DNA from: a virus
Lineage: Duplodnaviria > Heunggongvirae > Uroviricota > Caudoviricetes
IMG/VR virus record: IMGVR_UViG_3300028805_001692
Span: 1-45,612 of that record
DNA length: 45,612 nt
Direction: 5' to 3' (one strand)
Shown: positions 1-45,612 of the stretch, piece by piece
Numbering within the stretch: the first letter of the stretch is position 1
How the letters are laid out: each line of letters begins with the position of its first letter
Notes under the pieces: generated by a model
Seen by the model: the letters and a program-made list of their open reading frames with translations, nothing else
Databases searched by the model: none
Told to the model about the DNA's origin: nothing
Translations under genes and position numbers: made by a program

Positions 1-114
1 CTTCTGTCTTAACTTCAAAGACAAGATTTCAAGAAAATCGAAATCCTGTTTCATGTTTACGTTAAGAAGGGTATCCCTACTTATATTAGTATGTATTCTA
101 TAACTTTTTTCCAT
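1..114 (-). CDS. N-terminus of a protein running off the window (MEKSYRIHTNISRDTLLNVNMKQDFDFLEILSLKLRQK...), probably structural
   Basis: Manual translation: ATG at 114-112, open to base 1; lies in the baseplate gene run. Not in the ORF track. Confidence 0.6.
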   Translation of the reverse strand, partial: MEKSYRIHTNISRDTLLNVNMKQDFDFLEILSLKLRQK

Positions 115-117
115 AAA

Positions 118-354
118 TTACTTGAGATATTTACTTAATTGCTTCGGTAACTTTATAGGTTTACCGTTTCCGAAAATAATACTGTATACAATTAGAACCA
201 TTACAGCTGGGACTACAACGATTGTAAGTCCTAGCGCAATAAGCGCAATTAATACCTTCCACGCATGCCTGTAAGCCTTTTCTCCTACAGTTTCCTCCAC
301 ATCAACCCCATATTTATCTTGTATCTCAAGACTACGCTTGCAATTACATGACAT
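118..354 (-). CDS. Small membrane protein, hypothetical
   Basis: 78 aa with one long hydrophobic stretch (VLIALIALGLTIVVVPAVMVLIVYSIIF). Confidence 0.55.
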   Translation of the reverse strand: MSCNCKRSLEIQDKYGVDVEETVGEKAYRHAWKVLIALIALGLTIVVVPAVMVLIVYSIIFGNGKPIKLPKQLSKYLK

Positions 355-371
355 AACATTATATTTTTTTA

Positions 372-599
372 TTATCTAATTATTTGTTCAAGTTGTTCTA
401 ACACATCTTGATTATAATTCACATATGAGACCAATAGTCCGTGCTCTTCACATAACTTCTTTTTTAGTTTGTCCCTCCTAACAGTGTCAGTAAAAACCTT
501 TTTAGCATATTCAGTTCCCTTTCTACCAAAATCAGTCGGTTCAAAATGTTGTATACCTTGGCACTCAATTACCTTACCAACTAAAGAAATAATATTACC
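372..599 (-). pseudogene. C-terminal remnant of a Vsr/DUF559-like (PD-(D/E)XK) phage endonuclease
   Basis: Frame with no ATG reads ...VIECQGIQHFEPTDFG...RDKLKKKLCEEHGLLVSYVNY..., matching the IExxGxQH...RDxxKxxxC motif of this family; in-frame TGA at 602-600. Confidence 0.65.
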
Positions 600-2616
600 T
601 CAATTTTATACGGCACTGTATATCAGTAACTGGATTCTTAATCTCATACATTGAATTGTAATCACCGTATAAAACCCTATCAATCTTCTCTAGGTCAATC
701 TCTGCAACCTCCGCATCCTCTATGACAAAACTACTCTCCTTGAAGTCATCACAGGAACTATTGCGTACAAGCTCTGGGAGAGGACATTTATCTGGGCTAT
801 AGCCTCCATTCCATATCTTGTGTATTCGAAGGTCTATGAGGCTTAAAACACCGTCTGTGAGCGTTATTTCTTTCTCAAGGTCTCCTATGAATATGTCATC
901 ACCCATATCATGAGTCTCAACAGCGAAATAAGCATAAACAGTATTAATTACATTCTGTATAACATCTGCTGCATTAAAGTTTTTGTCAATGTAGAGTTCA
1001 AGCTCCACACCAATATTGTAGATTCTACCGCTTTTAATTTCAATGTAATCATTTATCTGCTTGTAGTTGGACATGTACTCCATGACGTTTTCAACAAGTG
1101 TCTGAGGGAGCGCAGAATCAAGTTTTCCAGTAGAGTCAAGACCAAGGAAACTCATTTCAATTTTATTGTTAGCCTCTATTACGGTGTTTCTGAAAGGAGC
1201 ACCGAATTTAGGAGGCATCTGCATAAGTTTTACCTTGTAATCTTTAACAGTGACAGCTCTATTCTGTGAACTTGTATTGTACTTTATAAGATACTTTATT
1301 TCCTCGTTTGAAGGTGCATCCTTACCAGCCAATGCTGTTGATATATTAGTAACGGCAAGAGAAGATATAACTTGTCCCCTCATTGCACCATTGGTGTTTC
1401 CAGTCTGACCACCCCAGTCAACATTAGCAAGAGCAATCGTGTTTATTGCACCAGGACCTAGATTTGATGAAATACCACCTCCAACACGATAAAGTACATA
1501 CATACTCCACCCTTCCTTTGGAAGTACACCAAGCATATCATTATTCATCAAATTTGATGCCATGTAGTCGGCATATGTTGTTTGTTCGCCTGGAACTACC
1601 CCATACCCATTGCTAGCACCGAATATAAGCTTAAGGTATCCATTATCTGTAAACTCAGTGATGAATTTCTGTGTCAATGGCTTCCACTTTCCACGATAAT
1701 ACCTTGTGGTTCTTTCACTTACGATGTTTCCATCTTCATCGTATTTCTTTTCAGTATAGTCATCATAAAGATGCGGGTTATATATATCCGAAATAACCCA
1801 GTCAGTAGTCCCCTGGAATGATGATATCATACCAAACCTATACTGGTCTACAAGTGAGTCAACCTCGAAATACCTGTATGTCATAACAGCATCTTTTGAT
1901 AGCCTAAACTCCTCAGCATCAATGTAGTATTCATAAATCTTAGGAGAAGTTGTTATATCACTAGTCTCCTTGAATATGACAGACTCTACATTCATTACAT
2001 TACTCTCTGGTAAGACAATTTCCATAAATGGTTTAATATCAGACGAATACAAGACTTTCTTATACACCTTTGTATTACCATTTACAACAACTGTTGATTT
2101 GGTAACTGTATAGGCAGTCACATTTCCGTTTCCGTCTCTTGCAGGTACAATCTTTCTATTAGAATACCCATCGCTGTTAAACTGTTCAGCAAAGTTAACG
2201 TCCTCACTAAGCTCAAAATTGTTGCTTCCAGCGGCTACAATGCTAGTCTTCTGTAAAATAGGTGCATAATTCCAGTCTGGGGAACTAATGTCAGTGCTGT
2301 CAACAGGAAGTTCACAGCTTATCTCAACCTCGCACATCGAAGCCTTCGGACCTGGTACTTTCACACCATTTGCCCTAGCCAGATTAAGGAGCGTGCTCTT
2401 GAGACTAGCACTGTTTATATTAGTCTCCTGGAACATCCTGTCTGTATGGTATGAAAGGTCATCACCAACAGCAGCCACAAGGTCAATAAACCACGCACCA
2501 ATACTAGAGTCACCGAAATCATCAGCTACCTCTGGATAGTACTGGTTACTGAACTTTATAAGCTCATCCTTTATACTTGCGAAGTCTCTACTTAAATAAT
2601 TAATCTTCTTTTCCAT
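595..2616 (-). CDS. Baseplate wedge subunit (T4 gp6-like)
   Basis: N-terminal YLSRDFASIKDEL...DF.DSSIG motif and RAVTVKDY, typical of gp6/baseplate-J-like proteins; adjacent to gp25-like gene. Confidence 0.8.
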   Translation of the reverse strand: MEKKINYLSRDFASIKDELIKFSNQYYPEVADDFGDSSIGAWFIDLVAAVGDDLSYHTDRMFQETNINSASLKSTLLNLARANGVKVPGPKASMCEVEISCELPVDSTDISSPDWNYAPILQKTSIVAAGSNNFELSEDVNFAEQFNSDGYSNRKIVPARDGNGNVTAYTVTKSTVVVNGNTKVYKKVLYSSDIKPFMEIVLPESNVMNVESVIFKETSDITTSPKIYEYYIDAEEFRLSKDAVMTYRYFEVDSLVDQYRFGMISSFQGTTDWVISDIYNPHLYDDYTEKKYDEDGNIVSERTTRYYRGKWKPLTQKFITEFTDNGYLKLIFGASNGYGVVPGEQTTYADYMASNLMNNDMLGVLPKEGWSMYVLYRVGGGISSNLGPGAINTIALANVDWGGQTGNTNGAMRGQVISSLAVTNISTALAGKDAPSNEEIKYLIKYNTSSQNRAVTVKDYKVKLMQMPPKFGAPFRNTVIEANNKIEMSFLGLDSTGKLDSALPQTLVENVMEYMSNYKQINDYIEIKSGRIYNIGVELELYIDKNFNAADVIQNVINTVYAYFAVETHDMGDDIFIGDLEKEITLTDGVLSLIDLRIHKIWNGGYSPDKCPLPELVRNSSCDDFKESSFVIEDAEVAEIDLEKIDRVLYGDYNSMYEIKNPVTDIQCRIKLR

Positions 2617-3005
2617 TATATCTCTACTACTATACTGTCATTAGTTACCTTATTTCCTTCCGTAACACTATAATCAAGTCTCACGAACACTTGTGATTCA
2701 TCCTCTTCACTCTTCACAACACTTATATTCCTCAAGGACAGATTGTTAGACCACCTTGTAACAGATTCACTAACCTCTGTCTTGATAGATTCCCAGGTTA
2801 CACCATCGTTCTGGTCGAATATGTATTTAATAAGGTCAGTTCCAAACTCTGGATTCCTAATTCTCTGACCCTTTGGAGTGAATACAATGTGCATGAGCTG
2901 GCTTCTTACTTTATCCGCTACACTCTCATTAGCAGCGACGTAGAAGTGCCTCTCGTTGTCATTAAGGAACGGGTACTTAACCCCAAAAAACTGTTTCTTA
3001 GCCAT
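2616..3005 (-). CDS. gp25-like baseplate wedge protein
   Basis: FTPKGQRIRNPEFGTDL motif (GPW/gp25 family), 129 aa. Confidence 0.85.
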   Translation of the reverse strand: MAKKQFFGVKYPFLNDNERHFYVAANESVADKVRSQLMHIVFTPKGQRIRNPEFGTDLIKYIFDQNDGVTWESIKTEVSESVTRWSNNLSLRNISVVKSEEDESQVFVRLDYSVTEGNKVTNDSIVVEI

Positions 3006-3072
3006 TATATTGTTAAATTATTACTAATAAGTATATAAAATCTAACTTTTTTCATGGGAATATAAACAAAAA

Positions 3073-3096
3073 AATGCAGCCATTTCTGACTGCATT
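3073..3096 (-). terminator. Intrinsic terminator
   Basis: Minus-strand RNA AAUGCAGUCA-GAAA-UGGCUGCAUU followed by a U tract. Confidence 0.8.
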
Positions 3097-3117
3097 CTAT
3101 AGAACTAATTTACCAAA

Positions 3118-3387
3118 TTAACAACCACCAGTGCTGCCACAACCACCACCATAAGATGATGAACCGCATCCACCGCCACCAGAGCCACAACCACCTGTAG
3201 ATGAGCTACCACAGAATCCACTATAGTCCTCATCGTCATCGTCTGAATGCTGGAACAGCCTGTTCCTGTAATTCAGCCTTGCAGAACGAGCAGTAATCTT
3301 CCTAGTGATACCGTCAACTGCATTGTTGACAGCCTCGCTTATAAGGCTCTTAAGCTCACTCTCGTCAATGATAAAAATCTTTCCCAT
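3118..3387 (-). CDS. Small protein with Gly/Ser/Cys-rich C-terminal tail
   Basis: 89 aa ending CGSSSTGGCGSGGGGCGSSSYGGGCGSTGGC; N-terminal IIDESELKSLISEAV. Confidence 0.7.
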   Translation of the reverse strand: MGKIFIIDESELKSLISEAVNNAVDGITRKITARSARLNYRNRLFQHSDDDDEDYSGFCGSSSTGGCGSGGGGCGSSSYGGGCGSTGGC

Positions 3388-3414
3388 AACGATAAATTTA
3401 TCAATAAATATTAA

Positions 3415-4278
3415 TTACACCCAATAAGGATGCAAACTCCCATCCTCATATACAACACCGAAATAATACTCCCTACCAAAGATACCCCTCGTAGCAGCCT
3501 TTAACATGTCAGCTAATGTTGCATGAACACACTTATTTACAAGGAAACAAGTCCTCTTTAGTGTGAACTTACCATCATACGAAGGCACGTATGGAGTAAT
3601 ATCAAACTCCGTCTTACAACCATGAGCAAATGGTGACTTTAGTTTCACACCAAATGTTTTCTCGAAAGAAACAAACATATCTGGTCTATCAAACAACTCA
3701 ACCAACTTAATGTTCTTGAAACCCATCTGGTTATAATGCTCAATACACTTACATATTTCCTCCTTATCACATAGATACGGCTTCATCATATTGATGTTCA
3801 TCGTAATCTTGCTCTTATCCTCAATGCTACGATAGAATCCCTGTCTATCAAACGTTGATTTATGACCACGAATTTCATCAGCTATTTCCTCGTTGTAGTG
3901 TTGTGGGGATATTGCCATACCATCACATTCATTGAGAATATTATAGAACGCATACTTATGTGTGTAACATTGCTCTGGAACTGATGTAATAACATATACC
4001 CTAAGATTGGTGGTAGACTTGACCTTTCTAATCAAATCAAGCACATCATCTATGAAAAGCATAGGTTCTCCACCACTAATGCAGATAGATGTAATCTTAG
4101 CCCTATTCTCGTATATTCTCGAAAATATGGCTCTGACATCTGGTCTCTTGACGGGAATATCAAGACCCTTATTCAATGCATCCACACAGAAAGGACATTT
4201 ATTAGGACACAGTTTAGTGAAATGAATCTGCAACTCATTCTCAATCTGGTCACACGTATTTACGTTATACTTAATCAT
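3415..4278 (-). CDS. Radical SAM protein, function unknown
   Basis: CPNKCPFC (CxxxCxxC) and ISGGEP motifs; no obvious SPASM extension. Confidence 0.85.
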   Translation of the reverse strand: MIKYNVNTCDQIENELQIHFTKLCPNKCPFCVDALNKGLDIPVKRPDVRAIFSRIYENRAKITSICISGGEPMLFIDDVLDLIRKVKSTTNLRVYVITSVPEQCYTHKYAFYNILNECDGMAISPQHYNEEIADEIRGHKSTFDRQGFYRSIEDKSKITMNINMMKPYLCDKEEICKCIEHYNQMGFKNIKLVELFDRPDMFVSFEKTFGVKLKSPFAHGCKTEFDITPYVPSYDGKFTLKRTCFLVNKCVHATLADMLKAATRGIFGREYYFGVVYEDGSLHPYWV

Positions 4279-4934
4279 ACTTTATTCCATTTATAAAGAC
4301 CATAGATACAATTTAATGTCCAGAAGACAAATTGTGCAACCATACACCAATCTCCAGCAACAGCCCACATGACAATACTTCCAAGGTCGATAATCAACCA
4401 ATAGAACCAACTCTCTTTATATCTCAGTATCATGAGTATCTGAGCAACAAATGCTGGGACGGTAGTTATTGCGTCCATAAATGGTTGTGTATCGTTCGTT
4501 CTGTTAAGAATGTTGTACAACACAATAACACCGAAATACGTTATACCAACCACAAATAGGTTCTGTGGTATTGTCATACCTCTAGTATTAACTTCCTGTG
4601 TATTATCGTTATAGTTTCTACTCCAATGATAAATACCGTAGAGCATTGTAACGAAGTAGAAAACGTTCTCAACAATCTCCCCATAGAGGTTCTGTCTACC
4701 AGCAAGGATAATGTATGTTATAAGCTGTATGAAGCCTAAAATGTAAAACATCAGCTTCCTACTACTACACAATACAACAGAAGCAACGCCAAACAGTCCA
4801 CTGATAAGTGAAAGTTTAGAGCTACCAGTTACAGTGAAGACTACAGCCTGTATAATCATACCAGCAAGTATAAACAGGTAATCAAACAGACTGAAGCCCT
4901 TAACTGTCTCCTTTTCAATCAAATTATTCGTCAT
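4275..4934 (-). CDS. pnuC: PnuC-family nicotinamide riboside/vitamin transporter
   Basis: Multi-TM 219 aa, DAITT...AQILM..RYKESWFYWLIID pattern; overlaps nadR. Confidence 0.85.
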   Translation of the reverse strand: MTNNLIEKETVKGFSLFDYLFILAGMIIQAVVFTVTGSSKLSLISGLFGVASVVLCSSRKLMFYILGFIQLITYIILAGRQNLYGEIVENVFYFVTMLYGIYHWSRNYNDNTQEVNTRGMTIPQNLFVVGITYFGVIVLYNILNRTNDTQPFMDAITTVPAFVAQILMILRYKESWFYWLIIDLGSIVMWAVAGDWCMVAQFVFWTLNCIYGLYKWNKV

Positions 4935-6006
4935 AAAGCTTGTTTATGTAGTTCTTAACCACCTCGAAGTTATGGAGGAAGTCACCGTCAAGAATCTCCA
5001 CCTTATCCCAGAGTTTAAACTCCTTAAGCAGTTCCGTAAGCTTATTGAAGTTAGAAACACGTTCATTAATGGATGCCTGCTTCATATAGCGGCTACCATC
5101 ATCAACGAACTTATTCTTTGGTGGAAGCAGGAAAATCTTATCCCACTTTACACGCCCCTCAAGAGCCTTTGCTGCTGGAAATACCTTGTAACGATATTCA
5201 TACTTGGTAATAGGTATCTTTGGGTCTTCACTGTAAGCCTGGGCATACATCAAAGTCACTAGGTTATCTGTATCTGAAATAAACACACCCTGGTCGTTAT
5301 TCCTAACACGCTTACACACATCCACACTCTGACCTATGAGGAAATCCACGAAATCGTCTGCTGTGAGGTCTGTATCCGTCTTACACTTGGTAAGGAGGTC
5401 TTCACGTCCATATTCTTCAGAGTGCTCAATTCCAAAGTACGTAGCAATGTCACGTACCAAGGTTGTCTTACCCTCAGATGCTGTGCCAGTGATGAGGATA
5501 TTGTGGCACAGGTTGTTTCGGTACTCCCTCACAATGTACTTCCAGTACTTGATTGGATTCTGACGAATGTAAGTGCCACTGACTGGAACAACCTTATCAA
5601 TTAATGTAACCTTTGCATTAAGAAGGTTGTGTTTCTCCAGCATTTCCTTATAGTAAGGCTCTGCGACATACCACATAACATCATCATCGTCATGTACAAT
5701 TCCGTTCAACTGCTCAACAACCTCTGTCTGCCAGATAATCCAGTTGTTATCACACATACTCTCGTCAATACCAAGGTCAGTGTCGTTGATGGAAAATACA
5801 GACACAATCTCATCCTTCTCGAATATTTTGCGTACAATTGCTGTGCGCTCCTTAAGAGTCATGTTGATGTTACCAGCACGCTCCTCATTATCGTATCCAC
5901 AGACGATGACAAAGCACTTGTCATTCTCCTTCTTAGCCCTCATGATGGCATCTAGGTGTCCACGATGCATTGGGCAATACCCACCGAAACAAATACCTAT
6001 CTTCAT
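4924..6006 (-). CDS. nadR: NadR-like bifunctional NMN adenylyltransferase / ribosylnicotinamide kinase (no HTH)
   Basis: FGGYCPMHRGH (HxGH nucleotidyltransferase) then GTASEGKTT P-loop, EYGRE and SDTD kinase motifs. Confidence 0.85.
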   Translation of the reverse strand: MKIGICFGGYCPMHRGHLDAIMRAKKENDKCFVIVCGYDNEERAGNINMTLKERTAIVRKIFEKDEIVSVFSINDTDLGIDESMCDNNWIIWQTEVVEQLNGIVHDDDDVMWYVAEPYYKEMLEKHNLLNAKVTLIDKVVPVSGTYIRQNPIKYWKYIVREYRNNLCHNILITGTASEGKTTLVRDIATYFGIEHSEEYGREDLLTKCKTDTDLTADDFVDFLIGQSVDVCKRVRNNDQGVFISDTDNLVTLMYAQAYSEDPKIPITKYEYRYKVFPAAKALEGRVKWDKIFLLPPKNKFVDDGSRYMKQASINERVSNFNKLTELLKEFKLWDKVEILDGDFLHNFEVVKNYINKLYDE

Positions 6007-6473
6007 ACCTTTTTAACAAATAATGCGCAACCTCTACCGCCACCATAATAGTACGCAGGTTCGTACCCATCTTCTTTCATTTCTTTTTCTGTATTATAAT
6101 CAAGCCTGCAACTTTTAGTTTTATATCCAACTGCTTGAAAAAACGATTCGAAAAAGGCAACTAAATCATTAGTAGAACCAGACGAATAGCATGTAAAACT
6201 TCCTATAATTCCTTTATCTACCTCATCTTTAATTAAAAAATCAGTAACACCATAAGGAAATATTCTAAAAAACAACAACTTCTCATGTTTTTCCTTATTG
6301 AACATAAATTTATATCCATTAAAAGGGTTTATAAGAAGATAACCAAAATAATTTATAACTTTGTCATACGGAATGGTACAATTACAGTCTTTTGGTTGTA
6401 CATAATCATTAATATAGAGTTCTGTACCACAGAGGTAAAGACACTTATTTTCTTTATCTATCGCCCAAAACAT
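6003..6473 (-). CDS. Hypothetical AT-rich protein (start moved to MFWAIDK)
   Basis: The longer ORF start overlaps the promoter at 6492-6523. Confidence 0.55.
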   Translation of the reverse strand: MFWAIDKENKCLYLCGTELYINDYVQPKDCNCTIPYDKVINYFGYLLINPFNGYKFMFNKEKHEKLLFFRIFPYGVTDFLIKDEVDKGIIGSFTCYSSGSTNDLVAFFESFFQAVGYKTKSCRLDYNTEKEMKEDGYEPAYYYGGGRGCALFVKKV

Positions 6474-6491
6474 ATCATTTATTTTTTTTTG

Positions 6492-6533
6492 CAAAGTTAC
6501 GAAAAAAGTATGAGATAACCAAATATCCCACAC
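6492..6533 (-). promoter_or_regulatory. Bacteroidota sigma70-type promoter overlapped by the upstream terminator hairpin
   Basis: TTTG (6523-6520), N20, TAACTTTG (6499-6492); hairpin 6508-6533 plus U tract. Confidence 0.8.
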
Positions 6534-6554
6534 TTTTTTTAACACCTTTTAACC

Positions 6555-8615
6555 TTAGAACATGTATTTAACCGACACGAAGAAATTCGTTGGGGCATCT
6601 GGCATATAGAGTGGCTTACCAGTATTTGACAGCACACCAGTCTGGATGTTATCACGGTTGGTGATGTTGTTGAGGTGTCCGCTAATAAGGAAGTTACTCA
6701 GTTTCACACTACCGTATAAATTAAGCTGCCATAGGTCTGGAACTGTAAACTCGTTATCCAAGTCGAGATACATATGACTTCGATACTTGTACTCAAGACC
6801 AAACGACCACATCTTATCACGCCACTCAACAGACTGGTTAAACGTACATCCTGGGGTAAGTACATGTGTCTTAGTACCATATACATCCGTCTTAATTTTG
6901 TTGTTCGAATAGGATGAGTTGTTAATGAAGTGAAGCTTGTCAATCGGCTCATAATCGAAATATAACTCAATACCCATACGATGACTGTTGTCTGCCTTCT
7001 CGTGCTCTGGTAGACCGTTTAAGCCAAGTGTACCTGTCAGTGAACGCTCGTTCTCGAAAATCATGGCAAACAGGTTAAGGTTGGCATTCAGTCGCTTAGT
7101 GGCAATGTTCCAACCAAGCTCGAAGTCATTTGATACCTCAGCATCTGTTGTTGTGAGAGAACCTGGATACCACTCATTACCACCGAACATGTCTGTACGT
7201 GTAGGTTCACGGTGAGCACGTGCATACTTGAAATAAGCCTCATTGTGTTTGTTGAACTTATAACTAGCATCAGCACCAAAGTTAAAGAAATTCCACTTTG
7301 TATCCTCGTCGAACTTAACAAGCGGGTTCATAAGGTCACAATACCAGAAGTTAACGCCACGATACTGTCCATTGGCTGATAATGTAAGTCCACCGAATGA
7401 TTTCTTAATATTGGCGAATAACTCATAATCCATCTTATGGCCACGATTATCGTAATACTCTGATGGGTCGATGTTACGTGCCTTATCGATGTTGCGTTCG
7501 TCAAGGTAGTGCTCACGCTCGAACTTATAGATATTAGTCCCTACCGTAATAGAACCATTGTCGATGTAATATCGTGCTGCTGCATTACCGCCATACATAT
7601 GCTGCTTAAGACCGTAGTTATACAACATTCCAGTCTCAATAGGTTCATCACACAGTCGAAGCATATAGTTGTCAAGGTCGAAACGATATTCACCAAGCAG
7701 CATGTTCCAATATAATGAAGAGGTAAACAATACCTTATCACTAAACCATCCGTTATATGTGAACTTATTTACAGTCTGAAAGAAATTATCGTCCTCGTCC
7801 TTGGTACAGCCATTTATCTTACGGTTCTTACTCAGTTCCTCCATAGTAGCACCAATGTATCCCTGCCCATTACGATGGTATCCTGTAATCGATAGAAAAT
7901 CCACAGAACTCTTATCGTTAATGAAGTAACCAAGCTTGAGACCAAGTGACTGCGAGTTATTCGAACTATGCTCACGATAACCATCAGTCTGTGATTGAGT
8001 GGCACGAACATGTAATGCCCACTTACCCATGAGTCCTGTATTAATGTTGGCAGATGTCTTGAATGAATAGAAACTACCAGCACCGAACTCCGCATAAGAC
8101 GTAGTATTCTTCAGTAGGTCAACAGAGCTGATGTTGATACTTCCGCCATACGATGCAGTTCCTGGGTTATAGGTACTTGTACCACGTCCTACATCAATTG
8201 TACCAGCATCTGCCATAATATCTGGGCTGTTGGCAAAGTAACAACCAAAGTCCTCAGCCTCATTCCAGGGCATACCATCCAACGTAACATTGATACGTGT
8301 CTGGTCTAATCCACGAATACGGAAATAACCATAACCGAAGTCAGTGCCGTTGTCGCTGAAAGCAAAGATGGAAGGCATCTGAGCAAACAACCAGGAAGGC
8401 TCTTGACCATAGTTGCTGGAGAGGATTACCTCAGAGTTGATAGTACTTCCAAGCATCGGGGCTGCATTCCGATAGAAGGAGGTGACGGTAAACTCGTCCA
8501 GTGTCTGGTTAATTAACGTATCAGTACTCTCGATTCCATCAACGTTGTCGATGGGGTCAGCGTATGACATGGTTGCCATTGCCATACACATAAACAAACA
8601 GATAAACTTTTTCAT
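6555..8615 (-). CDS. TonB-dependent outer-membrane receptor
   Basis: Signal peptide; plug motif FRIRGLDQTRINVTLDGMPWNEAED; C-terminal VSVKYMF beta-signal. The plug resembles, from recall, Bacteroides vitamin (thiamine-type) receptors. Confidence 0.85.
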   Translation of the reverse strand: MKKFICLFMCMAMATMSYADPIDNVDGIESTDTLINQTLDEFTVTSFYRNAAPMLGSTINSEVILSSNYGQEPSWLFAQMPSIFAFSDNGTDFGYGYFRIRGLDQTRINVTLDGMPWNEAEDFGCYFANSPDIMADAGTIDVGRGTSTYNPGTASYGGSINISSVDLLKNTTSYAEFGAGSFYSFKTSANINTGLMGKWALHVRATQSQTDGYREHSSNNSQSLGLKLGYFINDKSSVDFLSITGYHRNGQGYIGATMEELSKNRKINGCTKDEDDNFFQTVNKFTYNGWFSDKVLFTSSLYWNMLLGEYRFDLDNYMLRLCDEPIETGMLYNYGLKQHMYGGNAAARYYIDNGSITVGTNIYKFEREHYLDERNIDKARNIDPSEYYDNRGHKMDYELFANIKKSFGGLTLSANGQYRGVNFWYCDLMNPLVKFDEDTKWNFFNFGADASYKFNKHNEAYFKYARAHREPTRTDMFGGNEWYPGSLTTTDAEVSNDFELGWNIATKRLNANLNLFAMIFENERSLTGTLGLNGLPEHEKADNSHRMGIELYFDYEPIDKLHFINNSSYSNNKIKTDVYGTKTHVLTPGCTFNQSVEWRDKMWSFGLEYKYRSHMYLDLDNEFTVPDLWQLNLYGSVKLSNFLISGHLNNITNRDNIQTGVLSNTGKPLYMPDAPTNFFVSVKYMF

Positions 8616-8929
8616 TTCTTTAAAATGTTATTAAATGTTAATGTTTTCTTCTTATTCTGTTCCTTAATTTTTTTCCTATCATCCTTAGACATCCACCAAT
8701 TTTTTCTCTCAATCAGTGTAATTTCTCCAGCTTTAGTACAAACCCATACGAAACACATTGCAAAACCAATAAACCCATAACACGGTATGATAACCCACCA
8801 CAGAAGTACTGATGCAATGGCATCTGAAAGCGTTACCTTATTATTAACGTAATAGAATATGATTGTAGACACTAATGTACCAACAATCCATGATACAATC
8901 CATATTGCAATTTCACTAATACTCATCAT
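8612..8929 (-). CDS. Small two-TM membrane protein (start moved to MMSISE)
   Basis: Two hydrophobic helices and a basic C-terminus; stop overlaps the receptor start. Confidence 0.6.
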   Translation of the reverse strand: MMSISEIAIWIVSWIVGTLVSTIIFYYVNNKVTLSDAIASVLLWWVIIPCYGFIGFAMCFVWVCTKAGEITLIERKNWWMSKDDRKKIKEQNKKKTLTFNNILKK

Positions 8930-9179
8930 CTTCGTCCTCCTCGTAGTTATCGTAATACTCCTCGTCCTCTGGGTCTCCATCTTCCGCAGGTTCAACTGGA
9001 GTAACTTCAACATTATTGCACTTTATGGCTTTACCACACTCTGGACAGAACTTGATATTTCCAATAACATCACCGAATATAGTATGCTCTCCCAAATATA
9101 CAAGCTGACCGTATTCATTCATGAAAATTCTATGGTCTTCCCTGCCAAGTGTTTCCTTGCCTTCACAAAACTTACACAT
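8916..9179 (-). CDS. Zinc-ribbon protein with acidic tail
   Basis: CKFC...CPECG and a D/E-rich C-terminus. Confidence 0.65.
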   Translation of the reverse strand: MCKFCEGKETLGREDHRIFMNEYGQLVYLGEHTIFGDVIGNIKFCPECGKAIKCNNVEVTPVEPAEDGDPEDEEYYDNYEEDEDDEY

Positions 9180-9180
9180 A

Positions 9181-9447
9181 TTATTTCTCTTTTAAAAATT
9201 TGTCAACCATACTTTCAAGACCACGTTCAAGACGATAGTTCTCATAGTTAATCAATGAGTCGATTGGGTTAGAGTCCTCACAGTCCTCAAGGTCAGTGTC
9301 GTTTATAACAGCCTCCTTGTACTCTTTATAAGTCCATGAGTTCTTACCTATCTTAGGACGCATCAGAGCTGGTGCATTCTCACCATGCTTCTTTATCTCC
9401 TTCTCTATACTAATGAGTAGAATCTTTTTTGCTTGTTCTCTAGTCAT
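9181..9447 (-). CDS. Hypothetical protein (start MTREQAKK)
   Basis: First ATG downstream of the promoter at 9467-9498. Confidence 0.65.
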   Translation of the reverse strand: MTREQAKKILLISIEKEIKKHGENAPALMRPKIGKNSWTYKEYKEAVINDTDLEDCEDSNPIDSLINYENYRLERGLESMVDKFLKEK

Positions 9448-9466
9448 AGCTGTATGATTTTGGTTG

Positions 9467-9508
9467 CAAAGATACACAAAAAAATCGAGATAACCAAATA
9501 TTATCTCG
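9467..9508 (-). terminator. Terminator closing the iscB-array transcript, fused to the next host-type promoter
   Basis: Inverted repeat CGAGATAA/TTATCTCG (9486-9508) plus U tract on the minus strand; -33 TTTG 9498-9495, -7 TATCTTTG 9474-9467. Confidence 0.8.
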
Positions 9509-9524
9509 GTTTTTAAAAAAAATT

Positions 9525-10259
9525 AACTAATAATGATACAATATACGTCTTGGATGAATTGAAATTTTGCCGATTTCGAGATACAAGTGTATAATGCTAC
9601 CGCATCAAAGAAAAGGACTGGCTGGAGTATCCTCAAAATTATATTGGTATGTGTGGGAAAGTTGGATTTTAAACAAAACTAATAGTGATACAATTCGGAT
9701 GTTGTCATCGTCATGAGTCCTAAAAGAAGGATAAGCTGGAAAAGTTATTTGACGAAGTAATATATTCCAAAACTAGTATCTAAGATTCACCCTCCTAAAA
9801 TAAATAGTAGGATTTTAAACAAAACTAATAGTGATACAATTTGCTGAGCGCACAGGTTCACTTGAAATCGGTATTAGTAAACAGTAGCTGTTCAACCGAA
9901 GCGAACCGCATAATAATAATAACTAATAATGATACAATGGCATACTGCTTCCGCATATCCGCCTCACTAAATAGATAGTAGACTTTTGAATAAAACTAAT
10001 AATGATACAATGCAGTCTTATACGAGTTAAAAGCTCACGCTAGGCGTGAGCATTAACATCAACACGTTGAATCCCAATGGGGTAGTAGGCTTTTGAACAA
10101 AACTAATAGTGATACAATTGACAGGTTTCAGAAGTTAATTCTATATTCTTCGTCATCGGTTCAGTCATACCCTTCAATATCCGTCTTCGCATCATTTGGT
10201 TCTGCCTTTCTTATAATATTGGTTCACCACATAATCATAGAAACTAATAATGATACAAC
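9525..10259 (-). CRISPR. Non-canonical CRISPR-like array: 7 repeats, long irregular spacers, associated with IscB
   Basis: 18-nt core ATTGTATCA(C/T)TATTAGTT (minus strand) at 9525-42, 9677-94, 9823-40, 9921-38, 9994-10011, 10101-18 and 10242-59 (last copy starts with G). Four copies extend to about 36 nt (...TTTT(G/A)TT(C/T)AAAA(G/T)(C/T)C(T/A)ACT). Core-to-core gaps 134, 128, 80, 55, 89, 123 nt, all unique. Confidence 0.85.
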
Positions 10260-10272
10260 CCTAATTTCCATC

Positions 10273-11547
10273 TTAATCATGAGTGAACTGAAGCAGATAA
10301 CTTCCATGCATCCTTCTTAAGAATCTCACATCAGAAGTTCTTACTGTAAATGGAGTCATTTTACCTTTTGCATTTGGCTTTCTTGTGACATAATTACCGT
10401 TAATATCCTTTAAGTACACTCTCCCATTTGAACTTCCACTAATAAAACACTTAATTCCGTTCCATAGAACAAGGTCTCTTTTCTGTAAACCACTATTACC
10501 TATCATATGGGAAGTTGTTTCAGCTTTACGTATACCTCCCTTTTGAGGAACTTGCCTATGTAAAGACCTAGTATGCCTTCTGTTAAGCTTATACTGGTAG
10601 AATCCACCAAGTCTGTCAGCCTCCAGGTTACCAGTCATGACAAATGCATCGCTAGTATGGGACTTCTCAATCCCACCCCTTAAGCGGTTAGCTTTGGTTA
10701 TGTAACCATACGTAGTATTAACATTGCCATATAGCTCTTTTACTTTCCAGAACACGGGTTTACCGATTGTCGATACTGATGTTTGGTTTTTGAAACTAGT
10801 AAGCTTTTTCACATTAAGTTCAAATTCACCATTATGTAGCTTCTTATGACAATCCTCACACAATGTGATAAGATTCCCAACCGCATCAGTACCGCCTTGT
10901 GACCTATATTGAATGTGGTGTACGTGAAGTGTTTCGCACCCACTTTCTCCGTGACAATGCTGGCACTCGTGTCTATCCCTAATTAAAACATACTCTCTGG
11001 CGTTTTCAAACCCAAACAATTCACCATGCTGGTACTCCTCACCTTGAATATCTGGATTCTGTAGTTTCTGAATATCAAACGGAGCAATTTCAATGGTTAT
11101 GTTAGAAACAGGCAGAATCTTATGGACACGCTGAATGGCTTTCATGTGTTCGTCAAACCTATTCCTTGATGTAGGGGTTAACCATCCATTTGGTCTTTTC
11201 CTATTATCAAAACGTGGTTTTCTGTACCTAGTCTTTCTGTTACGTCTAGTACTCCTAGATTCACGCCTAGAAAGTATAAGACCTGGAATCTCTTTACTGC
11301 GAAGTTCTACTTGAGCAGCATAAAGTTCTTTAGAAGATGTTGATGCAGATAAACCTATATACCTAGAACCAGTATCAACCCCCAGATTTATTTCTTGGAG
11401 GTTCTCGCCAGAAACATAGTCAAGCTGGATTGTAAAAGGAACGGTAGAAACCACGTGGGCTTTACCTTCCTTCAAAAGTCTCCTAACTTTTCCATGCCTT
11501 GTTGTTGGCATTATAGGCTTGCCATCCTTGTTTAATACGTAAACCAT
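10273..11547 (-). CDS. iscB: IscB RNA-guided endonuclease (OMEGA), 424 aa
   Basis: PLMP domain (MVYVLNKDGKPIMP); RuvC-I GVDTG; Arg-rich bridge helix; RuvC-II IEIAPFD; HNH with CxxC...HHI...NL..LC..CH; RuvC-III SHTSDA. Catalytic motifs appear intact. Confidence 0.92.
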   Translation of the reverse strand: MVYVLNKDGKPIMPTTRHGKVRRLLKEGKAHVVSTVPFTIQLDYVSGENLQEINLGVDTGSRYIGLSASTSSKELYAAQVELRSKEIPGLILSRRESRSTRRNRKTRYRKPRFDNRKRPNGWLTPTSRNRFDEHMKAIQRVHKILPVSNITIEIAPFDIQKLQNPDIQGEEYQHGELFGFENAREYVLIRDRHECQHCHGESGCETLHVHHIQYRSQGGTDAVGNLITLCEDCHKKLHNGEFELNVKKLTSFKNQTSVSTIGKPVFWKVKELYGNVNTTYGYITKANRLRGGIEKSHTSDAFVMTGNLEADRLGGFYQYKLNRRHTRSLHRQVPQKGGIRKAETTSHMIGNSGLQKRDLVLWNGIKCFISGSSNGRVYLKDINGNYVTRKPNAKGKMTPFTVRTSDVRFLRRMHGSYLLQFTHD

Positions 11548-11559
11548 TTGTTTAATTTT

Positions 11560-11750
11560 AAAAATGTTATAAACCGTCAAATAAATGACGTTGTGTACCC
11601 ATCGCTAATGTTGGTTGGAGGTTTTCACTAGAAAGACATTCTCGCTAGCCGCAGGGTTTGGGGCTTGGGTAACAACTCCAAAGTGCCTATATATTCTCCC
11701 TCAACGTAGTCCTCGAAGGACTTAAGCTAATCGTATCATATTAGTTTTGT
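11560..11750 (-). ncRNA. Guide-less omegaRNA scaffold with 5' anti-repeat (tracrRNA-like)
   Basis: Directly upstream of iscB, same strand. Omega-RNA-type elements: UUAGCUUAAG-(GUCCU UCG AGGAC)-UACGUU, AUAGGCAC-UUUGGAG...CCCAAGCCCCAAACC-CUGC, AACAUUAGCGAUGGG. The first 21 nt are complementary to the array repeat. 3' end approximate. Confidence 0.8.
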
Positions 11751-11754
11751 GGCG

Positions 11755-11796
11755 CAAAGATATATAAAAAAAACGAGATAACCAAAAGTTATCCCG
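11755..11796 (-). promoter_or_regulatory. Host-type promoter for scaffold-iscB-array, fused to the upstream terminator
   Basis: TTTG 11786-11783, N20, TATCTTTG 11762-11755; predicted TSS about 11748-11750; hairpin 11774-11796. Confidence 0.85.
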
Positions 11797-11817
11797 ATTA
11801 TTAATATTTTTTAACAA

Positions 11818-12276
11818 TTATTCCATCCACCAAGGTTTCAATAAAGCTACAGAATAATTTCCAATTTTTTTATAGACATAAAGAGTCCCAGCAAAATCAT
11901 CATTAAATTCTTCAATAATCATATTCTTCAATTTCCTAGTCCCACAATTACCGAAATATAATCCAGAAATATTTTCAGCAGTATCTGTTAATTCACATTT
12001 ATCACCATTCATGAAAAACCTTAATTCATCTAATTTCTTTTTCTTTTCGTTTTCATCTTGTGCATTTTGGTACTCTTGACGCATTGACTTCAAAGTAAGC
12101 CTATTATCATTCAACACGTCCCCTAACAAATCAGTGCTAATTATGTGCGAAAGACCATTATTTGTCTTGCGTATTTTAATAAGACCATTCTCTATAGCCC
12201 TTTCACATAAATCAACGTCAAACATAAGTTTATTAAAACCGTTTAACTCTTTAAAAAAATCAATATATTCACTCAT
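11818..12276 (-). CDS. Hypothetical AT-rich protein (start MSEYIDFF)
   Basis: First ATG after the promoter at 12295-12325. Confidence 0.6.
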   Translation of the reverse strand: MSEYIDFFKELNGFNKLMFDVDLCERAIENGLIKIRKTNNGLSHIISTDLLGDVLNDNRLTLKSMRQEYQNAQDENEKKKKLDELRFFMNGDKCELTDTAENISGLYFGNCGTRKLKNMIIEEFNDDFAGTLYVYKKIGNYSVALLKPWWME

Positions 12277-12294
12277 AACTCCTATTTTTTTTTG

Positions 12295-12339
12295 CAAAGA
12301 TATATAAAAAAATCGAGATTTCAAAATAAAATCCCGATT
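12295..12339 (-). promoter_or_regulatory. Host-type promoter fused to terminator hairpin
   Basis: TTTG 12325-12322, N19, TATCTTTG 12302-12295; hairpin 12311-12339. Confidence 0.8.
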
Positions 12340-12347
12340 ATGTTCAA

Positions 12348-13499
12348 TTATCTTACAAACAATCCAAGTGGCTTATTCTTTAACACCTTTATAAGCTGGT
12401 CACTCATGTTACTCTGTTTCTCCATTAAGTTCCAAGGTGTCATCCTATCCAACCTCTCCTTAAGTTCATTAAGTACCGTTTCCTTCTCAGACTTACCCTG
12501 TTCAAGAAGCATATTGTAATCCATCTGCATCTCAGCCTCTGGAATCTTCACAGCACCACTGTACGTACCTCTTATAATACCAAGCAGTATCTTAGCCTCA
12601 GCAACAAGTAAACGTCTTATAATCTGTTGTGTTGGATTATTCATCAGCTCATATCTCATCTTATCCAATGGAACTTGGTCTGGTGTTATGATAATGTCAT
12701 CCCTATTTTCAAGCCTACATTGCTCAATATCGTCTGGACTTCCAGATGTATCATAGTATGTATACCACACGTAGCAGCTTGCATACCTATTCCAACCCCA
12801 TGTATCATCAGCAGCAACACCGCCAACCATGTTTGGAGAGCCTGGAACTGAAAGAAGATGTACAAGGTGTGTACCTTCTGGTCCTGCCGTTACCTTATAA
12901 GCCAAGTCACCCCTAAGGAGTGAGTTCTTGTACTTAAGGTCAGCAGCCATAAGAGCCGTATCGTATGCTGAACCCACATAGAATCCTGTAAGTCCAAGTC
13001 CATTACCCATGTTACCATACTGTCCGAATCCACCACCTATACCTGTATCAAGAGTACCCAAGTTACCATAAAGAGCTGCCTTGGTAGTTGATGGGGTAAC
13101 ATACATCACCTTATTAATCTCACGTCCCGCTGGGATTACATATACCTGCTTTCCACGTTCAACCTGGAAGAAATCTTTCTTGAGTTCGTAATGTCCTCTC
13201 TGCTGCAACCCAACCTCACGTGAGAACCAGTATGAGAAATCACGTGACCAGTCCATTGTACGAACGGTCATGGCATATGCCAGTTCGCTTGCATTCTGGA
13301 ACTGTATAACATTCTTGTTCTGCATATTGAGCCACTGTGTCTCTATCACCCAGTTCTGAACCTTCTCAGAGTAGTCACCTATAGCTACGTCCAGGAGGTC
13401 GCACAACTGCTCATCCTCAAGCTGTACGATACGTATAGGAGCACCCAACATCGTTCTCACTGTACGGAATAGTGACTTCATATCTTCTGTTAAAATCAT
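12348..13499 (-). CDS. Neck / head-completion protein (T4 gp13-like)
   Basis: MLGAPIRIVQLEDEQL N-terminus and ...LLEQGKSEKETVLNEL C-terminus parallel gp13. Confidence 0.7.
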   Translation of the reverse strand: MILTEDMKSLFRTVRTMLGAPIRIVQLEDEQLCDLLDVAIGDYSEKVQNWVIETQWLNMQNKNVIQFQNASELAYAMTVRTMDWSRDFSYWFSREVGLQQRGHYELKKDFFQVERGKQVYVIPAGREINKVMYVTPSTTKAALYGNLGTLDTGIGGGFGQYGNMGNGLGLTGFYVGSAYDTALMAADLKYKNSLLRGDLAYKVTAGPEGTHLVHLLSVPGSPNMVGGVAADDTWGWNRYASCYVWYTYYDTSGSPDDIEQCRLENRDDIIITPDQVPLDKMRYELMNNPTQQIIRRLLVAEAKILLGIIRGTYSGAVKIPEAEMQMDYNMLLEQGKSEKETVLNELKERLDRMTPWNLMEKQSNMSDQLIKVLKNKPLGLFVR

Positions 13500-13543
13500 A
13501 GTAAACCAAATTATTTACTATAAATATAAAAAGGTGGTTATTT

Positions 13544-14035
13544 CTAACCACCATTATCCAAATTAATTACTTTAAATTCTCCCTCTTCCTTTTTCCATAT
13601 CCTTTGGTTCTTTGAACCTCTAAAGGCTAAACTAACGTCTCTTTCTTCTTCAATAAACTTACCATCTACCACATAATCAAGGTAGTTCAAAATCTCACTC
13701 ATGTGCTCTTGTACGTATTCGAGCGTAAAACCTGTATACAGCCAAATATCCTTCTCTGGATATTTCTCTTTCAATTCCTTTGCCAAGGATAAAACATCTT
13801 CATAAGAACAAAGTGGGTCGCCTCCCGAAAAAGTGACACCTTTAAGATAAGGTATCGTCAATAACTCAAATATTTTCTGTTTATCGTCATCCGTGAACTC
13901 ACGTCCACCGTTAAAATCCCATGTCTCTGGGTTGTGGCATCCTTTACAGTGATGTACGCACCCAGACACCCATATGGTTATTCTGAATCCAATACCGTTA
14001 TTTAGGTCTGGGTACGTTATCTTGTTTACTTTCAT
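13544..14035 (-). CDS. nrdG: Anaerobic ribonucleotide reductase activase
   Basis: SGCVHHCKGCHNPETW, GVTFSGGDP, FRGSKNQR; follows nrdD. Confidence 0.95.
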   Translation of the reverse strand: MKVNKITYPDLNNGIGFRITIWVSGCVHHCKGCHNPETWDFNGGREFTDDDKQKIFELLTIPYLKGVTFSGGDPLCSYEDVLSLAKELKEKYPEKDIWLYTGFTLEYVQEHMSEILNYLDYVVDGKFIEEERDVSLAFRGSKNQRIWKKEEGEFKVINLDNGG

Positions 14036-14038
14036 AAA

Positions 14039-16249
14039 TTAAAATTCTTTAATGTGCTTTACCCTATCCTTGACCTCTTCCTGCTTACCGAAGTTGAAGG
14101 CCGTCTTGTAATCCCCCGTGAGATACCCTGTCACTCTACGCAATCTGCTGATGTTCTTTCCACCGCACATTGGACAAGTATCACCCATTTCATCGGTATA
14201 TCCACAGTCCTCGCATGTGTCATTAGGTACATTAATTGCGAAGTAAGGTATGTTCTTATCCATTGCATAGAGTACTATAGCCTCAAGTGCATCTATGTTA
14301 TGTTTCGTCGTACTAGGAAGCTCTACGTATGTAATACATCCTGCTGTAGAGAAACTTGTAAGCTTAGATTCTATGTCTATCTTCTGGAATGGTGACATAT
14401 CATGCCATACTGGAACGTGCATTGAGTTTGTGAAATACTCTCTGTCAGATACATTAGGTATGACACCATATCTATCTCTGAACTTCTTAAGTGCTGTATG
14501 ACACAGGTTCTCAGCTGGTGTGAAATATACACCGAAGTTAAGCTGGTATTTCTCCTTGAAGTCCTTAATTTTCTTACTGAATAGTGTCTCTATCTCAGTT
14601 GCAAGTTTCATTCCCTCGTCGGTTGTATGGTCTGTCTGTATAAGTGCCTGTAACGTTTCAGCAAGTCCAAGCTGTCCAAGCGCAAGAGTTCCATGCTTAA
14701 GTGCTGAACGTATGCCTTCCTCTGGAACGTATCCAGCCATTGTACCATTCTCCCACATAAACTTAGCTGAAGCTGGTGACTGACTGCATATCCATTCAAA
14801 TCTCTCAATAAGCATATCCTTAGCTTCATCAATCTTCTTGGAGAGAATCTTCATAAATTCTTCTACAACCTCATCGTTGGAATATACCCTATCTTCCTTC
14901 TTAGCCTTCTCTTCAACCTTCTCCTTAGCTTCCATAGCCAATGTAGGCATGATAACGGTTACAGGGCATATATTACCTCTACCGTCTTTGAGCTGTCCGA
15001 ATCCGTTGATGTCAAATCCGTTTGCTGTCCTACAGCCCATAGTGCTGAAATAAGTCCTTGGGTCGTTAGGGTCATAGCCTGCGTTACCAGTCCAGTCACA
15101 GTTAGCGTAGTTAGGATAAAGTCTCTGTGATGTAGACTTGAGGGCAAGCTTGAATAAATCATAGTTAGGGTCTCCTTCTGCCTTATTTACACCATGCATC
15201 ATCTGGAAGATACCGCATGGGAATATAGGTGTCTTATGATGTTTTCCGACTCCCTCTATAGAACCATCAAGAAGTGCCTTGATTACCATTCTTCCCTCTG
15301 GAAGTGTGCATGTTCCATAGTTTATTGATGTGAATGGGAGTTGATTTCCGCTTCTGCTCTGTAATGTATTGAGGTTATGGTACATACCCTCAACAGCCTG
15401 TGTAAGTTCTTTCTGTGTCTGTTCAATAGCGTATGTGTATACGTTACCACTCTCCTTATATTTCTCGTCCTCTATGGACATTGAGTCATTAAACTCGCTT
15501 AAATCTTTTACTCCTTCTATATATCTTGCCCCGTTCTTGAAGTGCTTGTAGAATGATTTACGTACATATGGGACCATCGTCCAATCAAGGTGTGTTGCTG
15601 ATACACCACCAAACTGCTGTAAACTCTGTAGCTGGAAAATCACTGCAACAAGCTGCATTGCTGTATTGATACTGTTGGCTGGTCTCACATCTGTCTGTCT
15701 TGTATTGAATCCCTTTGCCAGGAGGTCATCAAACGGTATGGAAAGGCAGTTATGCATTCCAGCAGCATAAGAATCTAGGTCATGGATGTAGACTTCGTTA
15801 TTTAGGTGATTGTTTCTTGATTTCCTGGACATGCAGTACTTCAGTGCGTAGTCCTTCAATACAAGTCTATTGACCTCACCCATCCTTCCACCGAAGGAAT
15901 GTTCATCTACATTTGCATTCTGGTTTGTTACATTTGTGGCAAGGAGCTTCTTAGTAATATCCTTGTACAACTTGTCCCTGTTCTCACGAATAAGTTTATG
16001 ATTGTATCTGTAGATAATATAGGCTTTTGCAACCTCCTTGTCAACTTCCATCAGACATTTCTCTACATTATCCTGTATATCCTCTACGTGTACAGTATCG
16101 TTTGACTGAATGTTGTAAATCTTTCTGATACAATCAATTACGGTGTAGTTAGGTTCTTTCCCACATGATTCAAACGCCCTCTCAATAGCACTTTCTATCT
16201 TCTGAATTTGGAACAATTCTTCTGTTTTGTCACGCTTAATTACTTGCAT
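14039..16249 (-). CDS. nrdD: Class III anaerobic ribonucleoside-triphosphate reductase (start MQVIKRD)
   Basis: ATP cone VIKRD; HNCLSIP; MGCRT; CEDC/CPMC zinc site; RRVTGYL glycyl-radical motif. Confidence 0.95.
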   Translation of the reverse strand: MQVIKRDKTEELFQIQKIESAIERAFESCGKEPNYTVIDCIRKIYNIQSNDTVHVEDIQDNVEKCLMEVDKEVAKAYIIYRYNHKLIRENRDKLYKDITKKLLATNVTNQNANVDEHSFGGRMGEVNRLVLKDYALKYCMSRKSRNNHLNNEVYIHDLDSYAAGMHNCLSIPFDDLLAKGFNTRQTDVRPANSINTAMQLVAVIFQLQSLQQFGGVSATHLDWTMVPYVRKSFYKHFKNGARYIEGVKDLSEFNDSMSIEDEKYKESGNVYTYAIEQTQKELTQAVEGMYHNLNTLQSRSGNQLPFTSINYGTCTLPEGRMVIKALLDGSIEGVGKHHKTPIFPCGIFQMMHGVNKAEGDPNYDLFKLALKSTSQRLYPNYANCDWTGNAGYDPNDPRTYFSTMGCRTANGFDINGFGQLKDGRGNICPVTVIMPTLAMEAKEKVEEKAKKEDRVYSNDEVVEEFMKILSKKIDEAKDMLIERFEWICSQSPASAKFMWENGTMAGYVPEEGIRSALKHGTLALGQLGLAETLQALIQTDHTTDEGMKLATEIETLFSKKIKDFKEKYQLNFGVYFTPAENLCHTALKKFRDRYGVIPNVSDREYFTNSMHVPVWHDMSPFQKIDIESKLTSFSTAGCITYVELPSTTKHNIDALEAIVLYAMDKNIPYFAINVPNDTCEDCGYTDEMGDTCPMCGGKNISRLRRVTGYLTGDYKTAFNFGKQEEVKDRVKHIKEF

Positions 16250-16382
16250 AAACAAAAGTTCTTTTTTTAATAAATTATTTTCATTTTTTTCGGTCAACCT
16301 TTTGGTATAATTTTTAAATCATTGCAATGTTAAAATAAATATACCCTCGGAGGATAAAAACAAGGCCGAAAAAATAAAAAAA

Positions 16383-16415
16383 TGGCTACCAGCATATCTA
16401 ACTTACTGATAGCCA
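16383..16415 (-). terminator. Intrinsic terminator after helicase
   Basis: RNA stem UGGCUAUCAGUA/UGCUGGUAGCCA plus U tract. Confidence 0.75.
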
Positions 16416-16472
16416 AGTTGGTGGGAGATAAAAAAAAAATCCCATAAAAATTTTGGCTATTTTTGCCATGTT

Positions 16473-17879
16473 TTATTTACCTTTGGAAAGGCGAAATACT
16501 TCACTTGCGAGAGCTGTACTATCCTCTTGTTGTTTCCTCTTTACTTCAAGGAAATTCTCGTATTCATCGACACTATCGGTGCTTATTCTACACGTTCCGT
16601 TGTTGAAATCTACACCATTCAATACCTTTCCACTCTTACCAGCCCTGTTCTTAAGGATGGCGATTGTTGCCTTGTTGTTACTAATGTCTTCTACTGTTCT
16701 GGCTATAGACATTATAACGTGTGCTATCTGGGCTTTCTTGACAGAGCCACCTATCTTATCCATAGTGACAAGTTCGAGATTTATAGAGTCCTTAGTACCC
16801 TGTGACGGGACCCATATCGCCATGTCCAGCTCTCCAGCCATAGCCTCTAACCTACGCATGGTCTTACCCTCTTTTTCAAACTCATTACTTGTTGACTTGT
16901 CATTCTCATGTTCCAAACATTCGAAGTAATCGATGATAGTAAGCTCTGGTTTGAAACCACTATTGATGAGTTTCTTGATGAATTTCTCAATTTGTCTCGC
17001 TGTTTTCTCACCACTTGGGAACTTAACTATCCTAAGATTCTCCTGTAACTTTTCCTTGTCTTTGAACTCTTCAAGTGTTTTCTTCACCTGTTCCACAATT
17101 CCTGGCTTTGACAAGTCCTTTGCCTCAATGCCAGTAATTCTTCCGATATGTTTTCTCTGAATCTGCTTAATTCTGTCCTCAAACACAATCTGTAAAACCT
17201 TATGACCATTCACAGCTGCATGTGAAGCCATAGCAGTTGTAAGTGATGTCTTACCGAAAGATGTAGGTCCAATAATAACACCAAGTTCACCTCTTCCAAG
17301 TCCACCTTCCAGTATTTCATCAATCTTTCCTATACCAGTTGGTATTGGCGTTCTATAATCGTCGGATAGGGTTTCATTGATATGGTCGAATAGGCATTCA
17401 CCATAATCATTATGTACGCCCTTGCTCATTGCATCATTCAAAAGATTCACGCAGGCTTCGAACTTATCAGAATCACCCTTTCCAGCAATTTTCAGAATCT
17501 CATTTGCTGTCTTTACGATATTCTGCTGTCTGAAGAATTTCTCAGCAAGTTCCCTAGTTCTTTCAACCCCATCAGATGGAGCATTCTTAACCTTATCAAG
17601 AACTGCGAGGTATGTCTCAGTCTCCTTGTCGGAGTGAGATATGTTCCTAAGCTCTATCTCCATATACTCATACCTAGGAACATTTCCCTCTCGCTCATAA
17701 TAGTTCTTCATCACACCCACAAACGTCTTAAGGTTTGGGTCTGTGAACATGTTTTGGTCAATTATTGGGCTTAAATCCTCGAAGAATGTGTGGTTTTCCA
17801 TGAACTCATGGGCTAATTTATACTGGTATATCTCTCCCAGATATCCTAAATTATCCTTTCTCTGTTGAGTCATCGTCAA
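16473..17879 (-). CDS. Replicative DnaB-like helicase (gp41-like)
   Basis: GELGVIIGPTSFGKT Walker A; IIDY Walker B; ILKNRAG. Confidence 0.9.
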   Translation of the reverse strand: MTMTQQRKDNLGYLGEIYQYKLAHEFMENHTFFEDLSPIIDQNMFTDPNLKTFVGVMKNYYEREGNVPRYEYMEIELRNISHSDKETETYLAVLDKVKNAPSDGVERTRELAEKFFRQQNIVKTANEILKIAGKGDSDKFEACVNLLNDAMSKGVHNDYGECLFDHINETLSDDYRTPIPTGIGKIDEILEGGLGRGELGVIIGPTSFGKTSLTTAMASHAAVNGHKVLQIVFEDRIKQIQRKHIGRITGIEAKDLSKPGIVEQVKKTLEEFKDKEKLQENLRIVKFPSGEKTARQIEKFIKKLINSGFKPELTIIDYFECLEHENDKSTSNEFEKEGKTMRRLEAMAGELDMAIWVPSQGTKDSINLELVTMDKIGGSVKKAQIAHVIMSIARTVEDISNNKATIAILKNRAGKSGKVLNGVDFNNGTCRISTDSVDEYENFLEVKRKQQEDSTALASEVFRLSKGK

Positions 17880-17891
17880 AACCTCCCTTTA

Positions 17892-18713
17892 TTAATAATA
17901 TAATGACCTTAAATACTTTTTGGTTTTGTCAGCTACCGCACGTCCCCATGCGTTCTCTATCCTCTTGTTGGATAGATAAAGACTGTAAGCATATTTCTTA
18001 GGCTTACCAATTTTCTTACACGTAACAGTTCCATCCTCTCCTACGGTCTTCACAGACTCTGGGTAGAACTCCTCCACTGTGGTATACTGACTAAGATACT
18101 TTGAATTCTCCTTTGGGTCAAAGTAACCCTTCTCCCTTATTTCCTCTCTTGATGGTGAGCAAGCCTCACAAATCTTTTTAGTAATCTGCAAGAGAACATC
18201 TGGTTTGTCGTTAATCATTGCCTTAAGCACCTCGTGTTCAAACGAAAGTCTTCCCTCGTTTGCCTTGAAGAACGTCTCCTTGTCATATACGAACGTCTGT
18301 CCGTCCTTACCAGTTACCTTCACGTTCTTGTTACTTAAGTCAACCTTCTCACGGATTGCCTTAGGATAAGCATAACCATCCCAAATCTTTGTGATTACAT
18401 CACGCTTGTTGTCCGATACTACAAACTTGAACGTACAAGCCCAAGGTTCAATGAGTTTAGAGTCAAATTCATCACCTGGTACAGGGTCTGCTGGGTTGTA
18501 GTAGAACCATGTGTAAACCCTACTCTTCGACTTTAAGTCATCATCAATCAATTGTACAATTTCATCTACCTTCAACTTGAAGTCTAGTGTGTTCATACTG
18601 TTTTCAATGAAATTGTAAATTCTGAAATTTCTCTTACAGATGATGTTGTCATTCACATAGAGGGTGAACTCAAACCTCTCCTCTTTGTAATCTTTTTCCT
18701 TGTTAATTTCCAT
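17892..18713 (-). CDS. Hypothetical protein
   Basis: 273-aa ORF tightly coupled upstream of the helicase. Confidence 0.75.
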   Translation of the reverse strand: MEINKEKDYKEERFEFTLYVNDNIICKRNFRIYNFIENSMNTLDFKLKVDEIVQLIDDDLKSKSRVYTWFYYNPADPVPGDEFDSKLIEPWACTFKFVVSDNKRDVITKIWDGYAYPKAIREKVDLSNKNVKVTGKDGQTFVYDKETFFKANEGRLSFEHEVLKAMINDKPDVLLQITKKICEACSPSREEIREKGYFDPKENSKYLSQYTTVEEFYPESVKTVGEDGTVTCKKIGKPKKYAYSLYLSNKRIENAWGRAVADKTKKYLRSLYY

Positions 18714-18745
18714 AAAAATAAAATGTTAAGTTAAACAAATCTTTT

Positions 18746-19009
18746 CTATACTCTAAAATATTTAAAAAAATCACTTAATACAACAAAGCCCTCTTTGTTT
18801 TCCCATATTAAATAATGTTTACTCAAATCCTTTTCATATCCTATTTCATACCCGTCTGGGTCTTTCAGACAATTATACAACAGTTGTATACTAGTACCAT
18901 CTAGATAATACCTATAATAGTATTCTAGCAGTCTGAATCTACCCCAAAGTTTCTCCTTCTTAAGTTTCTTCATGAAGAACTTAAAATGTTTGCTGTCGTA
19001 TCTTCTCAT
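18746..19009 (-). CDS. Hypothetical basic protein
   Basis: Directly after the promoter-like motif at 19021-19052 (-7 TATCTTTG; imperfect -33 CTTG). Confidence 0.6.
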   Translation of the reverse strand: MRRYDSKHFKFFMKKLKKEKLWGRFRLLEYYYRYYLDGTSIQLLYNCLKDPDGYEIGYEKDLSKHYLIWENKEGFVVLSDFFKYFRV

Positions 19010-19070
19010 ATTTCTTAGCGCAAAGATATATAAAAAATGTTAAAAAAACAAGGATTTTGATAAAAAAATT

Positions 19071-19442
19071 TTAAATCCCATAAAACTTGAAAAAATCCTC
19101 TACGTAAAAATTCCTACTACCCCTGTAGTTACAATCACACTTTTCTATGGCGTACTTCTCATGTTTATAAAGCCAAGGTCTCTCCCTGGTAATCGTTAAT
19201 ATCGTATTGGAAGGTATCTTTATACACCTTTCTATTTGGTAAAACCTATTTTTCTCCAACAGGGTAGGGTAATAATATATGAGAAATCTTAACCTTCTCA
19301 TATTCTTTAAATTACCAGTCTTTTTCAACTCACCATATAACAGTTTAATCGACATACACCTTACTTCGAAATCAGTTAATGGTTTCTTTTCATGACCACG
19401 ACGTTTCTTGATTTCTTCAAGAATTTCTTTTATATTCAGCAT
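19071..19442 (-). CDS. Hypothetical basic protein
   Basis: 123-aa ORF overlapping the exonuclease stop. Confidence 0.55.
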   Translation of the reverse strand: MLNIKEILEEIKKRRGHEKKPLTDFEVRCMSIKLLYGELKKTGNLKNMRRLRFLIYYYPTLLEKNRFYQIERCIKIPSNTILTITRERPWLYKHEKYAIEKCDCNYRGSRNFYVEDFFKFYGI

Positions 19443-20580
19443 ACCTTTTCTGTTCCATTAAAATTATACGACCATACGGTGCTAACACGTTACCGAACTT
19501 GGTTTCGTCGGTTAGGTCAAACATTCTGTTTTTATCTATAATCTTATATGCGTTCTTAACGTTCCTGTTAGTAGTGTCAATCGGGGCATATAACACATCA
19601 TTCAACCCCTTTTCAGCTTCCTCTGTAAGCAACGGCTCTGACAAATCTATTATCTTCCTGTTAATCTCATATAACCTGTCTCCCTGGCAACCGTCAGTAA
19701 CCCCGTTAACGATGTTTTCAAGCGATTTGAGAGGTTTTTGCTTGTTCTGCTTCCTCTCTTCCAGCAACTCCTTAGAACGCTCTATAATCGCCTTTAAATC
19801 GGTTTTATGTTTAACAATCTCTGGGAAGTACTTAATGAGTGTCGGCTGTCCAACTCCCTTCACCCCTTTAATGTTGTCAGATACATCACCGCATATTATC
19901 TTCTCAAGCACTATGTTCTCATGAGTAATACCAAGTTCCTCTATTGAGTTTTTATCCGTTATAAAATCCTTCTTAACTGGATTATACACTATGACTGTAT
20001 CTGATATAAGCTGTGTCAAATCCCTATCAGATGAGAATATAACAACCTTCTCATTCTCATGCTTATTCTTTACGTAGTATGCAATAAGGTCATCACCCTC
20101 AACGTTATCGAACTCATATTGTCTTACACAAACCTCTTCAAGTATGACTTGTATTAGGAACTTCTGTTTCTCAAACAGCTCATCTTCAATCTCCTTATCT
20201 GTTTTCTTCTTCTTATTACTGAGTACCTTCTTACAGAATGAATCAATGTATTTATCATATTCAGTCTTATTAATCTGGTGGTTCTCATAATGTTTATCAC
20301 GATTAGCCTTATAATCCTCATAGTAGTTGTATCTCAAGACCCCAGAACCATTACCATCCCAGCATACCATGCAATAGTCAAAGTCCTTTCTAGATAGAAT
20401 AACTCCAAGCTGACGTATGAATGTAAGTACAGCACCATACACCTCACCCTTGTCATTCATTCTCTTATCTACCAGTGAAATCTTTAATAAGTTATTACCA
20501 TCAACTATTAACGAATACTCACTCCTGGAAATATTTATGTTATTTGCCTCAGCAATTCTTTTTTTAATCGGTTGTTTCAT
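19417..20580 (-). CDS. 5'-3' exonuclease / flap endonuclease (T4 RNase H-like)
   Basis: LIVDGNN, YKANRD, EGDDLIA, SSDRDLTQL, GDVSDNIKGVKGVG; promoter at 20597-20628. Confidence 0.9.
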   Translation of the reverse strand: MKQPIKKRIAEANNINISRSEYSLIVDGNNLLKISLVDKRMNDKGEVYGAVLTFIRQLGVILSRKDFDYCMVCWDGNGSGVLRYNYYEDYKANRDKHYENHQINKTEYDKYIDSFCKKVLSNKKKKTDKEIEDELFEKQKFLIQVILEEVCVRQYEFDNVEGDDLIAYYVKNKHENEKVVIFSSDRDLTQLISDTVIVYNPVKKDFITDKNSIEELGITHENIVLEKIICGDVSDNIKGVKGVGQPTLIKYFPEIVKHKTDLKAIIERSKELLEERKQNKQKPLKSLENIVNGVTDGCQGDRLYEINRKIIDLSEPLLTEEAEKGLNDVLYAPIDTTNRNVKNAYKIIDKNRMFDLTDETKFGNVLAPYGRIILMEQKRYAEYKRNS

Positions 20581-20662
20581 TATATTTTCTTTAGTGCAAA
20601 GATATATAAAAAAAGTTAAAAAACCAAATTTTTGGAATATTTATTGTTAATTAATTGATGAC

Positions 20663-21832
20663 ATGAAAAAGTATAGAATAAACGAGGCACAATATAATAT
20701 AATCATTGAGACTGCCAGAATCCAGAATTTCTACAAGAGGGATGAAAATGGAAAAATAGTGAATCCAGTAAATCCAACGCAGAGGACTGACATAGATTTC
20801 GGTAAATTAAAACAGTCTGACGATGACTTCAACGAAAAAAATAAACTACCAAAAAAGGATAGAAGAGACAGTGGAGAAGAATTCAGAGACGCAAGGGGAT
20901 ACTCAAAGAAGGTTATAGACAATTTACAATCAGACCTCACTGGAAAGGCTCAAGAAAGATATATGGATGCTACTGGAAGAGATACACCTGTTATTCCAAA
21001 GGATGAAATAGGAAAATTCTCTCCAAGCGTTAACAAGTATCTTAAAAATGGTATGGATGTTGCTGTAAAGGGTAAGACCTTCTCGTATGGAAATACAAAA
21101 GTTCCAGAGGATGTAATGATTATCAATCTTACATCAGCATGGAACTGCCCTACTACAAGTGGAGAATGCCCATTTAAGGAAGTGTGCTATGCTAAGAGAG
21201 CTGAAGGTGGAAGAGCTGCACAGTTGCAGTTAAGAAACTTAAGGAATCAACATGTCTTCAAATATCTTACTGGTAGGGAAATACTCAAGCTTATAGAAAC
21301 TTATATCGAGCAAGCACCAGTACACATAAGATATGCAAGAATTAGTGAGGACGGAGATTTCCCAGACCAACAGACTCTTGATTTCTGCGATAAACTTGCT
21401 GGACACATTAAAGCAAAGTACGGTATCCAGACAACCGCATATACGCACAGACAGCTTGACTATAGTAACGTTAAAAATATATTGATAAATGCTTCAGACT
21501 ATAGAATCAAGGGTGCTACGAGATATTTCATATGTACAGATAAAAAGAGTTGGGCTAACCTTCCAGAAGGTATGAGTGATGGTAGCACAAACCCAAAGGG
21601 AATTGATACAACAAACGGTGTCTTCAAATGTATGTGTGATTGTAGAAAATGTTACTTCTGCTACAGAACTAAGGAAGAAAACGGTGAACCAGAAGGACCG
21701 ATTACCGTAGTAGAGGAACTTAGAGGCGGTGCTAAAAAAGTTAAAACAGCCCTAACAGCTAAAGGCAACCTTGAAGCTAAAAGTAAGATAGATATACCAG
21801 CATGTGCTGTTGAAATAAATGAAAAGAGGTAG
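20663..21832 (+). CDS. GP88-like Cys-cluster protein
   Basis: GNTKVP...NCP...CPFKEVCYAKRAE, RISEDGDF, C-terminal CMCDCRKCYFC. Confidence 0.6.
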   Translation: MKKYRINEAQYNIIIETARIQNFYKRDENGKIVNPVNPTQRTDIDFGKLKQSDDDFNEKNKLPKKDRRDSGEEFRDARGYSKKVIDNLQSDLTGKAQERYMDATGRDTPVIPKDEIGKFSPSVNKYLKNGMDVAVKGKTFSYGNTKVPEDVMIINLTSAWNCPTTSGECPFKEVCYAKRAEGGRAAQLQLRNLRNQHVFKYLTGREILKLIETYIEQAPVHIRYARISEDGDFPDQQTLDFCDKLAGHIKAKYGIQTTAYTHRQLDYSNVKNILINASDYRIKGATRYFICTDKKSWANLPEGMSDGSTNPKGIDTTNGVFKCMCDCRKCYFCYRTKEENGEPEGPITVVEELRGGAKKVKTALTAKGNLEAKSKIDIPACAVEINEKR

Positions 21833-21845
21833 GACAAATCCTACC
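21828..21845. terminator. Bidirectional terminator between convergent genes
   Basis: GGTAGGA-CAAA-TCCTACC with T tracts on both strands. Confidence 0.75.
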
Positions 21846-22107
21846 CCTTTTTTGTTTTTACACGCTCGAAAGCTGCAAGAAGGTTTTCAGTAGTATGGTC
21901 ATAGAACTCAGTATGTGGTTTACTTGATATATGCCACCCACAACATGATGGACAGTAATATGGTCTAAGTACACCGCCATGAGTGTCTATGTCAGACCCG
22001 TTCCACTTAATAAAGTTCTTAGCCTTTATTTCAGTCTCGAACAGCATCTTAGCCCTTCCACAGTCTGGACACATTACTCTATTCCTTTTCGGCTTCATGA
22101 GTGTCAC
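21841..22107 (-). CDS. Small zinc-binding protein
   Basis: CPDC...YYCPSCCGWH. Confidence 0.65.
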   Translation of the reverse strand: MTLMKPKRNRVMCPDCGRAKMLFETEIKAKNFIKWNGSDIDTHGGVLRPYYCPSCCGWHISSKPHTEFYDHTTENLLAAFERVKTKKG

Positions 22108-22306
22108 TTTCTTTATCGTCTACACACAGTGGTCTATAGATGATGATTGCATTATTACTACCATCAAATGACGTTAGTTTTACGTCAACCACAAAACCAC
22201 CCTCTTTCTCAATCTCTTCGATTCGTTTATTTACATGCGCCTCGAACTCGTTATAAAACGTATGTACAACAAATGCAACTCTTGTTTTTCCGTAATTGTA
22301 ATGCAT
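22079..22306 (-). CDS. Hypothetical protein (start MHYNYGK)
   Basis: First ATG after promoter 22325-22356, which is fused to hairpin 22342-22368. Confidence 0.6.
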   Translation of the reverse strand: MHYNYGKTRVAFVVHTFYNEFEAHVNKRIEEIEKEGGFVVDVKLTSFDGSNNAIIIYRPLCVDDKESDTHEAEKE

Positions 22307-22380
22307 AATTTTACTTTTTTGCTGCAAAGTTACTAAAAAAAAATGAGATAACCAAATGCTACCTCATTTTTTTACACATT

Positions 22381-23358
22381 TTAAGAATTATGTACTAATC
22401 TAAACACCTCATCTGCTAGAGTTATATTCTCATTAACTGGGGCTGATGCCTCTTCCTCGGTAATATATCCAGGCATTGACATTATGGAAGTTTCACCATA
22501 ACATGATTTATCTTCTGGAAATTCAAACCATCCAGAGAACTGGCATCTTTTCCTGGTACATCCACGAACATATGAATTCCAACCCCAAATAAGTTCATTA
22601 TACCTATCACTATTCTTTAATGGTTTCGATAAGTTAGAAATTGTTGTATTGAAAATACTTACATCATTTCTAGCTGCTGAGCATAATTTTTCGAAATAGT
22701 TTTTTACATATTCCCTATTGAGTCCGAAATCATGTACCAGATAATAGAATATAGAACCAGCTTCATTAGGCTTGATAGTATCGCTACTATCCTTCTTTAT
22801 CTTTCTTCCAAATTCAGAAGCCTCATTATATCCAATAACATCACTAAGACACTCATCCCTAGTCTCAAGTTCTGTCATATTCATTTTATATGGAGACTGG
22901 GAATTAGTTTTACAACGCTTTCTAAGAAGCATAACCTGTTTAGTGATTGAGTATGAACCAACTGCAAGCTCTTTACCAGTACCTCTTAGTTTATATCTTA
23001 TAGCATCTTCTGAACTTCTCTTAACACCCATGTCTATTGTCTCAGTAGCTTCTCTTGAAACACCCTCGACAACTAGAAACCTTAGTGGTATTCCGCTTTC
23101 ATGTATCGCATAAAGTCGGTGTTGACCATTTGCAAGTTTACCATCTGAATAGAATGTTATGGGTTCACCATTATCCTCACACCATTTGCCATCTTTCATC
23201 ATTTTCGTATACTCCATCACTTTTTGATATTTCAGCTTCCTGTAGTTGTCGTTTTTATTCTCAACTATATCGATGGCTTCTTCTGGAGTAAATATTTTTT
23301 CGTAGTATTTCATAACCTTAACCAATTTCTGCTTCAATTCTACTGAATGCATTGTCAC
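22381..23358 (-). CDS. ParB/Srx-like N-terminal domain protein
   Basis: NGEPITFYSDGKLANGQHRLYAI motif. Confidence 0.65.
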   Translation of the reverse strand: MTMHSVELKQKLVKVMKYYEKIFTPEEAIDIVENKNDNYRKLKYQKVMEYTKMMKDGKWCEDNGEPITFYSDGKLANGQHRLYAIHESGIPLRFLVVEGVSREATETIDMGVKRSSEDAIRYKLRGTGKELAVGSYSITKQVMLLRKRCKTNSQSPYKMNMTELETRDECLSDVIGYNEASEFGRKIKKDSSDTIKPNEAGSIFYYLVHDFGLNREYVKNYFEKLCSAARNDVSIFNTTISNLSKPLKNSDRYNELIWGWNSYVRGCTRKRCQFSGWFEFPEDKSCYGETSIMSMPGYITEEEASAPVNENITLADEVFRLVHNS

Positions 23359-23866
23359 CAGCAGTAAACGTCATAGTCTTCCTGGTTGGTATTGAACTGA
23401 AATCACAAATATCATTGAACTTGTAGAAATCATCAGAGCCTTCCTCAAAGAGCATGAATACAGGAATATTATTGTCAGATGCAAACCACATCATGTAGAA
23501 ATCTCTCTCACTTCTGGAAGCAATCTCACGAATCTTCTTGATGAGATTTTCCTCATTCCTATTACCCATAGATACCTTAGTACATACACGCTTTCCATTC
23601 TTCCTTGTTATCTTTTTAATCTCACAAGGTTCAACATACAGTCTGTCATTATGGATGAGAAGAGCAGAATACTTATTTCTTCTCCTTCCCCTGTTATTAC
23701 TGCGGTCTCTAAATGTTAAACTACTATCACACAGACCTATGTGTGTCTGGTGTGTTTTACCTGTTCTACTTAAGTCGGAGTTAGTCAGTTTCTTTACTGA
23801 TATTCTCCTCTCTTGATTTAAGTTTATCTTCATAACTATTAATAACTTTTCTGTTAGTTCATTCAT
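23318..23866 (-). CDS. Hypothetical protein, possible B3/EcoRII-N-like DNA-binding fold
   Basis: VKKLTNSDLSRTGKTHQTHIGL resembles the KxLSxND..xxHQxGI motif of EcoRII-N; start uncertain. Confidence 0.4.
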   Translation of the reverse strand: MNELTEKLLIVMKINLNQERRISVKKLTNSDLSRTGKTHQTHIGLCDSSLTFRDRSNNRGRRRNKYSALLIHNDRLYVEPCEIKKITRKNGKRVCTKVSMGNRNEENLIKKIREIASRSERDFYMMWFASDNNIPVFMLFEEGSDDFYKFNDICDFSSIPTRKTMTFTAGDNAFSRIEAEIG

Positions 23867-25043
23867 CTGTTGATTCTTCTGCAAACTGAACGTCAGCCTC
23901 TGTAACACTCTTTCCTCCATCTTCCTCAAGTTTAGTCAGTATATCCTTGATATAAGTCTTTTTATAATCATCAAGTTTATTTGGATTTACCAAACCATTA
24001 TGAACACATGACATTTCGCCTTCATATGTAATATTCCAAGGTGTTGGAAGCTGATTCTTCGTTGTCCTTATCTTAGTTGTAATACCATAATTGTATGTTT
24101 CACCCTTTGCTGTAGCTGTAAGTTTCTTAGTAGCAGCCTTTCCAATACCACCAAGATGCATTATCAGTCTAGCACCATAGAAGAATGTTTTACCTCCCTT
24201 AAGCTCTATTGATGGAACTCCACCCATTGAGTTCATTGAATCATTCCAAATCTTATTAACGCAGAAGAAAGTGTTGGTATACTCAGAACCCATGCTCTTT
24301 GAAGATGGTATCCTGTTATTAATAATGTTGTTAAATGCTTGCGATATAGCACCAGCGTCGAACAGGTTGTTTGTACTCTTGCTTTCAAGTGACTTGAATG
24401 ACTGTATAGAACCTATTGAGTCCCAAATGAAACACATTGGATATGGTATCTCTCCACTATCCTGTTTGTCAAGGAAATCATTTATTGAATAGGCAATATC
24501 TTCAAGAACTGCTTGCTTTCTCTTTACCTTCAACTTCTTACCTGTCGAATAGTCATTATCTCCATATGCATTTGCTAGTTTTGCGCTATTGAAATAGAAG
24601 AAATCACCAGTATAGTCTATAATTTGATTCTCTGTTGTATATGTAACTTCTCCAGTCTCGTAGTTTACATGTTCAACCTCAACGTCTCCGTATACAGGTG
24701 TAGCCTTCATTCCGCAATCAATTGCATATTTAAAGTCAAAATTATTCTCTGTCTCATAAATGATTGGTAATATACCGTTGTTTATACACGATGCAATAAG
24801 ACAATTTTTTATAGTAGATTTACCAGTGTTAGACCATCCAGTGACTATTGACAAATACCCCATTGGAATTCCTGGTAATTTTATTGCATCAGAAAATGCA
24901 TCTGGGAGTGGTATGAAAGATATAGGTTTATCAGCCACTGAGTTAGCATAGTCAGTTTCATTCTTCATACTAAGTTCCATTCTAGCCTTAAGTTCGCTTA
25001 TACTAGGCTTCTTAAATTCCTTTTTCTTTACTGGTTGTTTCAT
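23859..25043 (-). CDS. RecA/UvsX-like recombinase
   Basis: GIPMG...TGWSNTGKST Walker A; IWDSIG Walker B; GGKTFFYGARL. Confidence 0.9.
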   Translation of the reverse strand: MKQPVKKKEFKKPSISELKARMELSMKNETDYANSVADKPISFIPLPDAFSDAIKLPGIPMGYLSIVTGWSNTGKSTIKNCLIASCINNGILPIIYETENNFDFKYAIDCGMKATPVYGDVEVEHVNYETGEVTYTTENQIIDYTGDFFYFNSAKLANAYGDNDYSTGKKLKVKRKQAVLEDIAYSINDFLDKQDSGEIPYPMCFIWDSIGSIQSFKSLESKSTNNLFDAGAISQAFNNIINNRIPSSKSMGSEYTNTFFCVNKIWNDSMNSMGGVPSIELKGGKTFFYGARLIMHLGGIGKAATKKLTATAKGETYNYGITTKIRTTKNQLPTPWNITYEGEMSCVHNGLVNPNKLDDYKKTYIKDILTKLEEDGGKSVTEADVQFAEESTDE

Positions 25044-25657
25044 TTATCACTGTTTTGTTTGTCTCTTATTTTATTTTTCCAACATCTTCTGCATACTGAT
25101 TTATACATATCATTACCTCCAACCATTATCTGGTCTCCTTCAGTAACTATTTCACCGTTACTATCAAATCTTGCATTTATTGATGTTTTCCTCTCCCCAC
25201 ATGAGCATGTGGATTTGATTTCCTCAATATCATCAGCTAACTCGAATAACCTCTTAGATGCAGGAAAAAGCCTGCTCTGGAAGTCGGTTCTGAGACCGAA
25301 ACACATGACGTTGATTCCAAGGAAGTCAACAACATCTGAAAGCTGGTCTATCTGTTTTTCGGTTAGGAATTGGCACTCATCTATCAACACCCACTTGAGG
25401 TTGTGGAACTGTGAGTTAAGGACATTATTGTAATCCTTTATAGCCTTATAGAGGTTAACGTCTGGGTCAACCATGACACACTTCCTCTCAAGTCCTACAC
25501 GGGATTTTATGATGCCTTCGCCATCCCTGGTATCAGCGGATGGCTTAAGGCACATTATATCTAATCCATTTTCCTCAAAGTTATATGCTGTTGTAAGTAG
25601 CCTCAGCGTCTTCGCAGAATTCATAGTCCCATAATAAAATCTAAGATGTGCTGCCAT
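25040..25657 (-). CDS. tdk: Thymidine kinase
   Basis: FYYGTMNSAKT, LIDECQFL, FGLRTDF, zinc-site Cys pairs. Confidence 0.95.
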   Translation of the reverse strand: MAAHLRFYYGTMNSAKTLRLLTTAYNFEENGLDIMCLKPSADTRDGEGIIKSRVGLERKCVMVDPDVNLYKAIKDYNNVLNSQFHNLKWVLIDECQFLTEKQIDQLSDVVDFLGINVMCFGLRTDFQSRLFPASKRLFELADDIEEIKSTCSCGERKTSINARFDSNGEIVTEGDQIMVGGNDMYKSVCRRCWKNKIRDKQNSDK

Positions 25658-25669
25658 TTTCAATATCTT

Positions 25670-25756
25670 TTAGCATAGAATCAAAATCATAATAAGTTGA
25701 CTCATTATTTTCAAAAAGTTACCCATAGTACCATAATAGAAGAAAAGTTTATTCAT
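25670..25756 (-). pseudogene. Orphan thymidine-kinase N-terminal fragment (MNKLFFYYGTMG...)
   Basis: Manual translation of the intergenic gap; shares FYYGTM with the intact tdk just downstream. Confidence 0.65.
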
Positions 25757-25783
25757 TCATAACAATATTTGTTTTAGGTTATT

Positions 25784-26794
25784 TTAAAATGGTAAATCCT
25801 CATCCTCGTCTGATGTATCAAACTTAGTACCATCAATTATAGTACCAGCTGGGGCTTCAGCCTCCGCTATCTCACTATAATCCTTAGATGCTGTTGTTGC
25901 TTCCTCAATCTTCTCCTGTTCAGCCTCTGCCTTCATTTTTTCAAGTTCTTCCTTGCTAACGTACTTGTTAGCTTCCTTACTGAACACAGGTACTTTACCG
26001 TCTGCTATGATTGCCATATAGTCGTATGACTTTACGGTGTAAACCTCATACCATTTCTTAGAGTCGTTAATCCACTTTTCGCCAAGCTCGTAGTCATCTG
26101 TAATAGGGCTAGGAATTCCACTGTCAAGAATAAGGATAGTTGTCTTACCGTCAGCACCCTTCGTTAATGTCACAATAAGGTCAAGACCATTGTTAACATC
26201 GTAGATGCTATACTTATTACCCTTTGCTGCGGCAGCTTCGCTCCTAACTTTAGCAAGATTCCTTATCTGGTCGAATACACCTTTTCCCTGTCTGTTATCT
26301 GGGAAAAGCCAGAACTTTACACCATCTTCCTCATGACCACGCTCAATACAGCGGACAATCCACATATCTTTTGCCTTGTTCATGAATTCGACATCACCAT
26401 ACTTTTTCTTCGTAGGCTCATCCAATGCCTGGCTCTTAAGTTCCTTCGCCTTTGCAGAAATCTCACAGAATGGACATTTTTCACCCATAATCTTACCATC
26501 CACCTTGTTCTTTGGTGGACACACGAAAGTCTTCCACCCACTAGGTGAAACCTCCTTGTTTACACGAACCGTGTGCATGTGAATTTTCTGGAATGCAGTG
26601 TTACTATCTGGGGTGATAGGTAACAATCTGATTGTAAGTGTCTTAGAAGTCTCATTTTCACCCAACCTTGCCTGTAAATAATTCTTTGTGTCAAATTGAG
26701 TCTTCTTAGTTTTAACTTGTGGTGTATGCACCTCAGCATACTGTCTCTCGACTTCCTCTGCGCTAATGTTTGCGCTAAATCTTTTGTTTTCCAT
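25784..26794 (-). CDS. Single-stranded DNA-binding protein (gp32-like)
   Basis: IRLLP...HMH...CP...CPFCE and acidic tail ending DEDEDLPF; promoter at 26858-26888. Confidence 0.75.
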   Translation of the reverse strand: MENKRFSANISAEEVERQYAEVHTPQVKTKKTQFDTKNYLQARLGENETSKTLTIRLLPITPDSNTAFQKIHMHTVRVNKEVSPSGWKTFVCPPKNKVDGKIMGEKCPFCEISAKAKELKSQALDEPTKKKYGDVEFMNKAKDMWIVRCIERGHEEDGVKFWLFPDNRQGKGVFDQIRNLAKVRSEAAAAKGNKYSIYDVNNGLDLIVTLTKGADGKTTILILDSGIPSPITDDYELGEKWINDSKKWYEVYTVKSYDYMAIIADGKVPVFSKEANKYVSKEELEKMKAEAEQEKIEEATTASKDYSEIAEAEAPAGTIIDGTKFDTSDEDEDLPF

Positions 26795-26938
26795 TAAAAT
26801 AAATTGTTAAAAAAAATTATTATATGCATGTCAGAACATGCTTAAAGTTTTATATTGCAAAGATATATAAAAAATGTTAAAAAAACAAATTTTTCCCTAA
26901 TTATTTTCTCTATAACTAGGGAAAAAATATATAGAAGA

Positions 26939-27178
26939 TTATCCTAATGTGTCAAGGATACTCTTTATAGCATCAAGGTGTGAGGCAATCTCGGAAACCT
27001 GTTCATTTGGCTGCTGCCCCATGTGTCTACACATTGTAAAATGGTCTCTTACTATTGTAAAGGCATCATCAAGGCTATACTTTAAATCTCCGAACAAGTT
27101 ACCCAAGTCATCGTTTCCGTATCCAGATTCAGCTAGAATCCTTTCCCTTTGTGATTCGTTGATAATAACCCTTTTCAT
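26939..27178 (-). CDS. Small hypothetical, possibly virion-associated
   Basis: MKRVIINESQRERILAES N-terminus; coupled to the upstream gene (TAATG overlap). Confidence 0.65.
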   Translation of the reverse strand: MKRVIINESQRERILAESGYGNDDLGNLFGDLKYSLDDAFTIVRDHFTMCRHMGQQPNEQVSEIASHLDAIKSILDTLG

Positions 27179-28074
27179 TACAGTCTAAACAGTTTCTCAA
27201 GCGTCTGGATGTCATCGTCAGCAACACTGAATGACTTCGATATGTCACTTGGCATATCATCATCTAGGTCATCAGATGTTATGGTGTACTGGTCATCAAC
27301 TGGCTTATCATTATCTGAATAAACCTCGTAGTTATCTCTCTCCTTTACCTTGTTTGCCCAAAAGTCATCTGGTCTTACATTAAAAGGATATGAGTCTATA
27401 GCACCACGAAGGTCAAGCTTCTCGGTCTGTGTTGGATTTCTCTTCTCAAACTCAGCCTTAAGGTTCTCAAGTTCTGTATTATTCTGGTCTAGCTTATCCT
27501 GGAATCCCTTGATGGTATCAATAAGGTCAAGAATCCTGTTATCCACCTTTGATAAATCTCTTCCAACCTGGTTTTCCTTTGAGTTAAGCTTCTCCTGTGC
27601 ATTGGTAAGTCCATCTATATCAATGGTATCACCGTCAACCTCTCCACCATCACCAGTATCACCGTCACGCTGGTCTGCGAATGGGTCTTCGCCAGTGTCT
27701 TCCCCAGCCATAGGGTCTGCTGCATCTGGCATTGGTTGCCCCATAGCATTAGGGTCTGCGCCCATTTGTGCATTAGGGCCTCCACCAGCCATAGGGTCAC
27801 CACCCATAGCGTTAGGGTCTCCACCAGGCATACCGCCAGCCGCATTAGGGTCTCCTGCTGGTGGCATTCCTCCCATTGCATTTGGGTCAGCACCTGGAGC
27901 ACCACCCATAGCATTAGGGTCTTGTCCAGCAGCATTTGGGTCATCATCATCTTCGATGACAACTCCATGCTTCATTTCTGGGAAGCCTACATATGACTCG
28001 CTGAGACGCATAAAGTGCTTATGTGCCTCATATAAATTGTTTTCCTTAAGATACTTAATGTTAGTGTTAGCCAT
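27178..28074 (-). CDS. Acidic protein with DPNAMGG low-complexity repeats and a coiled coil
   Basis: 298 aa; repeated DPNA(M)GG units. Confidence 0.7.
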   Translation of the reverse strand: MANTNIKYLKENNLYEAHKHFMRLSESYVGFPEMKHGVVIEDDDDPNAAGQDPNAMGGAPGADPNAMGGMPPAGDPNAAGGMPGGDPNAMGGDPMAGGGPNAQMGADPNAMGQPMPDAADPMAGEDTGEDPFADQRDGDTGDGGEVDGDTIDIDGLTNAQEKLNSKENQVGRDLSKVDNRILDLIDTIKGFQDKLDQNNTELENLKAEFEKRNPTQTEKLDLRGAIDSYPFNVRPDDFWANKVKERDNYEVYSDNDKPVDDQYTITSDDLDDDMPSDISKSFSVADDDIQTLEKLFRL

Positions 28075-28081
28075 TTTAGTA

Positions 28082-28345
28082 TTAGTCGTTCAATAGTTCT
28101 TTATTGTCTTCTGTTAAGATTGTCTTAGAACTTTCTGTTCTCTCAATAAGACCCTTATCCTTCTTGACTCTCTTTACTGCTGCTGAAGGCTCTGTACTAC
28201 TAAGCACGCTCTGAGCCATAGCTATCTTCTCTTCTGTAGTCATAACGCTCTTGTTTTCGTTAATTTTATTTTCCGCTGGATAACTTACACGGATTGGTTT
28301 CTGTGGCTTGTTACCCTGTATGTGTTTTATTATAAAACGTCCCAT
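28082..28345 (-). CDS. Hypothetical protein
   Basis: 87 aa, preceded by the ATATTTATAG motif. Confidence 0.65.
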   Translation of the reverse strand: MGRFIIKHIQGNKPQKPIRVSYPAENKINENKSVMTTEEKIAMAQSVLSSTEPSAAVKRVKKDKGLIERTESSKTILTEDNKELLND

Positions 28346-28376
28346 AGTTTCAAATTATTTTACTATAAATATCTGA

Positions 28377-28781
28377 TTACTCGAAAAATACCGACTTGTC
28401 CTCTATCTTTGTAAGATTTGACACTGAAAGTTCACCATTTGTGAGTATTATCAGTTTATCCTTATAGGTATCCCAGTCAATCAGATACTCGTTATTTGGC
28501 TTATCGTCGTTCTTCTCTTTCTCTATGAGCTTATTCAAGGCATTTATGGAAAACAGACACCCGTTCTTAACGTGCATGACAGTTGCATTACTAATCTTTC
28601 TAATGAACTTGTCTTTGTCAAATGTTTTGAACGATACAAGATATTCAGTATGGTTAGTGTCTATAGAATATACAAACACCTTATCAAGCCTTATCTTATA
28701 CTCGGTTCTGAGTGTTTCAAGAAATGATAGAATCCTGTTTTTCTTTACAAATGTTCCAATTATAATTCCGTTTGTGCTCAT
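28377..28781 (-). CDS. Hypothetical protein
   Basis: 134-aa ORF. Confidence 0.65.
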   Translation of the reverse strand: MSTNGIIIGTFVKKNRILSFLETLRTEYKIRLDKVFVYSIDTNHTEYLVSFKTFDKDKFIRKISNATVMHVKNGCLFSINALNKLIEKEKNDDKPNNEYLIDWDTYKDKLIILTNGELSVSNLTKIEDKSVFFE

Positions 28782-28789
28782 TTTATTAT

Positions 28790-29380
28790 TTAACTTGATA
28801 TAAAGTACGGAATGGCGTACTTCTTATTTCCCAAAAACCTACTGAGTTTATTTAAACCCCTACTGGTGTTGTAAAACAAATGGTTATTTGGGTTAGAGTC
28901 TAACAAGGACATTACCTTGTTTCGTTTAATTCCACAATATTCAAGTACCTCAAGTGATACTCCAAGAACCTTCTCATCATGAAGTATATAAAGAAGGCCG
29001 TTGTTTATATAAATATTCTTCCTATCTTGAGAATTAAATATATTATATAATTTTTTTATATTATTATATTTTAATTTCAATATATCTACATAATGATATT
29101 CTATGGAATTTAATACATTGTTGCGAACAAAAGTGTAGAACTTTTTCAAGTCCTGTTCGAATTCACTCCTACTTTCACTCTTCTTGAATGTCCAGAATGT
29201 TTTATCGTCTAGCTGCCTATCCAATATGTTCCTATACCCTTCAAACGACTTAGCATTCTCCCATCCAATAATAAGAACAGGTTTTGTGGGGTCAACTTCT
29301 GAGTAGTCGTTGACCTGTGCCACAAAACCCTCAATATCATTCAGTTTCCTATCAGTAACAATATATCCTATAGTTTTCAT
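28790..29380 (-). CDS. Hypothetical protein (start MKTIGYIV)
   Basis: Follows the promoter at 29396-29427. Confidence 0.65.
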   Translation of the reverse strand: MKTIGYIVTDRKLNDIEGFVAQVNDYSEVDPTKPVLIIGWENAKSFEGYRNILDRQLDDKTFWTFKKSESRSEFEQDLKKFYTFVRNNVLNSIEYHYVDILKLKYNNIKKLYNIFNSQDRKNIYINNGLLYILHDEKVLGVSLEVLEYCGIKRNKVMSLLDSNPNNHLFYNTSRGLNKLSRFLGNKKYAIPYFISS

Positions 29381-29431
29381 AACACTAATTTTATGCAAAG
29401 ATATATAAAAAAAGTTAAAAAAACAAATTTT

Positions 29432-32400
29432 TTAAGAATAAGCTGTACCTTGTTTGTTATGGAATCTGTAAATTGCATACGGATAAGCAGTACCATATAC
29501 ATTCATATTATTCTGAATAAAGTCCGAAACCCATCCTTTTGATGTCGTATACATACAAGCATGATATTTACCTCCTTCAAGTTTAGCATTTTTACCAATA
29601 ATAGCAATATCGCCAGCTTGGAGTTTTATGGTTGGATTTCCACTTGGTCCTACAGTTCCACTATCTATCATAACAAAACCATGAGACTCTAGTATTCCAT
29701 AGTATCTTAGATTAGTTGCATGAATTGTATCAGCTTTATTCTCAGACGTATAGATTCTTTTTGCTAATGGTCCTCCACCAGCCGCTATAGCATCTTCAAC
29801 ATGAGAAGCACATTTACCGTGTCCACATTTCTTTTTACCGTTTACTGTCTTACATCCAACCTGTTTTGTTATAATGTTAGCGCAAGCTTTTCCTACATCC
29901 CAGCCATTAATCTTAATTTTATCGCCACTTACTACCTCACTTGGTGGATTCGTATTTCCACCACCAGATGAATCGGTATTCCCACCTCCGTACAAATCAT
30001 TACAGTTAGCTGGCTCATAGTCCTTGAATACATCCTGTATATCACTGAACTGAGGTGCTTCTTTTGGAAGAATCTTACTGTTAACTGGGTCTGGATACCT
30101 CTTGGCTATACTTCTCAGTAACTTCTCGTTAATCTGTCCCTTCTCCTTATCTGTAGTTCCAAATGGGGTGTTATGGGTAGATTGCTGACTATTTTTCACC
30201 ACGTATATACGTCTATTTGCTACATTTATTTTCTCCGAAACTGCAACACTGATTGCATAAGGCTCTTCGGTGTTGCTATATGAATTTACATACATCCAGT
30301 TCAAATTCTGGATATAATCGTAATATCCATTCAATATTATATCAAACACTCCAGCAAGTTTATTTCTCTTACCATCTTCCTGCTTAAACATTATAAGTCC
30401 ACCATCCGAATATACTGGCTTCAAGTTAACCGATGTTGAAGGTGATGACCATGCAGACTTCTGTACAGCATTGAAGAACAGCTGAGGGAAGTTCTTGGTA
30501 TCATGTGTTTCTTCCTTCTTAGGTGGAGTGCCACTTGATGAGTAATTATCATAGAACGTCCTTGCATATTTCTTTCTGGCAGAAGGATTATCTCCACGCT
30601 CATATGCAGCTCTAAAGCTTTCTGCTGCATCCTCTGGTGATGTACATGAATTCAGTTTTTCCTTCGAATATTTTGTTGTAGTTTTACCATTAACAGTAAC
30701 CTGTGAGATTGTAGCATCTATGAAGTTTACTTGGTAATCAGCACCATATTCTGAAAGAGTCTTCTTTATCTTTGCAATACCCCAGTCGGCAGCAACTCTT
30801 TTTATAGTACCATCTTTTTCTCTCTGTCCATATTTGGATGTTGTCTTTGTCAAAAGTTTTGTTAAGTTTCCATAGTGGTCGTTCCATTGACAGAATCCAG
30901 CTGCATAATAACCATCAGAGTCTTTACCTCCTCCATTTGGCATCTTAGTGTGGTCGAAGCCTTCTCCAACTTCATGTCTTATGTTACCAACAATACCAGC
31001 TGCTGCAATCTTATTGTATCCTTTAGCCATGAACTTATCCATTAACTGATTAGCCTTTTCTTTGTCAGTACCAGTAAGCTCAACAGTATCACTAATATTC
31101 TCAGATACAGGGAATACTTTATATGGACAATCATTATCAATATCAGCCTTAAGATACTTCTTATCTTGGTCATAAACTTGTTTTGGCTCATTCTCATCAG
31201 TTTCATCACTGAAGATATTCTCAACAAGCCTATTGGATACGTTAGCCATTCTACAACCAACAATACTCGTTGTCATATCACCAGGTCTCAACCTATGAGT
31301 AACCTTCATAATTAAGTAAGAACCTCTAAACATAGGCACATTAAGTAATACGAAATACATAAGTGGCTGTATCCACGCACAACCCATCATTTCAACACTG
31401 CATGTATATGACTGGTTGGTATATATATCGTATAAGTCCTGTGATGTTGATACCTTACTCTTCTCGTTTCTACTTGCCCCAAGTATAGCGTGCTTTGCTA
31501 TAATAGCCTGCTGCGTCATTATAGGGTTAGACATGTTAACGTTAATGTCCTTGAAGTAACTCTGATATTGCCTTCCATAAGAGACTCCGAATGCTGGTAT
31601 CCTGTAGTACATGCTAGTTTCTTCTGACTGGTCATCAGAACCTCCCCTTGACCTAATAGCCAAAGGAGTTTCCATTTCATCATTAAGCATGAATCCATCA
31701 TCATTGAACTCACTATTTGCAACATTAAGATTCTTAGATGCAGCATACGTGTAGATTACAACAAAGTCTGGATGCTTCTTAGGAGTTCCCATCTTCAAGT
31801 AAGGTATTGCCTGGAATAAATCACTCATACCATTTGATAGGTCTCTGAAGTTCTGCACGCATTTCATCATGCATCTATGCTCCGCATAAACTTCAGCAAG
31901 GAAGTTGAACATCATGACATTAACATCACTGTACGATGTTGAAAGTCCTATCTTATCAGCCAATTTCAATGGGTTTATAAGAAGTTTCTTACCAACCTTA
32001 TTGTAGTAAGAGTCTATGAAGTGGAATAGATGTCCTGTAGACGTTGTAGTGCCACTTGTAGTACCGCTGCCCATAGCATCCTCTCTAAAGAATGTCTCAT
32101 ATTTCCATTCACCCCTGTCAGTAGTAGGAATCCACTTGTCAAATATCTGTTTTAAGTACCTGTACAGCTCAATCTTCATGTCATCCGTTGTCTGCGAAGG
32201 CTCTTTTGCTATGGTTGTAGCATTGTTGGTTTCATCTTTAGGTTGACCAAGCTTAAGAAGTTCTCTAAGCCTCTTCAAGAACGCATCAAGATAAACCTCT
32301 GCCTGTGACTTATCAAGTTTAAAACTATCCCTTGATAATGCAGTTCCGTTTTCATTTATTTCTGCATTTACATTTCCTCTTGTAAACAAGACTGGAAGCA

Positions 32401-35400
32401 TAAGGTCATTGGTAAGGTTCTTAATTACAGCAGCATCCTGGTTAAACAAAGCTCTCTTAACGCCATCACCAATATATGTATAAGCATAACAGTTAGGACT
32501 GCCAAACTTATATAAATCATTATCTGAGTTATACTGAATAGTAAGATATTTCTTAACAGTACCACAATTAGCTTTACTCCATGCAAGGAAGTACTTAACG
32601 AACTTCATCCTTGCAAATGGACTAACGGTGTTTAAGAAATGAGTCATCTGTTTTTCAAACACATCTGTAACATGTACCTTCTTTCTTATTCTACTGAACG
32701 CATCTTCATTGAACTGTTTAGATATACCATTAGCAGAAGCATGTGCAGCTAGCACAACACCAATTTGTAATGCAAGCAACTTAGGTATATTACAGAATGC
32801 CTTATCATTATCAATGTTTCCACCAGAATACTCGAAGCAATCAAGTCCCATGATAAAGAATGCCATCTGAACCTCGTTATTTGTAAAGGCATAGTCACCA
32901 GCTGTCCATCCATTTAACGTATAGAAATCATCAAGCATAAACAGTGAAGTATCCTTATCGATGGTATATTTCTCTGTTGTTTTATCCTTTGTGAATCCGA
33001 ATGATTCAGTAATTGTTCCGTTGTTGACAACTCCACCTTCAAGGTCAAGGCTGAAATATCCTTCAAGTGCATCATTGCTACATGTGTAAAACTCATCATC
33101 TGGAGAACTTCCAACATATAAAGGCATGCCCTTCTTACCAACCTTCCTACCAACACCAGGACCTCCTCCACGATGAGTCTCTGGAAGTCTACCGTTAAAT
33201 GCTGAGATAAACCCAGCTTTTGTGTTAAACGTCTTCTTATAGTTTGTAGGCTTCAGCAAAACAGCCTCTGATAGTTTTGCAGCAATTCCCTTATATGATT
33301 CAACTGAAGTAGCTGCTGCATTATCAAATACGGACTTAACAAATTTATAATAGTTTCCAATATATGCGGTATTGAACAATTCAGCATTCTTGTTCTTCAT
33401 TATAGTTCCAAATATTCTCTCATAATCTGGAACTGAACTTACTGCAATATCGTTATTAGTAAGGTAAACCTTTCCACCATTGAATATTGCAAGAGTATCT
33501 TCAAGTTTACCATATGACATATCTTGTATTGGATAGATACAAGTCTTCTTGTCAGAAGTTCTGTATCCTTCAAGCCAGAATCCATTACCTTCATTGAACA
33601 GTACTCTTCCTGCCTCTTCTGTTGGATTCCAAGGTGTCTTTCCACTTACTTGTCCAGTAACAATATCTATGATTTTCTTACCAGTATTGATAACACCATT
33701 TTCTCCAATCTCACTCATGAGGTTGACATTTGTTATCCTTACCAGGTTATAGAAGTTCTCAGCCTCCGTTGTGGCTATATCGTTAATCAATGACAGCCAG
33801 TCACCCTTAAACTGGTTTCTAAAGTAGTTTATTGCTAGAATATCGAACATTCTCATACAAACCTTTCCAGCAAAGGCGTATTTGTCATTTGATATATCTG
33901 TATTTGTTCCGTAAGGGTTTTTCTTGATGAAGAAATCGAATGAGGTAAGAGGATATTTCATCACACATTCGTTTTCTGTTTGTTGTTCAACCTGTCTGTT
34001 CTGTTCTTCTTTTGTGGCATTTATCTGCTCCTCAATCTGCTTTATTCTAGTAACGGCATTGAATAGACCATTTATCATATCAACTTCCTTGAAGCCAATA
34101 CCCTTTTTAAAATCTCCAGCCCATGCATCTTCCCTCTTGGTTATACCGTCACTGTCAGTTATGAGTTTTGTAATACGAGGGAATGGAGGAACAACCTTTG
34201 ATGAAGAGTTGACATCACAGCACTCGCTATCCTCTCCAATTGTTATTCCAAGGTCTTGTGGTGTTCTAGTTCTTGTCTGGTCTATGACATCGAACATCAT
34301 AGCCATAAGAGTCTCAAGGTGAGCCATAACTATCTTAGTAAAGTTCTCAATACTAGGATACCAGCCCATCTTCTCGAACATGTATTTATTGTGCGCCTTT
34401 ATTCTCTTCTCTCTCTCCTTCTCATCGAATGACTTATTTGAATCCTCGATAAGTATGTTGATTCTCCTCTTGATGTCACTGTAATCCTGCTCTATAACAA
34501 AGGCATCTATATACTGGTTAACACCGTCATCGTATATCTTTCTCTTTCTCTTCTTCTGCAAGTCATCAGTTCCACCGAATATCACCTTAATGGTTTCCTC
34601 TCTTGGGAGTATGTTATCCCTATGGAAACCATCAAACACTATTTCTTTCTTGTTATCATTGTACCATAACTCATTGAAAGTCTTGACCTTAACATATTTG
34701 CTAAAGTCTGTACTTACATTTTCAAGTTTCCTATAAGATTCATTTGAACTGTTGAAATTCTCAACTTTATTGAATAGGTCACTATTGAGTCTCTTGAAGT
34801 TGTCATCATATTGAAGAAACTCATTTGAAAGGTCATTGTCTGGTATGTTCTTACCATTGGTGAGTATTACAATTCTAGTATAATCTTCATCCTCAGTTTC
34901 TCCACCGTATGCAAAGACGAAATCCTTACCATATTTTTTAGCAGCAAGTATATATAGACTATCATACCAACTTCTGAATACCTTCCTAATGTCGTTAAGT
35001 TCCGCTATCTCAAGCTCATGACTCTTTTCCTCATCAGTTATTGTAGTGTTTTCTAAGTCTTTGTCAGACTCATTCATGAGTGTCTTGAAGTACTTCCTAA
35101 TCTCATACAGTTTAGGCATTGGAACATTAGCTTGCTCTGTCTTATCTGGAAGAGTAAACCTACCATTATTAACGTTTGTCTGCCAGTACTTTTCACCAAC
35201 GTAATCCGAATAAGGTGCTGCAAGAAGTGCATCGAATGAAACATCTGACATAAACGAATAGGCAAAGCCAATAAACCTTGCTGTTACGTCGAAGTCACCA
35301 GTATTCGAATTGAATGCAGCGTCGAACTTATCACACATTACCTCATATGAGACAGGTCTTCCATAAAATCCCTTGAGACTTACAGTAAACTTAGGAAGAG

Positions 35401-35941
35401 GCAATACAAAGAAAGCATGAAAAAAGGACTGTGCAATGTTATCTTTTGAAAATCCCCTTATTCCGTTATATGACTTATTATTGTTAAGCTCTGTTGGTTG
35501 GAATAGGGACATACCCCTAACATCAGTGAACTTAATCGTGATAATAGGGACGCATGCGCTGTTATACTCAATGTCAACAGACTTTATTCCAAGCATTTCA
35601 GTAGTACCGTAGTCAACCAAATCCGTAACAAACATGTCAGCATACTTCGTTGTAAGCATATTAGGAACGCCACCAACATTTAGTTTGCTTCCACTCATAA
35701 AGTTAACCCTATCCTCATTACCATCACTCCTATAAGACATTATAATGACAGTATTCTCCGTGCTATTCTCACGCACGGAGTCTTCCCTACTGGATAGCTC
35801 AACCTCTATATCGAGTGATATGCAGTAGTCTTCAAGGTTAGGTGCTCTGTCATAGAAACCATTACCAGGTATCACACCCTTGCCAAAGGTATGCACATCA
35901 TTTGGTTCTACATATGCAACACTTGCATGATGTTTTGGCAT
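29432..35941 (-). CDS. Large tail/baseplate hub protein with tail-lysozyme and CHAP/amidase-like domains
   Basis: 2169 aa; AAAGIVGNIRHE...GFCQW...AAESFRAAYERG (phage tail lysozyme-like); C-terminal CASHV...GDIAII...HACMY...WVSDF. Confidence 0.7.
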   Translation of the reverse strand: MPKHHASVAYVEPNDVHTFGKGVIPGNGFYDRAPNLEDYCISLDIEVELSSREDSVRENSTENTVIIMSYRSDGNEDRVNFMSGSKLNVGGVPNMLTTKYADMFVTDLVDYGTTEMLGIKSVDIEYNSACVPIITIKFTDVRGMSLFQPTELNNNKSYNGIRGFSKDNIAQSFFHAFFVLPLPKFTVSLKGFYGRPVSYEVMCDKFDAAFNSNTGDFDVTARFIGFAYSFMSDVSFDALLAAPYSDYVGEKYWQTNVNNGRFTLPDKTEQANVPMPKLYEIRKYFKTLMNESDKDLENTTITDEEKSHELEIAELNDIRKVFRSWYDSLYILAAKKYGKDFVFAYGGETEDEDYTRIVILTNGKNIPDNDLSNEFLQYDDNFKRLNSDLFNKVENFNSSNESYRKLENVSTDFSKYVKVKTFNELWYNDNKKEIVFDGFHRDNILPREETIKVIFGGTDDLQKKRKRKIYDDGVNQYIDAFVIEQDYSDIKRRINILIEDSNKSFDEKEREKRIKAHNKYMFEKMGWYPSIENFTKIVMAHLETLMAMMFDVIDQTRTRTPQDLGITIGEDSECCDVNSSSKVVPPFPRITKLITDSDGITKREDAWAGDFKKGIGFKEVDMINGLFNAVTRIKQIEEQINATKEEQNRQVEQQTENECVMKYPLTSFDFFIKKNPYGTNTDISNDKYAFAGKVCMRMFDILAINYFRNQFKGDWLSLINDIATTEAENFYNLVRITNVNLMSEIGENGVINTGKKIIDIVTGQVSGKTPWNPTEEAGRVLFNEGNGFWLEGYRTSDKKTCIYPIQDMSYGKLEDTLAIFNGGKVYLTNNDIAVSSVPDYERIFGTIMKNKNAELFNTAYIGNYYKFVKSVFDNAAATSVESYKGIAAKLSEAVLLKPTNYKKTFNTKAGFISAFNGRLPETHRGGGPGVGRKVGKKGMPLYVGSSPDDEFYTCSNDALEGYFSLDLEGGVVNNGTITESFGFTKDKTTEKYTIDKDTSLFMLDDFYTLNGWTAGDYAFTNNEVQMAFFIMGLDCFEYSGGNIDNDKAFCNIPKLLALQIGVVLAAHASANGISKQFNEDAFSRIRKKVHVTDVFEKQMTHFLNTVSPFARMKFVKYFLAWSKANCGTVKKYLTIQYNSDNDLYKFGSPNCYAYTYIGDGVKRALFNQDAAVIKNLTNDLMLPVLFTRGNVNAEINENGTALSRDSFKLDKSQAEVYLDAFLKRLRELLKLGQPKDETNNATTIAKEPSQTTDDMKIELYRYLKQIFDKWIPTTDRGEWKYETFFREDAMGSGTTSGTTTSTGHLFHFIDSYYNKVGKKLLINPLKLADKIGLSTSYSDVNVMMFNFLAEVYAEHRCMMKCVQNFRDLSNGMSDLFQAIPYLKMGTPKKHPDFVVIYTYAASKNLNVANSEFNDDGFMLNDEMETPLAIRSRGGSDDQSEETSMYYRIPAFGVSYGRQYQSYFKDINVNMSNPIMTQQAIIAKHAILGASRNEKSKVSTSQDLYDIYTNQSYTCSVEMMGCAWIQPLMYFVLLNVPMFRGSYLIMKVTHRLRPGDMTTSIVGCRMANVSNRLVENIFSDETDENEPKQVYDQDKKYLKADIDNDCPYKVFPVSENISDTVELTGTDKEKANQLMDKFMAKGYNKIAAAGIVGNIRHEVGEGFDHTKMPNGGGKDSDGYYAAGFCQWNDHYGNLTKLLTKTTSKYGQREKDGTIKRVAADWGIAKIKKTLSEYGADYQVNFIDATISQVTVNGKTTTKYSKEKLNSCTSPEDAAESFRAAYERGDNPSARKKYARTFYDNYSSSGTPPKKEETHDTKNFPQLFFNAVQKSAWSSPSTSVNLKPVYSDGGLIMFKQEDGKRNKLAGVFDIILNGYYDYIQNLNWMYVNSYSNTEEPYAISVAVSEKINVANRRIYVVKNSQQSTHNTPFGTTDKEKGQINEKLLRSIAKRYPDPVNSKILPKEAPQFSDIQDVFKDYEPANCNDLYGGGNTDSSGGGNTNPPSEVVSGDKIKINGWDVGKACANIITKQVGCKTVNGKKKCGHGKCASHVEDAIAAGGGPLAKRIYTSENKADTIHATNLRYYGILESHGFVMIDSGTVGPSGNPTIKLQAGDIAIIGKNAKLEGGKYHACMYTTSKGWVSDFIQNNMNVYGTAYPYAIYRFHNKQGTAYS

Positions 35942-35947
35942 ATTTCT

Positions 35948-36265
35948 TTAATTTAAACCGTATAATTTATCATATCTTTCTATCTCATCCTCATACCCCT
36001 GTATTGCCGTATCAAGTGGGTATGGTATCCTAAGTTTTGCGTTGTCATCTATCATAAACTCCAAAGACCCACACTCTGGATTAGCTTGTAGTATAAGCCA
36101 TCCATAGTTAGGGTCGTTGTAGTACTGGTAAGACAGAAGGTCCAACCTTGTCTTACCAGCTTCGTAGAATACGTAACAGTCCGTAGACCTCTTAGGTATG
36201 TTAATGAACGGTATACTCTTATAAGCACCGTCCGTTATAAACGAATTATATCTACTGTGTTTCAT
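35948..36265 (-). CDS. gp53-like / LysM-like baseplate protein
   Basis: RLDLLSYQYYNDPNYGWLILQANP...LRIP. Confidence 0.75.
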   Translation of the reverse strand: MKHSRYNSFITDGAYKSIPFINIPKRSTDCYVFYEAGKTRLDLLSYQYYNDPNYGWLILQANPECGSLEFMIDDNAKLRIPYPLDTAIQGYEDEIERYDKLYGLN

Positions 36266-36276
36266 TGACTATATAT

Positions 36277-39200
36277 TTAAAAATCTTCAAGTATTTGACC
36301 ATCTCTATCAACATTATTGTTTGTTACAGAATTAGTGCCATCACCTACTGTTATACTCTTTTTCCTTGTTCCATTAGCGTTAGGATAAGTAAATGGCTTA
36401 TATTTAACCTCCCTACCTTCACCGTTACTGTCATATAGTACTCTTTCTGCACGGTTGTCATAGACACTAGCATTAGCGTAGTAGTTGAATGAAACTGCAT
36501 TTTGTAATCTTGAGATAGGTCCTGCAAGGTCACTACCACCAAGGAATGTGAATGAAAGGCTCACCTTCGCAAACATAGGCATCACACCTATTCCCTCTGG
36601 GTTCAAGTCCCATTGCGCATTTTCATACTGTATGTTTATGCTGTTTATTATAATCTTCGTATAATAGAAATCACCAAGTCTCAATACACACACAGGAGGC
36701 CTTCCAAATGCAAGGTTGTATGCTGTCTTTGAGTTGTAGTCGCTGTTACCAACAGTAGGTCCTTGTCTGGTACACTGCTGTAAGAACGTGAGTCTTGCAT
36801 TAAATCCCTCTGGTGATATTGAATGATATGCTGGGTCGAAGTACTTAATCTTGTCTGTTATCAAATGATGCATGAAAGGAGCATTTCTCTCAAGCAATTG
36901 GAAGAACTCACCCTCGTTGTCATATCTCTTTACTGTACTCTTCCCAACAACTATATTCTCATTCCTGTACGAATCATCATATTCAGTTGATGCTGTATTT
37001 AGATAGTCTTTTCCAGTTATCCTTGAGGCATCAGCCATAGTGAAAGTTGACTCATTTACCATCTTAGGAACTTGTATTTCTTTAATAGTTCCATCTTTCT
37101 GTCTTATATACTCTGTTTCCGTATATCCAGTTTTGAGAATTGCCCTTCCTTCATCTGTGTTATGAAGCCAATCCCTAGCTGTATTTATTGCATTAGGCTT
37201 TATTTTAACCTTATTGCCATCCTTATCAGATATTATACCCTTATCTTTGCTTGTGCTTGAAACCTTGTCAACAGTGTTAAGTGGTGCTCCTGTTTCAGAA
37301 TCAGTAACTCCAGTCTGTACTCCGCTATCTGTTGTCTGTGCTCCGTCAGTTTCTTCTTCCTCATATTCAATAACAACTGATGCACTTCTCCATAACTTTG
37401 TTATAGGGTCGTTTACATCGTTCTTGTTACCACTGCTCTGAACACCATTCTTGAACTCTATTGTAGCATCTTCAAGACCTGGGAAATTATTCTTTTCCAT
37501 CCACATCTTAAAGGTTAATGCCCTATTTTTTGCAAGCTTGTTATTCCTAGTTGAATTTACACGTGCTGATGCGTTATTTCCCTGTACTGAAGCATGACCG
37601 TAGAATGTAATTTTAGTTATCTTACAAGTACCATCCTTATCTATTATGTTCTTGATAATCTCAACATTCTTATCATCGTACAAACCACTTAACAAGTTAT
37701 TTGACTTACCCTCACCTTCAAGTGCCATATACATGTCAGTCAAACTTACGAGAGCCTTGTTATCACCAGTTACCGATATACCAAACTCAGACTTAAGCTT
37801 ATCTGTCTTCGAATCATAACCAGTGCTGTTATATTGATAACTTGCTGTATCAAGGTAATTTATCTGACCAGATGAACCGTCCTTTAATGTAAGCTTCTGG
37901 TTTTCAGTGTCTTTATCAACCCTGTAGTACCAGCGTTTTCTATACCATTCAAAAGGCGAGTCTGTCACTTTTTTACTAACACCGCCATGACCATCACTTG
38001 CGGCTGCAAGTGAAAGAGATTCATCACTAACCTGTTTTGCAAGGTATTCAGTTCCGAAAGATGGTACACCATTATCATAATATGCTGATATCTTAGAACC
38101 ATTACCATTGGTTAAGTATTGCCCCTTTCTCTTCTTCGTTTCTATATCAGCATATGTGCTTTTAATGACATTATAGTTTGGTTGTAATACATCTGTAGCA
38201 ACTGATATTCCTTTACTCCTCATTTCATATCCACCATAACCGTTACCGATTGAACCAGTTAATTTATTACTCATATCAACGGCAAAGTCATCAGCATTTT
38301 TGGTTATTTCATTTATATGCTTCTGAGTACCAATACCGTTAAGAAGATAGTGTATGGCGTTTACCGTAGGGTTACTTCCATTAGGCGTATCATCAACACC
38401 ACTATAGTTGTTAGGATAATATGCCAAACAATACAACACCTTCTTTTGTGGTTTAGCCTCATCTGGTTTTTGAGGATTTGGATTAGGTGCTTTAGGAGGC
38501 TGTTGATTAGGCTGGTCTTGTACCACCTCTGGAGTCTTGCTTCTAGTCCAATATTCCTGTGGCTTTGCTGTAAGTATATCACAACCAGCGAAGAATCTAA
38601 GAAGTGTATTCTCCTGGTTATTTATGTTATCGACACCGCCATCGTTTCCTGGAGAAAGTGGGTCACCACCATTACTCATTCCGTTTTTCTCATGACCAGT
38701 CCAATAATCAAGTATTGAAGGGTGGTCTATGAGAAGTGTAAATGAAAGGTTTCCAGTTCTCTCAGTGTTTGTATAGGTATAAACATTCTCTCCTCTTCCG
38801 ATGAATTCATTTGAGTTCCACTTAACCTTTACGTCTTCGTTGAAAGTTAGGTCGTAAGGTGGAAACCACATGATACGTCCACCAAGCGGTCCTTTCTGTT
38901 CTGCTGATAAACCATAGGCATCGAACTCATCCATCTTGTTCTTCTCATCACGCCATGCAAGGTTCTCAATTGAAAACATGCACCTCTTGGTTGACACACT
39001 TCTCCTATCCTTGTCATTCTCCTTATGCTCGAAGTAATCCTTAATCTTGGCTGTTGGTGCAATATTAACGAAACCATTATCATAGTTCATTACACCATAT
39101 TTATCAAGCCTCTTACTACCACCATCAAATCCATAGTTTTTACTCTCTATGGTTCTGAAGCCACCTTTTCCATAGTTATCAAGGAACTCTACCCTCTCAA

Positions 39201-40008
39201 GGTCATCTTCACTGAATGCAACCTTGAAAGGACGTATAGCCCTCTGCATCTGGTTATACTGATAATGATAAGTCCATACACGACAATAAGGATTATTATA
39301 ACCATTTTCCTTGGTAGGGTTATATTTCAAAAGGTTTCTACCATGAGACATACCATACTTCTTGGTATTGGCTGTCTGTGTGGGGTCATCCTGTGACCTT
39401 GAGTCATCTGAATTTGTATGGAATCTAGCTACTAGTGTTCTGTACTTACCAGCATTGAAACCATCATTTGTTTTCTTAATAAGGTCACATGATGTGAGAT
39501 TACTGAAACTGGTAGCAACCTGTCCGTTTGCTACACCGAAGTTAGCTTCAGCATTCTGTATTGACTTGTTATTTACCTCATCATCATTTGATTCAGCATA
39601 GTACAAGCCAGTCCTATCACGCTTTGTCTCATTAAGCTTAATATCTGGCATCCACCTATCCAACAGGTTTTGTGTGTCGAAATATGGGTCAGCAAATCTT
39701 ACAGTAGGTTTCTCCTTGTAGAAGGTAAACTTAGGACATCCTGTCTGACCCCCACCATACATATAGCTTGGTACAGAAGTTCCTTGCTGATAGTTTCTCC
39801 TAACATGGTCGAATATAAACATATAATCCTTACCAAGGAGGCTTATAGGCTCACGACCAAGTGACTGAATAATGAACATCAAGTCGTTATACGAGTCATT
39901 CATACCAATAGTTCTAGATACAAAATCACTATTGGATAAAATGTCTGCAACACCATTCTTGATTGCATTTGGTATTGACTTGAAATAGTTTGAAACACTA
40001 TTAGCCAT
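36277..40008 (-). CDS. Baseplate / tail-tube initiator-like structural protein with an OmpA-like insert
   Basis: FPPYDLTFNE...GRGENVYTYTNTER and PPVCVLRLGDFY...PMFAKVSLSF tube-initiator-type motifs flank GHAS...NNKLAKNRA...WRSASV. Confidence 0.6.
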   Translation of the reverse strand: MANSVSNYFKSIPNAIKNGVADILSNSDFVSRTIGMNDSYNDLMFIIQSLGREPISLLGKDYMFIFDHVRRNYQQGTSVPSYMYGGGQTGCPKFTFYKEKPTVRFADPYFDTQNLLDRWMPDIKLNETKRDRTGLYYAESNDDEVNNKSIQNAEANFGVANGQVATSFSNLTSCDLIKKTNDGFNAGKYRTLVARFHTNSDDSRSQDDPTQTANTKKYGMSHGRNLLKYNPTKENGYNNPYCRVWTYHYQYNQMQRAIRPFKVAFSEDDLERVEFLDNYGKGGFRTIESKNYGFDGGSKRLDKYGVMNYDNGFVNIAPTAKIKDYFEHKENDKDRRSVSTKRCMFSIENLAWRDEKNKMDEFDAYGLSAEQKGPLGGRIMWFPPYDLTFNEDVKVKWNSNEFIGRGENVYTYTNTERTGNLSFTLLIDHPSILDYWTGHEKNGMSNGGDPLSPGNDGGVDNINNQENTLLRFFAGCDILTAKPQEYWTRSKTPEVVQDQPNQQPPKAPNPNPQKPDEAKPQKKVLYCLAYYPNNYSGVDDTPNGSNPTVNAIHYLLNGIGTQKHINEITKNADDFAVDMSNKLTGSIGNGYGGYEMRSKGISVATDVLQPNYNVIKSTYADIETKKRKGQYLTNGNGSKISAYYDNGVPSFGTEYLAKQVSDESLSLAAASDGHGGVSKKVTDSPFEWYRKRWYYRVDKDTENQKLTLKDGSSGQINYLDTASYQYNSTGYDSKTDKLKSEFGISVTGDNKALVSLTDMYMALEGEGKSNNLLSGLYDDKNVEIIKNIIDKDGTCKITKITFYGHASVQGNNASARVNSTRNNKLAKNRALTFKMWMEKNNFPGLEDATIEFKNGVQSSGNKNDVNDPITKLWRSASVVIEYEEEETDGAQTTDSGVQTGVTDSETGAPLNTVDKVSSTSKDKGIISDKDGNKVKIKPNAINTARDWLHNTDEGRAILKTGYTETEYIRQKDGTIKEIQVPKMVNESTFTMADASRITGKDYLNTASTEYDDSYRNENIVVGKSTVKRYDNEGEFFQLLERNAPFMHHLITDKIKYFDPAYHSISPEGFNARLTFLQQCTRQGPTVGNSDYNSKTAYNLAFGRPPVCVLRLGDFYYTKIIINSINIQYENAQWDLNPEGIGVMPMFAKVSLSFTFLGGSDLAGPISRLQNAVSFNYYANASVYDNRAERVLYDSNGEGREVKYKPFTYPNANGTRKKSITVGDGTNSVTNNNVDRDGQILEDF

Positions 40009-40048
40009 GTATAAAATATAATTTCTTTTTGTTTTATTTAAAGGTTAA

Positions 40049-42763
40049 TTAAGACGTTAATCTTCCCAACGTTGTTGACTGTGATGGCATACCACGCAAG
40101 TATGCTGTATCATTCATAATTCTACCACCGTTGATGTCTGAAGCCATAGATTCTCTGATTATATCTTTAAGCTTAGATATGAATGACACGTCGTTAAGAA
40201 GACTCCTAACATCAATGTTCTGTGAATTATTACCACCATCAAGCTTGATTGTACCATTGATATTTACCTTAATTTCATCAACTGTAATTTTCTTTCCTCC
40301 AATATCAGAGGTGTTTGTATTCTGAGGAATATAGATATACTCCTTCTGTCCTACTGGTATTGCTTTTATGTTCTCAGTAAAGGTCTGTTGTTGCTTTTCG
40401 TTAAGCACAACTTCGCCCTTCTTAAGCCATGTAAGAATATCCTCACCAGCAGGTTTAGAAACTTCTCCAACAGCACCACCCTCAGAGTGTTTCTCAGTTG
40501 CCATATTCATAATGGTAGTATTAGCATTGTTAGTTGTGTTTCCTCCAATTGCTCCTCCAACTGAGTGCTTTTCAGTTGCCATATTCATAATGGTACTAGA
40601 TGCATTGTTTGTAATATTTCCACCTACAGCACCACCATTTGAATGCCTTTCTGGTGTGATAGAACCAACGATACCTCCCTGTGAATGGTGTTCTGCATCT
40701 GAAACAACTTTACCACCAAGCCATTCACCTCCTAGGTATCCACCAACACCACCTATAGCACCACCTATAAGTCCTCCGATAGCAGCACCAAGAGGTCCTG
40801 CAAGAGCACCTGCAACAGCACCAACCTTAGCACCAGCAAGTCCTCCAGCGAGTGCTCCAGCACCTCCACCTACAGCCTTACTGGTCTCATGGTTAACGTG
40901 CTGCTTTGCCCTCTCTTTCTCCTGTGCTGATTTGGTTTTATCCTGGTCTATTTTCTCTTTTTCTTTATTTCCCTTGTATAGTGCATAAGCACCCTCTCCG
41001 ACTGCAAGAGCAGTTCCAGCCCAACCAAAGGCTCTAGAAGCACCCTTAGCAAGAGCAGAGTGCCTTCCAAGTGTCTTTAATGCATTTTTACCCTTTTTCC
41101 ACCAGCCGCCACTCGTTTTATTGGCTGAGTTCTTCATCCAGTTCTTTATTTGTTTCCAAGTACCAGATGATGTTGATTTTCCTTTAGCACCAGGTTTACC
41201 CTTTGCTGCTGGTTTAGTGGTCTTGGATTTTCCACCTCCTAAGAAATTATAAAGTTTACTACCAAGTCCCCATATTCCCTTAATGATTCCAAGCATAGGC
41301 ATAAGTGCCATAGCACCAAGAAGTTTCCACCAATCACTAGTTAAGAATGTAGCAATCTTACCGACAACATCAATTACAGTCTTGACACCAGCCTTAATCT
41401 CTGGCATGTGGGAAAGAGTCCATTGTATTAGTTCCTTAATGTTCTCAGCAATCTTCTCAACATGAGGAGTAACCATCTTATACAAATCGCCAAGGAATTC
41501 TTTTAATTTAGGCATAAATGGCGCAATCTTTTCTGCCATTGTTCCCTGGATGGATGTTAACATACCAGTCAACGTGTCATAGATGGAGTTAAGAGTTCTT
41601 GCCTGTTCTGCCATGATTTCCTCATCAGACATGTTGTTAAACCTCATCATGTCTTCGAGTTCCTTGCTACCCTCACCCTGGAAATAAGATAGGTCTTCCA
41701 TCTTCTTGGTGACAGAGCTGTACATCTGCAACGTATTGGTTTGCGGATTATACTGGGACTTATTCAACAAGAAGTCTTTCTTGTTTTCATCGCCACCAGA
41801 TAACCTTTCAATATCATTTCCAAACCTGTTGTTCTTGAACTGTACCTCGGCATTTTTCTTTGCAATTGCGGTAGCTTCATCAAGGCTTATTCCCATAGCA
41901 TCAGCAATACCCTTAACGAAGTCCCTACTCATGGCATTCATCTTTGCCATACCAGTTTGGGTATCGAATCTTGCATATCCACCAAGCATCTTGGTCATTC
42001 TCTCACCAAATGCCTCTGGGTCATAGTTTGCCTCATAAGACATATCAAGTGGGTTTCCACCATATGCACCAGCCGCACCACCAAGCATTGATAACTTAGC
42101 GGAGTTTTCTATTGCATCCTGTATGTCCATGAACTTGTTGGCGGCAGACTCAAGTGACTGTATGTTGAATCCCATCTTCTCTGAGAGAGCTACCATCTTG
42201 GTAAGACCGTCAACACCGTTCTTGAAGGTAAGCCTATTAGCCATAGTCAAGTTCTGACCAATCTTAGCTGCCATACCAGCAGCATCAAGTCCCTTCTTTG
42301 CAGCAGTTGCATATGCCTTAGAAACAGCACCTTGAACAGTACTAAGCTGCCCACCCATTGTACGCATTATGGTCTGCGTAAACTCGTTGGATGTCTCCTC
42401 ACCTACAGTTCTGTTAATTTGTATTTGTTTCTCTGCTTCCGCATTACCAAGCATTAACACCCTACCAGTTGCACGTGCAAGGTTTTTCTCTAGCTTGGCT
42501 ACCTCCTCAGCAGCAATGCCATATTTAGCACCAAGGTCTTTAGCCCTTGTTGCCAGTACTTCGGTATATGCTTGGGCTTGTTTAGCTGTAAGTCCAGCCT
42601 GGCGTGAGAATGCCATAGCTGTGTCATTGAACTTCAATGCCATCTTAAACCCACCAAGAAATAGATTCGAAATTAATTTCAGTGAAGTTGCAATAGTACC
42701 GTTCAACAAACCAGCTATCTGACCAAGCGTACCAAGTAACATTTTAGCGACTGTAGGATTCAT
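40049..42763 (-). CDS. Tape measure protein
   Basis: Ala/Gly-rich helical protein with a GAxAG/LAGPLG hydrophobic region, upstream of baseplate genes. Confidence 0.75.
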   Translation of the reverse strand: MNPTVAKMLLGTLGQIAGLLNGTIATSLKLISNLFLGGFKMALKFNDTAMAFSRQAGLTAKQAQAYTEVLATRAKDLGAKYGIAAEEVAKLEKNLARATGRVLMLGNAEAEKQIQINRTVGEETSNEFTQTIMRTMGGQLSTVQGAVSKAYATAAKKGLDAAGMAAKIGQNLTMANRLTFKNGVDGLTKMVALSEKMGFNIQSLESAANKFMDIQDAIENSAKLSMLGGAAGAYGGNPLDMSYEANYDPEAFGERMTKMLGGYARFDTQTGMAKMNAMSRDFVKGIADAMGISLDEATAIAKKNAEVQFKNNRFGNDIERLSGGDENKKDFLLNKSQYNPQTNTLQMYSSVTKKMEDLSYFQGEGSKELEDMMRFNNMSDEEIMAEQARTLNSIYDTLTGMLTSIQGTMAEKIAPFMPKLKEFLGDLYKMVTPHVEKIAENIKELIQWTLSHMPEIKAGVKTVIDVVGKIATFLTSDWWKLLGAMALMPMLGIIKGIWGLGSKLYNFLGGGKSKTTKPAAKGKPGAKGKSTSSGTWKQIKNWMKNSANKTSGGWWKKGKNALKTLGRHSALAKGASRAFGWAGTALAVGEGAYALYKGNKEKEKIDQDKTKSAQEKERAKQHVNHETSKAVGGGAGALAGGLAGAKVGAVAGALAGPLGAAIGGLIGGAIGGVGGYLGGEWLGGKVVSDAEHHSQGGIVGSITPERHSNGGAVGGNITNNASSTIMNMATEKHSVGGAIGGNTTNNANTTIMNMATEKHSEGGAVGEVSKPAGEDILTWLKKGEVVLNEKQQQTFTENIKAIPVGQKEYIYIPQNTNTSDIGGKKITVDEIKVNINGTIKLDGGNNSQNIDVRSLLNDVSFISKLKDIIRESMASDINGGRIMNDTAYLRGMPSQSTTLGRLTS
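40486..40640 (-). repeat. 78-bp tandem duplication in the tape measure gene
   Basis: CAGTTGCCATATTCATAATGGTA at 40495 and 40573 (26-aa unit HSxGGAxGGNxTNNAxxTIMNMATEK). Confidence 0.85.
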
Positions 42764-42823
42764 ATTTATCAGTTCAAATTTTTATATAAATACACTTATT
42801 TTAGATTTTTTAACACCATATAT

Positions 42824-42854
42824 TTTGTTAATAAAAACATTTTCTGTAACTTTG
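42824..42854 (+). promoter_or_regulatory. Host-type promoter, plus strand
   Basis: TTTG 42824-27, N19, TAACTTTG 42847-54. Confidence 0.75.
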
Positions 42855-42882
42855 CACCGTCAAACAAATAAAAGTTATAATA

Positions 42883-43086
42883 ATGAGATTTTATAAGGAA
42901 GTTTGGGGTATTACATGGGAGTTCAACTCCATTGGTGAATATGCAGCATTTGTTGCTGGAAGAATCCTTGGAGTTCTTATATTCATCGGACTCATATATT
43001 TACTTGTAGTATTCGTGGGTTCTGGAGAAGATACACTCCCAGAGAGTGATTATGAAGTGATACCAGCAAGTGTTTACGAATATTGA
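42883..43086 (+). CDS. Small membrane protein
   Basis: 67 aa, single TM helix. Confidence 0.6.
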   Translation: MRFYKEVWGITWEFNSIGEYAAFVAGRILGVLIFIGLIYLLVVFVGSGEDTLPESDYEVIPASVYEY

Positions 43087-43510
43087 GAATACAGCAATGG
43101 AAGTGACTGAGGAACAGATAAGGTACATGTTTCGTAACTACAACGAAAAATATTTCGACAATATCCTACCAATGCCGAATATTGAGATAAGCAGTAGTTT
43201 TAAGTATTTCGGACTTTTTACGTCTGAAATCGAAAATGACACTACTGTAAATCCATGTATACACATAAGTGGGCAGTATGACTATAAGCCAGCCCAGATT
43301 CGTGACATTCTCATTCACGAAATGATACACTACTACTTAACTTACAATGGTGTCGAGATTGAAGAACTTCATGGAAAAGAGTTTCATCGTCTGGCTAAAA
43401 TGTTCAATAAACAATATGGTATGCATATAACAGCAACCATAGATGAATCTAAATATAAAAGAAGGAAGGGTAGTTCATGGATTAAATACCAGCTTTCAAA
43501 ACTATTTTAA
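43070..43510 (+). CDS. SprT-like zinc metalloprotease
   Basis: ILIHEMIH (HExxH) and downstream HGKEF. Confidence 0.8.
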   Translation: MFTNIENTAMEVTEEQIRYMFRNYNEKYFDNILPMPNIEISSSFKYFGLFTSEIENDTTVNPCIHISGQYDYKPAQIRDILIHEMIHYYLTYNGVEIEELHGKEFHRLAKMFNKQYGMHITATIDESKYKRRKGSSWIKYQLSKLF

Positions 43511-43542
43511 GCCTGCGTGATATTTATTGTAAAACTTTTACA

Positions 43543-44214
43543 ATGAATATAAGACAGATTATAACTGAAGCAATTAATAAAAGAGTCCTGGAAAATTACT
43601 CAAGACAAATGGGTGGTTATCTGGGAGAATTCGGTCTTGACCCAACCCCATTAGGAAATGACAGAACTTCATTGAGTTTTATAAAAGAGTTTAACAGTTT
43701 TTGCTTCCAAGTAAAAGATGCAATTGACAGTAAAAACTATAAGCCATCAACAGGAAGAGTGAGACAAACAACACCAGGAGTTAATGGATTAGAGCATAAT
43801 AGACACGAGCCAAATGCAGGCGACAACTGGGCTACGAAATTTGTTAATAAAACGGTTGATGTTGCTGATGATGTGTACCACTATGCAGGAAACGAGATTA
43901 ATCTTGACCCTGTTTTCGGTGGAATGGCTAGAAGCTTTAGAAACGGCTATAATGCTGGTGTTGACTTTTTCAAACCAGACCCAAATGGTAAACAACAAGT
44001 ACAACAGCAACCTGCTCAGACTCAAGCTAGAAGAACAAGACCAGTAAAGACTGGAGTTGACTTAACAACACTGATGGGAGATACCTATAGAAAAGTCATC
44101 ACAGACTATAGAAGTGTTTGTACGGTGAATCAAACTGGTTTAAGTAGAGTAAGAGGTTTAGGAGAACTTTTAAGAATACTACAAGGCATAAAAAATGCAC
44201 TAAGTCAGCCTTAG
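43543..44214 (+). CDS. Hypothetical protein
   Basis: 223 aa; preceded by ATATTTATTG; N-terminal IITEA. Confidence 0.7.
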   Translation: MNIRQIITEAINKRVLENYSRQMGGYLGEFGLDPTPLGNDRTSLSFIKEFNSFCFQVKDAIDSKNYKPSTGRVRQTTPGVNGLEHNRHEPNAGDNWATKFVNKTVDVADDVYHYAGNEINLDPVFGGMARSFRNGYNAGVDFFKPDPNGKQQVQQQPAQTQARRTRPVKTGVDLTTLMGDTYRKVITDYRSVCTVNQTGLSRVRGLGELLRILQGIKNALSQP

Positions 44215-44220
44215 TGCATT
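44194..44220. terminator. Bidirectional terminator
   Basis: Perfect 11-bp stem AATGCACTAAG/CTTAGTGCATT with A and T tracts on either side. Confidence 0.85.
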
Positions 44221-44228
44221 ATTTTTTT

Positions 44229-44470
44229 TTATTCAAATACTTCATCACCAGTTACTCCCTGGCTCATATTTGTATACATGTTTATATCACTTGTTGTACT
44301 AGTGTTATTCAATGCATTCTCCCTTTCTGTCATATATTCGTTATACCTGTGTATATAATACTTCCTATCACGTATTGGCATACTCTCAAGTACGTCGAAA
44401 GGTATCTTCATGAACATATGACAAGCGAACAGTTCCTCTTTAAGATTCTGTTCATAGGTCGGGTATATTG
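44229..44470 (-). CDS. gp51-like hub/tail assembly protein, start unresolved
   Basis: LKEELFACHMFMKIPFDVLESMPIRDRKYY helix pattern; first ATG only at 44417. Confidence 0.55.
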
Positions 44471-45612
44471 AGGAAAACAGAATCGTCCCAGTTAAGAAAG
44501 GTCTTAAATGAGCCACCTCCAAGACTCTCTGGTCTTTCTACTTCAATATCGAAATTAATTCCTGGTCTATTTTTCTCAATGTACTTTCTAAGATTAAGTG
44601 CATCCAATGCTGGCATTGATGCAACATACTTCTTGATAAACTCCCTGTCGGTATTTCCGTTAACTGCCATAATCTGCATCTGCAAGCTGTTTGTTACAAG
44701 CCTGTTGAACTGTGACTGGTTAACTTCCTTAAGTTTCTTAGACCAATTGCCCATGATTGCAATAGCGTTTCTCATAACCTTCTTGTCTGATTCCTTAAGA
44801 ACCTTATCGCTTGCAATTGCTGCTGTAAGGATTTCTCTCTCAGTATCAAGCATATAAGCCCTTGTACCGTTATTCTCAATCTCGTTAACCTTCTGCAACT
44901 GTTTCTCCATCTTCCTGGTAAGATATCTGAACTTAAGTTTATCTTTCTTCACAGGAGTCTCAAATTCAAACCATCCGTTCTCATCACCAATGAGTGTAAA
45001 TTCCTTTGGTTTAAGTGATGTAAGGTCTACTACACTCTCAATCTGTTCACCAGTGTCTGGGTCAACAACTACGATTGGAAATTCAGGTCCGTAACTCGTT
45101 GCTCTTAAGAACAATGTAATTGCGTCAACGTCCCCACTAATAAGGTCATCTGGGTTAATTTCCTTATTCACAATCTTATTCTTAAGAAGAAAATCAATTA
45201 CTAGTCCATCCTTATACAAGTTTGGTGATGTGATTATATTCTCATCATATGCTGTGAGGTATGCAACAGGAACTCTGTCCATCTTGTTTTTGTAACACTG
45301 ACCGTTACTTGGAAGCTGGATAACATCATACTGCACGTTAGATTCGGTGTCACTGAATGTTGACTCAGTGCTTATAACAGTCTCACTTGGTGTCATGTCA
45401 TAGTCATTCTGACCCTCCTCTGTCACAGTAGCATCCTTAATTGGTTCTTCGTATTCAGCAACAGTAGAAGCCTCATTGTCAATATCATTAAGCATATCAA
45501 AGATTGACATGTCGGTATCACCGAAGAGGTTACTTGTCTTCTTCTCTTTCTTAGGGGTGAACTGCTGAGGATTCTGTAATGCAGTAGGGTCTATTGAGTT
45601 GATGTGGTCGAT
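44452..45612 (-). CDS. gp26-like baseplate hub assembly chaperone, 5' end beyond the window
   Basis: IQLPSNG...YLTAYDENII...DL.SGD...LFLRATSYG; frame stays open from 45510 to the window edge. Confidence 0.75.
   Translation of the reverse strand: MDHINSIDPTALQNPQQFTPKKEKKTSNLFGDTDMSIFDMLNDIDNEASTVAEYEEPIKDATVTEEGQNDYDMTPSETVISTESTFSDTESNVQYDVIQLPSNGQCYKNKMDRVPVAYLTAYDENIITSPNLYKDGLVIDFLLKNKIVNKEINPDDLISGDVDAITLFLRATSYGPEFPIVVVDPDTGEQIESVVDLTSLKPKEFTLIGDENGWFEFETPVKKDKLKFRYLTRKMEKQLQKVNEIENNGTRAYMLDTEREILTAAIASDKVLKESDKKVMRNAIAIMGNWSKKLKEVNQSQFNRLVTNSLQMQIMAVNGNTDREFIKKYVASMPALDALNLRKYIEKNRPGINFDIEVERPESLGGGSFKTFLNWDDSVFLNIPDL

Follow-up and report, generated by a model that had tools for sequence, protein, structure and literature searches.

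A huge rumen phage very probably employs a domesticated IscB that works with two separate RNAs in a Cas9-like manner, with guides directed against islands in Prevotella chromosomes. The locus lies on the minus strand of a 45,612-nt stretch of the phage record (hereafter the window) and reads, in order, terminator, -7 box, anti-repeat and scaffold, iscB, seven repeats, and terminator. A preliminary description of the window had already proposed such a split guide. At the level of sequence, this reading is supported by the lack of a guide in cis, the arrays kept in related phages, the covariation of repeat and anti-repeat, the absence of Cas1, Cas2, and TnpA, and the targets of the spacers.

Organization of the iscB locus

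All parts listed in the preliminary description were found on the minus strand where it had placed them:

11774..11796, minus strand: intrinsic terminator of the upstream gene (11818-12324), a 10-bp stem followed by a T run
11755..11762, minus strand: predicted promoter, a Bacteroidota-type -7 box TATCTTTG (TAnnTTTG, the published Bacteroides consensus)
11730..11750, minus strand: anti-repeat that opens the scaffold RNA and can pair with the array repeats (21 bp, one bulge)
11565..11729, minus strand: omegaRNA (HEARO) scaffold body with pseudoknot and stems, Rfam RF02033
10273..11547, minus strand: iscB, 424 aa plus stop, with PLMP/RRXRR, split RuvC, bridge helix, HNH, and C-terminal TAM-interaction region
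9486..9508, minus strand: array-closing intrinsic terminator (predicted hairpin), followed by the predicted promoter box for the next gene, 9181-9477

The terminator at 11774-11796 forms the first half of a terminator-plus-promoter cassette, a second copy of which is present at 9466-9532 (repeat family D3, 78% identity). Cassettes of a T-run plus TAnnTTTG occur 16 times in the 109.6-kb record, compared to 2.2 expected. The host promoter claimed earlier corresponds to the -7 box directly before the anti-repeat, predicted by the published consensus. The two are 4 nt apart in the window and 4-9 nt apart across all lineages, and all orthologs have the same box. Transcription would start about 4-6 nt 3' of the box, that is, at the first bases of the anti-repeat. 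At the other end, the hairpin at 9508-9486 closes the array, in line with the terminator previously described. No terminator is predicted between 11774 and 10051, and scaffold, ORF, and array may be transcribed as a single RNA. Repeats R2, R5, and R6 contain TAGTTTTG, another TAnnTTTG match, but a promoter inside the repeats was not adopted as a general mechanism because orthologous repeats lack TAGTTTTG.

A blastn search of the GenBank phage collection with positions 9300-12400 gave no match. The locus was found as contigs in four rumen metatranscriptome runs. Because ends, strand, processing, and level cannot be read from such contigs, whose uncovered parts are uninformative, and because DNA carry-over is possible, they were not counted as evidence of expression.

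The scaffold RNA opens with an anti-repeat

The scaffold upstream of the ORF matches the IscB omegaRNA family HEARO (RF02033) at 11590-11782 over model positions 1-211 with 56 bits (E 6e-10). It does not reach the gathering score of 83, since the first stem lacks its 5' strand; the model places this strand on the upstream terminator, at low posterior probability. Orthologous scaffolds likewise fall under the gathering score, with 52-67 bits in the phage clade compared to 78-140 in six ordinary relatives, although the ordinary relative L092 reaches only 63. Each phage has one HEARO copy. A small hairpin and a U-rich stretch close the scaffold about 20-40 nt upstream of the iscB ATG.

While the nearest non-phage relatives (52-56% identity) carry guide and first stem in cis, the phage scaffold was described as guide-less, and this was borne out. 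A guide of its own at the 5' end has no room, since the distance from the -7 box to the anti-repeat is only 4-9 nt in every lineage. A search for an upstream partner of the anti-repeat in all lineages found none, with best values of -6.8 to -11.3 kcal/mol versus -18.8 to -21.9 kcal/mol for pairing with the array. With its promoter box 4 nt away and no upstream partner, the locus does not have the form of an IS200/IS605 element with a single cis guide.

An intact IscB under purifying selection

The iscB ORF spans 10273-11580, and the ATG at 11547 yields the 424-aa protein. It is matched by the Pfam profiles RRXRR (5e-62) and HNH (1.5e-10), and its best matches among solved structures are OgeuIscB-type chains (1e-56). 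Alignment to the IscB chains in the PDB revealed every catalytic residue (RuvC D, E, and H..D; HNH H-H..N..H) together with the CxxC..CxxC zinc site, confirming the intact RuvC/HNH motifs noted before. The PLMP/RRXRR N-terminus, the RuvC domain split by an HNH insertion, and the catalytic residues identify the protein as an IscB/OMEGA nuclease. In contrast, Cas9 chains align only at the HNH/RuvC core (residues ~112-236, 1e-10), and 424 aa fall short of a REC-lobe Cas9 effector (~700 aa or more). Between phage lineages, dN/dS is 0.07-0.09 (about 0.08) over dS of up to 1.8.

Profiles for cas1 and cas2 (PF01867 and PF09827) gave no match in the genomes G000, G002, and the complete 412-kb G001, while control genomes were positive. 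A Y1 transposase TnpA was not found in the complete 412-kb relative either, in agreement with the lack of adaptation or transposase genes reported for the window.

A repeat array with irregular spacers follows iscB

The repeat core TTGTATCAYTATTAGTT occurs in seven minus-strand copies (starts at 10258, 10117, 10010, 9937, 9839, 9693, and 9541) and nowhere else in the 109.6-kb record; a reversed control pattern gave 0 matches. As described before, the seven repeats begin 13 nt past the iscB stop codon. The array is thus located 3' of the gene rather than upstream of and contiguous with the scaffold, and it is not CRISPR-like in its regularity: repeats of about 18-22 nt are spaced 73-152 nt from start to start in the window, and spacers range from 17 to >100 nt and are partly fused.

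10242..10259, minus strand: repeat R1 (GTTGTATCATTATTAGTT); the iscB 3' end and a further 13 nt take the place of a spacer
10101..10118, minus strand: repeat R2; candidate guide g2 at ~10119-10134, target not found
10011..10063, minus strand: spacer 3, repeat-proximal 53 nt (including the first A of the repeat); guide at ~10012-10027
9994..10011, minus strand: repeat R3, core match
9921..9938, minus strand: repeat R4; candidate guide g4 at ~9939-9954, target not found
9841..9907, minus strand: spacer 5, two fused fragments (9841-9875 and 9873-9907)
9823..9840, minus strand: repeat R5, core match
9677..9694, minus strand: repeat R6; candidate guide g6 at ~9695-9710, target not found
9542..9594, minus strand: repeat-proximal part of spacer 7; found in rumen RNA-library contigs with non-phage flanks
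9525..9542, minus strand: repeat R7, the last, core match

Seven unique guides had been proposed. Six of the spacers are real, but the first is the iscB tail and probably no real guide, and only three guides of the window could be traced to targets. Spacer 3 holds a captured terminator hairpin (10051-10033, 17 nt before R3) that could halt read-through into R3-R7. In spacer 5, the fragment 9873-9907 is a relic guide whose repeat is lost. The long irregular spacers consist of captured fragments of up to 53 nt and fused relics of older units.

Repeat and anti-repeat covary among related phages

All seven repeats can pair with the scaffold anti-repeat. The duplex has 21 bp and a one-base bulge (-21.3 kcal/mol, duplexfold), and the bulged base is the only variable position of the repeat core (C or T). 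A search of related phages revealed the same layout in five lineages (L001, L002, L043/44, L045-50, and L051), with IscB 79-100% identical and the same neighbouring genes. All orthologous loci retain an array, each with different spacers, the shortest of which are 17-25 nt long. The lineages have different repeat centres (ATCAYTA, ACTAGA, ATCAGA, GTTGT, and GTGA), and for each centre there is a complementary anti-repeat. These duplexes are short and AU-rich (16-21 bp), and the cognate combination is the most stable in five of five lineages (-17 to -20.6 versus -4.8 to -16.5 kcal/mol for non-cognate pairs). Lineage L051 combines an L001-type anti-repeat with an L002-type array, resulting in one C.A mismatch (-13.6 kcal/mol), which could reflect recombination or a chimeric assembly. 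Apart from the variable anti-repeat, the scaffold is nearly invariant across lineages with ORF dS of 0.6-1.8 and shows two compensatory stem changes. Spacer turnover is evident: a single unit distinguishes L002 from L051, and the metatranscriptome run X4 contains an array variant.

These comparisons bear on two other explanations. The locus might be a decaying IS200/IS605-type IscB insertion in an ancestral phage, its repeats being functionless, scrambled remnants of transposon ends or of repeated insertions; the missing TnpA, the irregular spacers, and the HEARO score below gathering would fit. Given a dN/dS of ~0.08 over dS up to 1.8, an invariant scaffold, the same genomic place in five lineages, repeats and anti-repeats that changed in step five times, and a spacer content that turns over, we consider decay extremely improbable. 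Alternatively, the repeats could be regulatory or decoy elements, with array RNA sequestering or destabilising the scaffold 5' end or tuning iscB translation, and with spacers as mere filler. Covariation demonstrates pairing alone, which a purely regulatory duplex would retain as well, and scaffold, ORF, and array may share one transcript. However, regulation would leave the scaffold guideless although strong purifying selection acts on both nuclease sites. It would also leave unexplained why the repeat-abutting spacer ends are exact copies of Prevotella islands with a shared N-R-R-G flank, and why two phage lineages direct different spacers at the same island family (see below). We therefore regard it as quite improbable.

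Spacers match mobile islands of rumen Prevotella

The 53 nt of spacer 3 are identical (53/53) in five rumen metagenome contigs (L054, L058, L061, L063, and L065), with close copies in nine further contigs and three Prevotella/Prevotellaceae MAGs, and the sequence is present at 77-93% identity in about 19 of the 401 Prevotellaceae species genomes searched. In the Prevotella islands, this target sits just 3' of an integrase gene, and its flank reads AAGG. For spacer 5, the fragment 9841-9875 matches a WYL_2-domain gene in the island of L061 (34/35 nt, flank TAAG), and the fragment 9873-9907 another island gene in L054 and L058 (91%, flank CAAG). Spacer 7 occurs in metatranscriptome contigs (X3 record 2; X4 records 9 and 10) whose loose ends at 9542 continue into non-phage flanks, AGGG or AAGG. 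We read these contigs as assembly joins of phage with target, because a similar loose end, at 10011, could be assigned to the flank of the spacer-3 target. Several Prevotellaceae genomes contain partial matches to the 5' part of spacer 7 (21-25 nt, 96-100%), in L083 without extension into the context. In the sister phage L045, two spacers match the island of L052 (29-30/30 nt and 18/18 nt; flanks AAAG and GGAG).

All spacer-target matches stop exactly at the repeat junction. Beyond it, the targets carry AAGG, TAAG, CAAG, AGGG/AAGG, AAAG, or GGAG, whereas the array's own flank is ATTG, which makes N-R-R-G a candidate 3' TAM. The probability of R-R-G at six independent sites by chance is ~3e-8 before correction for motif choice, the six protospacers being taken together from two IscB orthologs of 79% identity.

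The target islands encode integrase, resolvase, HNH_3, a DnaD-like loader, an AAA_25 helicase, and Zn-ribbon/WG-repeat cargo and are inserted between housekeeping genes. Only a minority of genomes have them. All five protospacers located in sequenced contigs are within islands bearing recombinase or replication genes, and the two phage lineages match the same island family with different spacers. Competing phages, mobile elements, and host defence genes had been guessed as targets; of these, it is mobile islands in Prevotella chromosomes that the spacers match. Rumen Prevotella is the likely host of the phage. An Rfam search of the islands found no known RNA at the protospacers.

Exact scans of IMG/VR gave no match for the spacer-3 guide plus flank, for the target flank alone, or for 20-mers of g2, g4, g6, and g7; the targets are therefore not among the IMG/VR viral contigs scanned. 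There was no 30-nt guide match elsewhere in the 109.6-kb record or in the loci of the relatives, and no spacer-length match of the array in the 412-kb and 76-kb relatives. Searching the 401 Prevotellaceae genomes with the L045 array by BLAST gave marginal matches only, at low sensitivity with two candidates scored per genome, and the g4 20-mer at up to two mismatches gave six matches compared to two for the reversed control, which is chance level.

An RNA-guided IscB could also serve host takeover, breaking the Prevotella chromosome at conserved sites for shut-down or nucleotide release, or recombination with the islands through spacer homology. The protospacers are chromosomal, the spacer-3 sequence is found in several Prevotellaceae, and spacers offer up to 53 nt of homology. 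Yet islands of minority occurrence, as in all five located cases, would be poor handles for a general shut-off of the host, and the homology is one-sided, with a repeat on the other side. The convergence of two lineages on one island family is instead reminiscent of phage-satellite conflicts, and we consider takeover or recombination unlikely.

Proposed mechanism

From the anatomy of the locus, its conservation, covariation, selection, spacer-target matches, and flank motif, we infer where transcription starts, how the RNAs are processed and assembled with IscB into an RNP, how DNA is cleaved, with which guide length and TAM, and what the biological benefit is. A host-type promoter would start the scaffold RNA, whose first 21 nt would be the anti-repeat and which would act as tracrRNA. 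Any 18-22-nt repeat behind the gene would supply in trans the missing 5' strand of the first stem, and each unit of spacer 3' end plus repeat would serve as a crRNA. Loaded with the duplex, IscB would cut DNA that matches about the last 16 nt of the spacer and carries a 3' TAM of approximately N-R-R-G; the array would be spared from its own cleavage because the repeat reads ATTG at the TAM position. With small integrase- or resolvase-bearing islands in rumen Prevotella chromosomes as targets, the phage would cut resident islands during infection, and hence the chromosome, probably disabling a satellite-like or defence-carrying element. New guides would arise without Cas1-Cas2, and arrays would change through capture of long TAM-flanking fragments and through loss or fusion of units.

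A wider reading, which we put forward only tentatively, sees in the locus a living intermediate between omegaRNA and crRNA:tracrRNA. Guides would be gained without Cas1-Cas2 by joining tens-of-nt, TAM-flanked fragments of rivals to a repeat, repeat loss would fuse units, and the islands would be satellites or defence islands of jumbo phages. The duplex, which varies from lineage to lineage on an otherwise frozen scaffold, would diversify by co-evolution. Such diversification might possibly avoid cross-interference between the systems of co-infecting phages or escape island RNA decoys that mimic the repeat.

Relation to known systems

IscB is the accepted ancestor of Cas9. In type II CRISPR-Cas9, a tracrRNA:crRNA pair is matured by RNase III. 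The phage locus shares with type II systems the order of tracr-like RNA, nuclease, and array, the polarity of spacer 5' and repeat 3', an anti-repeat with which the tracr begins, and a 3' PAM/TAM, but differs in its IscB-sized protein without REC lobe, the lack of cas1, cas2, and csn2, and the irregular spacers. Compared to canonical transposon IscB, it lacks a cis guide, the 5' strand of the first stem, TnpA, and transposon ends, and has guides multiplexed in an array, a fixed position in the phage genome, and vertical inheritance. Huge phages carry CRISPR-CasPhi, and Vibrio phage ICP1 reportedly aims a type I-F CRISPR system at the host satellite PLE. As in ICP1, a phage-borne RNA-guided nuclease is here combined with array spacers that match a mobile island in the host chromosome; unlike in ICP1, the effector is an IscB, there is no adaptation module, and the Prevotella islands, known by sequence matches, are candidate satellites or defence islands only.

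In protein architecture and catalytic residues, the phage IscB resembles OgeuIscB (PDB 7UTN/7XHT), and its scaffold aligns with HEARO from the 3' strand of the first stem to the end. The OgeuIscB TAM NWRRNA, as cited in PMC12660989, has a purine core similar to the candidate TAM N-R-R-G.

The concept as such is not new: CRISPR-associated IscBs with repeat/anti-repeat RNAs have been published (PMC12660989, PMC10734277). According to the account of Altae-Tran et al. 2021 (Science 374:57) given in PMC12660989, PMC10734277, and PMC11610941, IscBs became associated with arrays on several independent occasions, and such loci frequently lack adaptation genes. Like these proteins, the phage system has an IscB of ~400-460 aa without REC lobe and a scaffold anti-repeat that pairs with nearby array repeats. 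The DelIscB array is located upstream and continues directly into anti-repeat and scaffold, its last repeat can fold back as a hairpin resembling a natural single guide, and processing into two RNAs is stated by the authors to be unknown (PMC12660989). In contrast, the phage array follows the ORF at a distance of about 1.5 kb from the anti-repeat, and pairing would have to be in trans or very long-range. Further differences from DelIscB are the repeats of ~18-22 nt, the partly fused spacers of 17 to >100 nt, the ~400-kb rumen phage clade as carrier, and the natural protospacers and flank motif. The preliminary description thus overstated the novelty, as the association of IscB with anti-repeats has precedent. 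What appears to be new is an array downstream of and separate from the scaffold, acquisition without Cas1, and the identification of natural targets.

The phage clade bears on how a single omegaRNA became crRNA plus tracrRNA, as the two halves are naturally kept apart by the nuclease gene, and this physical separation means that a split of the RNA could hardly be avoided. It also provides an example of an array maintained without Cas1-Cas2 and suggests that ~400-kb rumen phages and small Prevotella mobile islands are engaged in a so far unstudied conflict. Because natural targets and a candidate TAM come with the locus, biochemical tests should be straightforward, with the five covarying pairing helices as ready-made compensatory mutants. 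A 424-aa nuclease with a short candidate TAM and a naturally multiplexed two-part guide is, in addition, of interest for genome editing.

Architecture of the phage IscB module

The IscB module lies within the window, which comprises the first 45.6 kb of an IMG/VR virus record of 109.6 kb (33% complete according to CheckV); a close relative, G001, is a complete phage of 412.5 kb. Genes around the locus are of phage type (gp13-like neck protein, NrdD/NrdG, DnaB-type helicase), and the sequencing runs containing the stretch originate from sheep and cattle gut. The module is organized as follows.

Features of the IscB module (window positions, 11796 to 9486)
11796-11774, minus strand: predicted terminator, upstream end of the module
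11762-11755, minus strand: putative Bacteroidota -7 promoter box TATCTTTG, followed by four bases before the anti-repeat
11750-11730, minus strand: anti-repeat, 21 nt
between anti-repeat and iscB, minus strand: structured RNA body (scaffold), matching Rfam HEARO
11547 (ATG) to 10275-10273 (stop codon), minus strand: iscB
behind iscB, minus strand: seven repeats (R1-R7), R1 starting 13 nt past the stop codon
9508-9486, minus strand: predicted terminator, downstream end of the module

The protein carries RRXRR/PLMP and HNH domains and aligned to OgeuIscB-type structures (1e-56) with no RuvC, HNH, or zinc residue missing, confirming the intact nuclease motifs of the preliminary description. The RNA body matched HEARO (RF02033), the IscB omegaRNA family, with an E-value of 6e-10 but scored only 56 bits (gathering score, 83), as the 5' strand of the model's first stem aligned to nothing but the upstream terminator. 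Exactly one HEARO element was present per phage. The 17-nt repeat core occurred seven times at the locus and nowhere else in the 109.6-kb record (reversed control pattern, zero), in agreement with the seven repeats described earlier.

The module is bracketed by a terminator-plus-promoter cassette (window 9466-9532 and 11754-11820, 78% identity over 67 nt) consisting of a hairpin (CGrGATAAC..GTTATCyCG), a T run, and then TATCTTTG. Cassettes of a T run plus TAnnTTTG occurred 16 times in the 109.6-kb record versus about 2 expected and look like a standard form of punctuation that the phage places between its genes; the bracketing copies may mark the IscB module as an inserted unit.

A guide probably encoded apart from the scaffold

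The distance between promoter box and anti-repeat is 4-9 nt in the window and every ortholog, leaving no space for a guide in cis, as expected for a guide-less scaffold that opens with an anti-repeat. The best anti-repeat partner within 300 nt upstream reached -6.8 to -11.3 kcal/mol, whereas the array partner reached -18.8 to -21.9 kcal/mol. The exception was L001, the locus of the 412-kb relative, where a solitary extra repeat, ATTGTACTAATATTAGTT (L001:3683-3700), lies on the same strand ~110 nt upstream of the scaffold promoter and can pair with the anti-repeat at a computed -17.6 kcal/mol. This repeat may have a regulatory function or represent a stray guide unit.

Scoring against HEARO gave 78-140 bits for six ordinary relatives, drawn from viral IscBs with 39-46% identity and from the closest database relatives with 52-56%, compared to 52-67 bits for the phage clade, while a seventh relative, L092, reached only 63. 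A first stem in cis was visible in the nearest relatives L090 and L094. Judged from their sequences, ordinary IscB relatives retain the guide in cis.

The phage IscB proteins form a tight clade (79-100% identity), followed by a gap down to 56% or less. In every clade member for which DNA was available, a gp13-like gene lies on one side of the locus and a TonB/Plug-domain gene on the other, and an array follows iscB, with 3 (L001), 4 (L002), 5 (L051), 9 (L043/L044), or 10 repeats (L045-L048). The search of related phages suggested in the preliminary description thus found the same layout throughout, and comparing the arrays revealed no spacers common to different lineages. iscB is under strong purifying selection (dN/dS 0.07-0.09 at dS 0.6-1.8), yet the scaffold body has hardly changed over this range and shows two compensatory stem changes, whereas the 22-nt anti-repeat region differs in every lineage. 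The repeat ends are conserved (ATTGT... and ...TTAGTT) and the centre is lineage-specific (ATCAYTA, ACTAGA, ATCAGA, GTTGT, GTGA), each lineage's anti-repeat matching its own repeat centre by exact or wobble complementarity. In an energy matrix, the cognate repeat:anti-repeat duplex was the most stable in five of five lineages (-17.0 to -20.6 versus -4.8 to -16.5 kcal/mol). An exception is L051, a 3.4-kb metagenome contig combining an L001-type anti-repeat with an L002-type array, which reflects either recombination or chimeric assembly. These four sequence tests (no space in cis, cis-guided ordinary relatives, conserved layout, and covariation) all answer in favour of a split guide and support the two-RNA reading put forward previously.

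The TonB-dependent-receptor-like gene of the window is full-length with a Plug domain (6555-8615) and is also found among the downstream genes of L043-L048. That such a gene follows the array at a distance of 1-2 kb in every orthologous phage locus indicates stable phage cargo and rules out a contaminating host fragment.

Spacers match probable mobile islands of Prevotella

Rumen RNA-library contigs aligned to the locus followed a spacer to the repeat's first base and then continued into foreign sequence. Searching JGI metagenomes with that foreign flank returned 14 contigs, all with the spacer-3 sequence preceding the flank, identical over 53/53 nt in five and differing by a few bases or indels, mostly within a hairpin loop, in nine. 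Three species-representative MAGs with a Prevotella or Prevotellaceae label also contain the spacer-3 site, and a search of 401 Prevotellaceae genomes turned up diverged versions in about 19. Where spacer 5 adjoins R5, its 35 nt matched a WYL_2-domain gene of a Prevotella island (34/35 nt; L061:3122-3475). Its 5' half is a separate fragment derived from a different island gene (91% identity in contigs L054 and L058), and is by its sequence a relic guide whose repeat was lost. Another WYL_2-domain gene lies upstream of an ordinary IscB relative of 56% identity (L090:245-601). Two spacers of L045, a sister phage, also found matches, both in contig L052: one in a gene for an HNH_3 endonuclease (29-30 nt, 100%), the other in a small ORF (18 nt, 100%). 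Since window and L045 spacers match the same island contigs, two phage lineages address one element family with different spacers.

The target contigs are bacterial chromosomes, with islands of about 6-15 kb between housekeeping genes (carB, iron alcohol dehydrogenase, RNase R, PfkB kinase, GH97, PhoH, purC, uvrB, GH5 cellulase). The islands encode tyrosine integrases, a serine resolvase, HNH_3 endonuclease, DnaD-like loader, AAA_25 helicase, and many small ORFs, and their variable cargo includes Zn-ribbon, WG-repeat, Sel1, beta-flower, and lipocalin-like proteins. A tRNA-Ser gene sits 1.6 kb away from the protospacer in one contig; no virion genes were seen in the examined parts. The islands appear to be integrative mobile elements, with satellites, prophage remnants, and defence islands as candidate identities. 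Matches of window spacers 3 and 5 to these integrase/resolvase-bearing islands partly bear out the predicted mobile-element targets, and an anti-satellite or anti-defence role of the phage system is a tentative possibility. Two metagenome contigs hold island variants altered close to the junction: in L057 the spacer-3 protospacer lacks 1 nt among its last bases, and in L059 the L045-g10 site has two mismatches and the flank GTAG. Both could be escape variants.

A 21-25-nt piece from the 5' portion of spacer 7 (window 9559-9583) occurs at 96-100% identity in several Prevotellaceae genomes (L083:1480-1535 (G387:C75) and five others), downstream of a TAnnTTTG box in otherwise unrelated surroundings.

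At all six protospacers, spacer-target identity stopped at the spacer-repeat junction. The adjoining target flanks were AAGG (window spacer 3), TAAG (spacer 5), CAAG (relic in spacer 5), AGGG/AAGG (spacer 7, from RNA-library contigs), AAAG (L045 g3), and GGAG (L045 g10), giving N-R-R-G where the array has ATTG. We lean towards N-R-R-G as a 3' TAM, with ATTG allowing self-discrimination; the motif is provisional because it derives from six sites only, pooled from two orthologs. The motif is similar to the purine core of the OgeuIscB TAM, given as NWRRNA where cited in PMC12660989.

Array turnover and proposed mechanism

The long irregular spacers described previously are explained by captured fragments and fusions, which argue for spacer gain and loss by a recombination-type route rather than through Cas1. 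As anticipated for a locus lacking adaptation and transposase genes, no Cas1, Cas2, or Y1 transposase was found in G001. The shortest spacers in orthologs measure 17-25 nt. Arrays of L002 and L051 differ in one internal unit, and a rumen RNA-library run (X4) contained a variant with the first units replaced, while L043 and L044, and likewise L045 and L046, share identical arrays although the members of each pair come from different samples.

We consider a two-RNA guided-nuclease model probable. Transcription would start at about 11750, and the scaffold RNA may end at a conserved hairpin and U-rich stretch before the ATG or, alternatively, extend across iscB to include the array; no terminator was predicted between scaffold start and 10051. 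Repeats would form a duplex of 16-21 bp with the anti-repeat, the RNA would be trimmed by host RNases, and IscB would use roughly the last 16 nt of the spacer and cut DNA flanked by N-R-R-G. A difficulty for this mechanism is a good intrinsic terminator hairpin in the captured spacer-3 fragment (window 10033-10051), copied from the Prevotella island and located 17 nt before R3, which, if working in the phage transcript, would uncouple R3-R7 from read-through.

Type II-C repeats carry their own start sites. Similarly, the C-variant repeats R2, R5, and R6 contain TAGTTTTG (window 10105, 9827, and 9681, minus strand), which fits the Bacteroidota -7 box, and these units might thus restart transcription from start sites of their own; in contrast, the TAnnTTTG box is absent from the orthologous repeats.

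Relation to published CRISPR-associated IscB

Linkage to arrays arose independently in several small IscB branches (PMC10734277), and the DelIscB ncRNA, upstream of the ORF, contains spacers, repeats, and an anti-repeat, its processing into two RNAs remaining to be shown according to its authors (PMC12660989). CRISPR-associated IscB as such is therefore already published; the present locus was not found described in the literature searched. The phage locus is a variant differing in six ways: its array lies downstream and apart from the scaffold, unlike that of DelIscB, in a Cas9-like order of tracr, nuclease, and array; its repeats are very short; its spacers are irregular; its repeats and anti-repeats form a five-fold covariation series; its carriers are rumen phages of one clade, with genomes of roughly 400 kb; and natural protospacers with a flank motif were identified.

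Follow-up and report, generated by a model that had tools for sequence, protein, structure and literature searches.

Directly past the stop codon of an intact iscB gene, the window (the whole stretch of 45,612 nt analysed here, corresponding to the opening 45.6 kb of G000, a giant rumen phage's virus record of 109.6 kb, 33% complete) carries an array of seven short repeats, the spacers of which appear to be mosaics rewritten at one fixed junction, the first base of the repeat that follows; the mosaic pattern is plain in the compared arrays, and the rewriting is what their sequences point to. The array probably provides guide-plus-repeat RNAs to an IscB with separate guide and scaffold, where pairing and covariation between repeat and anti-repeat are observed, while processing and cutting are presumed. 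The whole is explained, with moderate confidence, by renewal of the array of this split-guide IscB at the repeat boundary through breaking and joining of DNA together with selection.

The 17-nt repeat core occurs seven times (Table 1), against a chance expectation of 0.00 and with 0 of 100 shuffles reaching this number, and a scan of the rest of the 109.6-kb contig found no eighth copy. The start-to-start distances of the cores are 152, 146, 98, 73, 107 and 141 nt, leaving gaps of 134, 128, 80, 55, 89 and 123 nt between 18-nt cores. The initial annotation had listed spacers of 116, 110, 80, 37, 71 and 122 nt after subtraction of 36-nt repeats; the irregularity stands, but the uniform subtraction does not, as it gives 116, 110, 62, 37, 71 and 105 nt throughout, the values 80 and 122 resulting from removal of 18–19 nt after short repeats. 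The 18-nt extension is missing from the repeats at 9525, 9921 and 10242, as had been claimed, and that of the 9677 copy is cut to about 13 nt.

Table 1. Features of the IscB locus and its array in the window, in order of position.
Feature	Position	Strand	Basis or remark
Promoter of next gene, closing the array	9466..9508	-	motif family shared with 11755-11796
Repeat 7 (last), core only	9525..9542	-	
Unit 7, putative captured piece	9543..9594	-	>=52-53 nt, same hairpin-element family; final ~16 nt, predicted guide 7
Unit 7, older part	9595..9676	-	identical in L039
Repeat 6, core	9677..9694	-	followed by about 13 nt of extension
Unit 6, unique part	9695..9804	-	110 nt, source not found
Repeat 5 with extension	9805..9840	-	core 9823-9840
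Unit 5	9841..9920	-	80 nt
Repeat 4, core only	9921..9938	-	
Unit 4, unique part	9939..9975	-	37 nt, source not found
Repeat 3 with extension	9976..10011	-	core 9994-10011
Unit 3, putative captured piece of bacterial hairpin element	10012..10063	-	52 nt; final ~16 nt, predicted guide 3
Unit 3, older part	10064..10082	-	common to L039 unit 2
Repeat 2 with 18-nt extension	10083..10118	-	core 10101-10118
Unit 2	10119..10241	-	123 nt, source not found
Repeat 1, core only	10242..10259	-	
Unit 1	10260..10272	-	13 nt, directly after iscB stop
IscB (PLMP-type N terminus, RRXRR, HNH, split RuvC)	10273..11547	-	profile matches, clade alignment
Tracr-like omegaRNA scaffold, HEARO-like, without own guide	11590..11750	-	56 bits, E 6e-10, under gathering score
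Anti-repeat in scaffold	11730..11749	-	20 bp with repeat, -19.8 kcal/mol; covaries across lineages
Promoter of scaffold/iscB/array, TAnnTTTG-type -7 box	11755..11796	-	motif family of 9466-9508; predicted function

The effector, encoded on the minus strand, has 424 aa and matches IscB profiles only, without a Cas9-sized body or a REC lobe; its catalytic residues (D58, E153, H297 and D300) and the HNH residues H210/H211 and N225 are invariant across its clade. The tracr-like RNA is encoded separately from the array and has, at the sequence level, its own predicted promoter, the scaffold beginning directly 3' of a Bacteroidota-type promoter. As the anti-repeat pairs with the minus strand of the array only, the array is read on that strand, and the pairing with the minus-strand repeat sets the order within a unit as guide, then repeat. 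Guides of ~16 nt are required by IscB (PMC9640706), and the active guide should be only the ~16 nt ahead of each repeat. Contigs of RNA runs X3 and X4 cover the array, in a form that cannot reveal transcription or processing. A TonB-dependent receptor and an anaerobic ribonucleotide reductase (NrdD/NrdG), both phage-encoded, flank the locus (window 6555-8615 and 13544-16297).

This IscB sits in a tight clade (79–100% identity, next matches <=56%, tree support 100); the contigs that carry it come from samples of ruminant gut and reach 426 kb. Twelve distinct related arrays, read from assembled contigs, were compared; all 12 lie downstream of iscB and all 12 are irregular, with 55 internal gaps of 18–134 nt (mean 63, sd 31). 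The relatives thus display neither regular units of roughly 36 + 37 nt nor identical fixed spacers, the two outcomes that would have spoken against the initial annotation, and their spacers differ. Repeat cores of 15–18 nt are lineage-specific, and each is complemented by its own anti-repeat; the cognate duplexes (-17 to -20 kcal/mol) are best or near-best on the diagonal, with covariation in six lineages, which supports the proposed selection on the scaffold-pairing half of the repeat. Gene neighbours of iscB vary among lineages, and none accompanies iscB throughout. The locus adjoins a gp13-like neck gene in most lineages and a poly(A)-polymerase-like gene in one (L001/L040/L041/L054 compared with window/L030/L032/L049), gp13 having zero matches among GenBank phages, while in L049 an HNH/NUMOD4 gene occupies the slot of the window ORF at 11818-12324.

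When all units were compared, 38 unit pairs were found to share their 5' part only and 0 to share their 3' part only; these pairs are non-independent and reduce to some 13 separate cases, 3 of the pairs being tail-tail, and shared prefixes under ~19 nt may be an old repeat half. Differences between homologous units are confined to the guide position, beside the downstream repeat: window unit 7 is the same as L039 unit 6 but 10 nt longer, L032 unit 8 the same as L052 unit 5 but 25 nt longer, and window unit 3 and L039 unit 2 have 38 nt in common and then diverge. First units, which lack an upstream repeat, follow the same pattern (L041/L054, 32 nt; L001/L040, 18 nt; window/L039/X4), and so does the lone repeat ahead of the scaffold promoter in L001 and L041. 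The start of window unit 1 is common to L039, where 50 nt are added, and to run X4, where 30 different nt follow, while the initial 42–49 nt of unit 5 are found in two L039 units and 24 nt in run X4, the 3' part being unique. Shared extents range from 5 to 124 nt, and changes occur without any added repeat. No polar growth at the leader end was seen in the compared arrays, where the pairs window/L039 and L032/L052 differ inside nearly every unit, and guides turn over rapidly between the close relatives L030 and L049. A whole-unit indel was found once, mid-array (L055 vs L002); for most pairs the difference may be either a gain or a loss. The bases just ahead of the repeats carry a mild excess of A at -1 (32/67) and are otherwise motif-free. 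L054 unit 2 and L041 units 2-3 begin with sequence resembling that which flanks the last repeat, 42 nt are common to L039 units 3 and 5, and L001 unit 1 contains the 5-nt repeat start alone; new units seem to arise by copying of a repeat together with a flank of variable length.

Foreign sources were traced for two window units. Among contigs of four runs aligned to the locus (X1 may be the source sample), non-array contigs match 9542-9594 (runs X1 and X4, from two studies) and 10011-10063 (run X4), in both cases ending at the repeat's first base, the exact protospacers being seen as short assembly pieces only. A pattern search from the matching contigs led to rumen and other Bacteroidales as well as Fibrobacter genomes, and to a hairpin element of ~130 nt (z -7.5) which has no match in Rfam and was compared with the units by blastn. 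One copy (L078) matches the terminal 52 nt of unit 3 with 83% identity over 54 nt (E 2e-8), and this foreign match begins at position 38, where the sharing with L039 ends, and reaches the repeat's first base; the end of unit 7 matches a different part of the same element family. The possibility that each spacer is one contiguous foreign fragment is thereby contradicted, at least for the units at 10012-10100 and 9543-9676, which are composite. The 10 nt by which unit 7 differs from its L039 counterpart are probably a deletion in L039 ending at the repeat, as the foreign match includes them.

Copies of the hairpin element (L058-L061, L065, L068, L078, L079, L085, L103, L104 and L119; e.g. L078:1440-1600) lie just after promoters. 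Several precede defence-type genes (type II restriction-modification, ZorB, LmuA-like and HsdR-N), others precede genes for secreted or unknown proteins, and the alternative pairings of the element suggest an attenuator or a mobile-cassette site. In L036, whose IscB is that of L032, a stretch of 340 nt after repeat 1 runs antisense to an AAA_15/NsnB-like ATPase gene, the profile match extending to the repeat and stopping ~40 positions before the model end, a join which, like those in X3, may be an assembly (k-mer) chimera; L032 keeps just the first 18 nt of this stretch. Chimera or not, the unit start in L032/L036 is, by this match, a relic of a captured defence-type ATPase gene. The traced set comprises two window guides, from one element family, and this relic in one relative, with five window units left without a source. 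Directly 3' of the traced guides stand ATGGT, AAGGT and AGGGT, where the repeat has ATTGT, and the candidate TAM drawn from two guides of one element family, ANGG(T), would spare the array. That a single small element accounts for 2 of 6 guides points to selection directed against defence loci; alternatively, hairpin DNA may break or be captured more often.

No self-targets above chance were found in the 109.6-kb contig, the search of GenBank phages and plasmids for arrays or pieces returned chance matches only, and no exact guides were found in the scanned viral contigs. The 18-mer matches in L056 and L057 do not extend and were rejected as protospacers, being chance matches; comparison of the L032 and L039 arrays with Bacteroidales samples yielded promoter-like or chance matches only, L116 being rpoB. 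Searches for the host at the family level matched small families and pointed to no host. Peptide fragments resembling TIR, HEPN or HTH domains received no Pfam or PADLOC score and have no homologue.

According to the explanation favoured here, foreign DNA of free length (about 10–110 nt, perhaps >340) would be joined by its 3' end to the repeat's first base, while the position of its 5' join would vary, and homology there would be slight or absent. A 5' join upstream would overwrite the old guide, a join at the boundary would make the unit grow, and a join inside or after the repeat would copy the repeat with some of its flank and so create a new unit; further change would come from repeat-to-repeat recombination and from deletions that end at this boundary. 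Since only the last ~16 nt would serve as guide, older pieces would accumulate upstream without selection, which would lead to long irregular mosaics and to the eroded 3' half of the repeat. The chemistry would most likely consist of a break near the guide/repeat junction followed by end-joining or microhomology recombination, the donor would be host DNA fragments freed during infection, and selection would keep a perfect seed and TAM. Within this explanation the break is tentatively attributed to IscB itself, as the array DNA offers a perfect guide match and a TAM-like repeat start. The system may serve in counter-defence, a role for which the case is about evenly balanced, as the traced pieces point to host defence loci.

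A dedicated enzyme of phage or host (an integrase, HUH or ligase-like protein), recognising the 5' boundary of the repeat and joining TAM-flanked DNA to it, perhaps via the IscB-scaffold complex, is the main rival, though considered unlikely. It would accord with the exact fit of both traced junctions to the repeat's first base, where nothing of the earlier sequence remains, with the lack of suffix-sharing pairs though neutral 5' parts offer far longer targets, with the fast L030/L049 turnover, and with L041, where a further repeat lies directly after the promoter that follows the array. However, no gene travels with iscB, the opposite junction is variable, and perfect-seed selection alone predicts exact boundaries. 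It is likewise rather unlikely that jumbo phages practise a Cas1-free adaptation in which TAM-flanked host DNA of any length would be joined enzymatically to the 5' edge of the repeat, with older guides stacked upstream as a record and the nuclease aimed at the conserved hairpin element and at genes of host defence loci.

Arrays built by Cas1-Cas2 have a near-constant spacer length, full-repeat duplication and polar addition. The search for cas1, cas2 and tnpA that the initial annotation had called for found none in the 109.6-kb contig (33% complete); cas1, tnpA and reverse transcriptase were not found in G001, a 412-kb relative that is 100% complete, nor were tnpA and reverse transcriptase in G000, G001 and G002. 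In view of the mosaic spacers and their fixed junction, the claim of a guide change that today is not Cas1-like is supported, and Cas1-Cas2 as the present route is very unlikely. It is also improbable that the array as a whole is the decayed product of Cas1-Cas2, supplied in trans by a host II-C module, with repeats deleted and no other acquisition. Relatives of 51–53% identity with regular 36-nt repeats, 29–30-nt spacers and the same ATTG start and stem would fit such decay, as would the ~36 nt shared by four window repeats, the known acquisition in trans (PMC8092290) and the L055/L002 indel, but the traced pieces measure 52+ nt and not 30, changes occur mid-array, in first units and at lone repeats, the shared extents are as variable as given above with regular units in no array, and the full repeat is lost in all lineages, yet the guides are wholly different. 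As a present route this decay is already largely refuted.

The repeat itself nevertheless descends, quite probably, from the regular 36-nt CRISPR repeat of a CRISPR-associated IscB. L105/L106 (53%) and L111 (51%) are such IscBs from rumen/gut (L105:919-1290, L106, L111:1085-1300), and the L105/L111 arrays, which lie upstream and are fused to the scaffold, share the ATTG start and the terminal stem with the phage repeat. The regular-array IscBs probably still acquire in trans, as the spacers of L105 and L106 differ. A grouping of the phage clade with the regular-array clade has a tree support of 43/22, by which a sister relation is neither supported nor rejected, and P0012 (L118), another near relative, is without an array and uses a single-guide RNA. 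Decay of a once-regular array, the second origin considered by the initial annotation, is plausible for the repeat, in view of the 36+30 relatives, but fails for the lengths, because the long spacers are mosaics of foreign pieces >30 nt without a deleted repeat between them. L118 (1250-1500) is a phage-borne IscB with a very short 5' stem and no end hairpin, another immobilised form.

TnpA requires a subterminal hairpin. The phage repeats with their flank fold at 0 to -8 kcal/mol without a common hairpin, while ordinary IscB elements (L004 and L003) have end hairpins of -17 and -22 kcal/mol; L003/L004 begin with GTCAA and the window repeat with ATTGT. The proposed capture with the omegaRNA 5' stem by IS200/IS605 end chemistry is disfavoured by the absent hairpin and by the failure to find tnpA in G000-G002. 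It is thus highly improbable that TnpA, acting in trans, handles each repeat like the right end of a transposon and links it to TAM-flanked DNA, even though IscB omegaRNAs start at the right end, where the end motif is near-identical to the TAM (10.1101/2023.03.14.532601), as ATTGT is to ANGGT here, and though the fixed junction is where TnpA would cut; the start of the repeat, moreover, resembles CRISPR-IscB repeats and not the GTCAA end. Ligation of RNA to the repeat followed by reverse transcription is the most improbable of all, since, although both window pieces are sense to the element's likely transcript, the ATPase piece in L036/L032 is antisense and no reverse transcriptase was found in G000-G002.

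Returning to the split-guide IscB array renewed at its repeat boundary, the closest known systems are the CRISPR-associated IscBs, such as DelIscB and KraIscB-1 (PMC12660989, PMC11610941), and the window system is predicted to behave as a crRNA:tracrRNA system built on IscB. In both, an IscB nuclease is accompanied by several guides and by repeats pairing with an anti-repeat, cas1/cas2 are lacking at the locus, and the ATTG/CGAT terminal stem is shared with L105/L111. In the CRISPR-associated IscBs, however, an upstream array of 36-nt repeats and 29–30-nt spacers is joined to the scaffold within a single RNA, whereas the present arrays are found downstream of iscB and apart from the scaffold, with repeats of 15–18 nt and with irregular mosaic spacers that are apparently renewed at the repeat. 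Type II CRISPR-Cas9 likewise has the guide 5' of the repeat and a separately encoded, covarying anti-repeat RNA, but the present locus has a 424-aa IscB and an omegaRNA scaffold, without a REC lobe, cas1/cas2 or a fixed spacer length. Arrays filled in trans, as in type VI-B adaptation by II-C Cas1-Cas2 (PMC8092290), and phage arrays without cas1, such as Cas12r-CRISPR of Lalka phages (10.64898/2026.04.20.719267) and viral mini-arrays (PMC11656645), are alike in their variable guides, phage-borne state and lack of adaptation genes at the locus; their repeats, however, are full and host-like, their spacers uniform and their additions polar, and the window array shows none of these traits. In IS200/IS605 IscB elements (ISGst; 10.1101/2023.03.14.532601) the guide is also the DNA abutting the 5' stem and the end motif resembles the TAM, but here there is no end hairpin, no tnpA and many guides, and in most lineages the locus keeps its place next to the same phage genes.

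A literature search with limited reach into subscription journals found no published description of this rewriting pattern. To our knowledge, every described CRISPR array that gains guides relies on Cas1-Cas2, whether encoded in cis or borrowed. The window holds a multi-guide array that continues to change although no mark of a Cas1 substrate is left in it, the change being limited to the guide position. If confirmed, this would represent a second route to heritable guide updating, bear on the interconversion of omegaRNA and crRNA:tracrRNA systems, and offer a compact, testable two-RNA IscB; were an enzyme to drive it, this way of acquiring guides would be new in kind, an outcome to which limited weight is given. 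In addition, the traced pieces suggest that phages target a previously undescribed hairpin element of ~130 nt that precedes defence-type genes.

Several units have features of their own. Unit 2 (10119-10241, -) has a single protein-like frame with three in-frame TGA codons, so that a TGA-recoding source is possible; searched as a coding fragment with TGA=Trp, it returned repeat-protein noise only. In L052, unit 2 (about L052:4317-4390) has a reversed Bacteroidota-type promoter box near the guide end and may target a promoter. L001 (at 3684), L040 and L041 each carry a lone guide+repeat unit ahead of the scaffold promoter. The hairpin within the captured piece of unit 3 (window 10033-10051, -) resembles an intrinsic terminator on the array strand and could reduce guides 3-7.

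Follow-up and report, generated by a model that had tools for sequence, protein, structure and literature searches.

In the canonical IscB-omegaRNA system (Rfam RF02033; 7XHT, 7UTN; PMC9640706), a one-piece RNA carries one guide directly 5' of its first stem, and this stem, the guide adaptor hairpin, has been equated with the repeat:anti-repeat duplex of Cas9 (Kato et al. 2022, PMC9640706). CRISPR-associated IscBs with a repeat and an anti-repeat have also been published (Altae-Tran et al. 2021, Science 374:57, as related in the passages of PMC12660989, PMC9755519 and PMC9640706 that deal with that work), and such systems have been regarded as intermediate between OMEGA and type II CRISPR (PMC12660989). 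One of them is DelIscB (Zhang et al. 2025, PMC12660989), with an upstream array that forms one continuous ncRNA with the scaffold, processing into two RNAs being still open there. A comparable split is described for TranC in the part of PMC13565253 that concerns it: TranC nucleases are TnpB-to-Cas12 intermediates with a functionally split omegaRNA, standing between transposons and CRISPR. All in all, few intermediates are known for the passage from a one-piece transposon guide RNA to the two-piece, multi-guide crRNA:tracrRNA of Cas9.

The window, i.e. the whole 45,612-nt stretch of viral DNA analysed here, carries on its minus strand an iscB gene preceded by an omegaRNA scaffold, which opens with an anti-repeat, and followed by an irregular array of repeats complementary to that anti-repeat. 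We consider it probable that this locus encodes a natural split, crRNA:tracrRNA-like omegaRNA supplying several guides to one phage IscB, and it is best explained if a giant Bacteroidota phage has domesticated an IscB (OMEGA) module, which it carries in single copy. The locus shares with DelIscB and the other CRISPR-associated IscBs the repeats, the spacers and an anti-repeat leading into an omegaRNA-like scaffold, with a repeat:anti-repeat duplex replacing the guide adaptor hairpin. Unlike in DelIscB, the array sits behind the gene, 1.3-2.2 kb from the anti-repeat, the promoter abuts the anti-repeat, the spacing is irregular throughout the phage clade (36-154 nt start-to-start), the host genome is that of a giant phage, and no Cas1 is found even in a complete genome. 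Thus, repeat/anti-repeat IscBs are already known; what is new here is the array behind the gene, the irregular spacers and the promoter directly at the anti-repeat. Compared with the known examples, the gene is moreover a fixed one in a giant phage, and the duplex co-evolves fast beside a frozen scaffold.

The iscB gene (10273..11547, minus strand, ATG at 11547 and stop at 10273; assigned by Pfam and PDB alignment) encodes a protein of 424 aa with matches to Pfam RRXRR (4.9e-62) and HNH (1.5e-10). Its domains follow the order PLMP motif, RuvC-I, bridge helix, RuvC-II, HNH, RuvC-III and C-terminal domain, so that the protein has the RRXRR/PLMP N-terminus, the HNH within a split RuvC and the ~400-500 aa size of an IscB nuclease. 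Alignment to OgeuIscB (7XHT/7UTN; E ~6e-56, with PDB IscB chains at ~1e-56) shows acidic and histidine residues present at the catalytic-motif positions of RuvC-I, RuvC-II, HNH and RuvC-III. Across lineages, dN/dS is 0.07-0.09 at a dS of 0.6-1.8, indicating strong purifying selection on the gene.

The window is part of a virus record of 109.6 kb, 33% complete according to CheckV; because a sister record of 412 kb is rated 100% complete, we take the context to be a giant phage. Neither Cas1 nor a Y1 transposase (TnpA) was found in the window's record, in the complete 412-kb relative or in a third related record (G002), and each of the three has one iscB. The module therefore appears fixed, and not fed by canonical adaptation machinery of the searched records. 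Residence in an IS200/IS605-type mobile element does not describe it either, since it has no Y1 transposase, occurs in single copy and has the same neighbours in five lineages, a gp13-like and a TonB-plug gene. Nor is this a type II CRISPR-Cas locus, with a Cas9 bearing a REC lobe and cas1-cas2: the 424-aa protein is IscB-like. Between the gp13-like gene and the IscB module, the window also holds a 168-aa ORF (11818-12324, minus strand) without a convincing Pfam match; no gene is called at its position in the sister loci L115-L118, L121 and L122.

Directly upstream of the iscB ORF, the Rfam HEARO model (RF02033) matches 11782-11590 with 56 bits (E 4.8e-10), a sub-threshold match (gathering cut-off 83), as would be expected when about a quarter of the model, its first part, is lacking. 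The alignment is confident from model position ~45 to 211, and in it the anti-repeat (11730..11750, minus strand; ACAAAACUAAUAUGAUACGAU) aligns to the 3' strand of stem 1, that is, of the guide adaptor stem. Model positions 1 to ~50, which comprise the 5' strand and two small loop hairpins, are forced with low posterior probability onto the terminator lying upstream, and we therefore regard these elements as absent. A match of this kind, to an omegaRNA covariance model and with no credible 5' strand, is what the sequence-only reading had predicted. The scaffolds of two sister lineages (L001 and L002) likewise give HEARO matches upstream of the ORF that stay below the gathering score. The scaffold body extends over 11575..11729 and contains the central stems, the two pseudoknot halves of the model (11727-11723 and 11608-11604) and a terminal hairpin (11590-11575). 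These halves replace the GCUU/AAGC pseudoknot suggested at first: HEARO instead pairs GCUUA with UUAGC. The locus thus resembles canonical IscB-omegaRNA in protein family, domain order, scaffold body, pseudoknot and central stems, and in that a guide is expected directly 5' of stem 1. It differs in that the scaffold gene lacks the 5' strand of stem 1 and the loop hairpins, the strand being supplied by separate repeats; in the length of the stem, 17-22 bp here as against about 7-14 bp; in offering several guides in place of one; and in showing neither a transposase nor another sign of mobility.

The anti-repeat (11750-11730, minus strand) pairs in RNAduplex with seven of seven downstream repeats, giving a scaffold with, on its 5' side, an anti-repeat complementary to the repeat of an array, as in CRISPR-associated IscBs. 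The three full copies form 21 pairs with one bulged base (-21.4 to -21.9 kcal/mol) and the shorter copies 16-19 pairs (-15.4 to -17.8 kcal/mol), while shuffled anti-repeats reach a mean of only -4.9 kcal/mol (sd 1.6) against an observed -19.0. The sequence-only reading had counted 20 Watson-Crick pairs, one G-U and one unpaired base, and for the three fullest copies this count is borne out; the unpaired base is indeed the position that varies between C and U (three C and four U among the seven copies), and the A-to-G change at the start of the 10259 copy keeps its pairing as a G-U. In a fold of the scaffold by itself, the anti-repeat stays unpaired (mean pairing probability 0.2). Cofolding, which had been put forward as a check, yields a gain of 23.7 kcal/mol for a guide-repeat unit with the scaffold.

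TAnnTTTG is the consensus of the Bacteroides -7 promoter element. A box of this Bacteroidota type, TATCTTTG, lies at 11755..11762 (minus strand), separated from the anti-repeat by the four bases CGCC; the box is invariant in five of five lineages, and the short gap after it is conserved. It is preceded at 11766..11797 (minus strand) by the intrinsic terminator of the upstream gene, a hairpin with a run of 8 U read from the sequence, whose loop includes a TTTG ~20 nt ahead of the -7 box, a candidate -33 element. The combination of a U-run and TA(tc/ac)TTTG recurs at 16 sites in the 109.6-kb record, where 2.5 are expected, and most of the other copies stand 4-25 nt before an ATG, implying very short or absent leaders. 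In one copy TTTGCGCC runs directly into ATG, in the same context in which, at the anti-repeat, TTTGCGCC runs into ACAAAAC, and it is this identity that places the putative transcription start at or next to A11750. From the -7 consensus, the conserved box and gap, the genome-wide context of the cassette and the terminator directly upstream, we infer that transcription would begin there. The earlier claim that no room is left for a cis guide is accordingly upheld as a prediction from the promoter consensus, strengthened by the conserved box and spacing and by the position of the cassette near start codons elsewhere.

The same terminator-promoter cassette brackets the IscB module, at 11754-11820 and 9466-9532 of the window (repeat family D3). 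At the far end, an intrinsic terminator read from the sequence (9478..9509, minus strand) closes the unit of scaffold, iscB and array, and the next TATCTTTG box lies beyond it at 9474-9467 (minus strand). Within the array, TAnnTTTG boxes number zero in three sister lineages, one in L121 and four in the window, where three fall inside repeats. Promoters borne by the repeats themselves were considered, as TAGUUUUG in three window repeats fits TAnnTTTG, and were rejected: the match is not conserved, the sisters having TAGUUUUU instead. Since the array has no conserved boxes and starts 13-55 nt past the iscB stop codon across lineages, it is most simply co-transcribed with iscB, and so probably belongs to one transcript with the scaffold and the gene.

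An ordinary single omegaRNA, with its guide and the 5' strand of stem 1 in cis, is not seen at this locus, as terminator and promoter occupy the upstream site. Such an RNA might still start further upstream and contain a 5' strand and guide that had gone unrecognised, and two sister loci, L001 and the recombinant L123, give this idea a footing: they have one or two repeat copies ahead of the terminator-promoter cassette (L123:380-480, L001:2683-2700), 117-150 nt before the anti-repeat. There too, the terminator and promoter intervene between the upstream copy and the anti-repeat, and the 130 nt upstream of the anti-repeat contain no complementary strand in the window, L002, L121 or L115 (cis duplex -4 to -7 kcal/mol). 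We hold this reading to be extremely improbable. Because of the upstream repeats in L001 and L123, the layout is not strictly one of an array downstream only; they may be relics of an ancestral cis arrangement or a second small array.

Beyond the clade, relatives at 39-56% IscB identity carry a complete cis stem 1. Viral loci at 39-46% protein identity give full-model HEARO matches of 78-140 bits with GUCAAC...GUUGA(U/C) paired, a cis stem 1 can be seen by eye in dozens of metagenomic and bacterial loci at 40-53% identity, and the nearest outgroups, at 52-56% in a search of 5.8 billion proteins, carry a short one (in L214, for example, GUUCCGC...GCGGAGC). An automated cis-versus-trans scoring of ~55 loci was noisy for GC-rich stems and served as a rough check only. 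As more distant relatives keep the cis stem, the missing 5' strand is a derived feature of one small clade. The split itself would be obligatory, because the promoter stands at the break, and since the nearest relatives have cis omegaRNAs, sequence comparison suggests that it likely arose independently of that in other IscBs.

The array comprises seven copies of the repeat core where 0.01 are expected, all on the minus strand. Repeat 1 (10238..10259; GUUGUAUCAUUAUUAGUUUC), of the short type and 13 nt past the iscB stop codon, pairs at -17.2 kcal/mol. Repeat 2 (10097..10118) has the full 22-nt pairing with C at the bulge (-21.9 kcal/mol) and a conserved 3' extension reaching ~10083. Repeat 3 (9990..10011), preceded by unit 10075-10012, which resembles a host element, has U at the bulge, as does the short-type Repeat 4 (9921..9938); Repeats 5 (9819..9840) and 6 (9673..9694) are full, with C at the bulge; and Repeat 7 (9525..9542) is a terminal truncated copy with the terminator directly after it. 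The first bases of the repeats (10259, 10118, 10011, 9938, 9840, 9694 and 9542) are spaced by about 140, 107, 73, 98, 146 and 152 nt (range 72-154), and the gaps between the 36-nt repeats measure ~36-118 nt. The fixed spacer length of a regular CRISPR array is therefore absent, here as well as in the relatives, where repeats follow one another at 36-126 nt start-to-start.

This bears on the question of whether we are dealing with an ordinary CRISPR-associated IscB and a genuine CRISPR array, serviced by a Cas1-Cas2 module of the host or by an unseen one of the phage. CRISPR-associated IscBs with repeat and anti-repeat are known (PMC12660989), and L002 and L123 differ by one whole unit, in the manner of CRISPR arrays. 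The extra unit of L123 is internal, though, and not at the leader end; spacings of 72-154 nt in the window and 36-126 nt in the relatives are far from the fixed length produced by Cas1-Cas2; several repeat copies retain just the 17-22-nt pairing part; and none of the three searched phage records, the complete 412-kb one included, has Cas1. On this balance, we judge a genuine CRISPR array very unlikely.

Evidence that the predicted duplex matters in nature comes from sister loci. Only five protein clusters at 90% identity fall within 79-100% of the window IscB, the next cluster in the 5.8-billion-protein search being at 56%. The sister DNA compared comprised L002 and L035 (90%), L001 (82%), L121 and L122 (82%), L115-L120 (79%) and the recombinant L123; the sister records are metagenomic, one of the L115 lineage being labelled bovine metagenome. 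All five lineages have the layout terminator, TATCTTTG, 4-6 nt, anti-repeat, scaffold, iscB, 3-10 irregular repeats and terminator, and in five of five a truncated last repeat is followed by UUAGUUAA.

Repeat and anti-repeat differ between the five lineages in sequence and in length, and match within each. In the window lineage, the repeat AUUGUAUCA(Y)UAUUAGUUUUGU faces the anti-repeat already given; the corresponding repeat and anti-repeat are AUUGUAUCAGAUUAGUU and AACUAAUCUGGUAUGAU in the L002 lineage, AUUGUACUAGAUUAGUU and GACUAAUUUAGUACGAU in the L001 lineage, AUUGUGUUG(U/A)UUAGUUU and AAACUAAACAACAUGAU in the L121 lineage, and AUUGUGUGAUUAGUUUCU and AGAAACUAAUCACAUGAU in the L115 lineage. 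Some of the changes are double compensatory substitutions (UC:GA to CU:AG) and others alter the length of both partners in step, the partners lying 1.3-2.2 kb apart. At helix position 10, the bulge of the window is replaced by G-C in L002, by G-U in L001 and by U-A or an A-A mismatch in L121. All repeats tested across the five lineages pair with the anti-repeat (33 of 33), and in a 5x5 cross test the lineage's own anti-repeat was always the best, with cognate duplexes at -17.5 to -20.9 kcal/mol versus -4.8 to -16.8 for non-cognate ones. In L123 the anti-repeat and upstream repeats are of the L001 type but the downstream array is of the L002 type, and between these downstream repeats and its anti-repeat there is one C-A mismatch, counted by hand. 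The crRNA:tracrRNA-like topology proposed in the sequence-only reading thus finds support in co-variation across five lineages, matched length changes included.

This variation is sharply confined. In an alignment of the five upstream regions, the sole hypervariable block is the 17-21 nt between the invariant -7 box and the near-invariant scaffold. Over 150 nt, the scaffold is 94-98% identical in four lineages, and the fifth differs by little beyond a 1-nt insertion; a few compensatory changes occur in its stems, and it stays near-invariant while synonymous sites of iscB are saturated. The pattern of co-variation and selection is strong evidence, drawn from sequence comparison, for a duplex that does form and is under selection, and for a nuclease in use. 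It also weighs against taking the repeats as inert relics, left by repeated insertion or duplication of a transposon left end beside a decaying omegaRNA. In IscB transposons the boundary between guide and scaffold is the transposon end, so that tandem end fragments could accumulate, and some of the repeat copies are indeed truncated. Yet decay would have to be reconciled with co-variation, matched changes in length included, across five lineages already saturated at synonymous sites, with the near-invariance of the scaffold, and with a locus that is single-copy, syntenic and without TnpA; we find such an origin scarcely credible.

For the split omegaRNA that we favour, the following course of events can be proposed. 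The omegaRNA would be split at the loop of the guide adaptor hairpin. One host-type promoter would initiate at, or a few bases from, the anti-repeat and, because transcription starts there, the scaffold transcript would contain neither a guide nor the 5' strand of stem 1; it would span scaffold, iscB and repeat array up to the terminator. In each array unit, a guide of ~16 nt (16-17 nt by analogy) would lie directly 5' of the repeat, and the repeat would be the missing 5' strand of stem 1, restoring the hairpin by pairing with the anti-repeat over 17-22 bp, between molecules (or at long range). Any of 3-10 guides could thereby be loaded onto one IscB scaffold, much as Cas9 uses crRNA:tracrRNA. 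As the spacers are long and irregular, a trimming step would be required, perhaps cleavage of the duplex by host RNase III and then 5' trimming, by analogy with Cas9; such processing would tolerate variable spacer lengths. Here we infer guide length, spacer trimming and DNA cleavage by IscB. With type II CRISPR-Cas9, the proposed system would have in common that the guide precedes the repeat, that a structured trans-acting RNA begins with the anti-repeat and that the duplex contains a bulge or mismatch. It differs in its 424-aa IscB without REC lobe, in that no cas1, cas2 or csn2 was found, in the unfixed spacer length and in the position of the scaffold within the 5' UTR of the nuclease gene. 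As in TranC, one transposon guide RNA would be divided into tracrRNA-like and crRNA-like parts; unlike here, the TranC nuclease is of the TnpB/Cas12 family and the guide is at the 3' end.

We then looked for targets of the putative guides. Nothing above chance was found for the window array in the INPHARED phage collection (E up to 10) or in the full records of four related phages, the complete 412-kb genome among them; for the L115 and L121 arrays in INPHARED (E up to 1); or for the window and L115 arrays in 400 Prevotellaceae genomes each. Guide 3, searched with up to 2 mismatches in the same 400 Prevotellaceae genomes, gave counts equal to those of a reversed-pattern control. Forty putative guides (30 nt each), compared with the window's own 109.6-kb genome and the loci retrieved from the relatives, returned self-matches and 14-16-nt chance matches only. 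In IMG/VR, five 20-mers had 0 matches and one 18-mer had 3, which we ascribe to chance because their flanks are unrelated.

That no target was found for any putative guide, together with the probable presence of anti-repeat and repeats on one primary transcript, would suit a purely regulatory pairing, in which repeats in the 3' UTR bind the 5' end of their own transcript, affect iscB mRNA stability or translation or titrate the scaffold, and deliver no guides. Against such regulation, the anti-repeat lies exactly at the 3' strand of the guide adaptor stem in the family fold. A scaffold without a guide-bringing strand would moreover give IscB no guide, yet strong purifying selection acts on this nuclease, in which the catalytic residues are intact. 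Finally, unit content is wholly different between lineages while the repeats are retained, which fits guides and not a fixed regulatory site. Regulation without guide delivery is therefore very unlikely in our estimate.

Two of the array units offer a lead to their origin. Units 3 (10075-10012) and 7 (9612-9543) show similarity to a structured element, ~180 nt long, of which Prevotellaceae genomes contain 1-8 copies each (local alignment z 10.6 for unit 3 and 7.3 for unit 7, with the other four units below 0). Copies of this element include L186:1425-1615 and L183:1440-1640 (minus strand); the two copies read adjoin a lipoprotein gene, on its upstream side. The element has no match in Rfam and folds into a long hairpin (fold z -6.6), and compensatory changes are seen when its copies are compared. 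In units 3 and 7 the resemblance reaches as far as the first bases of the phage repeat (ATTGT versus ATGGT, ATTG versus GTTG). From these resemblances, units may have been captured from such host-type DNA by short-microhomology recombination, and the host or host-borne DNA may be the target; as identity between unit and element is 75-83% and no exact protospacer was seen, capture and targeting are to be taken as a lead only. A bolder extension, tentative and on present evidence rather doubtful, is that a phage-borne OMEGA system has independently become CRISPR-like without Cas1-Cas2, gaining new guide units through recombination at the short AUUG(U) with which the repeat begins. Should that be true, the phage may aim its IscB at host DNA or at rival elements, and the fast co-evolution of repeat and anti-repeat may stop guides from being cross-loaded between co-infecting sister phages.

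Judged from its sequences, the clade would be a natural and apparently working intermediate, with a clean split and a promoter exactly at the break, and its guide store is not an array made by Cas1. The five sister lineages constitute a ready-made compensatory-mutation series for the duplex. Here a giant phage keeps, as a fixed gene, a programmable nuclease with its 3-10 guides, and one may ask what the phage targets with it; a 424-aa IscB taking separate short guides on a constant scaffold, as proposed, would be of interest for multiplexed editing. More such loci may exist, because they would probably escape standard CRISPR-array finders, which depend on regularly spaced repeats.

Two further observations concern the arrays. 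In L119, whose IscB protein is identical to that of L115, the sequence at 1608-1960 turns into unrelated sequence right after the first repeat, which points either to a variant genome that has lost the array or to a chimeric assembly. And a short motif (UAUUAGAUUUCUG-like) recurs 3' of several repeats (L002:4340-4365; L121:4005-4020 and 4160-4180), where the window carries a different conserved 3' repeat extension (UUCAAAAGCCUACUA-like).
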